The notes under the pieces: generated by a model | Database searches by the model: none | What the model saw: the letters and a program-made list of their open reading frames with translations, nothing else | What the model was told of the DNA's origin: nothing | Made by a program: the position numbers and the translations under genes | In this document: one piece after another, positions 1 through 64,000 of the stretch | Layout of the letters: each line of letters opens with the position of its first letter | Numbering within the stretch: the first letter of the stretch is position 1 | Origin: Thermodesulfobacteriota bacterium | GTDB taxonomy: Bacteria; Desulfobacterota; RBG-13-43-22 | Assembly (NCBI GenBank): GCA_049520575.1 | Contig: JBEKPQ010000015.1 | Location: 17,527-81,526 of the forward strand | Length of the DNA stretch: 64,000 bases | Reading direction: 5' to 3'

Positions 1-729
1 ACCATAGCCGGTCTTTTGATCCGTTACATGGTAGAAAAAAGACTTAAACCGGTATTGGCCGTGGATGCCGACGCCAATGCCAATCTGAATGAAGTCCTGG
101 GGGTCCCGGCCAGACAAACGATTGGGGATGCTAGGGAAGAGATGAAAAAAGGTGGGCTGCCAGGGATGACCAAGGATATTTTTATGGAAATGAGGATTCA
201 AGAATCCCTGGTGGAGTCCGAAGGATTTGATCTGATCATCATGGGCCGGCCGGAAGGACAGGGATGTTACTGCGCAGCCAACTCCTTACTTTCACAATTT
301 ATAGAAAAATTATCTCAAAATTATCCCTATCTGGTGGTCGATAATGAGGCCGGCATGGAACATATCAGCCGGCTGACCACCCGAGAGATCGATGTCTTGT
401 TGATCGTTTCCGACAGTTCCCGCCGAGGTATCCAGGCAGCAGTTCGGATTGGAGAATTGACCCGGGAGTTAGGGCTTAAAATTGAAAAAAGATTGGTCAT
501 CATCAATCGGGCCGAGACGGAGGACCTTCCTGAACTCAAGGCCTGGGAAACCCTTTTGCAGGAACGGGGATTAACGCTTTTAGGGATTATCCCCAAAGAT
601 GAACTCATTTACGAGTTTGACAAAGAAGGAAAACCCTTCAGTACCCTTCCCGAAAATTCATTAGCCCGCGCAGCAGCTTTTAAATTATTTTGTTTGTTAT
701 TTAAACCTCTGGCCGAAGGAAAAAACTAA
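1..729 (+). CDS. cooC: CooC-family Ni-insertion ATPase (CO dehydrogenase maturation), N-terminus cut by window edge
   Basis: Frame is open from position 1. It contains the MinD/ParA-like segment VLAVDADANANL and the CooC-typical CxC motif (GQGCYCAANS). The P-loop must lie upstream of the window. Confidence 0.65.
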   Translation, partial: TIAGLLIRYMVEKRLKPVLAVDADANANLNEVLGVPARQTIGDAREEMKKGGLPGMTKDIFMEMRIQESLVESEGFDLIIMGRPEGQGCYCAANSLLSQFIEKLSQNYPYLVVDNEAGMEHISRLTTREIDVLLIVSDSSRRGIQAAVRIGELTRELGLKIEKRLVIINRAETEDLPELKAWETLLQERGLTLLGIIPKDELIYEFDKEGKPFSTLPENSLARAAAFKLFCLLFKPLAEGKN

Positions 730-753
730 TTATCATCGGGGAGGCCATTTCAA

Positions 754-1686
754 TCAGAAAACGACAGAGATTTTTTTAGGCAGGATCTGGAAGCGGGCCG
801 GGAGACGGCCGACCAGTTCTCCGTCCAGATCGATCAGGACCTCTTCCTCAGAGGTCAGTTCTATGGTTCCGGCTTGAAAGGTTTTCACCTTGGGGTGTTG
901 GGCGATGGTTCCGCGATAAAGGCGGCTGATATTGGTCAGGACATCAATTTTGGAGACATCCCCGATAACCACCAATTCGAAAAGACTGTCATTCAACTGG
1001 GCTTCCGGGGACACCCACATACCGCCTCCAAAATATTTTCCGTTGGCCACGACGACCGAACTGGCTCGTGTTTCCAATTCCTCTTTGCCATCGAGGGTTA
1101 TCCGGACAGGTTTGTTTTGGTAGCGGAACAGGGTTATCAGCACCCCTTTTAAAAAACTGAGTTTTCCTCCCAACCATTTGGAATGGCTGTTCACATAACG
1201 AACCAGATCCCCGCCGAAACCAACATCAGTGACATTGACAAAATACCGCTGAACCGGTTTGCCCTCCAGATCCGTAAAATGGACTTGACCGACATCAATG
1301 AATTGTGCGGTGCCCTGAAGGGCCTGCCGGGCTGCTTTGGAAAGGGAATGAGAAATCCCCAGGGTACGAACCAGGTCGGCCCCGGTCCCTTTGGGCAAAA
1401 AGACCAGAGGAATATTATCGGCTGAACGTATCAAAAGACCGTTGACCACTTCATTGAAGGTGCCGTCTCCTCCATGCACGGCAATGGTAGAAAAGCCGAG
1501 GTCAACCGCCTTTTGAGCCAGCTCCTGGGCATGACCGGGGTGCATGGTAGGCCATACTTCGAAGGGAGGCCAAAGAGGTCGCAGCAAGTTTTCCGTGCGT
1601 GACCATTGCCGGCCTGTCCTTCCATTGGCGCTGACCGGATTGACGATTACGACCCATGAAGGACTGTTGGATGCTTCTCGACTCAT
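754..1686 (-). CDS. diacylglycerol-kinase-family lipid kinase (YegS/DagK-like)
   Basis: 310 aa with the DAGK_cat signature HGGDGTFNEV and a C-terminal YegS-like region. Confidence 0.8.
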   Translation of the reverse strand: MSREASNSPSWVVIVNPVSANGRTGRQWSRTENLLRPLWPPFEVWPTMHPGHAQELAQKAVDLGFSTIAVHGGDGTFNEVVNGLLIRSADNIPLVFLPKGTGADLVRTLGISHSLSKAARQALQGTAQFIDVGQVHFTDLEGKPVQRYFVNVTDVGFGGDLVRYVNSHSKWLGGKLSFLKGVLITLFRYQNKPVRITLDGKEELETRASSVVVANGKYFGGGMWVSPEAQLNDSLFELVVIGDVSKIDVLTNISRLYRGTIAQHPKVKTFQAGTIELTSEEEVLIDLDGELVGRLPARFQILPKKISVVF

Positions 1687-1735
1687 TGGTTGGAAGGTCC
1701 TTTCTCTATCCTCATGACCGTTTGAGGCAGACGCT

Positions 1736-1833
1736 ATGAAATATGAAATGTTGAATATCGAATAATGAATACTGAAATGCGAAGGAAGGCAAGAAAAATC
1801 CCTTCATGATTCGAAATTCAGTGTTCGAAATTC
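1736..1833 (-). promoter_or_regulatory. copy 1 of a conserved upstream element of roughly 100 bp (core TGAATTTCGAACACYGAATTTCGAATYATGAA), in reverse orientation
   Basis: Near-identical to the elements at 33897-33998 and 38193-38288. In all three cases it lies 20-110 bp upstream of the next gene, in the same orientation relative to that gene. Confidence 0.6.
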
Positions 1834-1843
1834 CTATTTTTAA

Positions 1844-3031
1844 TTAAAGGTTCTGCAAGGCCTGCCCGACCTTTTGTCCCAATTGGAAGGCGGCCTCGAT
1901 GCCCTGTGAGCCGGGAACAAATTGGATCTTCAGACCCGGATCGATCAATTCAAATTTCATCTCTTCCAGTTCTTTGTTGATCAGCTTAACGGCTTCACCG
2001 CTCCAGCCATACGAGCCGAAGGCGGCGGCAATTTTTTTGCTGGGTTTCAGTCCCTTCATATAGGTCAGGAAATCTGCGACCGTCGGAAACAGGCCGTTGT
2101 TCAGGGTGGGAGAACCCACTAGGACCGCCCCGGCATCCAGGATCTCGGTTATGACATCACTACGATGGCTGGCCCGAAGATGCATGGGTTTGGCCTCAAC
2201 GCCTGTTTGGGCCAGACCATCCACAATAGCCTCAGCCAGTTTCTGGGTGCTGTGCCACATGGTGTCATAGACGACAACGGCCTTCTTTTTAGGTTTCTGT
2301 TGGCTCCATTCCACATAGGCCTGAATTATTTTGGAAGGGTCTTGCCTCCAGATGATTCCATGATCCGGACAGATCGTTTTGATTGACAGGCCCATCTGGG
2401 TGACCTTTTCCACCAATTGAAGGACCAGAGGGGCATACAAGAGCAAAATATTGGCAAAATATTTCCGGGCATGAGGCATGATAGCCTCACCCACTTGGTC
2501 GTCAAACCGATCCATCCCGGCAAAATGTTGACCGAAGGCGTCACTGGAAAAAAGGAGTTGCTCCTCTTTGACATAGGAAAACATGCTGTCCGGCCAGTGG
2601 AGCATCCGGGTTTCCAAAAAAGTTAAGGTCCTTTTCCCTAAATTCAACACCCCTCCGTTTTCCACCGGCTGATAATTCCATTTCTCCGGAAAGTGGAGGG
2701 AGAGATTTTTTTGCCCCACTTTGGAACAGTACAGGGGTTTGTCTGTTCCGATTTTAGACATGACCCGGGGCAGACCGCCGGAATGGTCCATCTCAGTATG
2801 ATTGCTGATCATATAATCAATTTTCTGGGGATCAATGATCTGGGCGATGTTATCCAGCAATTGATCGGCGAATTCCTTTTTGACCGTATCGATCAAAGTG
2901 ACTTTTTCATCCAGGATCAAATAGGCGTTATAGGTCGAACCTGCCGGAATAGCATAGCCATGAAAATCCCTAATGTTCCAATCCACCGCCCCTACCCAAT
3001 AAATACCCTTGACTACTTCCACTGGTTTCAT
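1844..3031 (-). CDS. fprA: flavodiiron protein (rubredoxin:oxygen/NO oxidoreductase, FprA/ROO type)
   Basis: 395 aa. Metallo-beta-lactamase-like diiron domain (NHTEMDHSGG) followed by a flavodoxin-like domain (VVYDTMWHSTQKLAEAI). Confidence 0.85.
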   Translation of the reverse strand: MKPVEVVKGIYWVGAVDWNIRDFHGYAIPAGSTYNAYLILDEKVTLIDTVKKEFADQLLDNIAQIIDPQKIDYMISNHTEMDHSGGLPRVMSKIGTDKPLYCSKVGQKNLSLHFPEKWNYQPVENGGVLNLGKRTLTFLETRMLHWPDSMFSYVKEEQLLFSSDAFGQHFAGMDRFDDQVGEAIMPHARKYFANILLLYAPLVLQLVEKVTQMGLSIKTICPDHGIIWRQDPSKIIQAYVEWSQQKPKKKAVVVYDTMWHSTQKLAEAIVDGLAQTGVEAKPMHLRASHRSDVITEILDAGAVLVGSPTLNNGLFPTVADFLTYMKGLKPSKKIAAAFGSYGWSGEAVKLINKELEEMKFELIDPGLKIQFVPGSQGIEAAFQLGQKVGQALQNL

Positions 3032-3069
3032 GATGTTTACCTCTTCCTAAAAAATATAAAAAATCTTCT

Positions 3070-4164
3070 TCATTCTTTTTTTCTTGAGACCAAAGGCAGG
3101 GAAATTTTAACCAGGGTCCCTTTCCCTTCTTCACTGTCCAACTCCAGCTTCCCTCCAGGATGTCCATCGATAATTTTTTTTGAAACGCTGAGACCCAGAC
3201 CCGTGCCCCGACGTTTGGTGGTAAAAAAAGGAGTAAACAACTTGTCCCGATCTTTTGTTGGTATCCCGGGGCCATTGTCAATAATGGAAATTTCCACCTG
3301 GTTGTCCAACGGTTTGGCCTGGATAGTCAAATTACCGCCTTTTTCCATGGCTTCCATGGCGTTTTTTACCAAATTCAAAAAAACCTGTTTTAATTTACCC
3401 GAATCACCCTTAACCCAAAGGGGATCTTTGGGCGTCTTCAACACCAAAGCGATCTTTGCCTTTTTGCAGTCCTCTTTGGAAAGGGAATAAATCTCCTTCA
3501 TCAGGGTATTGATATCCACTTGCTCGAAAACTAATTCTTGAGGACGGTACACATCCTTGAGTTCCAGGATCAGTTTTTCCAACCGCTGGACCTCGTCGGC
3601 GATAATTTTCAACTTGGTCTGACTTTTCTCATCCTGGATGGTCCTGGAAAGCTGCCTGGCGAATCCCCCGATCATGATCAAGGGGTTCTTTATCTCATGG
3701 GTGATTTCGGCCACCAGTTGTCCCAGTGCGGCCAGGCGTTCGGATTGGGCAATCTTTTCCTCGAGGGTCTTGGTTTCCGTCAGATCTCTGATGATTCCAG
3801 TAAAATAAATTTTGCCCTCGATTTCCGAAACGGAAAAGGAAATGGAGAGGGGGAACTTTTCCCCATTCTTCCGGGTAGTCAAAAATTCGGTTTGATGACC
3901 GATGAGTTTTGATTCCCCGGTATTTAAAAACCTGGAAACTGCCTGTTTATGGCCTTTTTCACACTCCGGAGAGAGAATCAATCCCAGATCTTTTCCGATG
4001 ACCTCTTCTCGGGAATAACCAAAGATCTTTTCAGCGGCCTTATTGAAAATGATCACCTGATGATGTTCATCGATGGTGACAAATCCCTCGTTGGTGTTTT
4101 CTGTTGTCCCCCGAAGGATGATTGATTCCAGATCGGAAGGGGGAAGGCCGCATTTTTTCCGCAT
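3070..4164 (-). CDS. PAS-domain sensor histidine kinase
   Basis: PAS region (FVTIDEHHQVIIFNKAAEKIFGY), HisKA H-box (AEITHEIKNPL) and HATPase_c N/G boxes (NLVKNAMEA, DNGPGIP, GTGLGL). Confidence 0.85.
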   Translation of the reverse strand: MRKKCGLPPSDLESIILRGTTENTNEGFVTIDEHHQVIIFNKAAEKIFGYSREEVIGKDLGLILSPECEKGHKQAVSRFLNTGESKLIGHQTEFLTTRKNGEKFPLSISFSVSEIEGKIYFTGIIRDLTETKTLEEKIAQSERLAALGQLVAEITHEIKNPLIMIGGFARQLSRTIQDEKSQTKLKIIADEVQRLEKLILELKDVYRPQELVFEQVDINTLMKEIYSLSKEDCKKAKIALVLKTPKDPLWVKGDSGKLKQVFLNLVKNAMEAMEKGGNLTIQAKPLDNQVEISIIDNGPGIPTKDRDKLFTPFFTTKRRGTGLGLSVSKKIIDGHPGGKLELDSEEGKGTLVKISLPLVSRKKE

Positions 4165-4197
4165 AGAGATTCCGTCCGTTATTTTGAAACGCGCTGG

Positions 4198-4356
4198 CTA
4201 TTCTTGCTCAAACTTGTCCTTGGTAGCCCCGCAAACCGGGCAGGTCCAATCCTCCGGAAGGTCTTCAAATCGGGTTCCTGGTTTTATTCCATTATCCGGA
4301 TCACCATTGGCCGGGTCATAAACATATCCACAGATCGAGCAAACATACTTTTCCAT
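4198..4356 (-). CDS. rub: rubredoxin (52 aa); absent from the ORF track because it is under 60 aa
   Basis: Manual translation gives [52 protein letters not shown], with the canonical CxxCG...CPxCG rubredoxin knuckles. A GGAGAGG Shine-Dalgarno lies 11 nt upstream. Confidence 0.85.
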
Positions 4357-4382
4357 CTCTTGATTTTCCTCTCCGTTTTTGA

Positions 4383-4637
4383 TTAAGCCGCTACCTCATA
4401 GCCTGCTTTTTTTACTTTATCTTTAATGATACTCAGGTCAATCGGTTTTGTTTCCGTAAAGGCGGCCTCGCCTTTTTCGAGATCAACGGCCACATTCTGA
4501 AGTCCGTCGATTTCTTTTAAGGTTTTGGTTACGGCCATGACACAATGCTGACAGGACATCCCTTTTATTTTTACAGTTGTTATCGTGATACTCCTTTCTA
4601 CGAAAGCGGTCCAAGGTAAAAGGGAAGGAATCGACAT
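4383..4637 (-). CDS. heavy-metal-associated (HMA/CopZ-like) domain protein
   Basis: GMSCQHC metal-binding motif in a ferredoxin-like beta-alpha-beta-beta-alpha-beta context. The true start may be internal to the 84-aa ORF. Confidence 0.55.
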
Positions 4638-4782
4638 TGGGAATTACCTTGCACCTTACTATTTTCCTACCCTCAAGGAAAACGATTTTTAATAAAACTA
4701 ATCACTAAGAAATGAAATGTAAAGTGACGGCAAGCCGTTCTCTTAATTTTCTAAAAAAGGCCAGGGTTGGATTTCCAAAACA

Positions 4783-5115
4783 TTAATAGGGAAGCCTGGT
4801 CTGAGGCCGCCGTTCCGGAACATAAGAATGAGGCCCTTCGGTCTCGTTCCATGCCTTGGAGACATAGAGGTTACAATAACAACTTCCGAAATCTTCCACA
4901 TCCTGGGTCCTGTAAGCACACGGGCAGATAATGTCCTGGTCGAGTTTTCGGTCTCCGGAAGCTAGCCGGCAAGGACAGCACATATAGCTATAACGATCTT
5001 TATTGAGAAGAAGTGCCTGGAGCAGGTCGTTTACCCTTTCCCGGTCTTTGTTAAAAAAATAGCCTTTGGGCTCCTGTGCCTTTTTTAACAGGTCATAGAG
5101 TTCTTTTTCATTCAT
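4783..5115 (-). CDS. ferredoxin:thioredoxin reductase catalytic-subunit-like protein (FTR-like)
   Basis: Cys pattern CPCR...CPC...CYC, matching the FtrC 4Fe-4S/disulfide motif CPCx(n)CPCx(n)CHC. Confidence 0.6.
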   Translation of the reverse strand: MNEKELYDLLKKAQEPKGYFFNKDRERVNDLLQALLLNKDRYSYMCCPCRLASGDRKLDQDIICPCAYRTQDVEDFGSCYCNLYVSKAWNETEGPHSYVPERRPQTRLPY

Positions 5116-5360
5116 AGGCCCAGGACCTCCTTGATCTCTTTTTCTTTGAATCCGACAATGATCCTATCGCCGATGAGGATAGTCGGGAAGGAAGTGTTGG
5201 GATTATATTTTTTCACCTCTTTAATTATCTCAGTCTGCTCCTGACCTTGAAGCAGATCGACATCGATATAGTCATAGGCGACGCCCATGTTGTTCAGGAA
5301 TTGTTTGGTGTTTTTGCAATGACTGCAGGTGCTCAAGGTGTAGAGTTTAACCGGCGGCAT
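5112..5360 (-). CDS. glutaredoxin-like thioredoxin-fold protein
   Basis: 82 aa with an N-terminal CSHC redox motif and a glutaredoxin-like fold signature (SFPTILIGDRIIVGF). Its start overlaps the stop of the FTR-like gene. Confidence 0.6.
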   Translation of the reverse strand: MPPVKLYTLSTCSHCKNTKQFLNNMGVAYDYIDVDLLQGQEQTEIIKEVKKYNPNTSFPTILIGDRIIVGFKEKEIKEVLGL

Positions 5361-5485
5361 AAATCCCTCCTTTATAGTTCTTATAGAATTTTATAATTAT
5401 AGCAAGGGCAAGAATATAAATGCAATTTCTTTCTTAGAAGTCATGATTTTAAATATCTTAATAAATATGATAAGATAAAAATACT

Positions 5486-7180
5486 TTGGATCTCTTGACT
5501 ATGGATAAAGTCTATTATCTAAATCTGGGTCTGGTTCCCTTTGAGCAGGCCTGGGACCTGCAAAAACAACTGGTTGCCCTGAAAAAGGAAAGGGAATTTC
5601 CGGATTTTCTTATTCTTTTGGAACATCCTCCGGTATACACGCTGGGTAAATGGGGGAAAAAAGAGAATCTGTACGTGTCCCCGGACTTTCTGAAGCAGGA
5701 GGGGATCTCCTTGATACGTTGTGAGCGGGGAGGAGATATTACTTACCATGGGCCGGGACAATTGGTGGGCTATCCTCTTCTCAATTTGAAAAAATATAGA
5801 CTGGGTGTTAAGGACTATGTAAATTTTCTTGAGGAGGTCCTGGTTAGAAGCCTGTTGGATTGGGAGGTTGTGGCTTCCCGGAGGGAGGGTTTGCCCGGGA
5901 TATGGGTGGGCGAAAAAAAAATTGCTTCTATCGGAATTGCCGTCCAAAAGGGGATCGCCTTCCATGGTTTTGCCCTAAATTATGCCCATAGAAGGGATCA
6001 TTTCGAACGGATTAATCCTTGCGGCCTGGATGGCGTGAAGATGACTTCCCTTCAGGAAATAAAGGGGCTGCCCATAGACCCAGAGCAGGTTAGAACGCGA
6101 GTGGTTTTCCATTTTGAAAAGATTTTTGATATTCAATTGAAATGGATAACCATGGAAGATGTGAGAAGGATACTGGATACTGGATACTGGATACTGGATA
6201 AAAAGACAGAATCCCAACCCCCAAATCCGATGGCTAAAATCCAGCAGTCCACCGTCCGCTATCCGCCATCCGCCATTGAGCGTTTACAAACTTCGAAGGG
6301 CGAACAGCAAATACTTCCCAAACCACAATGGCTTAAGAAAAGAATCCCTCCAAGTGCCCATAGGGTCCAAGTTGAAAGCCTTATTCGGAAAGGCGATCTG
6401 CATACCGTCTGCCAAGAGGCCTGTTGCCCTAATCAAGGAGAATGTTTCAATCAAGGAACAGCCACTTTTTTACTGATGGGAAATTGTTGTACTCGAAACT
6501 GCCATTTTTGTGCCGTTACCAAGGGCAGCCCGGAGCCTTTGAATCCAGAGGAACCCTTTCGGGTCGCTCAGGCCATCAAAGCCATGAGTATTTCTTATGC
6601 TGTATTGACCTCAGTGACCCGCGATGATCTGCCCGATGGAGGATCCGGGCATTTTGTCAGGACGGTCAGGGCTATCCGTGATCATTCCCCGGAAACGAAG
6701 ATAGAATGTCTTATACCGGACTTTAAAGGCTCTGAATCAGCCCTGGCCCAGGTGGCGGAGGCTGTTCCCTGTGTAATGAATCACAATATTGAAACCATAA
6801 ATCGGCTCTATCCATCGGTCCGTCCCGGTGCGGGGTTTAACCGTTCGCTGACTATTTTTAAATTTTTTAATAAAAATTATCCTAAAATATTGACCAAATC
6901 TGGATTTATGGTAGGATTAGTGGAAACGAAAATTGAAGTCAGGGCCTTGCTTCTCGATCTGTTGGAGCATGGTTGTAAGATGGTTACCATCGGCCAATAC
7001 CTCCAGCCTTCGTCTGCTCATTGTCCGGTGAAGCGCTATGTTACGCCGGAGGAATTTAAACAATGGGAGGAAGAGGCCTTAACCATGGGATTTGCGGCCG
7101 TGGCCTCTGGCCCGTTTGTTCGCAGTTCTTTTAATGCCCAAGGGTTGTATCAGCAGGCATTCTTAAAATTAACGTTATAA
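5486..7180 (+). CDS. lipB-lipA: octanoyltransferase LipB fused in frame to lipoyl synthase LipA
   Basis: N-terminal 230 aa are LipB (HPPVYTLGK, RGGDITYHGPGQLVGYP). C-terminal part is LipA (KPQWLK, CQEACCPNQGECF, radical-SAM CTRNCHFC). The junction lies at a GGATACT x4.7 tandem repeat. Confidence 0.8.
   Translation: MDLLTMDKVYYLNLGLVPFEQAWDLQKQLVALKKEREFPDFLILLEHPPVYTLGKWGKKENLYVSPDFLKQEGISLIRCERGGDITYHGPGQLVGYPLLNLKKYRLGVKDYVNFLEEVLVRSLLDWEVVASRREGLPGIWVGEKKIASIGIAVQKGIAFHGFALNYAHRRDHFERINPCGLDGVKMTSLQEIKGLPIDPEQVRTRVVFHFEKIFDIQLKWITMEDVRRILDTGYWILDKKTESQPPNPMAKIQQSTVRYPPSAIERLQTSKGEQQILPKPQWLKKRIPPSAHRVQVESLIRKGDLHTVCQEACCPNQGECFNQGTATFLLMGNCCTRNCHFCAVTKGSPEPLNPEEPFRVAQAIKAMSISYAVLTSVTRDDLPDGGSGHFVRTVRAIRDHSPETKIECLIPDFKGSESALAQVAEAVPCVMNHNIETINRLYPSVRPGAGFNRSLTIFKFFNKNYPKILTKSGFMVGLVETKIEVRALLLDLLEHGCKMVTIGQYLQPSSAHCPVKRYVTPEEFKQWEEEALTMGFAAVASGPFVRSSFNAQGLYQQAFLKLTL
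6168..6200 (+). repeat. heptanucleotide tandem repeat (GGATACT)x4.7 at the LipB/LipA junction
   Basis: Read directly: ggatactggatactggatactggatactggata. A TAA lies immediately after the repeat in the +1 frame. Confidence 0.9.
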
Positions 7181-7202
7181 TATTCATTCGAGGTGATTTT
7201 AC

Positions 7203-7577
7203 ATGACCAAAGAAAAATTTCATCCGGAACATGCCTGGGTATCGGTAAACGGCCACCACGGGACCATCGGTATCTCGGACTATGCCCAACAGCAATTGGG
7301 AGAAATCATCTATGTGGACCTGCCGGAAATCAATACCGAAATCCTGGCGGGTGAACCCTTGTGTGCCTTGGAATCCAGCAAAGTGGCCAGCGATGTGATT
7401 GCCCCGGTCAGCGGGACGGTCATAGAAACCAACGGGTCTTTAGATGAAGAACCCCAACAGATCAATGCTTCTCCCTATGAAGCGGGCTGGCTGGTTAAGG
7501 TCATTTTAAAGAAACCTTCGGAATTGGACGAATTAATGGACAAGGCTGCTTATGAGGAGTATATTGCCTCCAAATAA
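7203..7577 (+). CDS. gcvH: glycine cleavage system H protein (lipoyl carrier)
   Basis: 124 aa with the lipoyl-lysine motif ALESSKVASDV. Confidence 0.9.
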   Translation: MTKEKFHPEHAWVSVNGHHGTIGISDYAQQQLGEIIYVDLPEINTEILAGEPLCALESSKVASDVIAPVSGTVIETNGSLDEEPQQINASPYEAGWLVKVILKKPSELDELMDKAAYEEYIASK

Positions 7578-7643
7578 GCACTATTTTTTTAAAACAAAAC
7601 CTTTTGCCTCTTTGGGGCGCCACGAAACATGAAAATAATTTTA

Positions 7644-7700
7644 GGATTCAAGGATTCAAGTGAAAAGCGTGGAAGTTAAAACCCTTGAATCCTTGAATCC
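7644..7700. repeat. GGATTCAAGGATTCAAGTGAAA element with a matching inverted arm (CTTGAATCCTTGAATCC), hairpin-forming
   Basis: 17-bp inverted repeats 7644-7660 and 7684-7700. Same family as 29550-29605 and the composite copies near trpD. Confidence 0.7.
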
Positions 7701-7722
7701 TATTTTAAGGAGAGGAGAGGGT

Positions 7723-8178
7723 ATGGCTCCACAAAAAAGAAAAGACAAGCCCCTGGTTCTGCTAAAAAGCCTTGTTCTGGTTATTACCTGTCTGTCTTTT
7801 TTGGGCATTCTCTCTTGTAATTGGGGTTCCGGTACGGGCAGTACCTCCAGCTCCGGAAGCGGCTCAGGGACGGGGACGGGATGGACGATTGATATCCAAG
7901 TGGGTACAAACCCCATTCAAGTTGGTGGAACAACAACCGTGATGGCGATTATCAAGGACGGTAAAGGAGCGCCCGCCCCTAAAGGGACTTATGTCCGTAT
8001 GACGTCAGTTCTAAATAGTTTTTTAACAACATCAACACCAGTCAGAAGCGTATTTGGACCCACCGACAACGACCTTGGACAATTTATCCTTACCTATTAT
8101 GCTCAAAACACAGGGGACGATACCGTGGAAGTTTCTTCCCAAGGTGTAATTCAGAGAAAAACTATTACTGTTTATTAA
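7723..8178 (+). CDS. small lipoprotein with Ig-like (Big-type) domain
   Basis: AAGGAGAGGAGAGG Shine-Dalgarno before ATG 7723. Signal peptide with an LSC lipobox, then a Gly/Ser/Thr linker and a beta-rich domain. Paralogous to 9941..10354. Confidence 0.55.
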   Translation: MAPQKRKDKPLVLLKSLVLVITCLSFLGILSCNWGSGTGSTSSSGSGSGTGTGWTIDIQVGTNPIQVGGTTTVMAIIKDGKGAPAPKGTYVRMTSVLNSFLTTSTPVRSVFGPTDNDLGQFILTYYAQNTGDDTVEVSSQGVIQRKTITVY

Positions 8179-8254
8179 AGTCAGGCATTCCCTTTTTTGA
8201 CGGGACTAAACTAAATCGATTAAAATCATCCTTTTTCAAAAGGCTACATATTGT

Positions 8255-9934
8255 TCAGTCTGGTACCGCTTTATTAATGATTATTAAGAATGGTTCTGCT
8301 TTTTTCACACCGATGACCCGGGTTCCGGGGATCTCTTGCCCCTTTTGATCAAAAAACAAAATCGCCGGAGGGCCGAAAAGTCCGAATCTTTTTAAAAAAG
8401 CATCCGTTTCCTCATTGGTCGAGGTCACATCTGCCTTCAGGAGCTTCACTCCTTTGAGTTTTTCTTTGACCCGGGAATCTCTAAAGGTCAAAACCTCCAT
8501 CTCTTTACAGGATACGCACCAATCGGCAGAAACATAAAGCATTACCGCTCGTTCTTGAGTCTCTTTTATCTGGGCCTCTAATTGATTGAGGCTGGTCAGG
8601 CGCTGAAAAGAAAGGGATGAGGTCAAGGGCGGAGAGATAACGGGATAAATGATCCAAAAGGCAACGGCCAACAGGAGTATTCCAAAAAAGACTTTGACCC
8701 ATTTCATCCAGGCCCCGGCCCTCGGCAACAAGGCCCCGGCCGAGGTCCCTATGATTAATAAGGGGACGCCCATGCCCAAGGACAGGGCAAATAAGGCCGA
8801 ACCACCCAGCCAGACGTCGTTTGTCCGGCTGATATAAAGTAAGGCCCCGGCTAGAGGAGCGGTGACACAGGGACTGATAATAATGGCCGAGAGCAACCCT
8901 ATGAAAAAGACCCCCACGAAGGTACCGGCCTTGAACCTGTTCCCGGCGGCGGTCAATTTATTCTGTATGAAAACAGGGAGCTGCAATTCATAAAGCCCGA
9001 ATATGGAAAGGGCCAGGGCCACAAAGATCAAGGCAAAGGCAATCAGCACCCAAATATTTTGCAGCGCATGGGAAATTAATCGGCCTGAGTATCCGGCCGC
9101 CACACCGGCTGCTGTATAGGTCAAGGCCATGCCCAGCACATAGGTCATAGAAAGGAGGAAGGCTCTTTTTTTTATCAGATCCTTCCCCTGGGCAATAATG
9201 ATACCGGAAATGATGGGGATCATGGGCAAAACACAGGGCGTAAAAGAAAGCAGCAGGCCAAATCCAAAGAAGCTTAAAATGATCCAGAAATAGTTATTGC
9301 TTTTCAAAAGCCCGAAGATCTCACCTCCACTCTCCCCTATCGAGGTGGAGGGAGATGCCTTGGAAAAAGCTCCAGGTTCTTCCATCCCTTGGAGGGAAGG
9401 GGTTGAAGGGAAGGGGAAGGGATTCAAATGAACTTTTTGGGTCTTGGGCGGATAACATAAGCCGGCATCGGAACAACCTTGATAAGTGATACTGAGGATT
9501 ATTTGTAAGGTTCTCGGAGACAGTGAGGTTATTGGTATTATAATAACCGCTTCCTTACGGAAGATTTCCGCTCGGCCGAAGTATTTATCTTCTTTAACCT
9601 GGCCGGGTGGAAATTGAGGAGAGCCAATTTTTGTCTGTCTAGTTTCAACAGCAAATTTGAATTTATCCCGATACAGGTAATATTCTTGGGCAATCTGGAA
9701 ACGGATTTCAATCTGGCCGGCCTTGAGCAGGCGGGCTTGAAAGGAAAAGGCTTGTTCGGGTCTTAAAGGCTGACAATATACGGCCTGACACAGAAAAAGG
9801 ATTATAAAGAAAGATAAAATGAAAAAATGCAGGGTAAGACAAAAAGAAAAGTTGCCTTGGGATGTTGAACCTTGAACTTTGAACCTTGAACCTTTTTTAG
9901 GCTTTGAGCCTTGAGCCTTACACCTTGAACTCAT
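8255..9934 (-). CDS. dsbD: thiol:disulfide interchange protein DsbD
   Basis: N-terminal DsbD-alpha (QGCSDAGLCYPP), central multi-pass membrane domain (CVLPMIP) and C-terminal thioredoxin domain (DWCVSCK). The 5' 90 nt overlap a TTCAAGG tandem array, so the start is uncertain. Confidence 0.8.
   Translation of the reverse strand: MSSRCKAQGSKPKKGSRFKVQGSTSQGNFSFCLTLHFFILSFFIILFLCQAVYCQPLRPEQAFSFQARLLKAGQIEIRFQIAQEYYLYRDKFKFAVETRQTKIGSPQFPPGQVKEDKYFGRAEIFRKEAVIIIPITSLSPRTLQIILSITYQGCSDAGLCYPPKTQKVHLNPFPFPSTPSLQGMEEPGAFSKASPSTSIGESGGEIFGLLKSNNYFWIILSFFGFGLLLSFTPCVLPMIPIISGIIIAQGKDLIKKRAFLLSMTYVLGMALTYTAAGVAAGYSGRLISHALQNIWVLIAFALIFVALALSIFGLYELQLPVFIQNKLTAAGNRFKAGTFVGVFFIGLLSAIIISPCVTAPLAGALLYISRTNDVWLGGSALFALSLGMGVPLLIIGTSAGALLPRAGAWMKWVKVFFGILLLAVAFWIIYPVISPPLTSSLSFQRLTSLNQLEAQIKETQERAVMLYVSADWCVSCKEMEVLTFRDSRVKEKLKGVKLLKADVTSTNEETDAFLKRFGLFGPPAILFFDQKGQEIPGTRVIGVKKAEPFLIIINKAVPD
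9850..9934. repeat. tandem octamer array (G[TC]TCAAGG-like units) of the GGATTCAAGG family
   Basis: Minus-strand reading: gttcaaggtgtaaggctcaaggctcaaagcc...ggttcaaggttcaaagttcaaggttcaac. Confidence 0.7.
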
Positions 9935-9940
9935 AACTTT

Positions 9941-10354
9941 TTAAGGCGCATACACGTAAATACTGACCCAGGCAACAGCCCCTTGATAGGACGCAGTAAT
10001 TTGATCAACCTTGTTGGCGGCAGTGGTGGTGGCGACTGCCGGTGCGAGATAAGTGGCTGAACAGACCCCAAGGTTAATCGAATTAGGAGTATTAGTTGGA
10101 GTAATTGTCGCCCCTAAAGAAGAAGTAAATGTAACCCCCTTAGCTGAATCATTGACGGGATTTCCCTGGGCATCTTTCACTGAGGCGATCAGGGTGGTTG
10201 ACCCTCCTTGGGGGAGAAGGGTGCTGGTGGCTGTGAGATTGATCGAATAGCCCCCCCCCGTTGCATATCCGCTTGAGGAGGAAGTGTTGGAACATCCGGC
10301 GATCCCCAAAACACATAGCATCAGACAACAAAGAAATATTTTAGTATAAGTCAT
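9941..10354 (-). CDS. small lipoprotein with Ig-like domain
   Basis: Signal peptide with an IAGC lipobox and a Ser/Gly-rich linker. Paralogous to 7723..8178. Co-oriented with dsbD, 4 nt upstream of it. Confidence 0.55.
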   Translation of the reverse strand: MTYTKIFLCCLMLCVLGIAGCSNTSSSSGYATGGGYSINLTATSTLLPQGGSTTLIASVKDAQGNPVNDSAKGVTFTSSLGATITPTNTPNSINLGVCSATYLAPAVATTTAANKVDQITASYQGAVAWVSIYVYAP

Positions 10355-10632
10355 TCCCTGTTCCTTTATTAAACATATAGCCGTTAGTTTTTTATATAAT
10401 ACTATCTGTTATTAAACTTTTTGTCAAGTTAATTTAGAGAGATAAGATAGAAAAATTTGTCTTTCCCTATTTGTCAAAACCCACGGTTCTCGATTCGATG
10501 TGAAGTATCAATGCCTATCTTATTATTGGAGATATTTCCATTATCCTTCTTTTAAACTTGACTCCTTCCCTTAAAAAATACTATAAACAATCAAAGTTAA
10601 CTTATCTAATCTACTTGGAAATAATTATTTTT

Positions 10633-11940
10633 ATGCCCTTAGGCCTTATCCTCTATAATATCCTTACCGGGATTCTTTTTTTAATCGTGTTTCCTTTCCT
10701 GATCTTGTATAATCTGGCCCAAGGAAAGTTCAGCAATAATTTGGTTGAGAGGTTGGGGCGATATCCTCGCCATCTCCGGCCGGATGAACCCTTGACTGAT
10801 GCCGGGCCGGTCTGGATTCATGCTGTTTCAGTGGGTGAGATCAAGGCCGCCATTGCCCTGACCCGGAGGATCAAAGAGCAACTCCCCGAGGTTCCCATCC
10901 TTGTTTCAACGACAACACCGGCAGGAAGGGAAACAGCCGAAAAGTTCTTGGGGAAGGAAATACCCGTTATTTATTTTCCCCTGGATTTTTACCCTTGCGT
11001 AAAAATGGCAATGAACTTCTTTCACCCCAGGGCCTTTGTGGCCTTGGAAACCGAATTGTGGCCCAACTTTCTTTTTCAGGCCAATAAATCAGGCAGTAAA
11101 TTGATCCTGGCCAACGGACGGATCTCCAGCCGCTCTTTTAAGGGGTACTCCAGGATTCGCTGGCTCTTGCGGCCTATTCTTGAGAAATTCAGGGTATTGA
11201 TGGTCAGGGATCCTGATGACGCCAGGTGTTTGATCTCGCTGGGGGCTGTGCCTGAGCGGGTCCGGGTTTTGGGAAACATTAAATACGATGGTCTGGTGGA
11301 TCAGGCTCAGGAAGCCTTGCGGCTCAAGGTCCGGCAACGGCTTCATCTCCCCGAAGCAAGGCCTGTTATCGTAGCCGGAAGTACCCGGGGAGGAGAGGAA
11401 GCGGTTCTCCTTAAAGTCTATCTCCGTTTAAAGACCTCTTTCCCGGAACTGATTTTAGTTCTAGTCCCTCGCCATATCGATCGATGTGCGGAGATAGAAA
11501 CCCTATTACAACGGCAGGGGATTTCTTTTCAGTTGTATAGCCGGATCCTTTCATTGGAGGAGCAGAGGGAAGTTGACGTTATCCTCGTAGATCGCGTCGG
11601 CGATCTTTTTGGCCTTTACAGCCTGGCAACCATTGCCTTTTGCGGGGCCAGTCTGATCCCAAAGGGAGGCCAGAATATTTTAGAGCCGGCTGCCTGGGGG
11701 AAACTGGTCTTCTATGGACCTTACATGGAAGACTTCAAAGATGCCCGTCGGCTTTTGGAAGATGCCGGGGCCGGGATTATGGTTCGCGGTCAGATAGAGT
11801 TAGAAAAACAAATGGCCTATTTTTTAGAACACCCGGAAGAACGGGAAAGACGGGGAAATGCCGGCCGTGAAGCCTTAAAATCGCAGACAGGACTGACTAA
11901 AAAAGCGGCCGAGATCATTGCTGAAATTATTAGGAATTAA
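10633..11940 (+). CDS. waaA: 3-deoxy-D-manno-octulosonic acid (Kdo) transferase
   Basis: Glycos_transf_N motif (WIHAVSVGE). ATG at 10633 is preferred over the TTG at 10558 that begins the tracked ORF. Confidence 0.8.
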   Translation: MPLGLILYNILTGILFLIVFPFLILYNLAQGKFSNNLVERLGRYPRHLRPDEPLTDAGPVWIHAVSVGEIKAAIALTRRIKEQLPEVPILVSTTTPAGRETAEKFLGKEIPVIYFPLDFYPCVKMAMNFFHPRAFVALETELWPNFLFQANKSGSKLILANGRISSRSFKGYSRIRWLLRPILEKFRVLMVRDPDDARCLISLGAVPERVRVLGNIKYDGLVDQAQEALRLKVRQRLHLPEARPVIVAGSTRGGEEAVLLKVYLRLKTSFPELILVLVPRHIDRCAEIETLLQRQGISFQLYSRILSLEEQREVDVILVDRVGDLFGLYSLATIAFCGASLIPKGGQNILEPAAWGKLVFYGPYMEDFKDARRLLEDAGAGIMVRGQIELEKQMAYFLEHPEERERRGNAGREALKSQTGLTKKAAEIIAEIIRN

Positions 11941-11954
11941 TAATAATAAATAAG

Positions 11955-13094
11955 ATGAAAGCGTTATTGGCATTAGAAGACGGGACCGTGTTTCCGGCCC
12001 GATCCTTTACCGGCCCTGGGGAGGCCGAAGGGGAATGTGTTTTCAATACGGCCATGACCGGATATCAGGAGGTCCTGACCGATCCTTCTTACAAAGGGCA
12101 GTTGGTTGCCATGACCTATCCTTTGATCGGAAATTATGGGGTCAACGACCAGGACGTGGAATCGGATAGGATCCAGGTTGAGGCCTTTCTGGTCAAGGAA
12201 TATCTACCCTTCCCGAGTAACTTTCGATCGCAATCCCCTTTGGCTGTGTATCTGAAAAAAAGCAAGGTCTTTGGCCTGGAAGGGATCGACACCCGGGCTT
12301 TGACCCGTCACCTCCGAAACTATGGGGCCATGCGGGTAGCTGCCTCTACGGAGCAATTGAAAGCCGAGGCCTTGGTAGAAAAAGCCCGCTCCATCCCGAC
12401 CATGCTTGGTCTTGGATTGGTGGATCAAGTCACGACCGACCGTCCTTTTCTCTGGTCGAAGGAAAAGAAAATTCCCGTTGCCGAGGCTCAAAAGAAAAAC
12501 CCTTGGAAGGTGAACGGGTCTTCTTATAAAGTGGCGGTTCTGGATTGCGGGGTCAAGTTCAATATCCTGCGCAGTCTGGAGCGACGGAATTGTCAGGTTC
12601 TGGTAGTCCCTGCTCAGACTCCGGCCCAGGAAATCCTGGCAATCAAGCCCGATGGGCTTTTGATCACCAACGGCCCCGGGGATCCGGCGGCCAATCCGGG
12701 AATCGTTCGAACCGTCCGACAACTTCTGGACCTGCTGCCAATCTTCGGTATCTGCTTGGGCCATCAGATCCTGGGACTGGCCCTGGGCGGGGCCACTTTT
12801 AAACTCAAGTTCGGACATCGGGGGACCAATCAGCCGGTCAAGTATTTGAAGACCGGCCGGGTGGAAATCACCTCTCAGAATCACGGCTTCTCGGTAGATA
12901 TTAATTCTATAAAAGATCCGGATGTGGAACTGACCCATATCAATTTAAACGATCAGACCCTGGAAGGGTTGGAACATAAACGATTACCCATTTTTTCCGT
13001 TCAATATCATCCCGAGGCCTCGCCCGGTCCCCATGACGCCTCTTATTTATTCGATCATTTTCTGTCCCTCATGGGGAGACACCGGAGAAAATAG
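11955..13094 (+). CDS. carA: carbamoyl-phosphate synthase small subunit
   Basis: CPSase small-chain N-terminal domain and GATase active site (GICLGHQ). Confidence 0.95.
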   Translation: MKALLALEDGTVFPARSFTGPGEAEGECVFNTAMTGYQEVLTDPSYKGQLVAMTYPLIGNYGVNDQDVESDRIQVEAFLVKEYLPFPSNFRSQSPLAVYLKKSKVFGLEGIDTRALTRHLRNYGAMRVAASTEQLKAEALVEKARSIPTMLGLGLVDQVTTDRPFLWSKEKKIPVAEAQKKNPWKVNGSSYKVAVLDCGVKFNILRSLERRNCQVLVVPAQTPAQEILAIKPDGLLITNGPGDPAANPGIVRTVRQLLDLLPIFGICLGHQILGLALGGATFKLKFGHRGTNQPVKYLKTGRVEITSQNHGFSVDINSIKDPDVELTHINLNDQTLEGLEHKRLPIFSVQYHPEASPGPHDASYLFDHFLSLMGRHRRK

Positions 13095-13097
13095 TTC

Positions 13098-16000
13098 ATG
13101 CCCAAGCGAACCGACATTCAAAAAATCCTGATTATCGGCTCCGGCCCGATTATCATCAGCCAGGCCTGTGAATTTGATTATTCAGGCACCCAGGCCTGCA
13201 AGGCATTGCGGGAAGAGGGATTTGAAATCGTTCTGGTCAACAGCAACCCGGCCACCATCATGACCGATCCGGAGATGGCCCATCGGACCTATATCGAACC
13301 GGTCACCCCGGAAATCGTGGCCAAGATCATTGAGCGGGAACGACCGCAGGCCCTGCTACCGACTTTGGGCGGGCAGACCGGTCTTAACACCGCTGTTGCT
13401 GTGGCCGAGATGGGGGTATTGGACACTTTCGGTGTTGAAATGATCGGAGCATCTCTACCGGTGATTAAAAAGGCCGAGGACCGGGATGAGTTTAGACGGG
13501 CCATGTGGAAGATTGGGTTGCGGGTGCCGGAAAGCGTCATCGTCACCAGCCTGGAGGAGGCCCGCGCCCAGGTGGAAAAAATCGGCTATCCTATTATCAT
13601 CCGCCCCAGTTTTACCCTGGGCGGCACCGGCGGCGGAGTGGCCTATAACCGGGAGGAGTTCGAACTCCTGGTGACCTCCGGATTGGAAGCCAGCATGATT
13701 CATCAGATCATGCTGGAGGAATCCGTCCTGGGCTGGAAGGAATACGAACTCGAGGTCATGCGGGATTTCAAAGACAATGTCGTCATCATTTGTTCCATTG
13801 AAAATTTCGATCCCATGGGGGTCCATACCGGCGATTCCATTACCGTGGCCCCGGCCCAGACCCTGACTGACAAAGAATATCAGGCCATGCGGGATGCTTC
13901 TTTGGCTATCATCCGCGAGATCGGGGTGGAGACCGGCGGATCGAATATCCAATTTGCCGTGCATCCCGGAAACGGTGAGATGGTGGTCATTGAAATGAAT
14001 CCCCGGGTCTCCCGCTCCTCGGCCCTGGCTTCCAAGGCCACGGGATTTCCTATTGCCAAGATTGCCGCCAAGCTGGCCGTGGGTTATACACTGGATGAGA
14101 TCCCCAATGACATTACCAAGGAGACCATGGCCTCTTTTGAGCCGACCATCGATTATTGTGTGGTCAAGATTCCCCGCTGGACCTTTGAAAAATTCCCCGG
14201 CTCGGAAGATTATCTGACAACTTCCATGAAATCCGTGGGCGAAGCTATGGCTATCGGCCGTACCTTTAAGGAAGCCTTGCAAAAAGGGATTCGCTCTCTG
14301 GAGATCGGACGGTTCGGATTTGGTGCCGACGGAAAAGATTTTTTTCAAATTCCCCTGGATGAAATCCAGAAAAAAATGCGCCAGCCCAATTCCCAGCGGA
14401 TTTTTTATCTGAAGGCCGCTTTGGAAGCCGGCATGACCATCGAAGAGATAAATGCCCTAACCTGGATCGATCCCTGGTTTCTCCATAACCTGTCTCAGAT
14501 CCTGGCCATGGAAAAAACCTTGGCTGGTCAAACCTGGGAAAGTCTGTCGCCGGAACTCCTGAAACAGGCCAAGGAATACGGCTTCTCCGATGTCCAGATC
14601 GGATATCTGCTTCAAGTTTCTCCGTTGGAAATTTTTAAAAAAAGACAGGCGCTCAAGATGCTTCCGGTCTATAAATTAGTCGATACCTGCGCCGCCGAAT
14701 TCGAGGCCTATACCCCCTATTATTATTCAACCTATGACTTAGAAGATGAATCCCGGCCTTCGGAAAAAGAACGGATCATGATCCTCGGCGGCGGGCCAAA
14801 CCGGATCGGGCAGGGGATCGAATTCGATTATTGCTGTGTCCATGCCTCTCTGACGGCCAAGGAAGAGGGCTATGCCAGCATCATGGTCAACAGCAATCCG
14901 GAAACGGTCAGTACGGACTATGATATTTCCGACAAACTGTATTTTGAACCCCTGACCCATGAAGATGTCTTTCATATTATTGACCGGGAAAAACCCAAAG
15001 GGGTCATTGTCCAGTTCGGGGGCCAAACCCCTCTGAATCTGGCTGTGGGTCTTCAGGCGGTCCAGGCCCCGATTATCGGCACTTCTCCCGATAGTATCGA
15101 CCGGGCCGAAGACCGGGAACGATTTAAAGAATTACTGAAAAGGCTGGGATTGTTCCAGCCGGAAAACGGGACGGCCTTCACCACCCAAGAGGCCCTGACA
15201 GTTGCTGAATCGATCGGATTCCCCGTTGTGGTCCGTCCTTCTTACGTCCTGGGCGGCCGGGCCATGGAGATCGTGTATGAGCCGGCTGCCCTGGAAACCT
15301 TTATGGCCAAAGCGGTTCTGGTCTCACCGGGGCATCCCATCCTGATTGACAAATTCCTGGAAGAGGCCGTTGAAATCGATGTGGATGCGGTTTCCGACGG
15401 GCGGAAGACTTTGATTTGTGGAATTATGGAGCACATTGAAGAAGCGGGGATCCATTCGGGCGACAGTGCCTGCGTTCTTCCACCTTACACCCTCAAGGCG
15501 GACCAGATTGATCGGATCAAGTCCAACACCTATGCCTTGGCCCGGGAATTGGGTGTTCAGGGCCTCATGAATATTCAGTATGCGATCAAAGACGATATCC
15601 TTTATGTCCTGGAGGTCAACCCCCGGGCCTCCCGGACGATCCCTTTTGTCAGCAAAGCCACAGGAATTCCCTGGGCCAAGGTGGCCACCCGGGTCATGCT
15701 GGGCCAAGACCTGGAATCTCAGGGATTGACCGGAGAAATCGTTCCCAGTCATATTTCAGTCAAAGAATCAGTCTTCCCTTTTTTACGTTTCCCCGGAGTG
15801 GATACCCTGCTTGGCCCGGAGATGAAATCCACCGGAGAGGTCATGGGCATCGATCACAGTTTCGGTTTGGCCTTCGCCAAATCGCAGTTGGCCGCCGGCA
15901 TGGATCTGCCCCTATCAGGCACGGTCTTTATCAGCGTCAAGGATCAGGATAAAAAAATAATATTATCCACGGCTCAAAAATTATATCATTTGGGCTTTAA

Positions 16001-16319
16001 AATCATTGCTACTTCAGGGACCTCACGTTTTCTGGAACAGGCCGGGCTTCCCAATCAAAAGGTCAATAAAGTCCGGGAAGGAAGGCCTCATATCGTGGAC
16101 CTTATGAAGAACGGGGAAATCCAGTTGGTCATTAACACGACCATTGGTTCCAAAAGTGTTTCCGAATCCTCTTCCATCCGGCAAACCGCCCTGATCCGTC
16201 GGATCCCTTACACCACTACGGTCGCCGGGGCTAGGGCCACGGCCGAGGCTATTGAGGCCCTGCAGCAGAAAAAACTTTCCGTACGGACCATACAGGAGTA
16301 TCATCAGGATCTGAAATAA
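13098..16319 (+). CDS. carB: carbamoyl-phosphate synthase large subunit
   Basis: 1073 aa with two ATP-grasp halves plus oligomerisation and MGS-like domains. Confidence 0.95.
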
Positions 16320-16320
16320 A

Positions 16321-16440
16321 AAAAGAAGGGATCGAGGGTTCAAGAAGTCAAGGCTTGCGGCGAGCTCAGCCGAGCGGATTCGAGTAAAATGCTTGGAACC
16401 AATACCCTTGAATCCTCGGTCCCTTGAAACCTTTGTAGAT
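16321..16440. repeat. modular intergenic repeat of the GGTTCAAG/CTTGAATCC family
   Basis: Shares modules (gggttcaag, gagctcagccgagcgg, cccttgaatcc) with the elements at 42161-42300 and 43381-43625. Confidence 0.6.
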
Positions 16441-16457
16441 TAATAGGACCAGGCATT

Positions 16458-17864
16458 ATGGATAATTTCTATGAAGACCGGGCATTAAAAGAAGAATGCG
16501 GAATCTTTGGGATCTACGGCCATCCGGAAGCCTCTAAACTGACCTATTTCGGGTTGTATGCCTTGCAGCACCGCGGGGAAGAAAGCGCCGGAATCGTCAT
16601 TTCCGACGGCACCCAGGTCCGGGAACAAAAAGGAATGGGTCTGGTAGGCGATGTTTTTAAAGAACAAAACCTTTCCTCCCTTTCCGGAGATCTGGCTATC
16701 GGGCACGTCCGCTATTCCACAACGGGTTCTTCGATCTTGAAAAATGCCCAACCCTTTCTGGTCTCTCATGGTGCAATGGCCCTGGCCATTGCCCACAACG
16801 GAAATCTGACCAATGCCCATGAACTGCGCCTGGGTTTGGAAAAGAAAGGGGCTATCTTCCAGTCCACTATGGACAGTGAGGTATTTCTTCATCTGATCGC
16901 CCATGGCCTGGAACAGGGTTTTGAGCTGGCTTTGATTCAGGCCTTGTCTCAGGTTCAGGGGGCCTATTCCATGCTCCTTTTAACCCGGGATCAATTGATC
17001 GGCGCCCGGGATCCTCAAGGGTTTCGTCCTCTCTGCCTGGGGAAATTAAACGGGGCTTATGTGCTGGCTTCCGAGAGCTGCGCCCTGGATTTAGTCGAGG
17101 CCCAATACGTGCGGGATATCGAACCCGGGGAAATTGTTTTTATCGACAAGAGCGGCCTTCGCTCCATCAAACCTTACCCCAAGGTCCAAAGTGCCTTTTG
17201 CATCTTTGAGTTTATCTATTTTGCCCGACCGGACAGTTATATCTTCGGAAAGAATGTTTATCAGGTCCGGAAGAGGTTAGGACAAATTATGGCCAGGGAA
17301 TATCAGCCTCAGGCCGATCTGGTCATGCCCTTCCCGGACTCTGGGAATTATGCCGCCCTGGGATTTGCCGAAGCCGCCAAGATTCCATTTGAAATGGGAG
17401 TGATCCGCAATCATTACGTAGGCCGGACTTTTATCCAGCCCTCGCAAAGCATGAGGGATTTCGGGGTCCGGGTCAAACTCAATCCGGTCCGCTCGGTCCT
17501 GAAAGGGAAACGGGTGATCATCATCGAAGATTCGATTATCCGGGGGACAACCAGCCGTAACCGGGTTCAGGCCGTCCGTTCCTCCGGGGCCAGGGAAGTT
17601 TATATGCTGGTCAGTTGTCCTCCGCACCGACATCCTTGTTTTTACGGTATTGATTTTTCCACCAAAGGGGAATTGATCGCCTGCCAGCATTCGGTGGAGG
17701 AAATCAGGAAGTTTGTAGGACTGGATGGTTTGGGGTACCTCAGTATCGAGGGAATGGTGGAAGCGACCGGCCTACCCGAGTCCAGTTTTTGTCTGGCCTG
17801 TTTTAACGGCAACTACCCGGTCCAGCCGGATACAACCTTTGACAAACTTTGTTTGGAAAGGTGA
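16458..17864 (+). CDS. purF: amidophosphoribosyltransferase
   Basis: N-terminal Cys nucleophile (CGIFGIYG), PRTase domain and C-terminal Cys cluster. Confidence 0.95.
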   Translation: MDNFYEDRALKEECGIFGIYGHPEASKLTYFGLYALQHRGEESAGIVISDGTQVREQKGMGLVGDVFKEQNLSSLSGDLAIGHVRYSTTGSSILKNAQPFLVSHGAMALAIAHNGNLTNAHELRLGLEKKGAIFQSTMDSEVFLHLIAHGLEQGFELALIQALSQVQGAYSMLLLTRDQLIGARDPQGFRPLCLGKLNGAYVLASESCALDLVEAQYVRDIEPGEIVFIDKSGLRSIKPYPKVQSAFCIFEFIYFARPDSYIFGKNVYQVRKRLGQIMAREYQPQADLVMPFPDSGNYAALGFAEAAKIPFEMGVIRNHYVGRTFIQPSQSMRDFGVRVKLNPVRSVLKGKRVIIIEDSIIRGTTSRNRVQAVRSSGAREVYMLVSCPPHRHPCFYGIDFSTKGELIACQHSVEEIRKFVGLDGLGYLSIEGMVEATGLPESSFCLACFNGNYPVQPDTTFDKLCLER

Positions 17865-17876
17865 TATTAAAAGACT

Positions 17877-18857
17877 ATGATTTTGGATGACGCCAAAGAA
17901 GTCTTGGAAGTCGAAGCCCAGGGGATATTAAATCTCATTCCCAAACTTGGGCCGGAATTTGAAAAGGCCGTTGAAACCATTTACCAGAATAAAGGTCGGG
18001 TGATTCTCACCGGGATCGGAAAGGCGGGTATCGTGGCTCGGAAGATCGTGGCCACCTTAAACAGTACCGGAACCCCAGCTTTGTTTTTACACCCGGTGGA
18101 GGCCATGCATGGGGATCTGGGCATGGTCACCTCTAGAGATATCGTCCTGGCCATTTCCAACAGCGGAGAAACCGGGGAGCTGACCCTTCTCCTGCCCAGT
18201 CTTAAACAAATAGGGACCAAGCTGATTTCCTTCGTCGGAAATCCTGAATCGTCTTTGGCTAAACAAAGTGATCTGGTGATCGATGTCGGAGTGGAAAAGG
18301 AGGCCTGTCCCCTGGGATTGGCCCCGACGACCAGCACCACCGCGGCCTTGGCCATGGGAGACGCCCTGGCCGTGGCCCTGATTAAGCGGCGTCAATTCAA
18401 TCATCAGGATTTTAGGCGGTTCCATCCCGGTGGAACCCTGGGAGAACGGCTGTCGGTCAAGGTCTCAGAGGTCATGCTCACCGGGGCGCAGATACCCGTG
18501 GTATCACCTAAGCAAACTTTGTTTGAAGCCATTCAGGAGATGGATGCCAAAGACCTGGGGGCCACCCTGGTGGTGGAAGGCCATGACCGGAAATTAGTTG
18601 GTATTTTGACCGATGGAGATTTGAGAAGACTTTTTAAAAGGAGGTCGTCCCTGGAGCAGACCCTGACCGAACAGGTCATGACCCCTGACCCGAAGTCCAT
18701 TTTGCCCGAGGTCCGGGCCTCCGAGGCCCTGGAAATGATGGAACAGTATCTGATTACCATCCTACCGATTGTTGACTCGCATAAGCGAGTGTTGGGTATT
18801 TTACATCTTCACGACTTACTCGGTAAAGGGGAGTTTAAATTTAATATCCGGGAGTGA
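17877..18857 (+). CDS. kdsD: arabinose-5-phosphate isomerase (KpsF/GutQ family; SIS + tandem CBS)
   Basis: SIS domain (ILTGIGKAGIVARK) and two CBS domains. Confidence 0.85.
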   Translation: MILDDAKEVLEVEAQGILNLIPKLGPEFEKAVETIYQNKGRVILTGIGKAGIVARKIVATLNSTGTPALFLHPVEAMHGDLGMVTSRDIVLAISNSGETGELTLLLPSLKQIGTKLISFVGNPESSLAKQSDLVIDVGVEKEACPLGLAPTTSTTAALAMGDALAVALIKRRQFNHQDFRRFHPGGTLGERLSVKVSEVMLTGAQIPVVSPKQTLFEAIQEMDAKDLGATLVVEGHDRKLVGILTDGDLRRLFKRRSSLEQTLTEQVMTPDPKSILPEVRASEALEMMEQYLITILPIVDSHKRVLGILHLHDLLGKGEFKFNIRE

Positions 18858-18860
18858 ACG

Positions 18861-20219
18861 TTGGAATATTTAAACCAGCTAACCGACGAAGATCTTATTG
18901 TTGAGAACCTGGGCCAGCCCAAGACCCACACGCCGGTTCGATGTTTTGCTCCTCAAAAACAAGAGGCCGGAGGACCCCAGTGTAAAAATTTTATCACCGA
19001 TGACGATCGGGTGGTGATCGATAGGTCCAAAAATTGTTTTCTGGATTGTTTCGAAAAAGGGAAAACTCCTCCTTCTTTTGAAAAGGCCGGGCCGCGGGAG
19101 AAGATTTTTTTCGATCCCAAAAAGACCAAATGTGCCATCGTCACGGCCGGGGGCCTATGTCCGGGACTGAATAATGTCATCCGTTCTATTGTCCTTGAAC
19201 TGAACTATATTTACGGAGTTCACAATATTGTCGGTATCCCCTATGGGTACCAGGGTTTTATTCCCCAATACGGCCATCCGGTCATTGAACTGACCCCGGA
19301 GGTGGTTTCCTATATCCATGAACTGGGGGGGACGATCCTGGCTTCCTCCCGGGGCCAATACAAGATCGAAGAAATCGTGGATACCCTGCAACAGTTGAAT
19401 ATCAATATCCTCTTTTCCATCGGAGGGGACGGCACCTTGAGGGGTGCTCAAATGATTTCTCGGGAAATTAAAAAACGAGGGATGGTCACCTCGGTCATCG
19501 GCATTCCGAAGACCATTGACAATGACATCTCCTGTGTGGAAAAATCCTTTGGCTTTGAAACGGCTGTGGAAGATGCCGCCAAGGTGATTCGAAGCGCCCA
19601 TGTGGAATCCGTAGGAGCTCCTAATGGGATCGGTATGGTTAAGCTGATGGGGCGCTATTCCGGTTTTATTGCCGCCAATGCCGCCCTGGATTCAAGGGAA
19701 GTCAATTTTGTGCTGATTCCGGAATCGGATTTTGATTTGGAAGGTCCTATGGGATTATTGGCCTCTTTGGAGAAACGATTAAAAGAGAGAAGACATGCCG
19801 TCATTGTGGTCGCCGAGGGGGCGGGGCAAAGATACCTGGCCGATCTTCCCCAAACGAAAGATGCCTCGGGAAACATCAAATTAAAAGATATTGGAATCTT
19901 TCTAGCGGAACGGATCAACCGGCATTTTGCCGAGATCCATATGGAGGTCAACCTTAAATATATCGATCCTAGTTATATCATCCGCAGCCAGCCGGCCAAC
20001 TCCAATGATCGGATATTCTGCGGCTTCCTGGGTCAGCATGCCGTGCACGCCGGAATGGCCGGAAAAACCAATATGATGATCAGCCTTTGGAATAATGAGT
20101 ATGTCCATGTTCCCATCCGGGCCGCAGTGGGCAAGAGAAAGCAAGTGGAACTAGAAGGGAATATGTGGATGAGTGTCTTGGAATCCACCGGCCAGTCGTC
20201 TTTGAAGAATACTCAGTAG
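18861..20219 (+). CDS. pfk: 6-phosphofructokinase, long-form (group III PPi/ATP-dependent type)
   Basis: PFK-domain motifs GGLCPGLN, GGDGTL and PKTIDND. About 450 aa with an N-terminal extension. Apparent TTG start 4 nt after the kdsD stop. Confidence 0.8.
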   Translation: MEYLNQLTDEDLIVENLGQPKTHTPVRCFAPQKQEAGGPQCKNFITDDDRVVIDRSKNCFLDCFEKGKTPPSFEKAGPREKIFFDPKKTKCAIVTAGGLCPGLNNVIRSIVLELNYIYGVHNIVGIPYGYQGFIPQYGHPVIELTPEVVSYIHELGGTILASSRGQYKIEEIVDTLQQLNINILFSIGGDGTLRGAQMISREIKKRGMVTSVIGIPKTIDNDISCVEKSFGFETAVEDAAKVIRSAHVESVGAPNGIGMVKLMGRYSGFIAANAALDSREVNFVLIPESDFDLEGPMGLLASLEKRLKERRHAVIVVAEGAGQRYLADLPQTKDASGNIKLKDIGIFLAERINRHFAEIHMEVNLKYIDPSYIIRSQPANSNDRIFCGFLGQHAVHAGMAGKTNMMISLWNNEYVHVPIRAAVGKRKQVELEGNMWMSVLESTGQSSLKNTQ

Positions 20220-20322
20220 GGGATAAAACCGTTCGTCGTTTGGCGACAAAGACAAAATAATTTTCACACCTATTATCTATAACCAAAACCCTCAACCTTG
20301 AACCTTTTTATTGGAGTCTTTT

Positions 20323-20817
20323 ATGCCTGAAAGGGAAAGAGATTATCGAAACAGGGAAATATCCTGGCGAGAGATCGATCAACGCAAAGATCAGAGTAGC
20401 CATGTATCCCGCGAGCCGAGGCTGGTCGGGAAGAAAAAGGATCAGGCCGAATGGATTCGCAAAATGGCCCTTAAGGAGGCTAATAAGCATTTCCAGGGCA
20501 AGCAAGGGACCCCGGCCCATGAAAAAGCCGTCGGCCTCTTACAAGAAAATTTCGGGACCCGAAAATTTCAGACCTTGGCCAAACAATATCTGGAAGAATA
20601 CGAACTGCCGAAACATTGGGGAACTCAGTTTCTTTTTCTGGATTATGACGACCCCGAGGTGGTGATCGATTTGATCAACCGGATGGCTGTTGTTTATCCG
20701 GAGCGGTCCTTGCGGGAACAGCAGGCCTTTATTAGCAAGCTCCGTACCCTTAAGACCATGGCCGAGGATGGAGAAGTGCGGGATCAGGCGGCCGAGGTCT
20801 TGGTTTCCCTGTCCTGA
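20323..20817 (+). CDS. hypothetical protein
   Basis: ORF with a GGAG Shine-Dalgarno 6 nt before ATG 20323. No recognisable domain. Confidence 0.4.
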   Translation: MPERERDYRNREISWREIDQRKDQSSHVSREPRLVGKKKDQAEWIRKMALKEANKHFQGKQGTPAHEKAVGLLQENFGTRKFQTLAKQYLEEYELPKHWGTQFLFLDYDDPEVVIDLINRMAVVYPERSLREQQAFISKLRTLKTMAEDGEVRDQAAEVLVSLS

Positions 20818-20984
20818 TTCTGAACGAATATGTCTTTTAATCCAGGAAGAAAAAACTATTAGACAGGATTTACATGATAACCAGGATTTTTTCAGCCTTT
20901 CTTCCGGAAAGGTTGAAAAAAAACATCCTAACAATTCTGTTTATCCTGTCTGACCCGTGAAGCTATTTATTCCTCTGAGCAAAC

Positions 20985-21644
20985 CTATATTTGCCCCTCT
21001 TTCCTAAGCATTTTTACTGTACCGCCAATGTATGCTTTGAACGCCTCTTCATTCATTTTTGAGTGACTTCCAGCAGATGATGAGCTGATTTCATGATAAG
21101 CAGAACCTTTGGCAAATATGACAAAAGAACCTGAAAAGTATCGGATGACGATTCTTGCTCTGCTGGACAAAGGTATTTCTCTGCCGGTTTCATCATATTC
21201 ATAAGAGCCTAAATCCCAATATTTTCGGTCAGCATAATCTCCCGGAGAGATTTCAGTCAGTTCCTCCTTTATCCCCGTCAAATTCTCATACCATCCGCTC
21301 GGTTCAAGCTCTTTCGTTTCCAGTCGAAAATAAGCCCATGCATAGGCCTTGTTGAAAGATTGAAAGAATAAAATCCGAGGTTTTACAATACAAACCGGAT
21401 GGTCAACAAAATGAAGATCGAGGCAATCCGGTTCAGCCGAGTCTTCCCCCCTCTTTAAATTAAGGCAGCCTCCATCGGGTAAATAGGTCTGATTCATGGC
21501 CGGATTTCGGCCTACGAAATAAAGGATTTTTATGATATCTTTCTTTTCCGTCCAGGAGCGGCTTTCCGGAATTGGACCGTTGAATAGCGTTTTTAAAAGT
21601 TCTTCCCATTCTTTAAAAATATTTTTTCTAAATTCATCACCCAT
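20985..21644 (-). CDS. hypothetical protein in a local AT-rich patch
   Basis: 219-aa ORF in a low-GC stretch bounded by AT-rich spacers. No recognisable motif. Confidence 0.4.
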   Translation of the reverse strand: MGDEFRKNIFKEWEELLKTLFNGPIPESRSWTEKKDIIKILYFVGRNPAMNQTYLPDGGCLNLKRGEDSAEPDCLDLHFVDHPVCIVKPRILFFQSFNKAYAWAYFRLETKELEPSGWYENLTGIKEELTEISPGDYADRKYWDLGSYEYDETGREIPLSSRARIVIRYFSGSFVIFAKGSAYHEISSSSAGSHSKMNEEAFKAYIGGTVKMLRKEGQI

Positions 21645-21871
21645 ATATATTTATCCTTATCTTAGGGCATTCCTTCAACTATTTAGAAATCTTAATGATT
21701 GAAGGCAAACTACATTTTCTGATAAAAAATGTCAAATACAGATATCGGGTTCGTTGAAGTCGCCCAACATATACACGAAATAAAAGAATTAAATTTAAAT
21801 GGGACGGATTCATTTCCCCTTTTCCCTAATTTATGTTATTGAAAACCAAATCATATTGAAAGGAACTGGCC

Positions 21872-22522
21872 ATGTTTATCGGTCATTTTGCCTTGGGTTT
21901 TGCAGCCAAAAAAGTTGCACCCAAAGCATCCTTGGGAACCCTTTTTCTGGCCACGCAGTTTAGTGATCTGCTCTGGCCTCTGTTGCTTTTGCTGGGTTGG
22001 GAAAGGGTAGTGATCGAGCCCGGCAATACCGTGGTTACACCGCTGAATTTTACCCATTATCCCATCTCACACGGATTTCTGTCGGTGCTCATCTGGGGGG
22101 TGGTGATCGGAGGGATCTATTGGGTCATAAAAAAAGATAGAAAAACAGCTTTGTGGCTTGGACTGTTGGTGTTCGGTCACTGGATTTTGGATTTAATCTC
22201 CCATCGTCCGGATCTGCCCTTGCTGCCCGGCTTGGATATCAAAGTGGGACTTGGTTTGTGGAATTCCCTGATTGGAACCATCCTGTTGGAAGGGGGTTTA
22301 TTTGTCTTTGGGGTTTACTATTATATTAAGGCAACCAAAGCCAAAAATAAAATCGGTCTATGGGCCTTGTGGGGATTAGTGGCCTTTTTAGTGGTTACCT
22401 ATATCGGCAATCTTTTCGGCCCCACGCCACCGTCAGTGAAACCGATTACCTATCTCGGGTTATTTCAATGGCTGCTGGTCATCTGGGCCTACTGGATCGA
22501 TCACAACCGCACGGTTAATTAA
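21872..22522 (+). CDS. polytopic membrane protein, possibly a YdjM/DUF457-type membrane-bound metal-dependent hydrolase
   Basis: Five or six predicted TM helices with a His-rich N-terminal motif (MFIGHFALG...HYPISHGF). Confidence 0.4.
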   Translation: MFIGHFALGFAAKKVAPKASLGTLFLATQFSDLLWPLLLLLGWERVVIEPGNTVVTPLNFTHYPISHGFLSVLIWGVVIGGIYWVIKKDRKTALWLGLLVFGHWILDLISHRPDLPLLPGLDIKVGLGLWNSLIGTILLEGGLFVFGVYYYIKATKAKNKIGLWALWGLVAFLVVTYIGNLFGPTPPSVKPITYLGLFQWLLVIWAYWIDHNRTVN

Positions 22523-22536
22523 TTGGGAAAGCCGGT

Positions 22537-22851
22537 GTGCCGGCCATGAAGGTCCGCGGTTTTGAAGAAATCTGCGATGCCCCTTACCTCAAGGACAGAG
22601 AAATGCTGGTCAAGATCAAACAGCCCTTTGCCGGGGAAATTGAAATCTACAACAGTCCTTTTAGGATGACGGAAACTCCAGGCAGGGTCATGGGATATGC
22701 CCCTTTGCTCGGAGAAAACAATCGGGAGATTCTATCTAGGGATTTGAGGTATGGCGATGAAGCCATTGACCAACTCTTTGCCGAAGGAGTCCTCTCTCAA
22801 GAAGAAGCCGTGGACAGGTTACCTGAAGAATTGAAAAGATTAAAGGAATGA
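22537..22851 (+). pseudogene. C-terminal remnant of a family-III CoA-transferase (CaiB/BaiF-like)
   Basis: 104 aa matching only the C-terminal lobe of CaiB/BaiF-family enzymes (PLLGENNREIL...). No N-terminal catalytic part is present. Confidence 0.45.
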
Positions 22852-23012
22852 TAATAAACGCGGATTAAAATTTTAAATAAGGCCGCCCCGCCAGCTATGG
22901 GGGCGGCCTTGAAATGGACGCTTAGCCCTTACCCGCCTGAACGCTAAGACGGCCTTTCGGTCCTGTTATTGACCGAAAAAGCCCGAGCTTTAAAGCAAGC
23001 CTAAGTTCCCCC

Positions 23013-23303
23013 TTATCGTCTCCAGTGGTGGTAGTAAGGGCGAGGGAAAAACCCAAAGACTGGTGGAGGCGGAGGAGGTGGCAAAAAAACAGGAGGGGGA
23101 GGAGGATAATAATATCCCCGTCTGTGATAATACCTATCCCCATAATACCTATCCCCACGAGGGGGGCCCCAATGTCTGGGTTGTCCAAAGGCCGGTAGGG
23201 CCGATAACCCACCGACCATAGAAACCAATGCAAGCCCGATCATGATCTTGCCCACAGTGGACCTGATTTGCTTGTCTCTTTTCTTTATTTTTTTCATAAC
23301 CAA
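23013..23303 (-). CDS. small secreted Pro/Tyr-rich low-complexity protein
   Basis: Signal-peptide-like segment (MIGLALVSMVGGLSALPAFG) followed by YY/PPPPP repeats. Confidence 0.35.
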   Translation of the reverse strand: MVMKKIKKRDKQIRSTVGKIMIGLALVSMVGGLSALPAFGQPRHWGPPRGDRYYGDRYYHRRGYYYPPPPPVFLPPPPPPPVFGFFPRPYYHHWRR

Positions 23304-23370
23304 TCTCCCTTATTGAATTATTGGCCGATTGCCGGATAGGAGGTCCTATTTTGAGATGGCGGCTGGTCGA

Positions 23371-23877
23371 TTATTTACTTTGCTTTTTTGCTTGTTTTCT
23401 TTGTTGTCCATGTTTGCCCATCTTAAATATGGAATCGGCATTTTTCTTTTGTTCATCCGACATGCTGTTATAAAGGGCTTCAAAAGCCGGGATCATCTTC
23501 TTCATCCCTGCCAGATGGGTTTCAGAAAACTGGCAGTAGTTCTTGAGGTCCTCAACCGCATTCATATCCTTGTGCTTTTTAGTCCTGGCCTTGCTAAGCT
23601 CATCCATGTCCTTGGCATTGTCTTCCATCACCTGGACAAAGGCATTCCATGCACCCTGCTGCTCTGGGGTAATTTTGAGGGCAGTCTGAAGATTCTTAAT
23701 GCGGGCCTCGGTCCGTTCTACATGTGAGGGCCTAGCCTTGGGTGGTGTTTTCGGGTCGGTCGACGCCGCTATTGAAAGATTGGTCCAGGTAAAAAAGATA
23801 GCGGCCAGAAATACCGCCATGACGACAACGGGTGTAGCCGGACGAGTAAAACGATAAACCTTTTTTTTCATGATCAT
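23371..23877 (-). CDS. periplasmic Spy/CpxP-family (LTXXQ-motif) stress protein
   Basis: Signal peptide followed by two LTXXQ-like motifs (ITPEQQ, MSDEQKK) and a Lys-rich tail. Confidence 0.55.
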   Translation of the reverse strand: MIMKKKVYRFTRPATPVVVMAVFLAAIFFTWTNLSIAASTDPKTPPKARPSHVERTEARIKNLQTALKITPEQQGAWNAFVQVMEDNAKDMDELSKARTKKHKDMNAVEDLKNYCQFSETHLAGMKKMIPAFEALYNSMSDEQKKNADSIFKMGKHGQQRKQAKKQSK

Positions 23878-24511
23878 TTCTCCTTCCGAGAGTAATTTTT
23901 GGCGCCAAAAGGCGGATAGAGGTTAATACTACATTTGTTTAACAAAATAATTACTGAACTCTTCCTTTTTGTCAAGATTATTTAAAGTGTTAGCACAGCG
24001 CGGTCAGTTTGAGAATTTTGTGCTATCAAGTTTCTTAAGTCCATAAACAACTAAGATTTGTTTTGTAAGGTTCTTGAGTACCCCAAAGCTGAGTCGGTAT
24101 TCAGTTTAGAAGCTTCTTTTGGGGAGGGAAAGAGCACGTTAAGGTCCTTTTTTACCCCCCATTTTTTTATGGAATTCATTGAGATTTCAATCCCCTGGTT
24201 CGGTACACTTTCCCGTTCATATGAACTCTCATTTAGTTATTCAGACCCTTTATGCTTAAAAAGGTTAAATGGGCCGATTTCCAAAAAATGGGAGCGCCAG
24301 GGTTCTCTTCATCACAAGAAAATTTGGGGTCAGGCTGAACTTAAAATAGTTTGATAACGATTATCATTGAAATCTTGTTATTAAATGGAGGCTTGAAGAG
24401 TACAAGAAGAAGTTGTGATCTGATCGCACACTGTCAGGAACCTTAAATCGTCCTTTTCCCTCTCCACTTTGTTATTATTTGTAAAACTATATGGATTTTC
24501 TTCTGATCCGT

Positions 24512-25786
24512 TTACATCATCCAGTTTGGTCTTTCGGCTATCCATTGTTGAACCGTTGGGAGCAACCAATCTTCCAATCCCCTGGCCAGGTAAAAAGTGG
24601 GCAAAAGTAAATTGGTCTTTTCAGTAATCATTCCCTCCTGAAGGGCGATCCGGGCCAGGGGTGTTTCGGGATAAATTCGGATTCCTGTGGTTATTTTGAT
24701 GGCCTCGAGGTGCAACGTATCGGCAAAGGTCAGGCTTTCTTCCACCGTTTCTCTGGTTTCGCCGGGTCCGCCCAACAAGAGGAAGCCCATCCGTCCAATG
24801 CCCTGATCACCGAGCATTTGAGAGGTTTGACGGACATCATGAAGAGAAAAATGTTTATTCAGAGCACGAAGCACGCTTTCGGAACCGCTTTCAAACCCGA
24901 TGCTGGTACCGATACATCCTGCCTCGGCCATGAGCCTGGCCAACTCCGCATCGACCTTCCCGGGGTAGGGGATGCATTGCCAACGAGGCTTTGATGGAAG
25001 ATTCTTCAGTTGTCGGCATAAAGCTTTGGCATAGGCAGGAGGAAGATTAAAGGTGTTGTCGGTAAAATGAAACTTTCTGAGCCCGGCCCTCATCTGGTTG
25101 TTGATGTCCTCAACCACCGCCTCTGGAGAACGCTTGCGAATCTTTCTCCCTTCGATCATCGCTGTGGAGCAGTAACTACAATCCATGGGACAGCCTCGTC
25201 TGGTCTGCACGGTCATCCAGTATTCCTGGAGATTGCTGCCGAAGTTAAACCAGGAAAAGACATCCTGCCAGGGCAGGGAATCCAATTTGGTGATAAAGGT
25301 CCTTTTGCCCTGAAGACCTTTGCCCCGAAGGTATAGACCCGGAATCCCGGAAAGGTTTTCTTTTTGATTGAGCCGGTCCAACAGGAGGGGGAACACGCCT
25401 TCACCCTCCCCTTGAATGCCCATGTCGGCCTCCAGGTATTCGAGGGTCTGGTCGGGGAATATGCTGAAGCCGGCCCCGCCAAGAATAAGAGGGGCAGGAG
25501 AGAGTCGGCGGCACAGGGAAACAATCTCCTTGGTTCGATCCAAAAGGAATCGGGCCGGTTCCATTTTCTGGTCGTCGATGTTTCTGATTGACAGGCCGAT
25601 CGCTTCGGGATTAAAGGTGTTGATGATCTGCTGGATCGATTCCTCGGGGGTCTCCTTTTCCATCAGGTCCAAGAGCTCCACATCATGCCCCGCTTTCTTC
25701 GTGGCGGCGGCCACACAGGCCAATCCCAAGGGCAGGACCCGCAGGTTGATCTCTTCACGATTGGCGGAAATTAATAGTACCCGCAT
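24512..25786 (-). CDS. B12-binding-domain radical SAM protein
   Basis: N-terminal cobalamin-binding-like domain and a radical-SAM cluster motif (CPMDCSYC). Confidence 0.8.
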   Translation of the reverse strand: MRVLLISANREEINLRVLPLGLACVAAATKKAGHDVELLDLMEKETPEESIQQIINTFNPEAIGLSIRNIDDQKMEPARFLLDRTKEIVSLCRRLSPAPLILGGAGFSIFPDQTLEYLEADMGIQGEGEGVFPLLLDRLNQKENLSGIPGLYLRGKGLQGKRTFITKLDSLPWQDVFSWFNFGSNLQEYWMTVQTRRGCPMDCSYCSTAMIEGRKIRKRSPEAVVEDINNQMRAGLRKFHFTDNTFNLPPAYAKALCRQLKNLPSKPRWQCIPYPGKVDAELARLMAEAGCIGTSIGFESGSESVLRALNKHFSLHDVRQTSQMLGDQGIGRMGFLLLGGPGETRETVEESLTFADTLHLEAIKITTGIRIYPETPLARIALQEGMITEKTNLLLPTFYLARGLEDWLLPTVQQWIAERPNWMM

Positions 25787-25832
25787 GGATTCTTCAATAA
25801 TTCTTCTTTTGCGGAGAAAGGGGGATTCTTTT

Positions 25833-26504
25833 TCAACAACTGTCCATCTCTTTTTTGAACCTGGCGATCGTCTCCCGGTAATCCTTGCTATGAAAAACGG
25901 CCGAACCGGCCACGACTACATCGGCCCCGGCCTTGCATACCAAAGCCACATTGTCCGGCGTAATCCCCCCGTCTACCTCGATATCCACCTTGAGTCTCTT
26001 CCCGCTTATTAGGGCTTTGAGGGCTTGAATCTTTTTCACTGATTCGGGAATAAATTTCTGACCCCCGAAGCCGGGATTGACGCTCATGATTAAGGCCATG
26101 TTCACTTCGTCCAGAATCTGATCCAGGAAAGAAACAGGAGTGGATGGATTGATGACCACCACCGGTTTGACCGATTGTTCCCTGATCAGGGCCATTGTAC
26201 GGTGAAGGTTCGGACACGTTTCGAAGTGAACGGCCAGAAAATCCGCCCCGGCCTTGGCAAAGTCGGGGATATATCGTTCCGGATTTTCAATCATCAAATG
26301 GACATCCAAAGGAAGCTTGGTGATCTTGCGAACGGCTTCCACCACCACCGGACCGATGGTTATATTGGGTACAAAATGGCCGTCCATGACATCCACATGG
26401 ATGTAATCGGCCCCGGCCGCTTCCACGGCCTGGACTTCTTCTTTCAATCTCCCAAAATCGGCTGAAAGTATGGAAGGGGCAATACGTCTCCGTCTCATAG
26501 GCAC
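25833..26504 (-). CDS. rpe: ribulose-phosphate 3-epimerase
   Basis: Motifs SILSADF, HVDVMDGHFVPN and the conserved C-terminal barrel. Confidence 0.9.
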   Translation of the reverse strand: MPMRRRRIAPSILSADFGRLKEEVQAVEAAGADYIHVDVMDGHFVPNITIGPVVVEAVRKITKLPLDVHLMIENPERYIPDFAKAGADFLAVHFETCPNLHRTMALIREQSVKPVVVINPSTPVSFLDQILDEVNMALIMSVNPGFGGQKFIPESVKKIQALKALISGKRLKVDIEVDGGITPDNVALVCKAGADVVVAGSAVFHSKDYRETIARFKKEMDSC

Positions 26505-26536
26505 CTCATGGATTCAAAAGTTTTTTCATAATTTTA

Positions 26537-26752
26537 GGGCCTTTGGAATTTTGATTTCAGGTTTGCCCAAAGGGTGGCCAGGAGATCAAATCCGGCCCAA
26601 CGGTCTGAGTTTGTATTGAGATATTTCCATTAAAAGCGCTTCGAGTGCACGATGGTGTAGGCCTGCCCTGAAAATATTTCATCAATTCCTGCCTGAATTC
26701 CTGCTTATTGTTTTTGAAGGACAAAGCCTGAAATCAAAATTCCAAAGGCCCT
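26537..26752. mobile_element. MITE-like element with 26-bp perfect terminal inverted repeats
   Basis: AGGGCCTTTGGAATTTTGATTTCAGG at 26537-26562 and its exact reverse complement at 26727-26752. It lies in the rpe/rsmB spacer. Confidence 0.55.
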
Positions 26753-26768
26753 TTTATAGAAAACGTAG

Positions 26769-28130
26769 TTAATGACCTTTTATCTTTTTCATCCTGGCGG
26801 CAAAAAAACCGTCCATCCTATGGGCCGGAGGATAGGTCTGAAAAAAACCTTGGGCATCAATCAGCATACAGGCCGGTTCCGGCAGAAAAGGAGAAACATC
26901 TTCCAATAAAAATTCCGGATGTCCGTTTAAAAAATTTTTAATGACATCCTGATTCTCTTCCCGGCTTAGGGTGCAGGTGCAATAAACCAGAATACCTTTT
27001 GGTTTAAGCCATCTGGCCGCATTTTGCAAGAACTTGTTTTGCATCCGGGCCAGGCGCTTACTGTCTTCCGGGCCGAGCCTCCATTTAAGGTCCGGATTAC
27101 GGCCTATGACCCCCCAGCCTGAACAGGGGGCATCGATCAGGATCCGGTCAAAAGGTCGGGCCGTTTTAGGAAAGAGATCTTCCCTCAGACCATCGCCAAC
27201 CTTCCCTTGAATTACAGTTACCCCCAATCTTCGGGCATTTTCCAGCAAGGCCGTTATCTTTTTGGGATGAAAATCAACAGCCAGGATACTCCCCTGATTA
27301 TTCATCAATTGAGCTAGGTGCCCGGCTTTTCCTCCCGCCCCGGCACAAAGGTCCAAAATCCTTTCACCGGGGTGGGGATCAACCATAGGAGCAATCATCT
27401 GGGAGGCCTCATCCTGGATCTGAAACAGGCCTTGTTGATACAAAGCATCCTGGACCAAGGGTCGTTCCGGCTCTTCAATACGAATCCCTTCCGGAGAGAA
27501 GAAAGTGGTTTCAACCCCAAGGGCCTTGGGTTGAAACCTTTCCAGAAGCTGCTCTCGATCGATCTTCAGGGTATTAACCCGGATGGTGATTGGGGGGATT
27601 TGATTGTTGGCCTGACACAAGGCCTCGGTCTTTTCAAAACCAAAAAGTTCAAGCCAGTGTTCCACCAGCCAGGCCGGGTGGGAGAAGTTGACCGCTAAAT
27701 AGGAAACGGGATCTTCTCGGGAAGGAAAAAGGAGATTTGCTTTCCCCCGCTCCAGAGAACGCAATACGGCATTGACAAAACCTCCTGTCCAAGGCGCCCG
27801 GCTGGATTTAGCCAGCTTTACCGATTCATTGACCGCAGCGGATACCGGAATCCGGGAAAGGAAAAGGAGTTGAAAGACCCCCAGCCTTAAAATAAACAAG
27901 GTCTTCAAAGACAACTTGTTTAAAGGTCTTTGGGAAAATTGTTTTAGGACCCAATCGAGTTTTCCCTGCCAGCGTAGGACCCCGTAAACCAATTGATAAA
28001 GAAGAGCCCGGTCAAGAGTTTTGATTGGGGGATTTTTCCCCAGCAGATCCCGCAAAAGCTGATCCGGATAGGTTCCTGTTCGATGCCAGGCAAGAAGGAC
28101 CTGAAAGGCCATGGATCGTGCAGTGGTCAT
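26769..28130 (-). CDS. rsmB: 16S rRNA (cytosine967-C5)-methyltransferase RsmB/Sun
   Basis: NusB-like N-terminal domain and a SAM-dependent MTase domain (DLCAGAGGK, PCSG). Confidence 0.9.
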   Translation of the reverse strand: MTTARSMAFQVLLAWHRTGTYPDQLLRDLLGKNPPIKTLDRALLYQLVYGVLRWQGKLDWVLKQFSQRPLNKLSLKTLFILRLGVFQLLFLSRIPVSAAVNESVKLAKSSRAPWTGGFVNAVLRSLERGKANLLFPSREDPVSYLAVNFSHPAWLVEHWLELFGFEKTEALCQANNQIPPITIRVNTLKIDREQLLERFQPKALGVETTFFSPEGIRIEEPERPLVQDALYQQGLFQIQDEASQMIAPMVDPHPGERILDLCAGAGGKAGHLAQLMNNQGSILAVDFHPKKITALLENARRLGVTVIQGKVGDGLREDLFPKTARPFDRILIDAPCSGWGVIGRNPDLKWRLGPEDSKRLARMQNKFLQNAARWLKPKGILVYCTCTLSREENQDVIKNFLNGHPEFLLEDVSPFLPEPACMLIDAQGFFQTYPPAHRMDGFFAARMKKIKGH

Positions 28131-28137
28131 CAGCCGA

Positions 28138-29088
28138 TCAGCGTCTCAATCTATCGCCGGCTTTCAAAGCAAACCCTCTCAGCAATTCTTCAGAAGACAT
28201 TCGTCGATGTCCTTCCCATTGTGCTTCCAGTATGGTCAGTAAACCCTGACCGGTCTGAATTTGAATTCGACCTTGCTCTAACGAATTGATCGTCCCCGGA
28301 GTTCCCCTCATTTCCATCGAATCCGGTCTGGCCCGGTGAATGATAAGCCGTTTACCCTGCCAAAAGGTAAAGGCTCCGGGCCAGGGTGACAAACCCCGTA
28401 TCCAGTGGTCTATTTCCACGGCCGGAAGGTCCCAGCGGATCTCTCCCTGGGCCTTTTTTAAGGGTGGGGCATAGCAGACCTGTGAAGGATCCTGCGGTTG
28501 AGGGATAAGGGTGCCTTGTCGAAGCAGCGTCAGTGTTTGAAGCAACAAACGCCCTCCAAGTTCTGAAAGCCGATCATGCAAACTCTGGGCCGTATCGGTT
28601 TCAAAAATTGGCTCGTGTTTCTGAAGCAGGATATCCCCGGTGTCCATCCCGGCATCAAGGCGCATGGTGGTTACGCCGGTTTCTTTTTCCCCGGAGATAA
28701 TGGCCCACTGGATCGGGGCTGCACCGCGATATTTAGGGAGCAAAGAGGCATGGACATTAACAGCCCCCCAGGTTGGGATATCAAGGACTGCCTGGGGAAG
28801 GATCAGGCCATAGGCGACGACAATCAAAAAATCCGGCTTTTGTTCGGCCAGTTGTGCTTGAACAAAACTTTCTTTTAAAGAGACCGGCTGAAAAACAGGC
28901 AGATTATGGGAAAGGGCCAGCTCCTTGACCGGAGAGGGTTGGGATTTTCTGCCCCTTCCTTTCGGCCGATCAGGCTGGGTGTATATTGAAATCACATCTT
29001 CCCCGGCTTTTAGTAAGGCCTTCAGAGACGACAGGGCAAAATCAGGGGTGCCCATAAAGATGAGACGGGGATAATTGGTTGGCTTCAC
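28138..29088 (-). CDS. fmt: methionyl-tRNA formyltransferase
   Basis: Formyl_trans_N (FMGTPDFA, HASLLPKYRGAAPI) and C-terminal domain. Confidence 0.9.
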   Translation of the reverse strand: MKPTNYPRLIFMGTPDFALSSLKALLKAGEDVISIYTQPDRPKGRGRKSQPSPVKELALSHNLPVFQPVSLKESFVQAQLAEQKPDFLIVVAYGLILPQAVLDIPTWGAVNVHASLLPKYRGAAPIQWAIISGEKETGVTTMRLDAGMDTGDILLQKHEPIFETDTAQSLHDRLSELGGRLLLQTLTLLRQGTLIPQPQDPSQVCYAPPLKKAQGEIRWDLPAVEIDHWIRGLSPWPGAFTFWQGKRLIIHRARPDSMEMRGTPGTINSLEQGRIQIQTGQGLLTILEAQWEGHRRMSSEELLRGFALKAGDRLRR

Positions 29089-29542
29089 TCTGGCTTTTTC
29101 AGCTTTTTTTTGACCTTTTTTTTGTAAAGGGCCCGTTTCAGGGCGCTGATGCGGTCGATAAAAAGGATGCCGTCCAGGTGATCAATCTCATGCTGCAGGA
29201 CCGTGGCCAGGACTCCTTCCCCGCAAATCTCCATTGGTTTCCCCTTGGCATTCAGCCCCCGGACTTTTACCTTGGCCTTTCTTTTGACCTCCGAAAAATA
29301 TTCCGGCACACTCAGACAGCCTTCTTCTAAGGTCTGCTCTCCCTCAGCGTCAATAATTTCCGGATTAATCAGGAAGGAGGGTTTTCGGACCTCTTCCCTG
29401 GGCGTTGTATCAAAGACGATGAGCCGTATCGGTCTTCCTACCTGAGTGGCGGCCAGTCCGATCCCCGGGCTATGTCCTTGACCGGTTCCGCCTTCTTTTG
29501 CAGGACAGGATCAGGGTATTTGTATATTTCAAGTAAGGCCAT
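29085..29542 (-). pseudogene. def: peptide deformylase with an internal frameshift/deletion
   Basis: Frame A from ATG 29542 gives MALLEIYKYPDPVLQKKAEPVKDI, then RGSDWPPLR and a stop. The -1 frame continues with motif 1 GIGLAATQV, motif 2 EGCLS and motif 3 QHEIDHLDG. About 19 residues between KDI and GIGLAA are missing. Confidence 0.55.
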
Positions 29543-29549
29543 AAAATCT

Positions 29550-29605
29550 GGATTCAAGGATTCAGGGATTCAAGTGAAAGGCTTGGAAATCAATCTCATG
29601 AATCC
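29550..29605. repeat. GGATTCAAGGATTCAGGGATTCAAGTGAAAGG ... ATGAATCC element (same family as 7644-7700)
   Basis: Sequence identity to the 7644-7700 element. Lies immediately upstream of the def start. Confidence 0.65.
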
Positions 29606-29820
29606 TAGTTTTTTTTAATAAAACTCTTTATTATTTCTTTCCTTAAAATTTGAATTATTAACAATATGCAGAAAAACCCTCTATTACAGGTTGCTCAAAA
29701 AGGTTCAGATACAAGGCGCCCGAAATTCCGAAGAATGAGGCGTAATAGAAGTACGCCGCAATGACGAGGGATGAGGGCAACGCTGTAGATGGGCCTTTTT
29801 CAGTAACCTGTTAATTTTCT

Positions 29821-32313
29821 TTATAACATATCCACCGGGTCCACATCCAGAATAATTTGAACCCCCGTGCCCTGAATCAGCGACTTTTCAGCGCCTTGGA
29901 TCAGGCCGGCCGCCTGATGTAATATCCGGTTGTTTTCCCCTTTTAACAACATCTGCCAGCGATATCTGCCTTTAATTTTACTGATCGGTGCCGGAACCGG
30001 CCCTAATAATTCCAAAGATGCAGCCCACTTGTTTTTTTGTATTTCTTTTCTGAGATACCCGCCGGCTTTTTCGGCCACTTGGGCCACCGCTGTTTCTTGG
30101 TTTCCCTGAAATAAACAATTAATTAATCGGGAGAAGGGCGGGTATTTCAAGGCCCGTCGAAATCGTATTTCCTGGTTATAAAAACCCAGATAGTCATGGT
30201 GCCCAACGTAGTTAAAAATATAATGGTCGGGATTAAAGGTTTGAATATAGACCTGGCCTGGATGAACCCCCCGGCCGGCACGGCCGGCCACCTGGGCCAA
30301 AAGCTGAAAGGTGCGTTCTCCGGCCCGAAAATCAGGCCAGTTCAGAGAAAGGTCGGCAGAGAGGACCCCGATCAGGGTCACCTGGGGGAAATCATGACCT
30401 TTGGTGATCATCTGGGTCCCGATCAGGATATCGGTTTTTTGGTCCCTGAGCTTTTTCAGGATTTCGAAATGGGCCCCTTTTCGATTCACCGTATCCCGAT
30501 CCATGCGGTCGATAGAGGCCTTGGGGAACAAAGCGGCCAATTCCCGTTGAACCTTTTCCGTTCCCATGCCCAGGGCCTTGATCCCTTCCTGATGACAATT
30601 AGGACAGCGTAGCGGCAAAGGCATACGATAGCCGCAGGTGTGGCAGAGGAGTTGGCCTTCCCTGGCGTGATAGGCCAGGGTCAAAGAGCAGTTCCGGCAT
30701 TTGATGACCGCACCACAAAGCGTGCAAAGGATCAAGGTATCAAAGCCCCGGCGATTCAGAAAAAGCAGGGTTTGCTTCCCTTGATCCAGGTTCCGGCCAA
30801 TGGCTTCTTCGAGAGGAGGAGAAAACAAAGAAATCCGTCGGCCCCGGCGAAACTCTTTCATGTCGACAAATTTGATATCCGGTAGGGTTTGTTCCTGAAC
30901 CCGTTTATGTATTCCCAGGTAACCGATTTTTTTTTGCCGCCGCAGATAGAGGGTAGAGATAGAAGGGGTGGCCGATCCCAGAACCACCACAGACGAGGTC
31001 TGCTGACCCCGAACCAAAGCTAGATCCCGGGCATGATAGCGAAGGGAGTCCGTCTGTTTGTAGGAAGAATCGTGCTCCTCATCAACCACGATCAAACCCA
31101 GGGAATTGAAAGGGGCAAAAATCGCCGACCGGGTTCCAATGACCACCGGGGACAAGCCCTCCTGGATCCGCCGCCATTGGTCCAGCCGTTCTCCTGAGTT
31201 CAGGCCGCTGTGAAGCAGAGCGATTTTATCTCCGAAACGCAGGCGAAACCGGCCTTCCATCAGAGGGACCAGACCGATTTCAGGGATCAGGATCAGGACC
31301 TGACGACCCTGTTGTATGGTTTCATCTGCCGCCCTCAAATAGACCTCGGTCTTTCCCGATCCGGTGATCCCATGAAGAAGCAGGCTGTTGTAAGAGCCCG
31401 ACCTCAGCCCTTCCTGTATTCGTGTCAAGGCCTGTTCTTGTTCGGAGGTCAGAACCAAAGGACCTGTTTCCTGGGCCAGGATTTCTCCGAAAGGATTCCT
31501 CATGCAGATCTGTTCCCTGATTTCAATCAAGCCTTTTCGACCAAGAGTGGATAAGCGCTGGGCCGACAGAGGAAAATGTTTCCGTAGATCCTTCAAAGGC
31601 AAACCGGGGAGAGGAGAAAGAAAATCAAAGAGGGGATGATCTTTTATTGAAAATTTGTTTTTTTGGAAATTCGGTCCCGGAAAAACCCATCTTTCTTTTT
31701 TGGGGCGGGCGGTTTCTTTTTTCAGCCGGGTAGTTCGCTGAATCCAACCGTGGTCTTCAAAAGACTTTAGAATTTTTTTCTCTTCCGGCGAGAACCGAGA
31801 GAAAGAACGGCTTTTTGAGGAGGATATGGATTGAAGGATTTCTTTTTCATTTTCTTGCAGACCTCCGGCCTGCAAGGCCTTTATTCCCAGGGGAGTTATT
31901 TCAACCATTTGATAATCGGATACCGACAGACCGGGGGGTAAGGCCGCCTTCAGGACCTGTCCCAGGGGATGAAGATAGTAATGGGCAATCCAGGTAAAAA
32001 AAGGGCGCATGGTCTCTGAAAAAAGGGGCTTCGGATCAAGGATGCTGGAGACGGGTTTAATCGTCGGCCCGACTTCCGGTTTAGTGCATTCCTCCCAAAG
32101 ATAGCCGGTAACCCGCTTTTTTTTCAAGGGCACCAGGACCCGCTGGCCAATCCGGGGTTCTATGGAAAAGTCCGACGGAACCTCGTAAATGAGGGGCTGA
32201 TGGAGCGGCGGGACAATGACTTGAAAGAAAGGCATGATTAAATCTGCTTCTGGTGGAATTTCCAGCGGTTTAATTAATTGATGGAATGACGGTGCTTTTC
32301 TTTCTCGGTCCAT
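29821..32313 (-). CDS. priA: primosomal protein N' (replication-restart helicase PriA)
   Basis: Walker A (GITGSGKT), DEEH box and zinc-binding CxxC pairs (CTLCG...CRNC...CHTC...CPNC). Confidence 0.9.
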   Translation of the reverse strand: MDRERKAPSFHQLIKPLEIPPEADLIMPFFQVIVPPLHQPLIYEVPSDFSIEPRIGQRVLVPLKKKRVTGYLWEECTKPEVGPTIKPVSSILDPKPLFSETMRPFFTWIAHYYLHPLGQVLKAALPPGLSVSDYQMVEITPLGIKALQAGGLQENEKEILQSISSSKSRSFSRFSPEEKKILKSFEDHGWIQRTTRLKKETARPKKERWVFPGPNFQKNKFSIKDHPLFDFLSPLPGLPLKDLRKHFPLSAQRLSTLGRKGLIEIREQICMRNPFGEILAQETGPLVLTSEQEQALTRIQEGLRSGSYNSLLLHGITGSGKTEVYLRAADETIQQGRQVLILIPEIGLVPLMEGRFRLRFGDKIALLHSGLNSGERLDQWRRIQEGLSPVVIGTRSAIFAPFNSLGLIVVDEEHDSSYKQTDSLRYHARDLALVRGQQTSSVVVLGSATPSISTLYLRRQKKIGYLGIHKRVQEQTLPDIKFVDMKEFRRGRRISLFSPPLEEAIGRNLDQGKQTLLFLNRRGFDTLILCTLCGAVIKCRNCSLTLAYHAREGQLLCHTCGYRMPLPLRCPNCHQEGIKALGMGTEKVQRELAALFPKASIDRMDRDTVNRKGAHFEILKKLRDQKTDILIGTQMITKGHDFPQVTLIGVLSADLSLNWPDFRAGERTFQLLAQVAGRAGRGVHPGQVYIQTFNPDHYIFNYVGHHDYLGFYNQEIRFRRALKYPPFSRLINCLFQGNQETAVAQVAEKAGGYLRKEIQKNKWAASLELLGPVPAPISKIKGRYRWQMLLKGENNRILHQAAGLIQGAEKSLIQGTGVQIILDVDPVDML

Positions 32314-32591
32314 AGACCGGCTTAAAGAAGGCTGATTTTAATAATTAATATAAATCATAACAAACAGGTTAAGTCAATCCCAAAGGGATCTTCCTTTTTT
32401 CATTGGGGTCTTAGCTCCTCCAAGGCCTTTTCCTTCACGCCTTCAAAGGCTTGGTTTTCTGCCAAACTTTTTGATAAATTTGATAAAATTGAATACCTTT
32501 GATCTTGACATTTTTCTTTTTCTCAAAGATAAAGAAGCGATCTTATAATTTTTCCGGATCTTTCGGGAAACTATTTAGGCGAACCGTCACT

Positions 32592-33824
32592 ATGGTCCTC
32601 AACGTCATTTGGATAGCCTTTTTCGTCATCGCCTTTTTTCTTGGCCTGGTTAGGCTGCTCTTTTTCGGGGACACGGCCATCTTCCCGGCCATGATGAACA
32701 GCACTTTTGAGATGGCTAAAACCGGCTTTGAGATTTCCCTGGGCCTTACCGGTGTAATGACCCTGTGGATGGGACTGATGCGGGTGGGAGAGAAAGGCGG
32801 GATTGTCAACCTGATGTCCAGGGCGGTCGGTCCGCTTTTTCGGCGTTTGTTTCCGGAAATTCCCAAAGACCACCCGGCGGCCGGTTCGATCATGCTGAAC
32901 ATTGCGGCCAACATGCTCGGGCTCGACAATGCGGCCACCCCGCTCGGTCTGAAAGCCATGACGCAGCTTCAGGAGATCAACCGGGAAAAGGACACCGCCT
33001 CCAATGCCATGATCATGTTCCTGGTGCTGAACGCCTCGGGGCTGACCGTCATCCCGGTCAGCATCATGGTTTACCGCGCCCAGCTCGGCGCCGCCGATCC
33101 TTCGGATGTTTTTATCCCTATCCTTCTGGCCACCTTTTGCTCCGCGCTGGCCGGGCTGGTCTCGGTCGCCTTGATCCAGAGGATCAGCCTGCTGAACAAA
33201 GTGGTGCTTGCCTATCTGGGCACCTTTACCTTGCTGGTTTCAGGCATCATCTGGTATTTTTCCACTATCCCGCAGGACCGGATCAACACCCTATCTACGG
33301 TTTCAGCCAACATCATCCTGTTCGGCATCATCATGGCTTTTATCCTTTTGGCTTTCTTTAGGAAGGTGAATGTCTACGAAGCGTTCATTGAAGGTGCGAA
33401 AGACGGTTTCTTCATCTCCATTAAGATCATCCCTTTTCTGGTGGCCATCCTGGTGGCAGTCGGAGTCTTCAGGGTCTCCGGCGCCTTGGATTATATAGTG
33501 GGCGGGATTGGTAACCTGGTTGCCGCTATGGGGGTGGACAGGGAATTCGTGAATGCCCTGCCAACGGCTTTTATGAAACCCTTGAGCGGGTCCGGCTCCC
33601 GGGGCATGATGGTGGATGCTATGAAACAATTCGGGGCCGATTCCTTTGTCGGACGGTTGTCGTGTATCTTCCAGGGTGCGTCCGATACCACCTTCTACAT
33701 TATCGCGGTCTACTTTGGTTCGGTCGGTATCCGCAAGACACGTTATGCGCTGACTTGCGGGTTGATCGCCGACTTTGCCGGAGTCCTGGCCGCCATTTTC
33801 ATCGCTTATCTGTTCTTTCGCTGA
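32592..33824 (+). CDS. fused SpmA/SpmB-like nucleoside-recognition (Gate) domain membrane protein
   Basis: Two Gate/nucleoside-recognition halves with multiple TM helices. ATG 32592 (MVLNVIWIAFF) is the likely start. Confidence 0.65.
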   Translation: MVLNVIWIAFFVIAFFLGLVRLLFFGDTAIFPAMMNSTFEMAKTGFEISLGLTGVMTLWMGLMRVGEKGGIVNLMSRAVGPLFRRLFPEIPKDHPAAGSIMLNIAANMLGLDNAATPLGLKAMTQLQEINREKDTASNAMIMFLVLNASGLTVIPVSIMVYRAQLGAADPSDVFIPILLATFCSALAGLVSVALIQRISLLNKVVLAYLGTFTLLVSGIIWYFSTIPQDRINTLSTVSANIILFGIIMAFILLAFFRKVNVYEAFIEGAKDGFFISIKIIPFLVAILVAVGVFRVSGALDYIVGGIGNLVAAMGVDREFVNALPTAFMKPLSGSGSRGMMVDAMKQFGADSFVGRLSCIFQGASDTTFYIIAVYFGSVGIRKTRYALTCGLIADFAGVLAAIFIAYLFFR

Positions 33825-33896
33825 CCGTCTGCTCAACCAATCCCTATTCGTGGTGCCCGCACAGACGGGTATAAGTGTTTAGTTCGAAAATAAGAA

Positions 33897-33998
33897 TGTT
33901 GAATTTCGAACACCGAATTTCGAATCATGAATGGATTGGTCTCGTTTTAACTTCGACATTCAATATTTGTGTAATTTGATATTCGACATTTTCATACC
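33897..33998 (+). promoter_or_regulatory. copy 2 of the conserved upstream element (TGAATTTCGAACACCGAATTTCGAATCATGAA...GATATTCGACATTTT)
   Basis: Aligns with the elements at 1736-1833 (reverse complement) and 38193-38288. Precedes the CbbQ-like gene. Confidence 0.6.
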
Positions 33999-34092
33999 TC
34001 ATGGTGCCCTGCTAGGAGCAGGAGGGTTTAATAAGAAAAACGACCTTCCATTCCGGTTGTAAGAAAGGAGAAACTATGATAGCCTTCCTTTT

Positions 34093-34938
34093 ATGGAAAC
34101 CGTCAAGATTGAAGGGGTAACCCTATATCTAAGTCATCCCGACACCCTGCCTTTAGATTGGGTTGGTCAGCCCGATCTAATCGACCAGGTCTTGGCCGCT
34201 TGGCTGGTGGTGGAGGAAAAGGACCTGCCTTTGCATCCCCGGCTGATCGGCAAACCTGGGGTAGGAAAAACCACCCTGGCTTATGCCGCAGCCCGAAGAT
34301 TGGGACGGGAAATCTATTTCTATCAGGCCACCATGGATACCCGGCCGGAAGACCTGATCATTACTCCGGTGATCGCTGAGCAGGGGAAGATCCATTATAT
34401 GGCCAGTTCCTTGGTCACGGCCATGATTCGCGGCGGGGTCCTGATCCTCGATGAAGGCAACCGGATGAGTGAAAAGAGCTGGGCCTCTTTAGCCCCCTTA
34501 TTGGACAACCGTCGCTATGTGGAGTCCGTGGTTACCGGCATCAAGATCCCGGCCCATCCGGAGTTTCGATTCTGTACCACCATGAACGACGATGCCAGTA
34601 CCTTTGAGTTGCCGGAATATATCCATTCCCGGCTGCAGCCCCAGATTTTTATCGATTTTCCCGAACCGGAAGAAGAACGACTGGTCATGAAAAGGAATCT
34701 GCCCTTTGCCCCGGAGGATATCCTTGATTATGTGGTTCATTTTCTTCAAAGAGCGCATCAGGCCCAAGAACGCTTTACGGTTCGGGACGGTATCAATATC
34801 GCTCGCTATGCCCTGAAGTGTTTGGAAGGCCGTCAGATCCTCAGGAAGGTCGCCTTAGAAGAACGCAAACTCCTCACCCTGCGACTTTCCATTGAAATGA
34901 TTTTAGGAGAAAAGGCCCTGGACTTTTGGCCCTATTAA
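34093..34938 (+). CDS. CbbQ/NorQ/NirQ/GvpN-family AAA+ ATPase (MoxR-like)
   Basis: AAA_5 Walker A (GKPGVGKTT) and Walker B (VLILDEGNR), 281 aa. Confidence 0.75.
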   Translation: METVKIEGVTLYLSHPDTLPLDWVGQPDLIDQVLAAWLVVEEKDLPLHPRLIGKPGVGKTTLAYAAARRLGREIYFYQATMDTRPEDLIITPVIAEQGKIHYMASSLVTAMIRGGVLILDEGNRMSEKSWASLAPLLDNRRYVESVVTGIKIPAHPEFRFCTTMNDDASTFELPEYIHSRLQPQIFIDFPEPEEERLVMKRNLPFAPEDILDYVVHFLQRAHQAQERFTVRDGINIARYALKCLEGRQILRKVALEERKLLTLRLSIEMILGEKALDFWPY

Positions 34939-35034
34939 CTGTAGACAAACTCGTAAAAAGTGAAGGGCGATGGGTTTTCTTTTCATGTTTGGCATCACAT
35001 GATTTTTTTGTAAAAAGGGCTAATTTTTAAAGAT

Positions 35035-36123
35035 ATGCCGATGAGGGACATCTACCAAGAAATAGACCGGGAACTCGGTCAAAATAAGGAAGTGATCCTG
35101 GCCACTATTGTTGCCCGGAAAGGGTCAACTCCCCGCGCTCTGGGGACCCAGTTTTTGATTCGGCCCGACGGGTCTTTTTGGGGAACGATCGGAGGCGGAA
35201 AGGTGGAGGCCGATGTTCTGGCCGAAGCCCCAAGGGTTTTCGCGGAGAAGAAAAACAGGATCTTCCTTTTTCGATTAACCGGCGAGGAAGCGGCCGAGAC
35301 CGGAATGATTTGCGGGGGCGAGCTTGAAATCTATCTGGAATTTTTTTCCGGACGGAATCCTTTTCACCGGGATTTTTTTAAAAAGATATCCGAGTTTCGG
35401 AAATTCGGCCAACCCGGCCTGATAGTAACCCTTATGGAGGAAGGAAAATCAACAGGCCGTTCTGATGACAAATACCTTTATGTGCCGGGGGAAGAACAAG
35501 GACTTGAAAACGTGCCTTGGATAACCCCTGTTCTGGAACACATTCCCCGGATCCTTTCGGGCCAACAACCGGCTTTGTTGATGGCTGAGGTTCAAGGGGA
35601 AAAAAAGAAATTTTTTCTGGAACCTATAATAGCCCCGTCCCATTTATACATTTTTGGGGCCGGTCACGTTTCTCTATATCTGTGTGCCTTGGCCAAAACG
35701 GTTGGATTTCAGGTGACGGTTTTGGATGACCGGGCTGAATTTGCCGATCGGCGGCGATTTCCTGATGCGGACGACCTTGTAGTCCGGCCGTTTGATCAGA
35801 TGCTGAAGGATTTTCCGATTGAGCCCAATGCTTTCGTGGTCATCGTAACCCGTGGTCATCTGCACGACCATATGGTTCTTCGAGAGGTCTTGAAAAACCC
35901 TCCACGTTATATCGGGATGATCGGCAGCCGGCATAAGAAAGAAATTATCTTCACGGCCCTGCGGCAGGAAGGGTTTTCTGAGGACCTCATTCAATCCATC
36001 CATACTCCTATCGGACTGGACATCAGGGCCGAAACGCCGGAGGAAATCGCCGTTTCCATCGTAGCCGAGCTCATCCAGGTCAGGGGTTCTGGAAAAACCA
36101 AAAAGAAAAAAATACCGACCTGA
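35035..36123 (+). CDS. XdhC/CoxI-family molybdenum-cofactor insertion chaperone-like protein
   Basis: N-terminal XdhC_CoxI motif (ATIVARKGSTPRALGTQFLIRPDGSFWGTIGGGKVEADV) and C-terminal Rossmann-like XdhC_C (YIFGAGHVS). Confidence 0.8.
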   Translation: MPMRDIYQEIDRELGQNKEVILATIVARKGSTPRALGTQFLIRPDGSFWGTIGGGKVEADVLAEAPRVFAEKKNRIFLFRLTGEEAAETGMICGGELEIYLEFFSGRNPFHRDFFKKISEFRKFGQPGLIVTLMEEGKSTGRSDDKYLYVPGEEQGLENVPWITPVLEHIPRILSGQQPALLMAEVQGEKKKFFLEPIIAPSHLYIFGAGHVSLYLCALAKTVGFQVTVLDDRAEFADRRRFPDADDLVVRPFDQMLKDFPIEPNAFVVIVTRGHLHDHMVLREVLKNPPRYIGMIGSRHKKEIIFTALRQEGFSEDLIQSIHTPIGLDIRAETPEEIAVSIVAELIQVRGSGKTKKKKIPT

Positions 36124-36178
36124 TCCCTCGATGCTAGGATCATCTTTTAAAAGCTAACTCAATTCAAAGGAGTACATT

Positions 36179-38116
36179 ATGAGTTCATTAAGCCATATTC
36201 TGTCACCCATTACCATCAAATCCATGACCCTGGCCAACCGGGTGGTTATGCCCCCTATGGGAACGAATTTGGGCAATGACGATGGAACAGTCAGCGCCGA
36301 AAACCTGGCCTACTTGAAACGCCGGGCCAAAGGCCAGCAGGGATTGATCATCACGGAAATAACCGCGGCTCACCCCGGAGGGATCGTCACCCCGAATCAA
36401 CTGGGGGCTTACGATGACCGGTTCATACCAGGATTGAAGAAAATGGTATCCGTGGCCCACGAAGCGGGAACCAAGATCGCCATGCAGATCCATCATGTCG
36501 GCCGGGAGAGTATATTCCTTTTGAATCAGGGAAAGGCTGTGGGGCCGTCGGCGGTCCCGAGCATCGTCTATCGAAGGACCCCTCGGGAGATAACCCTGGA
36601 AGAAATTCAGGAAGTGATCACCGGTTTTGGAGCGGCGGCAGACCGGGCCCGGCAGGCTGGCTTCGATGCGGTGGAAATCCACGCTGCCCACGGTTACCTG
36701 CTGATGCAATTCCTCTCAGCCATATCGAATCGACGGACGGATGATTACGGAGGAGCGACCTTAAAAGACCGGTCGCGCTTTGTGATTGAGGTCATCGAGG
36801 AAGTTCGACGCCGGGTAGGCCCTGCCTATCCCATATCGGTGCGGGTTTCCGCTGAAGAACACATCCGTGGGGGATACACGGCCGAGGACATGCAGACCAT
36901 CCTGCCGGATATGGTCCGGGCCGGAGCTGACCTGATTCACGCTTCCATCGGCACCCACGGGAGCCCAGGGGCCATAACCCAGGCAACGGCCGAGCACGAG
37001 CCGGGATTCAATGCCCAACTGGCCAGAAAAATGAAAGATGTCGTTGACGTTCCTGTTATCGCTGTAGGACGGTTCAACGATCCGGCCCAGGCTGACGAAG
37101 TAATCGCCCGGGGAGATGCGGACCTGGCGGCCTTCGGCCGGCAATTTCTGGCTGATCCCGATTTCCTGATCAAGGCTAAGTCGGGGAGATCGGCCGACAT
37201 CCGCAAATGCATTGCCTGTAATCAGGGGTGCATCGAGCGAGAAATGCTCGGGGAAGGAAATATCCGCTGTTCGATCAATCCCGAGACCGGTCAGGAGACG
37301 ATTTATCCGCAAGGCCCAGCGGCAAAACCTAAAGACGTTTGGGTAGTGGGATCAGGCCCCGGAGGTCTGACCGCAGCCTTCGAAGCAGCGCGGCTGGGAC
37401 ACCGTGTGACCCTTTTCGAGCAGGAAAAGGAATTGGGAGGCCAGATCCGCTATGCACGGATACCGCCTTACAAAGCAATCTATGGAGAGTGGATTGATTG
37501 GCAGATCGGCCAGGTCAAGAAGGCTGGGATAACGATAAAAAATAACACCGAGGTCAGCGAGTCAATGTTAAAGGCTCAAAGACCCGAACATGTCATACTG
37601 GCGACAGGTGGTGAAAAGATTGTACCCAAAATTACAGGTATCGACAAAAGCCACGTCTGCGACGCTTGGCAGATTTTGAGTAAGAAAGTTGCCCCTAAGA
37701 ATCATGTTCTAGTGGTTGGCGGTGGATTAATCGGTATGGAGACGGCCGATTTCTTAAGTGAGCAAGGGAGTCAGGTAACGCTGGTTGAGATCCTGGAGCG
37801 GTCACCGGTACGAAAGATCACCTCTCACGGGTTCATGGTGCACCAGCGTCTTCAGGACAGGAAATGCCGTTTGCTCTTTAGCACGGCCTTAACGGTCATC
37901 GGCGACGGAAAGGTGGAGATCGAAACCAAAGGGGAAACATCGACACTGTCTCCTGTCGATCAAGTGGTCTTAGCCGTGGGCTTGAAGCCCAGAGATGAAT
38001 TAAAAGAGGTATTGGAGGCTTTGAAGATTCCCTATGTGGTAATTGGTGATGCCCGCCAACCCCGGCGGATATTTGAGGCCGTGGAAGAAGGGGCTCGGGC
38101 CGCCTGGGAATTGTAG
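36179..38116 (+). CDS. Old-Yellow-Enzyme/2,4-dienoyl-CoA-reductase (FadH)-like FMN + Fe-S + FAD/NAD(P) oxidoreductase
   Basis: OYE TIM-barrel, a 4Fe-4S Cys cluster (CIACNQGC...C) and a C-terminal dinucleotide-binding domain (VVGSGPGGLTAAFEAA). Confidence 0.85.
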   Translation: MSSLSHILSPITIKSMTLANRVVMPPMGTNLGNDDGTVSAENLAYLKRRAKGQQGLIITEITAAHPGGIVTPNQLGAYDDRFIPGLKKMVSVAHEAGTKIAMQIHHVGRESIFLLNQGKAVGPSAVPSIVYRRTPREITLEEIQEVITGFGAAADRARQAGFDAVEIHAAHGYLLMQFLSAISNRRTDDYGGATLKDRSRFVIEVIEEVRRRVGPAYPISVRVSAEEHIRGGYTAEDMQTILPDMVRAGADLIHASIGTHGSPGAITQATAEHEPGFNAQLARKMKDVVDVPVIAVGRFNDPAQADEVIARGDADLAAFGRQFLADPDFLIKAKSGRSADIRKCIACNQGCIEREMLGEGNIRCSINPETGQETIYPQGPAAKPKDVWVVGSGPGGLTAAFEAARLGHRVTLFEQEKELGGQIRYARIPPYKAIYGEWIDWQIGQVKKAGITIKNNTEVSESMLKAQRPEHVILATGGEKIVPKITGIDKSHVCDAWQILSKKVAPKNHVLVVGGGLIGMETADFLSEQGSQVTLVEILERSPVRKITSHGFMVHQRLQDRKCRLLFSTALTVIGDGKVEIETKGETSTLSPVDQVVLAVGLKPRDELKEVLEALKIPYVVIGDARQPRRIFEAVEEGARAAWEL

Positions 38117-38192
38117 GACGATAAAATGCAGAATTCGTTCGTCATAAAGCGTGCGGCGTTCGGGGAAATCAAGAACAAAGAAAATATGACTA

Positions 38193-38288
38193 TTGAAATT
38201 CGAACACTGAATTTCGAATTATGAAGGGAGTTCGATTTGATTTCCTTCGATATTCAGTATTCGTTATTCGATATTCGACATTTTTGGC
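38193..38288 (+). promoter_or_regulatory. copy 3 of the conserved upstream element
   Basis: ATTGAAATTCGAACACTGAATTTCGAATTATGAAGGGA...TTCGATATTCGACATTTTT. Ends 3 nt before ATG 38292. Confidence 0.6.
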
Positions 38289-38291
38289 TTC

Positions 38292-39632
38292 ATGTCCCAG
38301 CCTGCCGGCGGACATGAGACTTTAGAGAAGATTAGTAAAAAAACGATAATGTCCATCCCCGCTTTGGTCAAGGTGCTCTGTGTCTTCGGTTTGGTTCTCG
38401 TTCTTAACCGAGTACGCCTTGGTTTGAGTCTCTGTCTCTTCATCGGTTCTTTGGTGCTTGGTATCTGGATGCAAATGGGTCCCGCCGATCTGGTTTGGAG
38501 CGCCCTTCAAAGTCTCGTGCACATCCAGACGATCAGCCTGATCCTGATTGTCGGATTTATCCTGGTTATCAGCTGTCTGATGAAAGAGAGCCGGCATCTG
38601 GACCGGATCGTGGAAGGCTTTGCCCGGATTTCGGGTGATGATCGTACCGCAAGTTTGGTGTTGCCGGCCCTGATCGGGTTACTTCCCATGCCCGGGGGCG
38701 CGCTTTTCTCTGCACCCATGGTTGAAGCCTCCCTTAGTAGATACCCTTTAACCGGCGAATATCAAACAGTAGTCAATTATTGGTTCCGGCATATCTGGGA
38801 ATACTGGTGGCCGCTCTATCCGGGGGTGGTGCTGGCAGTGGCCTTACTGAAGGTGGAGATGTGGCGTTTTATTGCCATCATGGTGCCTATGACCATTGTG
38901 ATGGTCTTGGCCGGCGTGATCTTCATTCTAAGACCCATCAGACAAGAGTCCATTTCTCGGAAGAAGGTCTTCTCCTCATCAGGGCTGAAAAGTTTTTTGT
39001 GGGAGATCATGCCAATCCTCGTTGTTGTTATGGTCATTATTCTCCTGGCGGGTCTGACCGGCCTTTTGAATCTTTCCGGGATCAATATCAACCTGCCTGG
39101 GGCCGTGTCTATTCTTCCCGGTCTCCTGGTATCCGCCATCTGGGTATGCGTAGTCAACCGTATTCATTTCAGGCAATTGACGACAGCGGTCTTTGATCGG
39201 AACATCCTTTTCATTATATTTTTAGTGGCAGCCATTATGATCTTCCAGGGGATTATGAAAGACAGCCGGGCTGTGGTCGAAATTCGAAACGAACTTATGG
39301 CCTACAGGATTCCTCTTCTGCTGGTTATCATCATCATGCCTTTTCTGTCTGGTCTTATCACTGGAATTGCCATCGGATTTGTGGGGACCTCTTTCCCTCT
39401 GATCATTCCTCTGTTTCCTGTTTATCCCCTTATTAATTTTCTCTCCTATGCTGCACTGGCCTATGTTTTCGGCTTTGTGGGCATGATGCTATCTCCGGTC
39501 CACCTTTGTTTCCTGGTCACCAAAGACTACTTTAAAGCCAATCTCCTGGGCAGCTATCGCCTCATCATTTACCCCACGTTGAGTGTTTTATTAACGGCCG
39601 TTGTTTTCTTTGTAATTTCCAGGGCGCTCTAA
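38292..39632 (+). CDS. polytopic membrane protein (about 12 TM, DUF401-like; function unknown)
   Basis: Long hydrophobic ORF. The alternative start at 38349 cannot be excluded. Confidence 0.5.
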   Translation: MSQPAGGHETLEKISKKTIMSIPALVKVLCVFGLVLVLNRVRLGLSLCLFIGSLVLGIWMQMGPADLVWSALQSLVHIQTISLILIVGFILVISCLMKESRHLDRIVEGFARISGDDRTASLVLPALIGLLPMPGGALFSAPMVEASLSRYPLTGEYQTVVNYWFRHIWEYWWPLYPGVVLAVALLKVEMWRFIAIMVPMTIVMVLAGVIFILRPIRQESISRKKVFSSSGLKSFLWEIMPILVVVMVIILLAGLTGLLNLSGININLPGAVSILPGLLVSAIWVCVVNRIHFRQLTTAVFDRNILFIIFLVAAIMIFQGIMKDSRAVVEIRNELMAYRIPLLLVIIIMPFLSGLITGIAIGFVGTSFPLIIPLFPVYPLINFLSYAALAYVFGFVGMMLSPVHLCFLVTKDYFKANLLGSYRLIIYPTLSVLLTAVVFFVISRAL

Positions 39633-39668
39633 AGACTCCCAGGGCCATCTAATGTTGTCAAAAAAAGT

Positions 39669-39697
39669 ATTGACACTGATTTTTCGTTCTGATATAA
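39669..39697 (+). promoter_or_regulatory. consensus sigma70-type promoter (TTGACA-17-TATAAT) of the trp operon
   Basis: TTGACA at 39669-39674, a 17-nt spacer, then TATAAT at 39692-39697. Confidence 0.7.
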
Positions 39698-39728
39698 TTC
39701 TTCTTAAATTTTTTCAGGAATCCGAATT

Positions 39729-39803
39729 ATGAATCAAAATTCAACAAGTAACAAAAATTGGTGGTGGTGGAAGGATTCAAGGGAGGGGTTCGTCCACCGC
39801 TAA
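39729..39803 (+). CDS. trpL: trp leader peptide with four consecutive Trp codons
   Basis: ATG AAT CAA AAT TCA ACA AGT AAC AAA AAT TGG TGG TGG TGG AAG ... TAA gives MNQNSTSNKNWWWWKDSREGFVHR. Followed by a terminator hairpin. Confidence 0.75.
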   Translation: MNQNSTSNKNWWWWKDSREGFVHR

Positions 39804-39821
39804 CCTGATAAGATAAACCAT

Positions 39822-39910
39822 AAGCCGTGGAGAACTTCTCATAGTCTCCACGGCTTTTTTATTTGTACTGCTAAAAAGGCCGTGAAGAAGAAAATCACGG
39901 TCTTTTTTTT
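39822..39910 (+). terminator. attenuator terminator pair (two stem-loops, each followed by a T-run)
   Basis: AAGCCGTGGAGA...TCTCCACGGCTTTTTTATTT, then GGCCGTGA...TCACGGTCTTTTTTTT. Confidence 0.7.
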
Positions 39911-40024
39911 ACGTGGAAGCGGCCAGGGGTTGCCTTTTGGACAACATCAAAAATAAGACCCCATAAGACCCATAAGCTATGATTGATAGAAAAATTACAA
40001 ATTGCTTTGGTTAGGAGCTTGATA

Positions 40025-42160
40025 ATGAATGATTACTATGTAACCTCTACCGGGATAAAGATTCTTCGAAGTGTTGAGGCATTGGACTATGAATCCGCAC
40101 TGGAAATTCCCCTGGCGGATATCGATCGATTCAAAGGCGCTGTTTTTGCCAGTGGTTATGAATATCCGGGAAGATACAGCCGCTGGGATATTGCCTTTTT
40201 AAATCCTCCGCTTCAGATTATCTGTTACGGCCGGGAATTCCGCCTGGATGCCCTGAATGATCGGGGGGAAATCCTTTTAAATTTTCTTTACCTGCCGTTG
40301 ACCCAAAATCCCCACCTGGTTGAGATAGAAAGAACCGAAGGTGGAATAAAAGGGAATATTGTTCCCATTTCCGGTTATTTTCCTGAAGAGGAACGCAGCA
40401 AACAGCCCAGTTTCTTTTCCATTATCCGTTCTTTTATTAAACTGTTCGGTTCCAATGCCGATCCCCATCTCGGATTATATGGGGCCTTTGGTTATGATCT
40501 GGCCTTTCAGTTTGAACCGATTCAATTGAAACATAAGCGTCCGGCCTTTTATAAAGAGGCTCATCTATTCCTGCCCGATGACTTGATTCTGGTCGATCAC
40601 CGCAAAGAAACAGCCCAAAGAAGGCGTTATGATTTTATTTTTAATGGACAGGACACACTGGGATTGGAACGGAAGGGAGAAAGGATAGAGATTAAGCGCG
40701 GCACACCCGGTGAAATTGAGATAGATCACGGGCCGGGGGAGTATGCCGACAAGGTTCGTCAGGTCCAGGAGGGTTGCCGAAAGGGTGATTTTTTCGAGGT
40801 CGTCCCCAGTCAGCTTTTTTATACCGGTTATGCCGGTACACCGGGGGAATTATTTAACGTTGTCCGAACGGTCAACCCAAGCCCGTACGAGTTTTTAATC
40901 AATTTGGGAGACGAACAACTGGTCGGTTCATCACCGGAAATGTTCGTCCGCGTAGATGGAGACTTTGTGGAAACCTGCCCCATCTCCGGGACGATCAGTC
41001 GGGGAAGGGACGCCATGGAAGATTCGGACCAGATTCGTACCTTGCTTAATTCCATAAAAGATGAATCGGAACTGACCATGGTTACGGATGTGGATCGCAA
41101 TGATAAATCACGCATCTGTAAACCGGGTACAGTGCACTTAAAGGGCCGCCGCCTTATTGAGACCTATTCCCGTCTCTTCCATACGGTCGACCATGTGACC
41201 GGCACATTACAGGAAGATTGCGATTCCTTAGATGCCTTTTTATCCCATATGTGGGCTGTCACTTTGACCGGCGCCCCAAAAAGAGCCGCTATGCAGCGAA
41301 TTGAAGACCTGGAAAATTCACCGCGACAGTGGTATGGCGGCGCCATAGGCTTTATCAGCTTTAACGGCAACCTGAATACCGGCATTACCATTCGTACGAT
41401 CCATCTGAAGGACGGAGTGGCCCGAGTAAGGGTCGGTGCGACCCTTCTTGTAGACTCGGACCCGGATGAGGAAGAAAAAGAGACCCGCCTTAAGGCCGCC
41501 GCCTTTATCGACGCTGTTTTAGGAAAAAGGCCGCCGGAGCGCGCACCGTTCGTTCCGCCTCGTCCAAAGGGAAGGCCGCCGAAAATCCTTTTTGTGGATC
41601 ACCAGGACTCCTTTGTGCATACCCTGGCCAATTACGTCCGTCAGACCGGGGCCCAGGTTATTACTTTGCGGGCCGGCTTTCCCCTTGAAGTCCTGGAGAA
41701 AGAGAAGTGGGACATGATTTTTCTCTCTCCCGGTCCGGGCCGTCCGTCCGATTTCGGGGTGGCCGCTCTGGTCAAGGCCTGTGTGGAACGCAACCTGCCG
41801 GTATTTGGTGTGTGCTTAGGTCTGCAAGGGATGGTCGAGGCCTTTGGCGGAAGACTCAGCCTTCTGGATTATCCGATGCACGGAAAACCCTCGATCATCA
41901 GGAATAATCAGAAAGGAATTTTCGAAGGGTTCCCGGAGACCTTTAAGGCCGGGCGATATCACTCCATCTTTGCGAAGATGGAGGATCTGCCTTCGTGTTT
42001 AGAAAGAACGGCCGTAAGCGATGACCAGATTATTATGGCAATTGCCCATAAAGAGCTGCCGATAGCGGCCGTGCAATTTCATCCGGAATCCATCCTGACA
42101 CTCAAGGATGACCGGGGTTTGAAACTGCTGACCAACGTAGTACGGTTAGTTCGAAAATAG
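40025..42160 (+). CDS. trpEG: anthranilate synthase, fused components I and II (TrpE-TrpG)
   Basis: Chorismate-binding domain followed by a class-I glutamine amidotransferase (VFGVCLGLQG, HPES). AGGAG Shine-Dalgarno 7 nt before ATG 40025. Confidence 0.9.
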   Translation: MNDYYVTSTGIKILRSVEALDYESALEIPLADIDRFKGAVFASGYEYPGRYSRWDIAFLNPPLQIICYGREFRLDALNDRGEILLNFLYLPLTQNPHLVEIERTEGGIKGNIVPISGYFPEEERSKQPSFFSIIRSFIKLFGSNADPHLGLYGAFGYDLAFQFEPIQLKHKRPAFYKEAHLFLPDDLILVDHRKETAQRRRYDFIFNGQDTLGLERKGERIEIKRGTPGEIEIDHGPGEYADKVRQVQEGCRKGDFFEVVPSQLFYTGYAGTPGELFNVVRTVNPSPYEFLINLGDEQLVGSSPEMFVRVDGDFVETCPISGTISRGRDAMEDSDQIRTLLNSIKDESELTMVTDVDRNDKSRICKPGTVHLKGRRLIETYSRLFHTVDHVTGTLQEDCDSLDAFLSHMWAVTLTGAPKRAAMQRIEDLENSPRQWYGGAIGFISFNGNLNTGITIRTIHLKDGVARVRVGATLLVDSDPDEEEKETRLKAAAFIDAVLGKRPPERAPFVPPRPKGRPPKILFVDHQDSFVHTLANYVRQTGAQVITLRAGFPLEVLEKEKWDMIFLSPGPGRPSDFGVAALVKACVERNLPVFGVCLGLQGMVEAFGGRLSLLDYPMHGKPSIIRNNQKGIFEGFPETFKAGRYHSIFAKMEDLPSCLERTAVSDDQIIMAIAHKELPIAAVQFHPESILTLKDDRGLKLLTNVVRLVRK

Positions 42161-42300
42161 GATTTGAGGGTTTAGACACTCGACTTTGTCGAGCTATAGA
42201 AAAGGTTCCCCTCCGGGGAACCCGGGATTTAACTTCCGCGCATTTCACTTGAATCCTTGACCCCTTGAATCCTGGGACCCTACTTAGTATTAATTAAAGA
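42161..42300. repeat. composite structured repeat (hairpins, GGTTCCCC/GGGGAACC stem, TTTCACTTGAATCC module)
   Basis: Shares about 70 nt (cgagctatagaaaaggttccc ... gggaacccggg.t.taacttcc...tttcacttgaatccttg) with 43381-43625. Confidence 0.65.
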
Positions 42301-42313
42301 AGGAGGACGGAAA

Positions 42314-43375
42314 ATGATTCAGGGAGCGATCGGGAAGGTCGTAAACAGAGAGGATCTGAGCCAGGTAGAGATGGAAGCGGTCATGAATGAGATCATGAGC
42401 GGGGAAGCTACTCCGGCCCAGATTGGGGCCTTTATCACGGCCCTCAGGATGAAAGGAGAAACGGTTGATGAGATCGTCGGCGCGGCGCGGGTGATGCGGG
42501 AGAAGGCCACAAAAATCCATGTGATCGACACCTCATTGAGCCTTGACCGTGACGAGATCAATGTTGATGCCGAGACGATTCTAGACACCTGCGGGACCGG
42601 TGGAGACGGCACCAACACCTTTAATGTTTCGACCGCTACCGCTCTGGTGGCTGCCGGAGGGGGTGTCAAGGTCGCCAAGCACGGCAATAGGGCCGTTTCA
42701 AGCCAATGTGGAAGCGCGGATGTTTTGGAAAACCTGGGAGTCAAACTCGACATCAGCCCTCTGGATGTTGAAAGATGTATACGTGAGATCGGCCTGGGGT
42801 TTTTATTTGCCCCTCTTTTTCATGGGGCCATGAAATTTGCCGCCGGGGCCAGAAAGGAGATAGGTTTGAGGACCATATTCAATGTCCTTGGACCATTGAC
42901 CAACCCGGCCGGGGCGACAGCCCAGGTCCTCGGGGTCTACTCCCCCGACTTAACGGAAAAAATGGCCCAGGTCCTCGGCAAATTGGGTTCAAAAGAGGCC
43001 TTTGTGGTCTGTGGGGAAGGAACCTTCGATGAGATCAGCATCTGCAGCCCGACCCGGATCGCTCATCTCAAGGACGGAGAGGTCAAAAGTTATCAAATTA
43101 CCCCCGAGGAGTACGGATTTCAAAGGGCCGCGATTGGTTCTATCAAAGGCGGAGACGCCCAGGAAAACGCCCGGATCATTCGAAACATACTGGATGGCCA
43201 GGAAGGGGCCAAACGGGATATGGTCCTGTTGAACACAGGCGCAGCCTTTGTGGCCGCCGGACTTGATCAGGACCTGAAGGCCGGCATCCAACGGGCCAGG
43301 GAAGTGATTGATTCGGGCAAGGCCAAACTTAAGCTTGAACAGTTGATTGCATTTACCAACAGTGTTAGCTCTTAA
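42314..43375 (+). CDS. trpD: anthranilate phosphoribosyltransferase
   Basis: Motifs [14 protein letters not shown] and KHGNRA. Confidence 0.95.
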
Positions 43376-43380
43376 TACAC

Positions 43381-43625
43381 AAAAGGGTTCGAGGATTCAA
43401 GGGTTCGAGGGTTCAGCCGCTCGGTCCGCTCGGCTCCGCCGAGCTTCTGAAGAGGCTCCCTCTTGGGAGCCGATCCGGCGAGCTATAGAAAAGGTTCCCG
43501 TACGGTCGGCTTTGCCGACCTAAAAGGGAGGCTTCCGAATGGAAGCCGGATCGGGGAACCCGGGTCTAACTTCCATGCCTTTCACTTGAATCCTTGGACC
43601 CCTGACCCCTTGAATCCTTTTTCAG
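43381..43625. repeat. longer composite copy of the same structured repeat, with two extra inserted hairpins
   Basis: Contains ggattcaagggttcgagggttcag, gccgctcggtccgctcggctccgccgagc, and hairpins ggtcggctttgccgacc and ggcttccgaatggaagcc. Confidence 0.65.
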
Positions 43626-43648
43626 CAACCTGTTAATCGGTGAGATAC

Positions 43649-44428
43649 ATGCATTCGCGACTAATAGAAATACTTGAAGTCAAAAAACAGGAAGTGGCTC
43701 AACTGAAGAAGAAGGGGATATCCACCCCCGGTCAAAGGAGCATCCCTGGAATTCGTGATTTTAAATCGGCCATATCTCAACCGGACAGGATCAATCTGAT
43801 CGCCGAGATTAAATTTGCCTCTCCTTCAGCCGGTACGATTCGGGAAAGGACAGACCCGGTAAAGATCGGTCGGATTTATGAGCGGGCCGGTGCAGTCGCT
43901 ATCTCTTTATTGACGGATCAAAAATATTTTCACGGGCATCTGGAAAATATGCCCGGGGTGAAGCAGGCTGTAACCCTGCCTATCCTGCAGAAGGATTTCA
44001 TCATCGATGAGATACAGATCCGGGAGGCCCTGGTCTGGGGAGCGGATGCCATCCTGTTGATCGTAAGAATCCTTTCCGGGAAGCAACTAAAGGAGTTACT
44101 CCATGTCTGTTATGAAAACGGCCTGGCCGCGCTGGTCGAAGTCCATGACCGGGAAGACCTTGAAAGGGCCATTGATTCCAAAGCGGAAATTATCGGCATA
44201 AATAACCGGGACCTGGACACCTTTGAGATCAACCTTCAGACTACCCATGAGCTGGCCGGGCAGGTTCCTATAGGCCATATCATCGTTGGTGAGAGCGGTA
44301 TCCACAACCAAAAGGACATTGAAGGCCTGAAAGGATCAAAGGTTAATGCCGTCCTGGTCGGTTCGTCCCTAATGAGCAGTGATGACATGGAGTCCAAGAC
44401 CAGAGAGATGGTCGAAGCAGGAAGATGA
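43649..44428 (+). CDS. trpC: indole-3-glycerol phosphate synthase
   Basis: IGPS TIM-barrel motifs (IAEIKFASPS, LLIVRIL). The ORF opens with GTG at 43640; ATG 43649 is preferred. Confidence 0.9.
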   Translation: MHSRLIEILEVKKQEVAQLKKKGISTPGQRSIPGIRDFKSAISQPDRINLIAEIKFASPSAGTIRERTDPVKIGRIYERAGAVAISLLTDQKYFHGHLENMPGVKQAVTLPILQKDFIIDEIQIREALVWGADAILLIVRILSGKQLKELLHVCYENGLAALVEVHDREDLERAIDSKAEIIGINNRDLDTFEINLQTTHELAGQVPIGHIIVGESGIHNQKDIEGLKGSKVNAVLVGSSLMSSDDMESKTREMVEAGR

Positions 44429-44691
44429 GAACCATTAATTCATGTCTCGCCCGTTCCCTTCTGTCTCTCGAGTTCGCAGAGGGCACAAAGAAAGCAAGAG
44501 GAGATTGGGCTAATTTCCTGAGAGGAAATTAGCCCATCCGGCTCAGCCTCCGGCGGATGAGCGCGACAGCGCTGAGCATTTTTTCATTGCGGTCTTCTCA
44601 ACCGCAAGGAAAAGATAAAGGGTACCCTTAATAAACTCTGTGTTCTCTAGCGAGGCGAGCGAGAGATCGAGAGGTTTATGGAGAAAAGAAT

Positions 44692-45318
44692 ATGACCAGG
44701 GTTAAAATTTGCGGCATAACTAATAAGAAAGATGCACTGCTGGCGATAGAAATGGGAGCCGATGCCATCGGATTTATTTTCGCCGAAAGTCCTCGGCAGA
44801 TCACGCCGGCAAAGGCCAAAGCAATAATCCGTACCCTGCCGCCGTTGGTTAAGACCGTGGGGGTCTTTGTTAATGAAGAACCGGCGAGGATCAAAGAGAT
44901 TAAATCGTTTTGCGGCCTTGATCTTATTCAACTGCACGGGGATGAATCACCGGAAATATGTCGAGACCTGATGCCTCATTCTATCAAGGCCTTTCGTATT
45001 CAAAATGAAAGGGATTTAAAAAACATTAAAAGATACAAAGGTGTTGTAAGGGCCATACTCCTGGATACCTTTCAGAAGGGGAAAGCCGGAGGAACGGGCA
45101 AGACCTTTGACTGGTCTCTGGCCATAAAGGCCAAAGAAACAGGCATTCCTATTATCCTGTCAGGAGGATTGGGGCCTGAAAATATTCAAGAGGCTATTGA
45201 CACCGTCAAACCTTATGCCGTAGATGTCAACAGCGGTATTGAGAAACGGCCCGGAAAGAAGGATCCGGTGTTGATGAAGCAGTTGATGGAAAAAATAAGA
45301 AAGATCGTAACATCTTAG
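44692..45318 (+). CDS. trpF: phosphoribosylanthranilate isomerase
   Basis: PRAI motifs (KICGIT, DAIGFIF, LLDT). Confidence 0.9.
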   Translation: MTRVKICGITNKKDALLAIEMGADAIGFIFAESPRQITPAKAKAIIRTLPPLVKTVGVFVNEEPARIKEIKSFCGLDLIQLHGDESPEICRDLMPHSIKAFRIQNERDLKNIKRYKGVVRAILLDTFQKGKAGGTGKTFDWSLAIKAKETGIPIILSGGLGPENIQEAIDTVKPYAVDVNSGIEKRPGKKDPVLMKQLMEKIRKIVTS

Positions 45319-45342
45319 CTTTTTTAATTTTTGGCACGGATT

Positions 45343-45494
45343 TCACGGATAACTCGGATGCTTTAATTTTTCCCCTGCGGAAGGAGCGCAGGGGAAAAGG
45401 CATTAAACCCGCCAGAGGCCGAAGGCAAGGGATTGGCAACCTTGCCAATCCCTTTTATATTTTAACCGTGTTTATCTGTGAAATCCGTGCCAAC
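45343..45494. repeat. MITE-like structured element: 14-bp terminal inverted repeats (GGCACGGATTTCAC) enclosing two perfect hairpins
   Basis: GGCACGGATTTCAC at 45343-45356 and GTGAAATCCGTGCC at 45481-45494. Internal hairpins CCCCTGCG-gaaggag-CGCAGGGG and GGGATTGGCAA-cc-TTGCCAATCCC. Confidence 0.5.
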
Positions 45495-45545
45495 AAATTG
45501 GTTTTACCATATTATGTATTACAAAAAATCTAAGGAGTTTAATTC

Positions 45546-46772
45546 ATGAAAAACCGCGGTTATTATGGAATGTTCGGAGGGGCCTTCATTCCCGAAATCC
45601 TGGTGGCCACCTTTGATGAACTGGTTGAGACCTTTGAAAAAGCCAAGAACGATCCCGGCTTCTGGAAAGAATATATGGAGATCATGTCCACCTATTCCTG
45701 CCGGCCTACCCCCTTGACCCGGGCTGAAAACCTTAGCCGGTATTTCGGGGGGGCGCGCATTTACATCAAGAGAGAAGATCTGAACCACACCGGGGCGCAC
45801 AAAGCCAATAACGTCATGGGCCAGGGACTTTTAGTCAAAAGGATGAAAAAGACCCGGGTCATTGCCGAAACCGGGGCCGGCCAGCACGGCGTAGCCACGG
45901 CTACCATGGCCGCCAAATTCGGCTTTCGCTGCACCATTTATATGGGTGAAGTGGATGTCAAAAGGCAACGGCCCAATGTCTTCTGGATGCAGCGCCTGGG
46001 CGCAGAGGTTGTTCCGGTCAAGGATGGAACGGCCATACTCAAGGATGCCATCAATGAGGCCTTTCGGGACTGGATCACTCACATGGATGATACCCACTAT
46101 GTCTTGGGCACGGCCTGCGGTCCTCATCCTTTCCCGGAGATGGTGGCCTATTTTCAATCCATCATCGGACAGGAAGCCCGAAAACAGATTCTGGAAAAGG
46201 AAGGCAAACTCCCGAGGCGGATTTATGCCTGCGTGGGAGGCGGTTCGAATGCCCTGGGGATTTTTCAGTCCTTCCTGAATGATCCGGTGGAACTGGTCGG
46301 TGTGGAGGCTGCGGGGAGGGGACTCACCACCGGTCAGCATGCCTCGAGATTGGCCTCCAAAGACGGCTCCATCGGTGTGGCCCAGGGGTATAAGACCTAC
46401 TTTTTGCAAAATAACGACGGGCAGATGAAAGAGACCCACAGCGTGGCCGCGGGCCTGGATTATGTAGGGGTTTCTCCGATATTATCCTCACTCAGAGAGG
46501 AGGGAAGGATCCGGGTGGAGGCCGCCACCGACCAGGAGGTGATCGATGCCTTATCCCTGACCATGAAAAAAGAAGGGTTGATTCCGGCCCTGGAGGCCGC
46601 TCATGGCTTTGCCCAGGCCTTTAAGGAGGCCGGAAGTTTAAGCCGGGATGATGTTATCCTGATCAATCAGTCGGGCCGGGGCGATAAGGACATCTTCACC
46701 ATTGCCGATGCCTTTGAAGACCCGAGTTGGAAAGCATTTATCCGGGAGAAAGCCCATGAATATACCGTTTGA
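45546..46772 (+). CDS. trpB: tryptophan synthase beta chain
   Basis: PLP-lysine motif (HTGAHKANN) and GGGSNA. Confidence 0.95.
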   Translation: MKNRGYYGMFGGAFIPEILVATFDELVETFEKAKNDPGFWKEYMEIMSTYSCRPTPLTRAENLSRYFGGARIYIKREDLNHTGAHKANNVMGQGLLVKRMKKTRVIAETGAGQHGVATATMAAKFGFRCTIYMGEVDVKRQRPNVFWMQRLGAEVVPVKDGTAILKDAINEAFRDWITHMDDTHYVLGTACGPHPFPEMVAYFQSIIGQEARKQILEKEGKLPRRIYACVGGGSNALGIFQSFLNDPVELVGVEAAGRGLTTGQHASRLASKDGSIGVAQGYKTYFLQNNDGQMKETHSVAAGLDYVGVSPILSSLREEGRIRVEAATDQEVIDALSLTMKKEGLIPALEAAHGFAQAFKEAGSLSRDDVILINQSGRGDKDIFTIADAFEDPSWKAFIREKAHEYTV

Positions 46773-47526
46773 TACCTATCTCAACAAAAGACTGGCTAAA
46801 AAAGATATCCTGCTCATGACCCATATCGTCCTTGGATACCCTTCCTGGGAGACCTGCCTTCGGGTCGTCGAGGCCATGGTTGAGGCCGGGGTAGACCTGA
46901 TGGAAATGCAAATCCCTTTTTCCGAACCGATGGCCGACGGGCCGGTGATCCTTAGGGCCAATCAGAAGGCCTTGAAAAATGGGGTAACCGTGCAGAGATG
47001 TCTTGATTTTGCCCAGGAGGTGGCCAGACGATTCGATATCCCTTTTCTTATCATGAGTTATTACAATATCCTTTTCAAATACGGGGTCGAACGATTCGCC
47101 CTCACCTTGGCGGAAAGAAACCTCAAGGGGGCCATCGTCCCGGACCTTCCGCTGGAAGAAGGGCGGGAGTATCTCCAACGGATGACAGAGTATGGGCTTT
47201 CACCTATCCTTTTCTTTTCGCCTACCACGCCGGACGACCGGATGCGATATATCGCTTCCCTGGCCAAAGGTTTTATCTATTGCCTGAGCCGAAAAGGGGT
47301 CACCGGTGCCGACACCCAATTTTCTTCCGAACTGGCCGGTTATTTGGCCAGATGCCGCCAAGCCACTTCTCTCCCTTTGGCTCTGGGTTTTGGGATTAAA
47401 GAGAAAGCCGATATTGATTTTATTAAAGGCAAAGCGGAGATCGCCGTCATCGGATCACAAACGATCCGGATCGTTGAGGATCAAGGAAGCGGGGCAGTGG
47501 GGGCTTTTATCCGCAGTTTAAGATGA
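46756..47526 (+). CDS. trpA: tryptophan synthase alpha chain
   Basis: TrpA TIM-barrel (EMQIPFSEPMADGPVI). Start overlaps the trpB stop by 17 nt. Confidence 0.9.
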   Translation: MNIPFDTYLNKRLAKKDILLMTHIVLGYPSWETCLRVVEAMVEAGVDLMEMQIPFSEPMADGPVILRANQKALKNGVTVQRCLDFAQEVARRFDIPFLIMSYYNILFKYGVERFALTLAERNLKGAIVPDLPLEEGREYLQRMTEYGLSPILFFSPTTPDDRMRYIASLAKGFIYCLSRKGVTGADTQFSSELAGYLARCRQATSLPLALGFGIKEKADIDFIKGKAEIAVIGSQTIRIVEDQGSGAVGAFIRSLR

Positions 47527-47636
47527 AACTAAAGGTTGCAAAAGCCGAAGATGCCGCAGATCCGCGATGGCAAGGGCAAAGTCCCGCCAATGGCGGGATA
47601 CTGCGAAGCCTATTATTCAGAGAAAGGTAATTTATT

Positions 47637-48032
47637 ATGAGTAATGCCAACATAGTTTTTGACCACGTTCACCTCGTCAGTAAAGACCCTAAATCAACAG
47701 CAGCCTGGTATGCGGAAAAATTGGGAGGAAAGGTGGTCAACAGCTCTGAAGTCCGCGGGGCCCCTTCAATTGTTGTGGCCTTCAAAGGTGCCACCATTAT
47801 TATTCGCGGTCAGAGGACAGGAGAACAGGTTAATGAGAAAAACAAAATACAGTGGGGTACGGATCATTTCGGGTTCCGGGTTGATGGGGATTTCGACGGG
47901 TTTTGCGAAGACCTGAAAAAGAACGGAGTTAAGTTTACGATCGATCCTATGGATTTCGGCCCAACTCTGCGTATCGCCTTTATCGAAGCCCCGGATGGTG
48001 TGGGCATTGAATTGCTTCAGAGAAAAGGGTAG
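47637..48032 (+). CDS. VOC/glyoxalase-family protein
   Basis: Paired beta-alpha-beta-beta-beta modules with metal-binding His/Glu positions (HVHLVS...IELLQ). Confidence 0.65.
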   Translation: MSNANIVFDHVHLVSKDPKSTAAWYAEKLGGKVVNSSEVRGAPSIVVAFKGATIIIRGQRTGEQVNEKNKIQWGTDHFGFRVDGDFDGFCEDLKKNGVKFTIDPMDFGPTLRIAFIEAPDGVGIELLQRKG

Positions 48033-48174
48033 TGACAAGCTTTCCCTGGGTATTCATCACCATCACCTCTTCAATGAGTGGATGAAGTGGAAACGTCCCC
48101 TCTACCATAAGCATCCCACTCCCTTGTTTTTTTCTTTACTCTTCTTCGGGCTTTTTCTATATTTTTACTAACTC

Positions 48175-48327
48175 GTTCTCATCCGGAAACAACCTTTCCG
48201 GATGAGAACATACAGCTGCCGGCTATCATCTATGGCCAGAAACCCTTTGAAAAAGGGTTTCTGGCGAGAGCTTAACGCGGAAATCCAGGTGTTTCCATCC
48301 GGAAATTCAAATTTCCGGATGGAAACT
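48175..48327. repeat. cluster of three long perfect palindromes; the outer two share the core CATCCGGAAA...TTTCCGGATG
   Basis: GTTCTCATCCGGAAA-caacc-TTTCCGGATGAGAAC (48175-48209); CAGAAACCC-tttgaaaaa-GGGTTTCTG (48237-48263); GTTTCCATCCGGAAATT-caa-AATTTCCGGATGGAAAC (48291-48327). Confidence 0.7.
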
Positions 48328-48488
48328 GACTCGATGGAAAATAGCTTCTTATAAACTTTATCCTGGAGCCCGGAGGCCAGAGATAGCAACCTGGTGGGCG
48401 AGGTCTCCAGGGAATTTAAGCCATATCAAAAGTAACCTTAGAAAATCCGAGGCGAACAGGGCTTGACCACCATCGGCAAGGGGGGAAA

Positions 48489-48956
48489 ATGGAAGAGCAG
48501 CGCCGACAAACGGGAACTCAAGATTTACTCAAGGCTGAAATCGGGCATGAAATGAAACCGGTAGAGATGGTCATTACCGAGGAGATGGCCGAAAGGCATG
48601 CCTGGGCCAATGAGGATTATAATCCGTGGTATCTGGAAAATTCACCCTTCGGCGGCCGCATCATCTCACCGACCTTTCTGGCCTATGACACCGACATCAT
48701 GCTTTGGAATTATTTTGCCCTTCCCAAGGGCTACGGGCTATGGGCCAAACAGGAGTTCGAATTCATTAACGCTCTTAAGGTCGGAAAACGGATCAGAATA
48801 ACCGGCCGGATTTCCGATAAGATACACAAGCGGGGCAGAGATCATATTACCTTTGAATTCCTGGTCATAGACGAGGACGGGCAGGAAATCATCCATATGA
48901 GAATGACCCAGGCCTTTCCTTTACTCCCCGGCAGTGAGAAAGAATCAAACAGGTAA
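48489..48956 (+). CDS. MaoC-like hotdog-fold dehydratase subunit (N-type)
   Basis: Hotdog-fold length and motifs. Adjacent to a second hotdog gene, a HadAB/PhaJ-like pair arrangement. Confidence 0.55.
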   Translation: MEEQRRQTGTQDLLKAEIGHEMKPVEMVITEEMAERHAWANEDYNPWYLENSPFGGRIISPTFLAYDTDIMLWNYFALPKGYGLWAKQEFEFINALKVGKRIRITGRISDKIHKRGRDHITFEFLVIDEDGQEIIHMRMTQAFPLLPGSEKESNR

Positions 48957-48965
48957 AGGTAAAAT

Positions 48966-49424
48966 ATGGATACCATTCGGACCGACCCTACGGCCTTCAA
49001 GCCGATGAAAATCACCGCCGGCAAGGATATCGAAGTCGGCTTTCAACTGGAACCCATCATCAAGAAGGTAACGCTGGACAAGATGCGCCTGTACCGGAGC
49101 CAGTGGCCGCGAATCAGGAATTGGCACAATGACTACACCATAGCCCAAAATTGGGGGGTCGATCAGCCCCTGGTCTTTGCCAGCCAGATCATGGAGTATT
49201 TCGGGGAGCTGTTGGTTAAATTTTTCGGCCTTGGCTATCTTGGAGGCACCCTTTCCCTGGCTATCATCCGGTCGGCCTGGCCGGATGACGTGATAACCGT
49301 CAAGGGCACAGTCCGGGAGAAGACAATCGAGGGTGAAAAGGTCAGATTGATGTTGGATGTCTGGTGCGAGAACCAGCACGGTGAGAAGGTGATGGTGGGA
49401 ACAGCGAGTGGGCTCGTTCCCTAG
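48966..49424 (+). CDS. MaoC-like hotdog-fold dehydratase subunit
   Basis: 152-aa hotdog fold. Start is 10 nt after the previous stop. Confidence 0.6.
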   Translation: MDTIRTDPTAFKPMKITAGKDIEVGFQLEPIIKKVTLDKMRLYRSQWPRIRNWHNDYTIAQNWGVDQPLVFASQIMEYFGELLVKFFGLGYLGGTLSLAIIRSAWPDDVITVKGTVREKTIEGEKVRLMLDVWCENQHGEKVMVGTASGLVP

Positions 49425-49476
49425 AAAAAATCCTTTCATTCATGTTTATATCCTTCTCTTTCGTCAAACTGGGGGA

Positions 49477-49510
49477 GGTTCATTAAATCCCTGGAATTCG
49501 TATTTTATGG
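49477..49510 (+). repeat. left direct repeat (CATTAAATCCCTGGAATTCGTATTTTATGGGG) bounding the pyrF/PRTase cassette
   Basis: 29 of 31 nt identical to 52567-52597 in the same orientation. Confidence 0.75.
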
Positions 49511-49913
49511 GGAGGGCCATCTATTTCCACAATAAATAAATGAAGTGAACAACATCCCCTTGAACAATGTTGCCGCTTAACAGCTTCTTTTTAAGGGGAA
49601 AAAGATCAGTTCAAGACCATTTTTATCCCCTACTTTTCATGAAATTTCCACATGAATTCAATATGTTGACCTGGAAAGGGCCCGGGATTATTAAGATCTT
49701 AAAACCTTTGGGTGTTCCTATCGGGTATAATCAAATCATGTGAAAAAAGCTTAGTAAGGGCATTGAGATGATTCTAAAAATTTGATTATTATATATTTTT
49801 TTTTCTTGACTTTATACAATATATAGTATTAGATTTCTTTATAGTATACATCATAAGGTACCTTTCAAGGGTAAGTATGATTTATGACTATAAATATTCT
49901 CATAAGATTATCT

Positions 49914-49945
49914 AAACGCAGTAATTCACTGCGTTTTTTTTTTAG
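49914..49945 (+). terminator. rho-independent terminator/attenuator immediately upstream of pyrF
   Basis: AACGCAGT-aattc-ACTGCGTT followed by a T-run of 10-11, ending 11 nt before the pyrF ATG. Confidence 0.6.
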
Positions 49946-49956
49946 AGAATGGCATT

Positions 49957-50688
49957 ATGAATAATAAAAATAAAATAAGAGAGAAAATCTGTATTGCCCT
50001 TGATGTAGATTCAGGTGCCGAAGCCTTGAGGTTATCAGGCATGTTAAAAAATTATTGTGGATTTTTTAAAATTGGGGTCCAGTTATTTTCTCAGGAAGGG
50101 CCCGATATAGTTAAAAAAGTTATCTCGCTAGGCCCAAAAGTTTTTTTGGACTTAAAATATCATGACATACCCAATACAATAAAAAACACAGTAAAAGTTA
50201 TTGTTGGCCTAGGGATTTCCGTCTTTAATGTCCATACAACAGGCGGGTATGAAATGATGTTGGAAACATCGAATGCTGTAAAAGAGGAATCAAAAAAGTT
50301 AGGTATTCCTAAACCCATGGCAATTGGTGTTACAGTACTTACAAGTATAAATTCAAAAATTCTATCCGAAGAATTAATGATTAAACAGGATTTGAGTGAA
50401 TATGTTGTACATTTATCAAAATTGGCTAAAAAGGCTGGCTTAGATGGGGTTGTCGCATCTCCGCATGAAATAAAAATAATTAGGAAATCCTGTGGACCTA
50501 ATTTCAAAATTATAACACCAGGGGTAAGACCTTCATGGTCCTTAGGAGTAGATGACCAAAAAAGGATAATGACTCCGAATGAAGCAATAAAAAATGGAGC
50601 AGATTTTATTGTTGTTGGACGTCCAATAATAAAGGCTAAGGATCCCGTTGAGGCTGCAAAAAAACTCCTTAACGAGATATTAAGTTAA
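49957..50688 (+). CDS. pyrF: orotidine-5'-phosphate decarboxylase (type 1, B. subtilis-like), AT-rich
   Basis: Full-length OMPdecase. Catalytic DLKYHDIP (DxKxxD), substrate-loop motifs and a C-terminal GRPI phosphate-binding motif. Confidence 0.9.
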   Translation: MNNKNKIREKICIALDVDSGAEALRLSGMLKNYCGFFKIGVQLFSQEGPDIVKKVISLGPKVFLDLKYHDIPNTIKNTVKVIVGLGISVFNVHTTGGYEMMLETSNAVKEESKKLGIPKPMAIGVTVLTSINSKILSEELMIKQDLSEYVVHLSKLAKKAGLDGVVASPHEIKIIRKSCGPNFKIITPGVRPSWSLGVDDQKRIMTPNEAIKNGADFIVVGRPIIKAKDPVEAAKKLLNEILS

Positions 50689-50689
50689 G

Positions 50690-51112
50690 ATGAAAGAACT
50701 CCCCGACTTATTAGTATTTACTGGCGAAGAGGTTATAAAATCTGAGGTTAATAATACATTAAATTTGGCCCCTTTTAAAAAGCTTAGATATAAGGGGCTC
50801 CCGAAGTATTTATCCGTTGAGTATCCAAAGGAAATAAGGTTTTTATCTTTCTTTCTAATAAATTTATTGGAAGATATATTTTATAATTTGATCGGGGACT
50901 TCCCATATGAAGATAGTTTTGGGGATCAAATTCATGCGGTTAGGAAAGATTTTTTTAAATTTATGAGCGAAAAGTTTATCGAGATTGGAAAAGCAATATT
51001 AATCAATGATTATTTAATAATACCTACTAGGTTTACAGAGTTGGTAGTAGACTATTTGACAGTAATAGAAAAGATAAACACTATTATTGACGAAGGACAT
51101 TTGAAGTGCTGA
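50690..51112 (+). CDS. hypothetical protein (140 aa, soluble, AT-rich)
   Basis: ATG lies 1 nt after the pyrF stop. No recognisable motif. Confidence 0.4.
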   Translation: MKELPDLLVFTGEEVIKSEVNNTLNLAPFKKLRYKGLPKYLSVEYPKEIRFLSFFLINLLEDIFYNLIGDFPYEDSFGDQIHAVRKDFFKFMSEKFIEIGKAILINDYLIIPTRFTELVVDYLTVIEKINTIIDEGHLKC

Positions 51113-51528
51113 GCATAAGCCTTTTTTTGACTACAAAAACATTGTGGGCTTTAATATGCTATGCTAGCCGAATTATCCTTGAGGGAATAATAGATGAATT
51201 CAGGTTAATAAAAAGATTGGGAGTGGATTTTTCATATATTTCACTTGTATTTATCGGCTTTAATTTGATTCAAAAAGAACCACGTCCTCGATTCTACTCC
51301 TTTGTTGATATGTTAACAAAACAATATCCGGATATAAATGAAAAATTTTCACCAATAATATTAGTAGTTTTTACTCTTCTTCTTTTAGGATTATCAATAT
51401 TCTGTCAAAAACATTTTAATAAAACAAGCAGTAATACTTTTAAAGGCCTGCTAATAAAAGGATTGGCAATTACAATCAGTTATGGTATAGGTGTTGCTTT
51501 ATTTTTATTGGCTGTAGTTATTCAGTAA
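51106..51528 (+). CDS. hypothetical small membrane protein (about 4 TM)
   Basis: Overlapping GTG start. Hydrophobic segments throughout. Confidence 0.4.
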   Translation: MLSISLFLTTKTLWALICYASRIILEGIIDEFRLIKRLGVDFSYISLVFIGFNLIQKEPRPRFYSFVDMLTKQYPDINEKFSPIILVVFTLLLLGLSIFCQKHFNKTSSNTFKGLLIKGLAITISYGIGVALFLLAVVIQ

Positions 51529-51551
51529 AATAAGTGGAAAAGGAGGGCGTA

Positions 51552-52208
51552 GAGATGGAAAATTTATACATTCTAAAAATTTTCCTTGAACCAACAATAA
51601 TATTGCCCACCATTTTAATGATGATAATCATCTTTTTTGTCATGGTAAGAATTATTAAAAAGGAAAGGACAGAATCTTTAGTATATCCAGGTATAAGTAA
51701 AAGTCATTGGTTTACGGTAGGGGGAACAGAAAGCAAATTCTATTATGATATTGATAAGGGCGCCTCTTCCCTGGAAGGAATTCAAAGAATTTCAAATTGG
51801 TATGTTGATAACATCAAAGAATTAAAGAAAAAGAAAAAAATTGATGGCTTAGCGTTTATTGAACGCGAAGATGGTCCAATTGGTGCTATAACAAAAAAAG
51901 ATCTTATTTCCTTTATGACAAATATTTCTTCTTTTGTTGTCCGGCCAAAGAGAAGAATTAAAGCTTCGGCTATCAAAGGGGCAGAAAATATTCAAGGCAA
52001 GGATATTGTTGTAATCAGTGATGTGGCGACTACGGGTTATTCTGTTGAAAAGGTAATAGATATTATTCAAACTTGTAACGCGCGAGTTGTTGCCGCAATA
52101 ACTATTCTTAACCGCGGCGGTTCAAAAACAGAGGACCTTTTTAAAGAAAAGAAAATCGATTTTATTTACGCCGCTGATAATGATGATATAAAAAATTATG
52201 TGTCTTAA
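51552..52208 (+). CDS. membrane-anchored type-I phosphoribosyltransferase, orotate-PRTase-like
   Basis: AAGGAGGG Shine-Dalgarno 7 nt before ATG 51552. N-terminal TM helix (LEPTIILPTILMMIIIFFVMV), then a PRTase fold with a PRPP-binding motif (DIVVISDVATTGYS) and OPRT-like SKFYYDID. Confidence 0.6.
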   Translation, partial: EMENLYILKIFLEPTIILPTILMMIIIFFVMVRIIKKERTESLVYPGISKSHWFTVGGTESKFYYDIDKGASSLEGIQRISNWYVDNIKELKKKKKIDGLAFIEREDGPIGAITKKDLISFMTNISSFVVRPKRRIKASAIKGAENIQGKDIVVISDVATTGYSVEKVIDIIQTCNARVVAAITILNRGGSKTEDLFKEKKIDFIYAADNDDIKNYVS

Positions 52209-52566
52209 AATTTTATTAAATGGCAATAAAATTTAAATTGAGAGGACATCACACTTATTTTTTTAAGTTAAAAATTAAATGAGTATGGTGTCCCCTGTTA
52301 TTGCAGTTCTTGTACTGACTTTTATTGATAAAAAATTGCTTTTTTTGAAGAGTATAAAATGAGAAAAAGGAACGGTCAAGGATAAAAACTGGGCGGAAGG
52401 GATAGGGGGCGTCTTCTGAAGAAAATGAGACTATGCAGGGTTGTGCCTTACAAATTGATTACCATTTGTAATATAGCATAAAGAGCCAAAATTTAAATTC
52501 ACGACTACAGGAAGAATGCACCATCAAACTTGATGATGCCTGTATAGTCAAATCCTGACTTTCACA

Positions 52567-52597
52567 CATTAAATCCCTGGAATTCACATTTTATGGG
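52567..52597 (+). repeat. right direct repeat (CATTAAATCCCTGGAATTCACATTTTATGGG) of the pyrF/PRTase cassette
   Basis: See 49477-49510. Confidence 0.75.
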
Positions 52598-52671
52598 AAA
52601 TGTCTCGCACAGATCGGAAATAAAGAACCGTGCGCAACCTCTATTTTCGTCCTTAGAATAGACCTCCTCTT

Positions 52672-54156
52672 CTATTGGGACTTAAAATGACTCTCTTGAA
52701 TAAGATTAGTTTCTTTAAAATTTAAATGGTTTTTTTCGGCTTCATATGCTTCCTCTCCATGTGTGAAGAAGTGTTTGTTTCTAATCTCATCTGTTATAGA
52801 GCCTGAAGTCCCAACAAGTTTTGTATCTATATACTTTTTATAAATAGAATTCACAATTGTTTTAAAAAACTCATCATAATTCTTTTCGTCGATAGTAAGA
52901 TTTATTTCATTGCCATCCTTTGAATATTTCAAAATCTTTCGTATTCTGAAAACTATGACAGGGAATATATGCTCGATGTTATAATTCGTCATCTTTTTTA
53001 TTGCTTTATCGCTCTCTTCTGTTAGTTCGTTATTATTAATTAATCGTATTTTGTCTCTTAGCGATGTTTCTCCTAGTTCTTCCAACAATGCCTTTTCTTT
53101 GATATCTCTGTAGATTATTTCTTTTTGAATCCTGAGGTATCGTAATACGTAGTTTTCCCGAATTTGATACAAAAAGGGAATCAATTTTGAAATGACCTGA
53201 ATAGTCTCCTGTGCTTTTTCTCTATTTTTTATTAATTTTATAAAAAGATTATAAATTGGTATTCTTTGATTTGCGTATTTATGAATGTCCTTTTCTTTGG
53301 TCAAAATACCAGTAGATACCACCGGCCTTAGTAAAGTAAGAATGTGTACTTTTGGCCCCTTTTCAACAATCTCCCCCAATCGATATTCTATCTTGAGAGA
53401 TTCTCCGTATTTATTTTCAAATTCTTTAAAAATATTATCCTTCAGCTCTCTTTTATATCTAGAGCCAAATATATCGTCGATAGCAACTTTTTGGGTTTCA
53501 TTATTTGCCCCGGCTATTAGAGTTCCAGCTGAATATTCATCTAACTCATCAACAGCATCGAGAATACGATCAATCACATTAATTTGTATCCTGATCTTGC
53601 TTGTTAAAAAATCCTCTAATTTTAGCTCATTAAAACATCTTTGGTATTTCCCTTCTCCCTTAATAAAGGATACAATTTCATTCACCCTCCCAAACTTTAC
53701 AAATTTAAGGAAGGATATGACTTTTTCGTCTCTGAGGTTTTCTTTTAGAAATTGATGAAAGGACTTGGCCGTGATATTCTCTAATAAATTTTCTGATGTA
53801 TAATATTTTAATAGGGCCAGTATTAGGATTATGAACCTAGTTTGATTTCCATTGGTCAAACAACAGCTTTTAAACTTTAGAGTATTTTCGCTGGAAAAGC
53901 TCAAACCAGTTAGAGAAACGATCATTCCTGAATGCAAAAATCGGAACATATTTTTTGGATCTTTTAGAAGGCTTTTTATGATTTCAATATTGGACTTTTT
54001 CAAACCATTATATTCCCGGGGATTGCTTCCAGCTTCACTATCTCTATAATCCAAAAATAGAATATCTTTAAATAAAGTTTCTCCTAAAATACTTTTTTTA
54101 TCTCCTGAGTACCAATATTTATCTGGAAAAGAGATAGTGTTTTCTTTTGAGAACAT
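52672..54156 (-). CDS. large hypothetical protein (494 aa), possible Abi/AIPR-like abortive-infection protein with a C-terminal HEPN-like Rx6H motif
   Basis: AT-rich, Lys/Glu-rich. C-terminal motif EIRNKHFFTHGEE. Translationally coupled to the upstream HEPN gene (14-nt gap). Confidence 0.45.
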   Translation of the reverse strand: MFSKENTISFPDKYWYSGDKKSILGETLFKDILFLDYRDSEAGSNPREYNGLKKSNIEIIKSLLKDPKNMFRFLHSGMIVSLTGLSFSSENTLKFKSCCLTNGNQTRFIILILALLKYYTSENLLENITAKSFHQFLKENLRDEKVISFLKFVKFGRVNEIVSFIKGEGKYQRCFNELKLEDFLTSKIRIQINVIDRILDAVDELDEYSAGTLIAGANNETQKVAIDDIFGSRYKRELKDNIFKEFENKYGESLKIEYRLGEIVEKGPKVHILTLLRPVVSTGILTKEKDIHKYANQRIPIYNLFIKLIKNREKAQETIQVISKLIPFLYQIRENYVLRYLRIQKEIIYRDIKEKALLEELGETSLRDKIRLINNNELTEESDKAIKKMTNYNIEHIFPVIVFRIRKILKYSKDGNEINLTIDEKNYDEFFKTIVNSIYKKYIDTKLVGTSGSITDEIRNKHFFTHGEEAYEAEKNHLNFKETNLIQESHFKSQ

Positions 54157-54170
54157 TTCACACCCCTATT

Positions 54171-54791
54171 TTATTTAATTAATTTTCTCATATTTATAGA
54201 GGCCATCTTAAAAGCAGACAGCAATTTCATAAAGCGATCCCCTTTTCCATGGTTTAAAAATAATCCAGGCTTTTGAAAGTTGTTTTGTTTATAGAGACCC
54301 ATATAACCTTCTATTAAAGTTTTTTTCGAAAATGTAGAATAATGTGAAAGGTAGTTTCTGATTTTATAAATAAAACTAATTTTGTTTATTTGGTCTTTGG
54401 AAACATTTAAAAGAAGATTATAGCGTTCACATAAAATTTTTTTATAGAACCCTTTTGTTCTTTCCAAGTCATGTAGGTCTCTATACCTATCTGAAAAAAT
54501 TATGGCTCTAACAAGTTCAGCAGTAAGTCGTGTATTAGGTGTTAAACCAAATTCTGCCTTTATATTTTTAGTATCAAGAAGGGTACAAAATATCACTTCT
54601 TTCTCAAGAAAAAGTTCCCAAAATGCGCATGCTCTTAAAACCAACGACTCTAATATTAGATATTTTTCCTCTTTTTTTATTTGACGTGAATAAGGAATTC
54701 CACAAATAATTTCGGAAGCATACTGCAATAGATTTTCTATTTCTTTCTCAAAAGTCTCGTGATTTTTTAAAATGGATTTTCTAATATCCAT
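54171..54791 (-). CDS. HEPN-superfamily protein (R-N-x-x-x-H motif)
   Basis: 206 aa, mostly alpha-helical, with the canonical Rx4-6H motif KIRNYLSHYS at residues 136-145. AT-rich. Confidence 0.5.
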   Translation of the reverse strand: MDIRKSILKNHETFEKEIENLLQYASEIICGIPYSRQIKKEEKYLILESLVLRACAFWELFLEKEVIFCTLLDTKNIKAEFGLTPNTRLTAELVRAIIFSDRYRDLHDLERTKGFYKKILCERYNLLLNVSKDQINKISFIYKIRNYLSHYSTFSKKTLIEGYMGLYKQNNFQKPGLFLNHGKGDRFMKLLSAFKMASINMRKLIK

Positions 54792-54820
54792 AACATCTAT
54801 ACCTTTAAGAGGGAACTTTA

Positions 54821-54929
54821 GTTCTAAAACAACTTATTTCTCCTCAATTGTCCGATTGTCAAGTTGATTTTAATTTTACCTTATTATACCCTCTTTTTTC
54901 ACCCAACCCAAACTGAAAAATCCCTTTGG
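54821..54929. repeat. copy 1 of a 110-bp direct repeat (GTTCTAAAACAAC/GTTATTTCTCC...CTGAAAAATCCCTT) at the island boundary
   Basis: Aligns with 56604-56732 at about 85% identity, apart from a 40-nt insertion in copy 2. Confidence 0.7.
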
Positions 54930-54939
54930 AAATTTTCGG

Positions 54940-56496
54940 CTAAAAACCAGTAGGCCAGTTCGCCAGCTTATGTTTGCCAATCGCATTCCCTCGATTCCCC
55001 CTGATAATATCCAGCGCCTCGGCTATCCATTTGCGGGTGTCCCGCGGGTCAATCACCTCCAGAGCAGTTATCCCTGCTGCCTCCCAGGGCGCACTATTGA
55101 TCGCCCATTCCTCCATTAACCGCTTCTTCTCGCCTTCCGGGTCCTGTGCTTGAGACAACTTGCGCCCGTGAACCAACTCGATCCCAGTCGCCGGGTCTAC
55201 AAAACTAATCGAGGCAATCGGCCAGGCGGCTTGCAGGTGTGATTGATCGGCTCCCATGCACCTCCATCCTATCCCGTAGGCTTTCCGAAATAGAAGAGAA
55301 ACCTTCGGTACCGTCACCAACCCAATGGCCTGCAGGAGAACCATGATCTTCGTCGGTATCTTTTGCTTCTCGGCATCCCTGCCCGGAAGCATCCCGGGAA
55401 CGTCCTGGAGAAAAACAAGAGGGATATTGAACGAATCACACAGGCACAAAAAGTGAACTATTTTCTCCGTGGCGGGTGCATCCGGGGCACCGGCATTGTA
55501 TATCGGATTGTTACCTACGATCCCTACCACTTTGCCTCCAATCCTCGCCAGGCAGGTGATCACGGCTCTGCCCCACTCCGCTTTGATCGGAAGATACTCG
55601 CCGTTGTCCACCAAGAGCTTGACCACACGGTACATGTCATATCCTCTATTAAACTGGTCGGAGACGATTTTCCCTATCCGGTCCAACCTTCTATCTATGG
55701 GGTCTTGGTTTGGGACATACGGCGGTTCCTCGCCATGGTGCGAAGGCATATAGGATAAAAACCTCTTTATGATGGCCAGGGCCTCATCGTCATTATCGGC
55801 AAAGGCACCGACCTGCCCGGTGTAATTGGCGTGGATCTCCCAACCGCACAGCTCTTGCGGCGTGATCTCTTCACCAATCGATTCCTTAATAATCCTTGGC
55901 CCCGCTGCCCCCATCGCTGTCCCTTTGACCATGACCACAAAGTCTGACTGGCAAGCGTTCCAGCTCGGCTCACCAAAACACTCTCCCATGATGACGGTAA
56001 CCCGCGGCGTCTCACGGCTCACCTGAAATGTCTCATTGGGTATCCCTCCCCCCATACGCTTATCTCCCACCATACCTCTTGACCCCATCTGCTCTGGCAA
56101 TCGGACACCACCCACCCCATCCATCAATCTGACGATCGGGTATCCTCTCTCGGTCGCCATCTTCACCAACTCAGATACCTTCTGATGGCCGACCCGACCC
56201 CCACTCCCCCCAAGGATCGTATTGTCTTGAGCTTCAACCGCAACTCGCCGACCGTTAATAAGGCCAAGGCCGCATATCCGCCCGTCGGCTGCGCTCTTCG
56301 CCTCCATTCCTGGAACATTGGAGGTATTGAGCATCCCCGCCTCCCAGAAACTATCGGCATCCAGCAGCTTTTCTATTCTTTCCCGGGCAGTCAGCCGGCC
56401 CCGAGCATGTTGGGCTCGGATCTTCTCCTTACCGCCCATCTGTCTGGCTATTTCCCGGCGCGAGTAAAGTTCTCGCTTTCTATCTTCCATTTCCAC
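54940..56496 (-). CDS. acyl-CoA carboxyltransferase (propionyl-CoA carboxylase beta / methylmalonyl- or glutaconyl-CoA decarboxylase alpha family)
   Basis: Tandem crotonase-like carboxyl-transferase domains across 518 aa. Confidence 0.85.
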   Translation of the reverse strand: MEMEDRKRELYSRREIARQMGGKEKIRAQHARGRLTARERIEKLLDADSFWEAGMLNTSNVPGMEAKSAADGRICGLGLINGRRVAVEAQDNTILGGSGGRVGHQKVSELVKMATERGYPIVRLMDGVGGVRLPEQMGSRGMVGDKRMGGGIPNETFQVSRETPRVTVIMGECFGEPSWNACQSDFVVMVKGTAMGAAGPRIIKESIGEEITPQELCGWEIHANYTGQVGAFADNDDEALAIIKRFLSYMPSHHGEEPPYVPNQDPIDRRLDRIGKIVSDQFNRGYDMYRVVKLLVDNGEYLPIKAEWGRAVITCLARIGGKVVGIVGNNPIYNAGAPDAPATEKIVHFLCLCDSFNIPLVFLQDVPGMLPGRDAEKQKIPTKIMVLLQAIGLVTVPKVSLLFRKAYGIGWRCMGADQSHLQAAWPIASISFVDPATGIELVHGRKLSQAQDPEGEKKRLMEEWAINSAPWEAAGITALEVIDPRDTRKWIAEALDIIRGNRGNAIGKHKLANWPTGF

Positions 56497-56603
56497 AGCA
56501 TCCTCCTTCCCTCTACATCGAAGAACAGGCTCAATAAAGGAGCCAAGTCTCCGTTTAACCTATGGTCAATGCCTTCCTTAATATCTCAAAAGAGGGTACG
56601 CTG

Positions 56604-56732
56604 GTTCTAAAACAAGTTATTTCTCCCCATTTGTCTGATTGATTTTAATTTAACCCTCGGTTTAACCCATGGTTAAACCCAATTATGATGCTCTCTTTTT
56701 CACCCAGCCTTAACTGAAAAATCCCTTCTTTG
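56604..56732. repeat. copy 2 of the 110-bp direct repeat, upstream of the carboxyltransferase gene
   Basis: See 54821-54929. Contains an extra palindromic insert GGTTTAACCCATGGTTAAACC. Confidence 0.7.
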
Positions 56733-56769
56733 CAAATCGAGATTAGTATGCTTTTTTTGATCCACCCGT

Positions 56770-57996
56770 CTAAGGGATCCCTGCTCCGATGCCCATTTTC
56801 CTCGACGGCAGGACGACCGTGGCCGTTCCGTTGGGGATCATGAAATTGCCATCGTGGTCCTCAACGGTAACCGTCAGTTCGACCAGATGTTCCCTGTCCT
56901 GTATGTATTTTTTGACCACCCTGCCCTTGCAGAGCGCCAGGGAATCCCGATAAAGCACCCCGCGAAGCTGGTCTCCCATCTTCTGGATGAACCCGTCGTC
57001 TCCCATCCAGTTCGAAATCATGCGTCCCAGCCAGGCCCGCATTTGCATACCCAAAGCATTGGCCCGCGGCATGCCGAGCCGTTGAGCAGCGGCATCGGTC
57101 AGATGCCAGTGTGTGAAATCGGGCAGGCCGCTCTCCGGATCGATCATATTTTTCCAGGTGTCCCGGGTGTGGGCCATATGCGTCCGCCAACTGACGCTTT
57201 TACCCATGGCGGCAGAATAGGCGATCGCTTCCGCCTGGGTGAAAAGGTGGTGCGTGGGCGGAAGCTCGTCCCCTACCTTGACATCTTCCCAGAAGAGCGG
57301 ATTTCCGCCCCGGATTTTCTCTTTTTCCGCCCGCTTAAACCAGTCTTCCACTTCGCGCTTTGAAAAGCGGCGAAATTGAGGCGGTTTCCCAACCTGCACC
57401 TTGCCCGGTGAAGGCTCCCTGAGCACTACAGCAATCCCGGCAATATCCACAATGGCTACGACTTCGTCTCTTTGATTTTTAAACACCCGGTTTCCATTGA
57501 CTAAAAACTGTAAGGCCGTATTCTCCCGGGTGATGTCCTTAACGGACGTAGGATACTCAAATACCGTAAAGCGGTCGTCCTCCCGTATGATCTTGAACCA
57601 TTCGACTGAAACGCCCGCATCGACCCGGGCGACATGAAAGTCCAGATCCTCTGCCGCCTTGGCGATCCCGGAATAGGGGGCAACGGCGCCCAGGAATTGA
57701 GGAGGGGCGATGAGGCCGCCGTATCGAGTGTTTTTTAAATAATCCCGGTTACGGTAGAGGGGATTGAACTCGCCTATGGCATCACAGAATTGTCGTATGG
57801 CATCTTCGGTGGCCACCCGGCGCGTCATTCGGTAGGCGCCCATCTTATAACCGGTCTCCGGGTCGGGCCCGTCAACTGTCACCGGCCGCGGTTTTCCTAT
57901 TTCCAGTTTCGCTTCAAGTTCAGCGATAATTCCTTCCCTTATCTTTTTATCCGCCTTCGCCCGCTTTATTTCTTCGTCTGTCAGATATCTCTTCAT
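56770..57996 (-). CDS. double hotdog-fold (MaoC-like N + C) acyl dehydratase
   Basis: 408 aa with two hotdog halves (FAS1-DH/MaoC-like). Confidence 0.55.
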   Translation of the reverse strand: MKRYLTDEEIKRAKADKKIREGIIAELEAKLEIGKPRPVTVDGPDPETGYKMGAYRMTRRVATEDAIRQFCDAIGEFNPLYRNRDYLKNTRYGGLIAPPQFLGAVAPYSGIAKAAEDLDFHVARVDAGVSVEWFKIIREDDRFTVFEYPTSVKDITRENTALQFLVNGNRVFKNQRDEVVAIVDIAGIAVVLREPSPGKVQVGKPPQFRRFSKREVEDWFKRAEKEKIRGGNPLFWEDVKVGDELPPTHHLFTQAEAIAYSAAMGKSVSWRTHMAHTRDTWKNMIDPESGLPDFTHWHLTDAAAQRLGMPRANALGMQMRAWLGRMISNWMGDDGFIQKMGDQLRGVLYRDSLALCKGRVVKKYIQDREHLVELTVTVEDHDGNFMIPNGTATVVLPSRKMGIGAGIP

Positions 57997-58160
57997 GAAT
58001 TGTACCTTTCGTCTATCAGGCCTAAGGGAACCAAGGAGACGTTGTTCGGGAGTTCAGTAATTAACATGGGCTTTCGCCAATCCTTTTCTTTTCCCCCACC
58101 ACCCCGGACAGTCGTTTTTATTTTCTTCCTTCTTCTCAAAGCCTGGTTCAGTAAATTTTA

Positions 58161-58541
58161 TTAACCGGTCAGTTGAAGCCCAAGTATGTCCTTCAGGCGT
58201 CTAAAATGGTTATCCAGTGAATAAATTTCGCAACGATTTTGTATTGCGTTTTGGGCAACAATAAGATCTGGGATACCGATTCCATTTATTCCATTCTTTA
58301 AGCATTTGAATTGGAACTCAACAATTTGATTCCAGTCAATGGCTAATTTCAACTTTTTAATACTGTATAATAAAGTTACAATCTTTGATTGATGGTGGAC
58401 TTTTAAAGAAGGGACCAATTCTGCCAGGATCAGGTCATTAATAACCATAAGGTTTTCATCGATTAAGAAGTCAAGTTTTTCAGAATTATTCCCGCTCCTG
58501 AAATACTCTATCCATAAGGAAGTATCGACTAATACCGACAT
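58161..58541 (-). CDS. vapC: PIN-domain toxin VapC
   Basis: PIN acidic residues (VLVDTSLWIEY...DLILAE...D). AT-rich. Confidence 0.85.
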   Translation of the reverse strand: MSVLVDTSLWIEYFRSGNNSEKLDFLIDENLMVINDLILAELVPSLKVHHQSKIVTLLYSIKKLKLAIDWNQIVEFQFKCLKNGINGIGIPDLIVAQNAIQNRCEIYSLDNHFRRLKDILGLQLTG

Positions 58542-58732
58542 TGACGCCCTCTGATGGCGTTCAAATCAATGTCCAAATTAACCTTGCCCTTGAATTTTTT
58601 CAACCCGGATATCTTTGATTTTATGATTAAATCTTCTAAAGCGGTGATAATGACTTTGGTTTTTGTATTAATGTGAGCCACCTTCATGGCCTCATCAATT
58701 AAATTTTCAGGTAAATCAAGTGTTGTTCTCAT
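58529..58732 (-). CDS. vapB: VapB-type antitoxin
   Basis: AAGGAGG Shine-Dalgarno 6 nt before ATG 58732 (MRTTLDLPENLIDEA, RHH/Arc-like). Its stop overlaps the vapC start. Confidence 0.7.
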   Translation of the reverse strand: MRTTLDLPENLIDEAMKVAHINTKTKVIITALEDLIIKSKISGLKKFKGKVNLDIDLNAIRGRQCRY

Positions 58733-59017
58733 GATCGTCCTCCTTAACCATCTGCATAATAATAACATTATATGCATATGATGTCAAGGTTTTCGAAGAG
58801 GATGAGCAGTACATTAACCTATTATCCTCGGCCTTCCCAGCCTTCTAAACAAAATTACTCCAATCGTTCAAAATCATGACTATTGCTTTTTAATCCTCCT
58901 CATGTTATTTTTCTGATAGAAATCAATCTTCATTCCTGCTTTAGCAGGAGGGTAGCGGTCTTATCCGAAATTTCACCCTTTGGAGCAAGCTTCAAGGAGC
59001 CTTAAACCAATGGAGGT

Positions 59018-61429
59018 GTGTCCATGATATCCGATTCAACCGTCTCCGCCCTCTCCCCAACCCAGTTATGGTCGGCGTCCTCAACCCTTTCACCTCGTGT
59101 GGAACACTTACGCCGGCAATTCTTTTCCTTCTATGAACGAGATTACACCAACGAGGTGCGTGCCTTCACCACCGGCACACCCTGGGATGTTGTCTATTCC
59201 ATTTGGAATTGGACGAATGTGCCTGAAATCGCCCTATTTCAGAAGGGATTTCGCAGTTACCTTTGGGCTGGCGCCGAGCCGGTCGAGTTGCCGCCGGACT
59301 TTTGGCAAGAGCCCCTGGCGGTTCGCCAAGCCCTGTTCTTTCGTGAAGTGGTTCGCTCTCACTTGCCTGTTGAAATACTGGAAGGAGAGCTGATCGTCGG
59401 CTCCCATTTCAGCACGGCCCTCTCCCGCTGCCTTAAAAAAGACGAAGCCCGCCGTCGCGACCGGGAAGAGCAAGCATTCCTCAAGGCCTGGGATAAACTC
59501 AACAGTGTCGGAGTTGGAAACTGCGGCGCCGTTCCCGGTCATCTGCTGCCCAACTACCCCAAGATCCTTAAAATCGGCTGGAAAGGAATCCGGGATGAGG
59601 CCCAGGTTCTGTTCGATGATCCTGTGAGTACGGTCGAACAAAAGAATATGGCCCGGGCTATTATTATTTCTGCAGAGGCAACGCGCGATCTGGCAGACCG
59701 CTATACCGTCAAAGCTAAACGCCTGGCCGAAAACGAAACGGATCCGAAACGTCGAGACGAGTTGCAGGAGATCGCCCGCATCTGCCAAAAGGTCCCTTGG
59801 CTGCCGCCCGAAACATTCTCCGAAGCCCTGCAAGCCCTGTGGTTCACCCACATGCTGGCCATGGCCGCCGAAAGTTATCCGGGGCCGGGCTTATCGCCGG
59901 GGCGAGTGGATCAGTACCTTTATCCGTACTACAAGTCAGATCGAGATGCGGGCCGCCTTACGGAAGAGTCCGCTCGCGAATGGCTGCAATGCCTGTGGAT
60001 CAAACATAATTATGTCTATGATTATCAGGGCTGGACCGGTACCAATCAGGGTATCAATTCTTCGTTCGGCCAGCTTATAACCCTGTCCGGAATGGATGCC
60101 CAAGGCCATGACGCCACCAATGACCTGACCTATCTGATGCTTGAGGTTATCGAAGAAATGAACCTTTTGGAACCCAAGCCCAATGTGCGTGTCCATGCCG
60201 GTACCTCCGACAAGTTACTCGATCGTTTGGTGGAGATGTTAGCCAAGGCCCAAGGTTCCCCTTTCCTGATCAACTTTGACGAGAATTCCATCGCCGGTTT
60301 GCGTTGGCAGGGCCTGCCGGAAGAAAGGCTCTGGGATTACGCACCGGTCGGCTGCCTGGAAAACACCTTAATCGGTGACGACCGCTCCGGGACTGTTGAT
60401 GTCAACCTGAACCTGGCCAAAGCCATCGAATTGGTTTTAAATGACGGCCGTGATATGGCCACGGGAAAACAAATCGGACCGCGCACCGGTGACCCTGAAA
60501 AGTTTAAAGGGTTCCCTCAGTTTATGGAAGCCTTTAAACAACAACTCAAAACTATCCTGGAACAGCTCATCGCTGCCAATAACCTGGCCGATGCAGGGCG
60601 AGCCCGTTGGGAACCGGTCCCTTACCTGAGCGCCCTGGTGGATGGCTGTCTGCAAAGCGGTAAGGATTGCAACGCGGGCGGCGCCCGTTTTAATTTCTTA
60701 ACGGTGGAAGGAGTGGCCTTGGCCACCGTTGTTGACAGTCTGGCTGCCGTAAAAAAGCTGGTCTATGAAGATCGCCAGATAGAAATGGGAAAACTGGTTG
60801 GGGCCATCCGGGCCAGCTTTGAAGGGCAGGAGAGTTTACGCCGGACTTTGCTGGCCAAAGCACCCAAGTACGGCAACGATGATGGTTATGCGGATGAAAT
60901 CGCCCGCGATGTCAGCCGCTTTTGGACCGAAGAGGCCTTTAAGCACACTTCGTCTACCGGAAAGCGCTATCGTGGCGGCTATCTATCCTGGAATTACTGG
61001 ATCGCCTATGCGCCGACGACTGCGGCAACACCCGACGGCCGCCTTCGAGGGCAGTTTCTTTCCAATGCGGTGTGCCCGGTCAATGGGGCCGACCGCAAAG
61101 GACCGACCTCGGTCATCAAGAGTGTCGGCAAACTGGGATTAGAGACCGCACCCAACGGCGCCAGTCACACCATGAGCTTCAGTCCGAACCTCTTGCGGAA
61201 TCCCGAACAACGCCAAAAGCTCAAAGCCCTCTTACGGGCCTATGGCCAAGTAGGCGGGACTTGCCTGCAGGTCAATGTAATCGACGCCGACACCCTTAGA
61301 GAGGCCCAAAGGTTTCCCGACGAATACCACAACCTGTTGGTGCGGGTCACCGGCTACAACGCCTATTTTGTCGGCCTGGGGAAAGAGATTCAAGACGAAA
61401 TCATCGCTCGCGAATCGCACCCGATTTGA
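59018..61429 (+). CDS. glycyl radical enzyme, 1,2-eliminase class (glycerol/diol dehydratase, CutC, HypD or IslA-like; substrate unknown)
   Basis: 803 aa of the PFL-like fold. Glycyl radical motif RVTGYNAYF near the C-terminus and a CxE active-site loop (PVGCLEN) instead of PFL's CC. Confidence 0.85.
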   Translation: MSMISDSTVSALSPTQLWSASSTLSPRVEHLRRQFFSFYERDYTNEVRAFTTGTPWDVVYSIWNWTNVPEIALFQKGFRSYLWAGAEPVELPPDFWQEPLAVRQALFFREVVRSHLPVEILEGELIVGSHFSTALSRCLKKDEARRRDREEQAFLKAWDKLNSVGVGNCGAVPGHLLPNYPKILKIGWKGIRDEAQVLFDDPVSTVEQKNMARAIIISAEATRDLADRYTVKAKRLAENETDPKRRDELQEIARICQKVPWLPPETFSEALQALWFTHMLAMAAESYPGPGLSPGRVDQYLYPYYKSDRDAGRLTEESAREWLQCLWIKHNYVYDYQGWTGTNQGINSSFGQLITLSGMDAQGHDATNDLTYLMLEVIEEMNLLEPKPNVRVHAGTSDKLLDRLVEMLAKAQGSPFLINFDENSIAGLRWQGLPEERLWDYAPVGCLENTLIGDDRSGTVDVNLNLAKAIELVLNDGRDMATGKQIGPRTGDPEKFKGFPQFMEAFKQQLKTILEQLIAANNLADAGRARWEPVPYLSALVDGCLQSGKDCNAGGARFNFLTVEGVALATVVDSLAAVKKLVYEDRQIEMGKLVGAIRASFEGQESLRRTLLAKAPKYGNDDGYADEIARDVSRFWTEEAFKHTSSTGKRYRGGYLSWNYWIAYAPTTAATPDGRLRGQFLSNAVCPVNGADRKGPTSVIKSVGKLGLETAPNGASHTMSFSPNLLRNPEQRQKLKALLRAYGQVGGTCLQVNVIDADTLREAQRFPDEYHNLLVRVTGYNAYFVGLGKEIQDEIIARESHPI

Positions 61430-61822
61430 ACATGAACAATAGAGTCAATTGTTGTTCCACCATTTGCGGAACCGGAGAGATTCGAATAGTCCGGGCGTTC
61501 GAGAGAATACTAACCAAAGAAATTTTTCTCTCAAGCTTGAGAATAGGGTCAGAGGGGTGTCTTGTTTTTAGAGTGGTCCAAAGGGTAATCATGATGTTCC
61601 AACCCGGCCCAAAAGTAAAGTTGGGTTCGAGACCGGGTCCACATCAAAGCCTGTTTCTGGCACTGGTGTAGGCCTGCTTTCGAAAAAGGTTCATGTCTTG
61701 GCTCGGCAAAAACGAGTATGGCTTGCGGATGGACCACTCAAAAACAAGCCCCCCCTATGACCCCTGAATAGAAAGTTAGAGATACATTCTCAGATAACAA
61801 AGTGTAAGAATCTAACATCACC

Positions 61823-62740
61823 ATGGAATCCGGCCTGATCTTTAATCTCCAACAATTCAGCACCGAGGACGGACCCGGCATCCGTACGACGGTCTTCCTC
61901 AAGGGCTGCCCCCTGCGCTGCCCGTGGTGTCATAATCCAGAAGGACTCCGGGCCGAACCTGATCTCATCTGGTATGACGTTCGATGCATCGGCGCCCAGG
62001 ATTGTGTGAAGGTTTGTCCGGAAAAGGCCTTACACCTTTCGTCTGAGGGGATGAAAATCGACCGGAAACATTGCACCCTCTGCGGGAAATGTGAGAAAGC
62101 CTGTCCGGCAGCGGCCATAGAGAGTATCGGCCGAAGCGTTACCCCCGAGGAGTTGATCAGCGAACTTTTGAAAGATCAGGTCTTTTACCAGACCTCAGGG
62201 GGAGGCATCACCTTTAGCGGCGGCGAGCCGATGATGCAGAGGGATTTCCTTGGCCAAGTCCTGCCTCGCTGTAAGGAGGCGGGGATGCACGTGGCCCTGG
62301 ATACCGGTGGCCCAGTCCCCTGGGAGGGCTACGAAAAGGTTTTATCTTGGGTGGACTTGGTATTGTTCGATCTTAAACTGATGGATGAGGAAGGCCACAA
62401 ACAGGCCACGGGCGTCTCAAACGCCACTATCTTGGAGAATGCTCGCCGCATCGCCGCTGCAGGCAAATCGATGTGGATCCGAACTCCGGTCATCCCAGGT
62501 TATACCAATGATCCGGAAAATATCCGGGCCATCGGCGATTTTATCCGTGAAGCCTTGCCAACCGTGCAGCGTTGGGATTTGCTCGCCTACACCAATTTAG
62601 GCAAACCCAAATACCATCGGCTTGACAGGCCGTATTTGTTAGAAGCAACGCCCCTGTTAACCCGGACCGAGATGGACACCCTTTGGCAAGCCGCAGTGGA
62701 ACTAGTGCCGACCGCCAGATGGTCAGGGGCGACAATTTAG
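61823..62740 (+). CDS. glycyl-radical-enzyme activating enzyme (radical SAM + two ferredoxin-like clusters)
   Basis: CPLRCPWCHNPE radical-SAM motif, plus CIGAQDCVKVCP and CTLCGKCEKACP. Confidence 0.9.
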   Translation: MESGLIFNLQQFSTEDGPGIRTTVFLKGCPLRCPWCHNPEGLRAEPDLIWYDVRCIGAQDCVKVCPEKALHLSSEGMKIDRKHCTLCGKCEKACPAAAIESIGRSVTPEELISELLKDQVFYQTSGGGITFSGGEPMMQRDFLGQVLPRCKEAGMHVALDTGGPVPWEGYEKVLSWVDLVLFDLKLMDEEGHKQATGVSNATILENARRIAAAGKSMWIRTPVIPGYTNDPENIRAIGDFIREALPTVQRWDLLAYTNLGKPKYHRLDRPYLLEATPLLTRTEMDTLWQAAVELVPTARWSGATI

Positions 62741-62769
62741 CCTATTTCATTGTTATTCGGAGGCCGATC

Positions 62770-63579
62770 ATGTCCCTACTCGAACAAACACCCGGTGTAT
62801 TGGTCGCCTTACGCGGAGAGATGACGCCTAAATTCCTGGCCACCCGCTCGGCCGAGGGCATCCCCAACGTCGTCCCGTGTATATCCCTGTTGCCGACCGA
62901 AGATCAAGAGGATACGGTCTTTTTTGGAAATTTCTTGTTGCGCAAGAGCATCAAAAATCTCCAGGAGGACCGGCGCGTCAGCATCCTGGTGGTCACACCA
63001 GAACTTCATGGGTGGATTCTCAAGGGAGACTTTATTGAGTTTCAGCCTACCGGACCTTATGTGGACCAACAAAAGAGCAGCCCCCTTTTGCGTTATAACG
63101 CCTACACAGGCGTTCGTAATGCCGGGGTCATCCGATTGCGCTCACTGGAAGGAACCTTTGCCATCTCCAAACTCCAGGTGCTCAAGGATTATTGGCTGGC
63201 CCGGCTGGCAGCTATGAGGCAGGGAAATGAACAGAAGACATTATCGGGCAATAGCGTGATCATACCCTTAGCTGTAAGACTTGAATTTGCCAGGATGGCG
63301 GCCGTCAAAGTCCTGGCCTGGGTCGGACCGGACGGATATCCAAAGGTTATCCCATCCCTGTCGTTGCAGCCTGCGGGTCAAAAGAAACTGGTATATTGGA
63401 AAAAGGCGGGGTTCCCCTCTCCTGCGGCCCATGCCTTGGTCGCCGCCAACATCCTCACCTTTGAGGCCATTTCCTATCAGACCAAAGGGCGCTGGTCGGA
63501 ATCCGATCGTTCGGGGGTTATCCAGGTTGAAGAAATTTATGCCGGCGGGCCGCCTTATCCGGGAGGGCGAATAGTCTGA
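62770..63579 (+). CDS. tandem PNPOx-like (FMN-binding split-barrel) domain protein
   Basis: GGAGG Shine-Dalgarno before ATG 62770. Two repeats of a pyridoxamine-5'-phosphate-oxidase-like beta-barrel pattern. Confidence 0.4.
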   Translation: MSLLEQTPGVLVALRGEMTPKFLATRSAEGIPNVVPCISLLPTEDQEDTVFFGNFLLRKSIKNLQEDRRVSILVVTPELHGWILKGDFIEFQPTGPYVDQQKSSPLLRYNAYTGVRNAGVIRLRSLEGTFAISKLQVLKDYWLARLAAMRQGNEQKTLSGNSVIIPLAVRLEFARMAAVKVLAWVGPDGYPKVIPSLSLQPAGQKKLVYWKKAGFPSPAAHALVAANILTFEAISYQTKGRWSESDRSGVIQVEEIYAGGPPYPGGRIV

Positions 63580-63585
63580 TGGTGA

Positions 63586-63680
63586 ATATGGCCGTCATCG
63601 GTTCCCAGACGATCCGGATCGTGGAGGATCAAGGAAGTACGGCAGTGGAGGATTTCATCCGCAGCTTGCGCTGGAGAGTT
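63586..63680 (+). pseudogene. duplicated fragment of the trpA 3' end
   Basis: About 85% nt identity to 47435-47521. It encodes AVIGSQTIRIVEDQGSTAVEDFIRSLR, versus TrpA's AVIGSQTIRIVEDQGSGAVGAFIRSLR. Confidence 0.55.
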
Positions 63681-64000
63681 TATTTGGGAGTCGGACTGTT
63701 TGCCTTGTATCCTGTTTTTCAACTCTTCAATCAACTCATTGATAAAAAGTGTAACCCCGGATGGCCGGTCGCTTCCAGTTGGGTTTAACCCTTTTCCTTA
63801 ACCGCTTCAGCAGGTCAGTTATATATTTTTTACTTGACTCTATTCTTTCCCCCATTTTACACTCCTTCCGATCAAAAAGTTTTTTCCATATTGTTTATTA
63901 TTTTGATCCCCTTTGAGGGTCTCAGGTGTTTTTGACGCCTGATTCTATTATCCCGGTATCAAGTTACGGGAGAAAAAATAACCAACGATGATTTCAAGGA

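Follow-up and report, generated by a model that had tools for sequence, protein, structure and literature searches.

The two adjoining genes described here, S and L, most likely form a self-contained mobile conflict module. The explanation that we hold to be on balance probable is an abortive-infection-type defence system in which S is a HEPN endoribonuclease and L is its partner from the AIPR/AbiU1 lineage. The pair lies in a stretch of 64,000 nucleotides, here called the window, and it is a variant of the 'HEPN plus ParB-like/AIPR' theme that is already known from computational description. What we infer for it, beyond the identity of the two proteins, is complex formation, RNase activity, a sensor or regulator role for L and a defence phenotype.

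The pair and its immediate surroundings comprise the following features.

54171..54791, minus strand: gene S, a 206-aa HEPN protein of a RiboL-PSP-related clade, predicted to be the RNase effector.
52672..54156, minus strand: gene L, a 494-aa AIPR-core protein, predicted to serve the nuclease as its partner, sensor or regulator.
54157..54170, minus strand: the S-L spacer AATAGGGGTGTGAA, 14 nt long, which carries the ribosome-binding site of L.
54792..54939, minus strand: AT-rich region 5' of S, 148 nt, with promoter-like hexamers.
52518..52539, minus strand: terminator-like hairpin about 130 nt past the L stop, a single site at chance level.
49481-49511: left copy of a 31-nt direct repeat.
52567..52597, plus strand: right copy of the 31-nt direct repeat, at the boundary between a pyrF/PRTase cassette and S-L.

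The sequence-only reading of this DNA had described two open reading frames of 206 and 494 aa with a 14-nt gap, lying in an AT-rich context and convergent with the pyrF/PRTase cassette. The frames, their spacing and their orientation are those of the ORF map. Between about 49.5 and 54.9 kb the GC content of the insert is 0.25-0.40, compared with about 0.5 on either side. The TAA stop of S is followed by AATAGGGGTGTGAA, in which a GGGG(T)G ribosome-binding site precedes the ATG start of L, an arrangement consistent with translational coupling of the two genes. The 148-nt region upstream of S is possibly the unit's own promoter, with a promoter-like GTGAAA-18-TAAAAT at 54902..54873, but this is weak evidence because the count of such sites is not above chance. 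The functional link to the pyrF/PRTase cassette that had been suggested is not supported. The two repeat copies are identical at 29 of 31 bases, a match seen in none of 100 shuffles, and no homologue of the cassette was found in 25 other S-L loci. Judged by its own direct repeats, the cassette is a separate insert, and it was rejected as a partner of S-L on the repeats and on its absence elsewhere. The idea that the 460 nt between L and the PRTase gene contain an RNA antitoxin or a repeat array was also rejected, as both Rfam and TRF were empty there.

Judged from synteny and divergence, S and L are an obligate pair. All 67 close-family loci with enough upstream DNA, 20 of them genome-derived and 47 from metagenomes, have an S-family reading frame immediately upstream of L in the same orientation; they come from several bacterial phyla and from archaea. 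Where both genes are intact, the stop of S and the start of L either overlap, by as much as about 40 nt, or have a gap of 14 nt or less between them. The pairwise identities of the two proteins are strongly correlated (Mantel r = 0.94, reached by 0 of 5000 permutations), with means of 51% for L and 46% for S, and the genes decay together in L022 and L083.

The pair is also mobile. At 44-56% identity, its hosts include Desulfobacterota, Brocadiia and other Planctomycetota, Ignavibacteriota, Dadabacteria, Asgard archaea and Woesearchaeota, and in each of 20 loci S-L has a higher AT content than its flanks. An integrase adjoins the pair in L015 and RhuM in L020, and in L003 and L004 the pair has N6_N4_Mtase, an ABC-3C system and PemK among its neighbours. 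Many loci stand among housekeeping genes and not in defence islands. The proposal of a coupled, horizontally mobile two-gene unit of the abortive-infection or toxin type is borne out by the synteny, the AT-richness and the patchy distribution. Searches for the pair in collections of mobile elements returned nothing, whether L was compared by tblastn with plasmid and phage records, IMG/VR was scanned for L and S, or PHROGs was used. The evidence for a role in anti-phage defence is contextual and consists of the mobility of the pair, its R-M, toxin-antitoxin and integrase neighbours and this absence from phage collections.

HEPN proteins are marked by a conserved Rx4-6H motif, typically R-[NHQD]-x-x-x-H, an all-alpha four-helix up-down bundle and metal-independent endoribonuclease activity. 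The motif of S lies as follows.

54342..54359, minus strand: codons of R145-N-Y-L-S-H150, an Rx4H motif of the HEPN catalytic type.

The string KIRNYLSHYS, from which the 206-aa protein had been called HEPN, is present, and its Arg and His are invariant across homologues. RNYLSH occurs without variation in 19 close S homologues. Among 56 members of the superfamily, which reach down to 17% identity, invariance is limited to R145 and H150, with N146 conserved in over 90%. An R.{4,6}H string as such is unremarkable, since it arises in 50% of S shuffles; the motif is considered real because it is invariant across homologues, not because the string is present. S itself remains below every Pfam HEPN threshold, its match to HEPN_Apea reaching 15.7 bits (E 0.02; threshold 24.4), and the PADLOC model Cas13-ApeA also scores S below threshold (E 0.004). 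The Pfam family HEPN_RiboL-PSP is matched by 15 of the 56 relatives, and two of these, P0166 (33.4 bits) and P0213 (29.8 bits), exceed its gathering threshold of 28.4. Because these two pass the threshold and also match the S profile (E 5.5e-27 and E 8e-18, respectively), S belongs transitively to a curated HEPN family. Its AF2 model is all-alpha, with a pLDDT of 92. From its motif and its profile relationships, S is judged to be a genuine HEPN-superfamily protein. None of its relatives gave an AbiU2-type Pfam match. Distant S-like HEPN proteins were also seen, on contigs too short for informative gene context.

L belongs to a family of about 142 clusters of ~500-aa proteins, drawn from 5.8 billion proteins, and is rich in Lys (11.3%) and Glu (9.5%), as had been remarked from its translation. 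Two regions of it are invariant.

53833..54033, minus strand: AIPR-type N-terminal core, L residues 42-108, with invariant AGSNPRE, LHSG and CLTNGNQT.
53464..53514, minus strand: second invariant motif A-x-ANN-x-TQ-x-V-x-x-DD-I-F-G, L residues 215-231.

The core motifs are still invariant when Bacillota variants of 28-29% identity are included in the alignment, and N218, N219, T221, V224, D228 and F230 of the second motif are invariant across all variants. Pfam AIPR (PF10592) matches residues 44-107 of the L in the window at 19.5-22 bits (E 8e-4), which is below the gathering threshold of 25 bits. In the L family, 16 of 37 members have the same match at a significant level (best E 3.6e-8), as do 10 of 15 N-terminal halves of L members (best E 1.5e-9), and the L025 variant exceeds the threshold with 31.2 bits. 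The AIPR matches with residue ranges shown cover only positions ~3-72 of the 308 in the profile. The remaining ~380 residues of L match nothing. The statement that L contains no other recognisable domain is not quite right, given the weak AIPR match of its N-terminus. Overall, the profile matches and invariant motifs identify L as an AIPR-core protein that is not detectably HEPN.

AbiU1, AIPR and COG1479 are described as encompassing a ParB-superfamily domain (PMC3632139), and on that description, and on the resemblance of its motifs and secondary structure, the N-terminal core of L may be called ParB-like. In the AF2 model of L (pLDDT 86), the core runs from NPRE through a helix and strands to NGNQT, which stands at the N-terminus of a helix. 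R107 was considered as the arginine of the ParB 'GxxR' motif and rejected, as this residue is Leu in variants. A third homologue search with the L profile returned nothing beyond the same ~142 clusters, and so no bridge from L to canonical AIPR, DndB or DUF262 was found. HMM searches of the PDB with the S, L and L N-terminal profiles returned only noise.

In distant relatives of L the upstream nuclease is of another type. In L023-L025 and L083, an L-like protein of 26-32% identity is preceded not by HEPN but by a 164-172 aa nuclease of the Mrr_cat-type PD-(D/E)xK class. Such an Mrr-like restriction nuclease lies upstream of distant L-like proteins in Bacillota, with L024 coming from Bacillus proteolyticus. 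Those of L075 and L080, which are also distant, have no upstream nuclease. The swap of nuclease type upstream of L-like proteins suggests that L is a conserved partner or sensor and that the nuclease effectors are exchangeable. A broader reading, which we offer as tentative, is that S-L and its relatives make up an unrecognised family of modular defence systems, each built of a conserved ~500-aa sensor and an interchangeable, separately encoded upstream nuclease. The sensor would consist of an AIPR-type core and a fold without a PDB match. Sediment and anaerobe bacteria, and archaea of the Asgard and DPANN groups, would use a HEPN RNase as the nuclease, and Bacillota an Mrr-like DNase. If this is true, both the trigger and the mechanism of activation would be new.

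A defence module of the favoured kind might work in the following way. A single transcript would yield both S and L through coupled translation, and the two would probably form a complex. S would be the effector, a HEPN-superfamily endoribonuclease of the RiboL-PSP-related clade, while the part of L beyond its core would be a family-specific, mostly helical region. L would hold the nuclease inactive until it senses a cue associated with an invader, which might be DNA or a nucleotide that its ParB-like core binds. It would then license S, so that RNA is cleaved and the infected cell stops growing. The architecture of the pair is what suggests these roles, sensor for L and effector for S.

The rival that survives best, although we consider it unlikely, is a plain toxin-antitoxin addiction module. 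S would be the toxin and L a proteinaceous antitoxin, and the pair would serve the selfish maintenance of mobile DNA, with no dedicated anti-phage sensing. A compact and translationally coupled two-gene unit, often inserted among housekeeping genes and with pseudogenised copies, speaks for this explanation. Other toxin-antitoxin pairs are also near, namely a VapBC pair within the window, PemK in L004 and an MNT-type gene that adjoins the pair in L001 only and is not conserved elsewhere. The properties of L do not fit as well. It is 2.4 times the size of S and the more conserved of the two, the order of the genes would place the toxin first and the antitoxin second, and Pfam detects neither NTP_transf_2, MNT nor any other known antitoxin domain in it. 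Moreover, the ~35 residues of L that are invariant across variants suggest an enzymatic or binding function and not a simple neutraliser, and the L-like protein is kept while the nuclease is swapped.

Somewhat less likely again is an accessory of a restriction-like, two-nuclease or modification-sensing kind, in which L would be an active DNA-targeting ParB-like nuclease or NTPase (cf. the DUF262 halves of GmrSD, BrxU and SspE, or DndB). S would add a second nuclease or act as a regulator, and the pair would work with adjoining restriction-modification (R-M) systems. In L009, L011 and L021 the pair does have Eco57I/MmeI-like R-M genes immediately upstream, and L003 has a methyltransferase nearby, but most S-L loci have no R-M neighbour. 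The literature ties AIPR to R-M operons and calls its core a ParB-superfamily nuclease (PMC2292703, PMC3506569, PMC3632139), and the upstream partner in the variants is a nuclease of the DNase type, Mrr_cat. However, the Pfam families DUF262, ParBc, DndB and DUF1524 do not match L even at E<=10, and neither HMM searches of the PDB nor Foldseek with the L model produced a significant match, including to BrxU, SspE and ParB. The string 'NIEHIFP' (L residues 393-399) was tried as a DUF1524-like His-Me finger and rejected, as H396 is lost in the Bacillota variants and 'EHIxP' (residues 395-399) is not conserved.

The sequence-only reading had regarded both proteins as HEPN, on the basis of a second motif-like string at the C-terminus of L.

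52759..52782, minus strand: RNKHFFTH, L residues 459-466, an Rx6H-like string that is not a conserved HEPN motif.

In the corresponding explanation, which we consider very improbable, L would carry a divergent C-terminal HEPN domain that forms a composite RNase site with S. The string EIRNKHFFTHGEE is indeed present (R459 codon at 52780-52782, minus strand), R459 is invariant in this C-terminal helical region among 36 L homologues, and some AIPR and DndB proteins bear HEPN domains (PMC3506569, PMC3632139). Its His residues are not conserved, however, the family consensus being VRSxDFYExG; no His is conserved 4-6 residues past R459 or R333; and at least one R.{4,6}H string occurs in 73% of composition-preserving L shuffles, so that its occurrence is at the level of chance. 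When seven segments of L were compared with the S-family alignments by hhalign, the probability was 2.1% or less, the best local match being a weak one between L 322-355 (YQIRENY) and the motif region of S. None of 37 L members has a HEPN Pfam match. A hidden HEPN domain in the L C-terminus was rejected on these hhalign values of about 2% or less. The claim of paired HEPN proteins had been tied to conservation of the Arg and His among homologues, and it falls because the His residues of L are not conserved and because no profile-profile resemblance to the HEPN family was seen.

A housekeeping, non-conflict RNA-processing pair that happens to be AT-rich is scarcely credible. Some loci do lie between same-strand metabolic genes (e.g., aconitase-[S-L]-PrpD in L017), but the pair occurs patchily, at about 50% identity, in unrelated phyla and in both prokaryotic domains, exceeds its flanks in AT content in all 20 loci, has varying genomic neighbours, exists in pseudogenised copies and is represented by so few clusters.

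If the favoured explanation, a mobile defence module of S and L, is confirmed, it would be a compact two-gene addition to the catalogue of HEPN-based defence and toxin systems, absent from PADLOC v2, NCBIfam and PHROGs and found in lineages that are hard to study, such as anammox bacteria, Desulfobacterota, Ignavibacteriota, Asgard archaea and Woesearchaeota. To our knowledge, AIPR/ParB-like proteins have long been listed as components of abortive-infection systems, and we know of no mechanism for them. The main value of the pair lies in the natural exchange of effector, from HEPN to an Mrr-like nuclease, upstream of a conserved partner, which would offer a clean handle on how AIPR/ParB-like proteins control nucleases. 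The general picture is unchanged, as HEPN proteins with ParB-like partners in conflict systems were predicted in 2013.

Neither protein could be assigned to a named Abi family, as had been anticipated. None of the named Abi families or PADLOC models was matched above threshold, the sub-threshold PADLOC matches being PtuB/HNH for L and Cas13-ApeA for S, and NCBIfam gave no match for either. The suggestion of an undescribed variant is right in that no named family fits. It is only partly true because the pairing of HEPN with a ParB-like protein had already been noted computationally, with RiboL-PSP-HEPN listed as 'in operon with ParB' (PMC3710099, Table 1). Like S-L, that pairing consists of an active-type HEPN protein, related to AbiD/F, beside a ParB-superfamily protein. 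It occupies one table line, which gives neither a mechanism nor a test nor a definition of the family, and its ParB partner may be of the L family. S-L differs from it in that S is below the Pfam HEPN thresholds and L matches AIPR over ~70 residues only and has ~380 unique residues. The literature on AIPR, RiboL-PSP and HEPN with ParB-like proteins contains no experimental work on the S-L pair.

The ParB-superfamily core of AbiU1, AIPR and COG1479 is often fused to HNH, PD-(D/E)xK or HEPN nucleases and is linked to R-M (PMC3632139). The COG1479/DUF262 proteins (GmrSD, BrxU and SspE; DndB with HEPN) resemble S-L in combining such a core with a nuclease (PMC3632139). In S-L and its variants, in contrast, the nuclease, of the HEPN or the Mrr-like PD-(D/E)xK type, is encoded separately upstream and is not fused. 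Furthermore, L has 'NGxQT' where these proteins have 'DGQ(H/Q)R', without conservation of the Arg. The HEPN-MNT toxin-antitoxin systems of types II and VII likewise combine, in a compact two-gene operon, a small HEPN RNase and a partner that controls it; unlike that partner, L is not a minimal nucleotidyltransferase, has 494 aa and is encoded downstream. To ApeA and the Apea-like HEPN proteins, which are stand-alone defence proteins, S is weakly similar around the motif, below threshold, but it is much shorter than ApeA-type proteins and has an obligate partner gene.

The closest experimentally tested system is lactococcal AbiU; we know of no other system combining the AIPR and HEPN lineages that has been studied by experiment. 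AbiU1 is the prototype of the AIPR family, and AbiU2 represents a HEPN family (PMC3506569, PMC3632139, PMC3710099). Like S-L, AbiU is a two-gene unit, an abortive-infection system, composed of one protein of each kind. The two differ in the clade of the HEPN protein, which is AbiU2 in one and RiboL-PSP-like in the other, and in that L shares only the N-terminal AIPR core.

The two genes of the pair lie on the reverse strand, with S upstream of L.

54171..54791 (-): gene S, ORF of 206 aa
52672..54156 (-): gene L, ORF of 494 aa

Between the stop codon of S (TAA) and the start codon of L (ATG) lies AATAGGGGTGTGAA, with a purine-rich ribosome-binding site. Both genes fall within a segment from about 49.5 to 54.9 kb whose GC content is 0.25-0.40, compared with about 0.5 on either side. 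The sequence-only reading had reported these two ORFs, an AT-rich setting and a peptide string from each protein. The coordinates agree exactly, both strings were found in the sequences, and the composition bears out the setting. However, 73% of composition-preserving shuffles of L and 50% of those of S contain at least one R.{4,6}H string by chance, so the string alone is uninformative and conservation alone therefore decides whether either protein is HEPN.

For S, the proposal of a HEPN protein is upheld. The segment R145-N-Y-L-S-H150 is invariant in 19 close homologues (36-61% identity). When 1.84 billion representative proteins were searched exhaustively with a profile, 233 relatives were recovered. 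Fifty-six of them, with identity down to 17%, were aligned; R145 and H150 are the sole invariant columns, and N146 is conserved at >90%. The matches of S itself to Pfam HEPN_Apea (E 0.02) and PADLOC Cas13-ApeA (E 0.004) are sub-threshold. Because 15 of the 56 relatives match Pfam HEPN_RiboL-PSP, two of them (P0166 and P0213) above the gathering score, S belongs to the RiboL-PSP-related HEPN clade, of which it is a divergent representative. Anantharaman et al. 2013 (PMC3710099, Table 1) list this clade as active, with a distant relationship to AbiD/F and an occurrence 'in operon with ParB'. The AF2 model of S is wholly helical (pLDDT 92); since Foldseek gave no significant match to it in PDB or BFVD, the HEPN fold is assigned from sequence only.

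The only consistent database signal of L is Pfam AIPR (PF10592), an abortive-infection family. It is matched by 16 of 37 full-length family members (best E 3.6e-8) and 10 of 15 N-terminal halves (best E 1.5e-9). A distant L variant (locus L025; such handles denote other loci with S-L relatives) scores above threshold at 31.2 bits, and the L of the window scores below it at 19.5-22 bits. Wherever a range was reported, the match spans only profile positions ~3-72 of 308. It corresponds to L residues 44-108, with the invariant motifs AGSNPRE, LHSG and CLTNGNQT. AbiU1, AIPR and COG1479 have been placed in the ParB superfamily, and their core is described as often fused to HNH, PD-(D/E)xK or HEPN nucleases and linked to restriction-modification (R-M) (PMC3632139, PMC3506569, PMC2292703). 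Along L, the motifs and predicted secondary structure run as NPRE loop, helix, strands and NGNQT at a helix N-terminus, an arrangement that fits a ParB-type N-domain. No Pfam match to ParBc, DUF262 or DndB was found in L even at E<=10, and no PDB match by HMM or Foldseek. The remaining ~380 residues match nothing known; their invariant positions are ANNxTQxV..DDIFG at 215-231, H271, R277, N296 and R459.

S and L behave as one unit, as had been proposed from their spacing. The L family is tight, with about 142 clusters of ~500 aa. Loci were drawn from exact-protein look-ups, species-representative genomes and JGI metagenomes. In all close-family loci with sufficient upstream DNA, 20/20 and 47/47, the gene directly before L on the same strand is an S-family ORF, and where neither gene is broken, the two overlap or have at most 14 nt between them. 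In a comparison of 16 loci, S and L diverge in step, with strongly correlated pairwise identities (Mantel r 0.94, equalled by 0/5000 permutations; 0.86 without near-identical pairs), L being somewhat more conserved (mean identity 51% vs 46%). No S-L fusions were found in either family (L lengths 361-526 aa; the best 150 of 233 S relatives <=290 aa). Decay affects both genes together in L022 and L083. In L006:237-565 S is fragmented, in L022:5348-7487 S is truncated and L broken into three ORFs, and in L083:1-2507 both an Mrr-like and an L-like gene contain stops. These pseudogenised copies indicate gene turnover of the kind that conflict genes typically show.

The invariant motifs of L are retained in more distant L-like proteins (26-32% identity, 506-539 aa). 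In four cases (Clostridium sp., Bacillus proteolyticus TD42, a Bacillota MAG and one metagenome contig) the gene upstream encodes, instead of HEPN, a 164-172 aa protein; it carries a DDG[IV]DF...QLKYW signature and matches Pfam Mrr_cat, the L024 copy above threshold.

L023:5465-7485: Mrr_cat-like PD-(D/E)xK nuclease gene and L-like gene, Bacillota
L024:5492-7608: the same arrangement, Bacillota
L025:5466-7494: the same arrangement, Bacillota

These three variants have no PADLOC matches, and integrase, HNH/zinc-ribbon and replication-like genes surround them. This architecture of one conserved large protein and interchangeable small upstream nucleases would be expected if L were a common sensor or regulator and the small protein the effector. 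No upstream partner of the L-like protein was found in L075 and L080. Distant nuclease-less L-like genes are flanked by a small, divergently oriented gene of 89-119 aa (L075:56-415(-), L084:2178-2459(-), L085:134-403(-)) with the motif VNKQPR..P.EGITH.GG..WRW.RQ.VIDSI. Its products, which look DUF3892-like, may be a third partner type. In L032:458-1967, a distant S-like RiboL-PSP HEPN gene is directly followed by a paralogous HEPN gene (LLRNYIVHKS), a true tandem-HEPN pair unlike the S-L module of the window.

At 44-56% identity, S-L occurs in the bacterial groups Thermodesulfobacteriota (the MAG population of the window itself), Desulfobacteraceae, Syntrophales, Brocadiia/Scalindua, other Planctomycetota, Ignavibacteriota and Dadabacteria, and in the archaeal groups Promethearchaeota/Lokiarchaeota and Woesearchaeota. 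The pair is AT-richer than its own flanks in 20/20 loci. Searches of phage genomes, plasmids, IMG/VR and PHROGs found no relatives. The genes beside the pair differ between loci. Eco57I/MmeI-like R-M enzymes lie directly upstream of S-L in three loci; another has an N6_N4 methyltransferase, PemK, AAA_13 and an ABC-3C system nearby; elsewhere an integrase, RhuM, a Macro-domain protein and a DUF4143 ATPase occur. In an Ignavibacteriota genome (L003:2424-7506 and L004:2421-7506), S shares 4 nt with the end of a DUF2326 ABC ATPase gene, part of an ABC-3C-type system with a 312-aa gene and an MC6 middle component, with which S-L may be co-transcribed. The pair in L015 has a phage-type integrase upstream and, immediately downstream (7571-8257), another small protein with a weak HEPN_RiboL-PSP match (E 7e-4). 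Two Ignavibacteriaceae genomes (L017:2488-8132 and L020:3276-8598) have the same aconitase gene directly upstream, with PrpD and RhuM downstream, respectively, a pattern that points to repeated insertion at one site of a methylcitrate-type gene cluster.

Based on this evidence, we cautiously favor an abortive-infection-type two-gene module. S would be the HEPN RNase, restrained by L through its AIPR/ParB-like core and unique C-terminal region, and an invader cue would lead L to activate S. The data show the domain identities, the coupling and co-divergence of the two genes, the effector exchange and the mobility; complex formation, the RNase activity of S, a role of L as sensor and the phenotype of the pair are what we infer. 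A plain toxin-antitoxin addiction module, which would likewise be a coupled pair, is unlikely. Somewhat less likely still is an R-M-associated module in which L itself is a DNA-directed enzyme. The paired-HEPN model of the sequence-only reading, with a degenerate HEPN domain in L, is improbable. Its L motif contains an invariant R459 (within 'VRSxDFYExG') and no conserved His in 36 homologues, seven L segments gave hhalign probabilities <=2% against S-family alignments, and HEPN Pfam models matched 0/37 family members; L is not detectably HEPN. A housekeeping function is very improbable, plain metabolic genes on both sides of S-L in several loci notwithstanding.

The convergent pyrF/PRTase cassette had also been linked to the pair, a connection that is not supported.

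49481-49511 and 52567-52597: 31-nt direct repeat
49957-52208 (+): cassette of four tightly packed genes

The repeat, CATTAAATCCCTGGAATTC[GT/AC]ATTTTATGGG, is identical at 29/31 bases, and 0/100 shuffles gave a match. Because its copies bracket exactly the 3.06-kb pyrF-x-x-PRTase cassette and nothing else, S-L lying outside the right-hand copy, and because no homologues of the four cassette proteins were found in 25 other S-L loci, the cassette is an independent neighbour and not a partner. The AT-rich 'island' is composite. The repeats suggest that the cassette arrived as a separate unit by way of target- or att-site duplication, in which case the island would represent two adjacent acquisitions. 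The cassette encodes what looks like a genuine OMP decarboxylase (NCBIfam PRK00230, 261 bits), an unmatched 140-aa protein, a second 140-aa protein of hydrophobic, membrane-like appearance, and a 224-aa phosphoribosyltransferase with a hydrophobic N-terminus, a sub-threshold pyrE-like match and a weak match to PADLOC ShosT (E 5.7e-5). Horizontal acquisition of a pyrimidine pair is one possible reading of the cassette, a nucleotide-targeting conflict system another. A VapB/PIN (VapBC) toxin-antitoxin pair at 58161-58777 (-), ~3.4 kb from S-L, occupies a second small AT-rich patch (GC 0.38), with carboxyltransferase and hotdog-fold genes in between.

Neither S nor L is recognised by PADLOC v2, NCBIfam or PHROGs. 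By membership tests, S-L falls outside AbiU, the DUF262/DUF1524 enzymes and HEPN-MNT, and L falls outside full-length AIPR. S-L comes closest to two earlier descriptions, the 2013 neighbourhood class 'RiboL-PSP-HEPN in operon with ParB' and the lactococcal AbiU pair of AIPR-type AbiU1 and HEPN-type AbiU2, both of which share the lineage combination and logic of S-L. S-L differs from these in its split architecture, in a partner with just ~70 residues in common with AIPR, and in its natural HEPN/REase exchange. Overall, S-L was conceptually anticipated by these earlier descriptions; found in understudied lineages, it makes a solid candidate system and a useful natural experiment.
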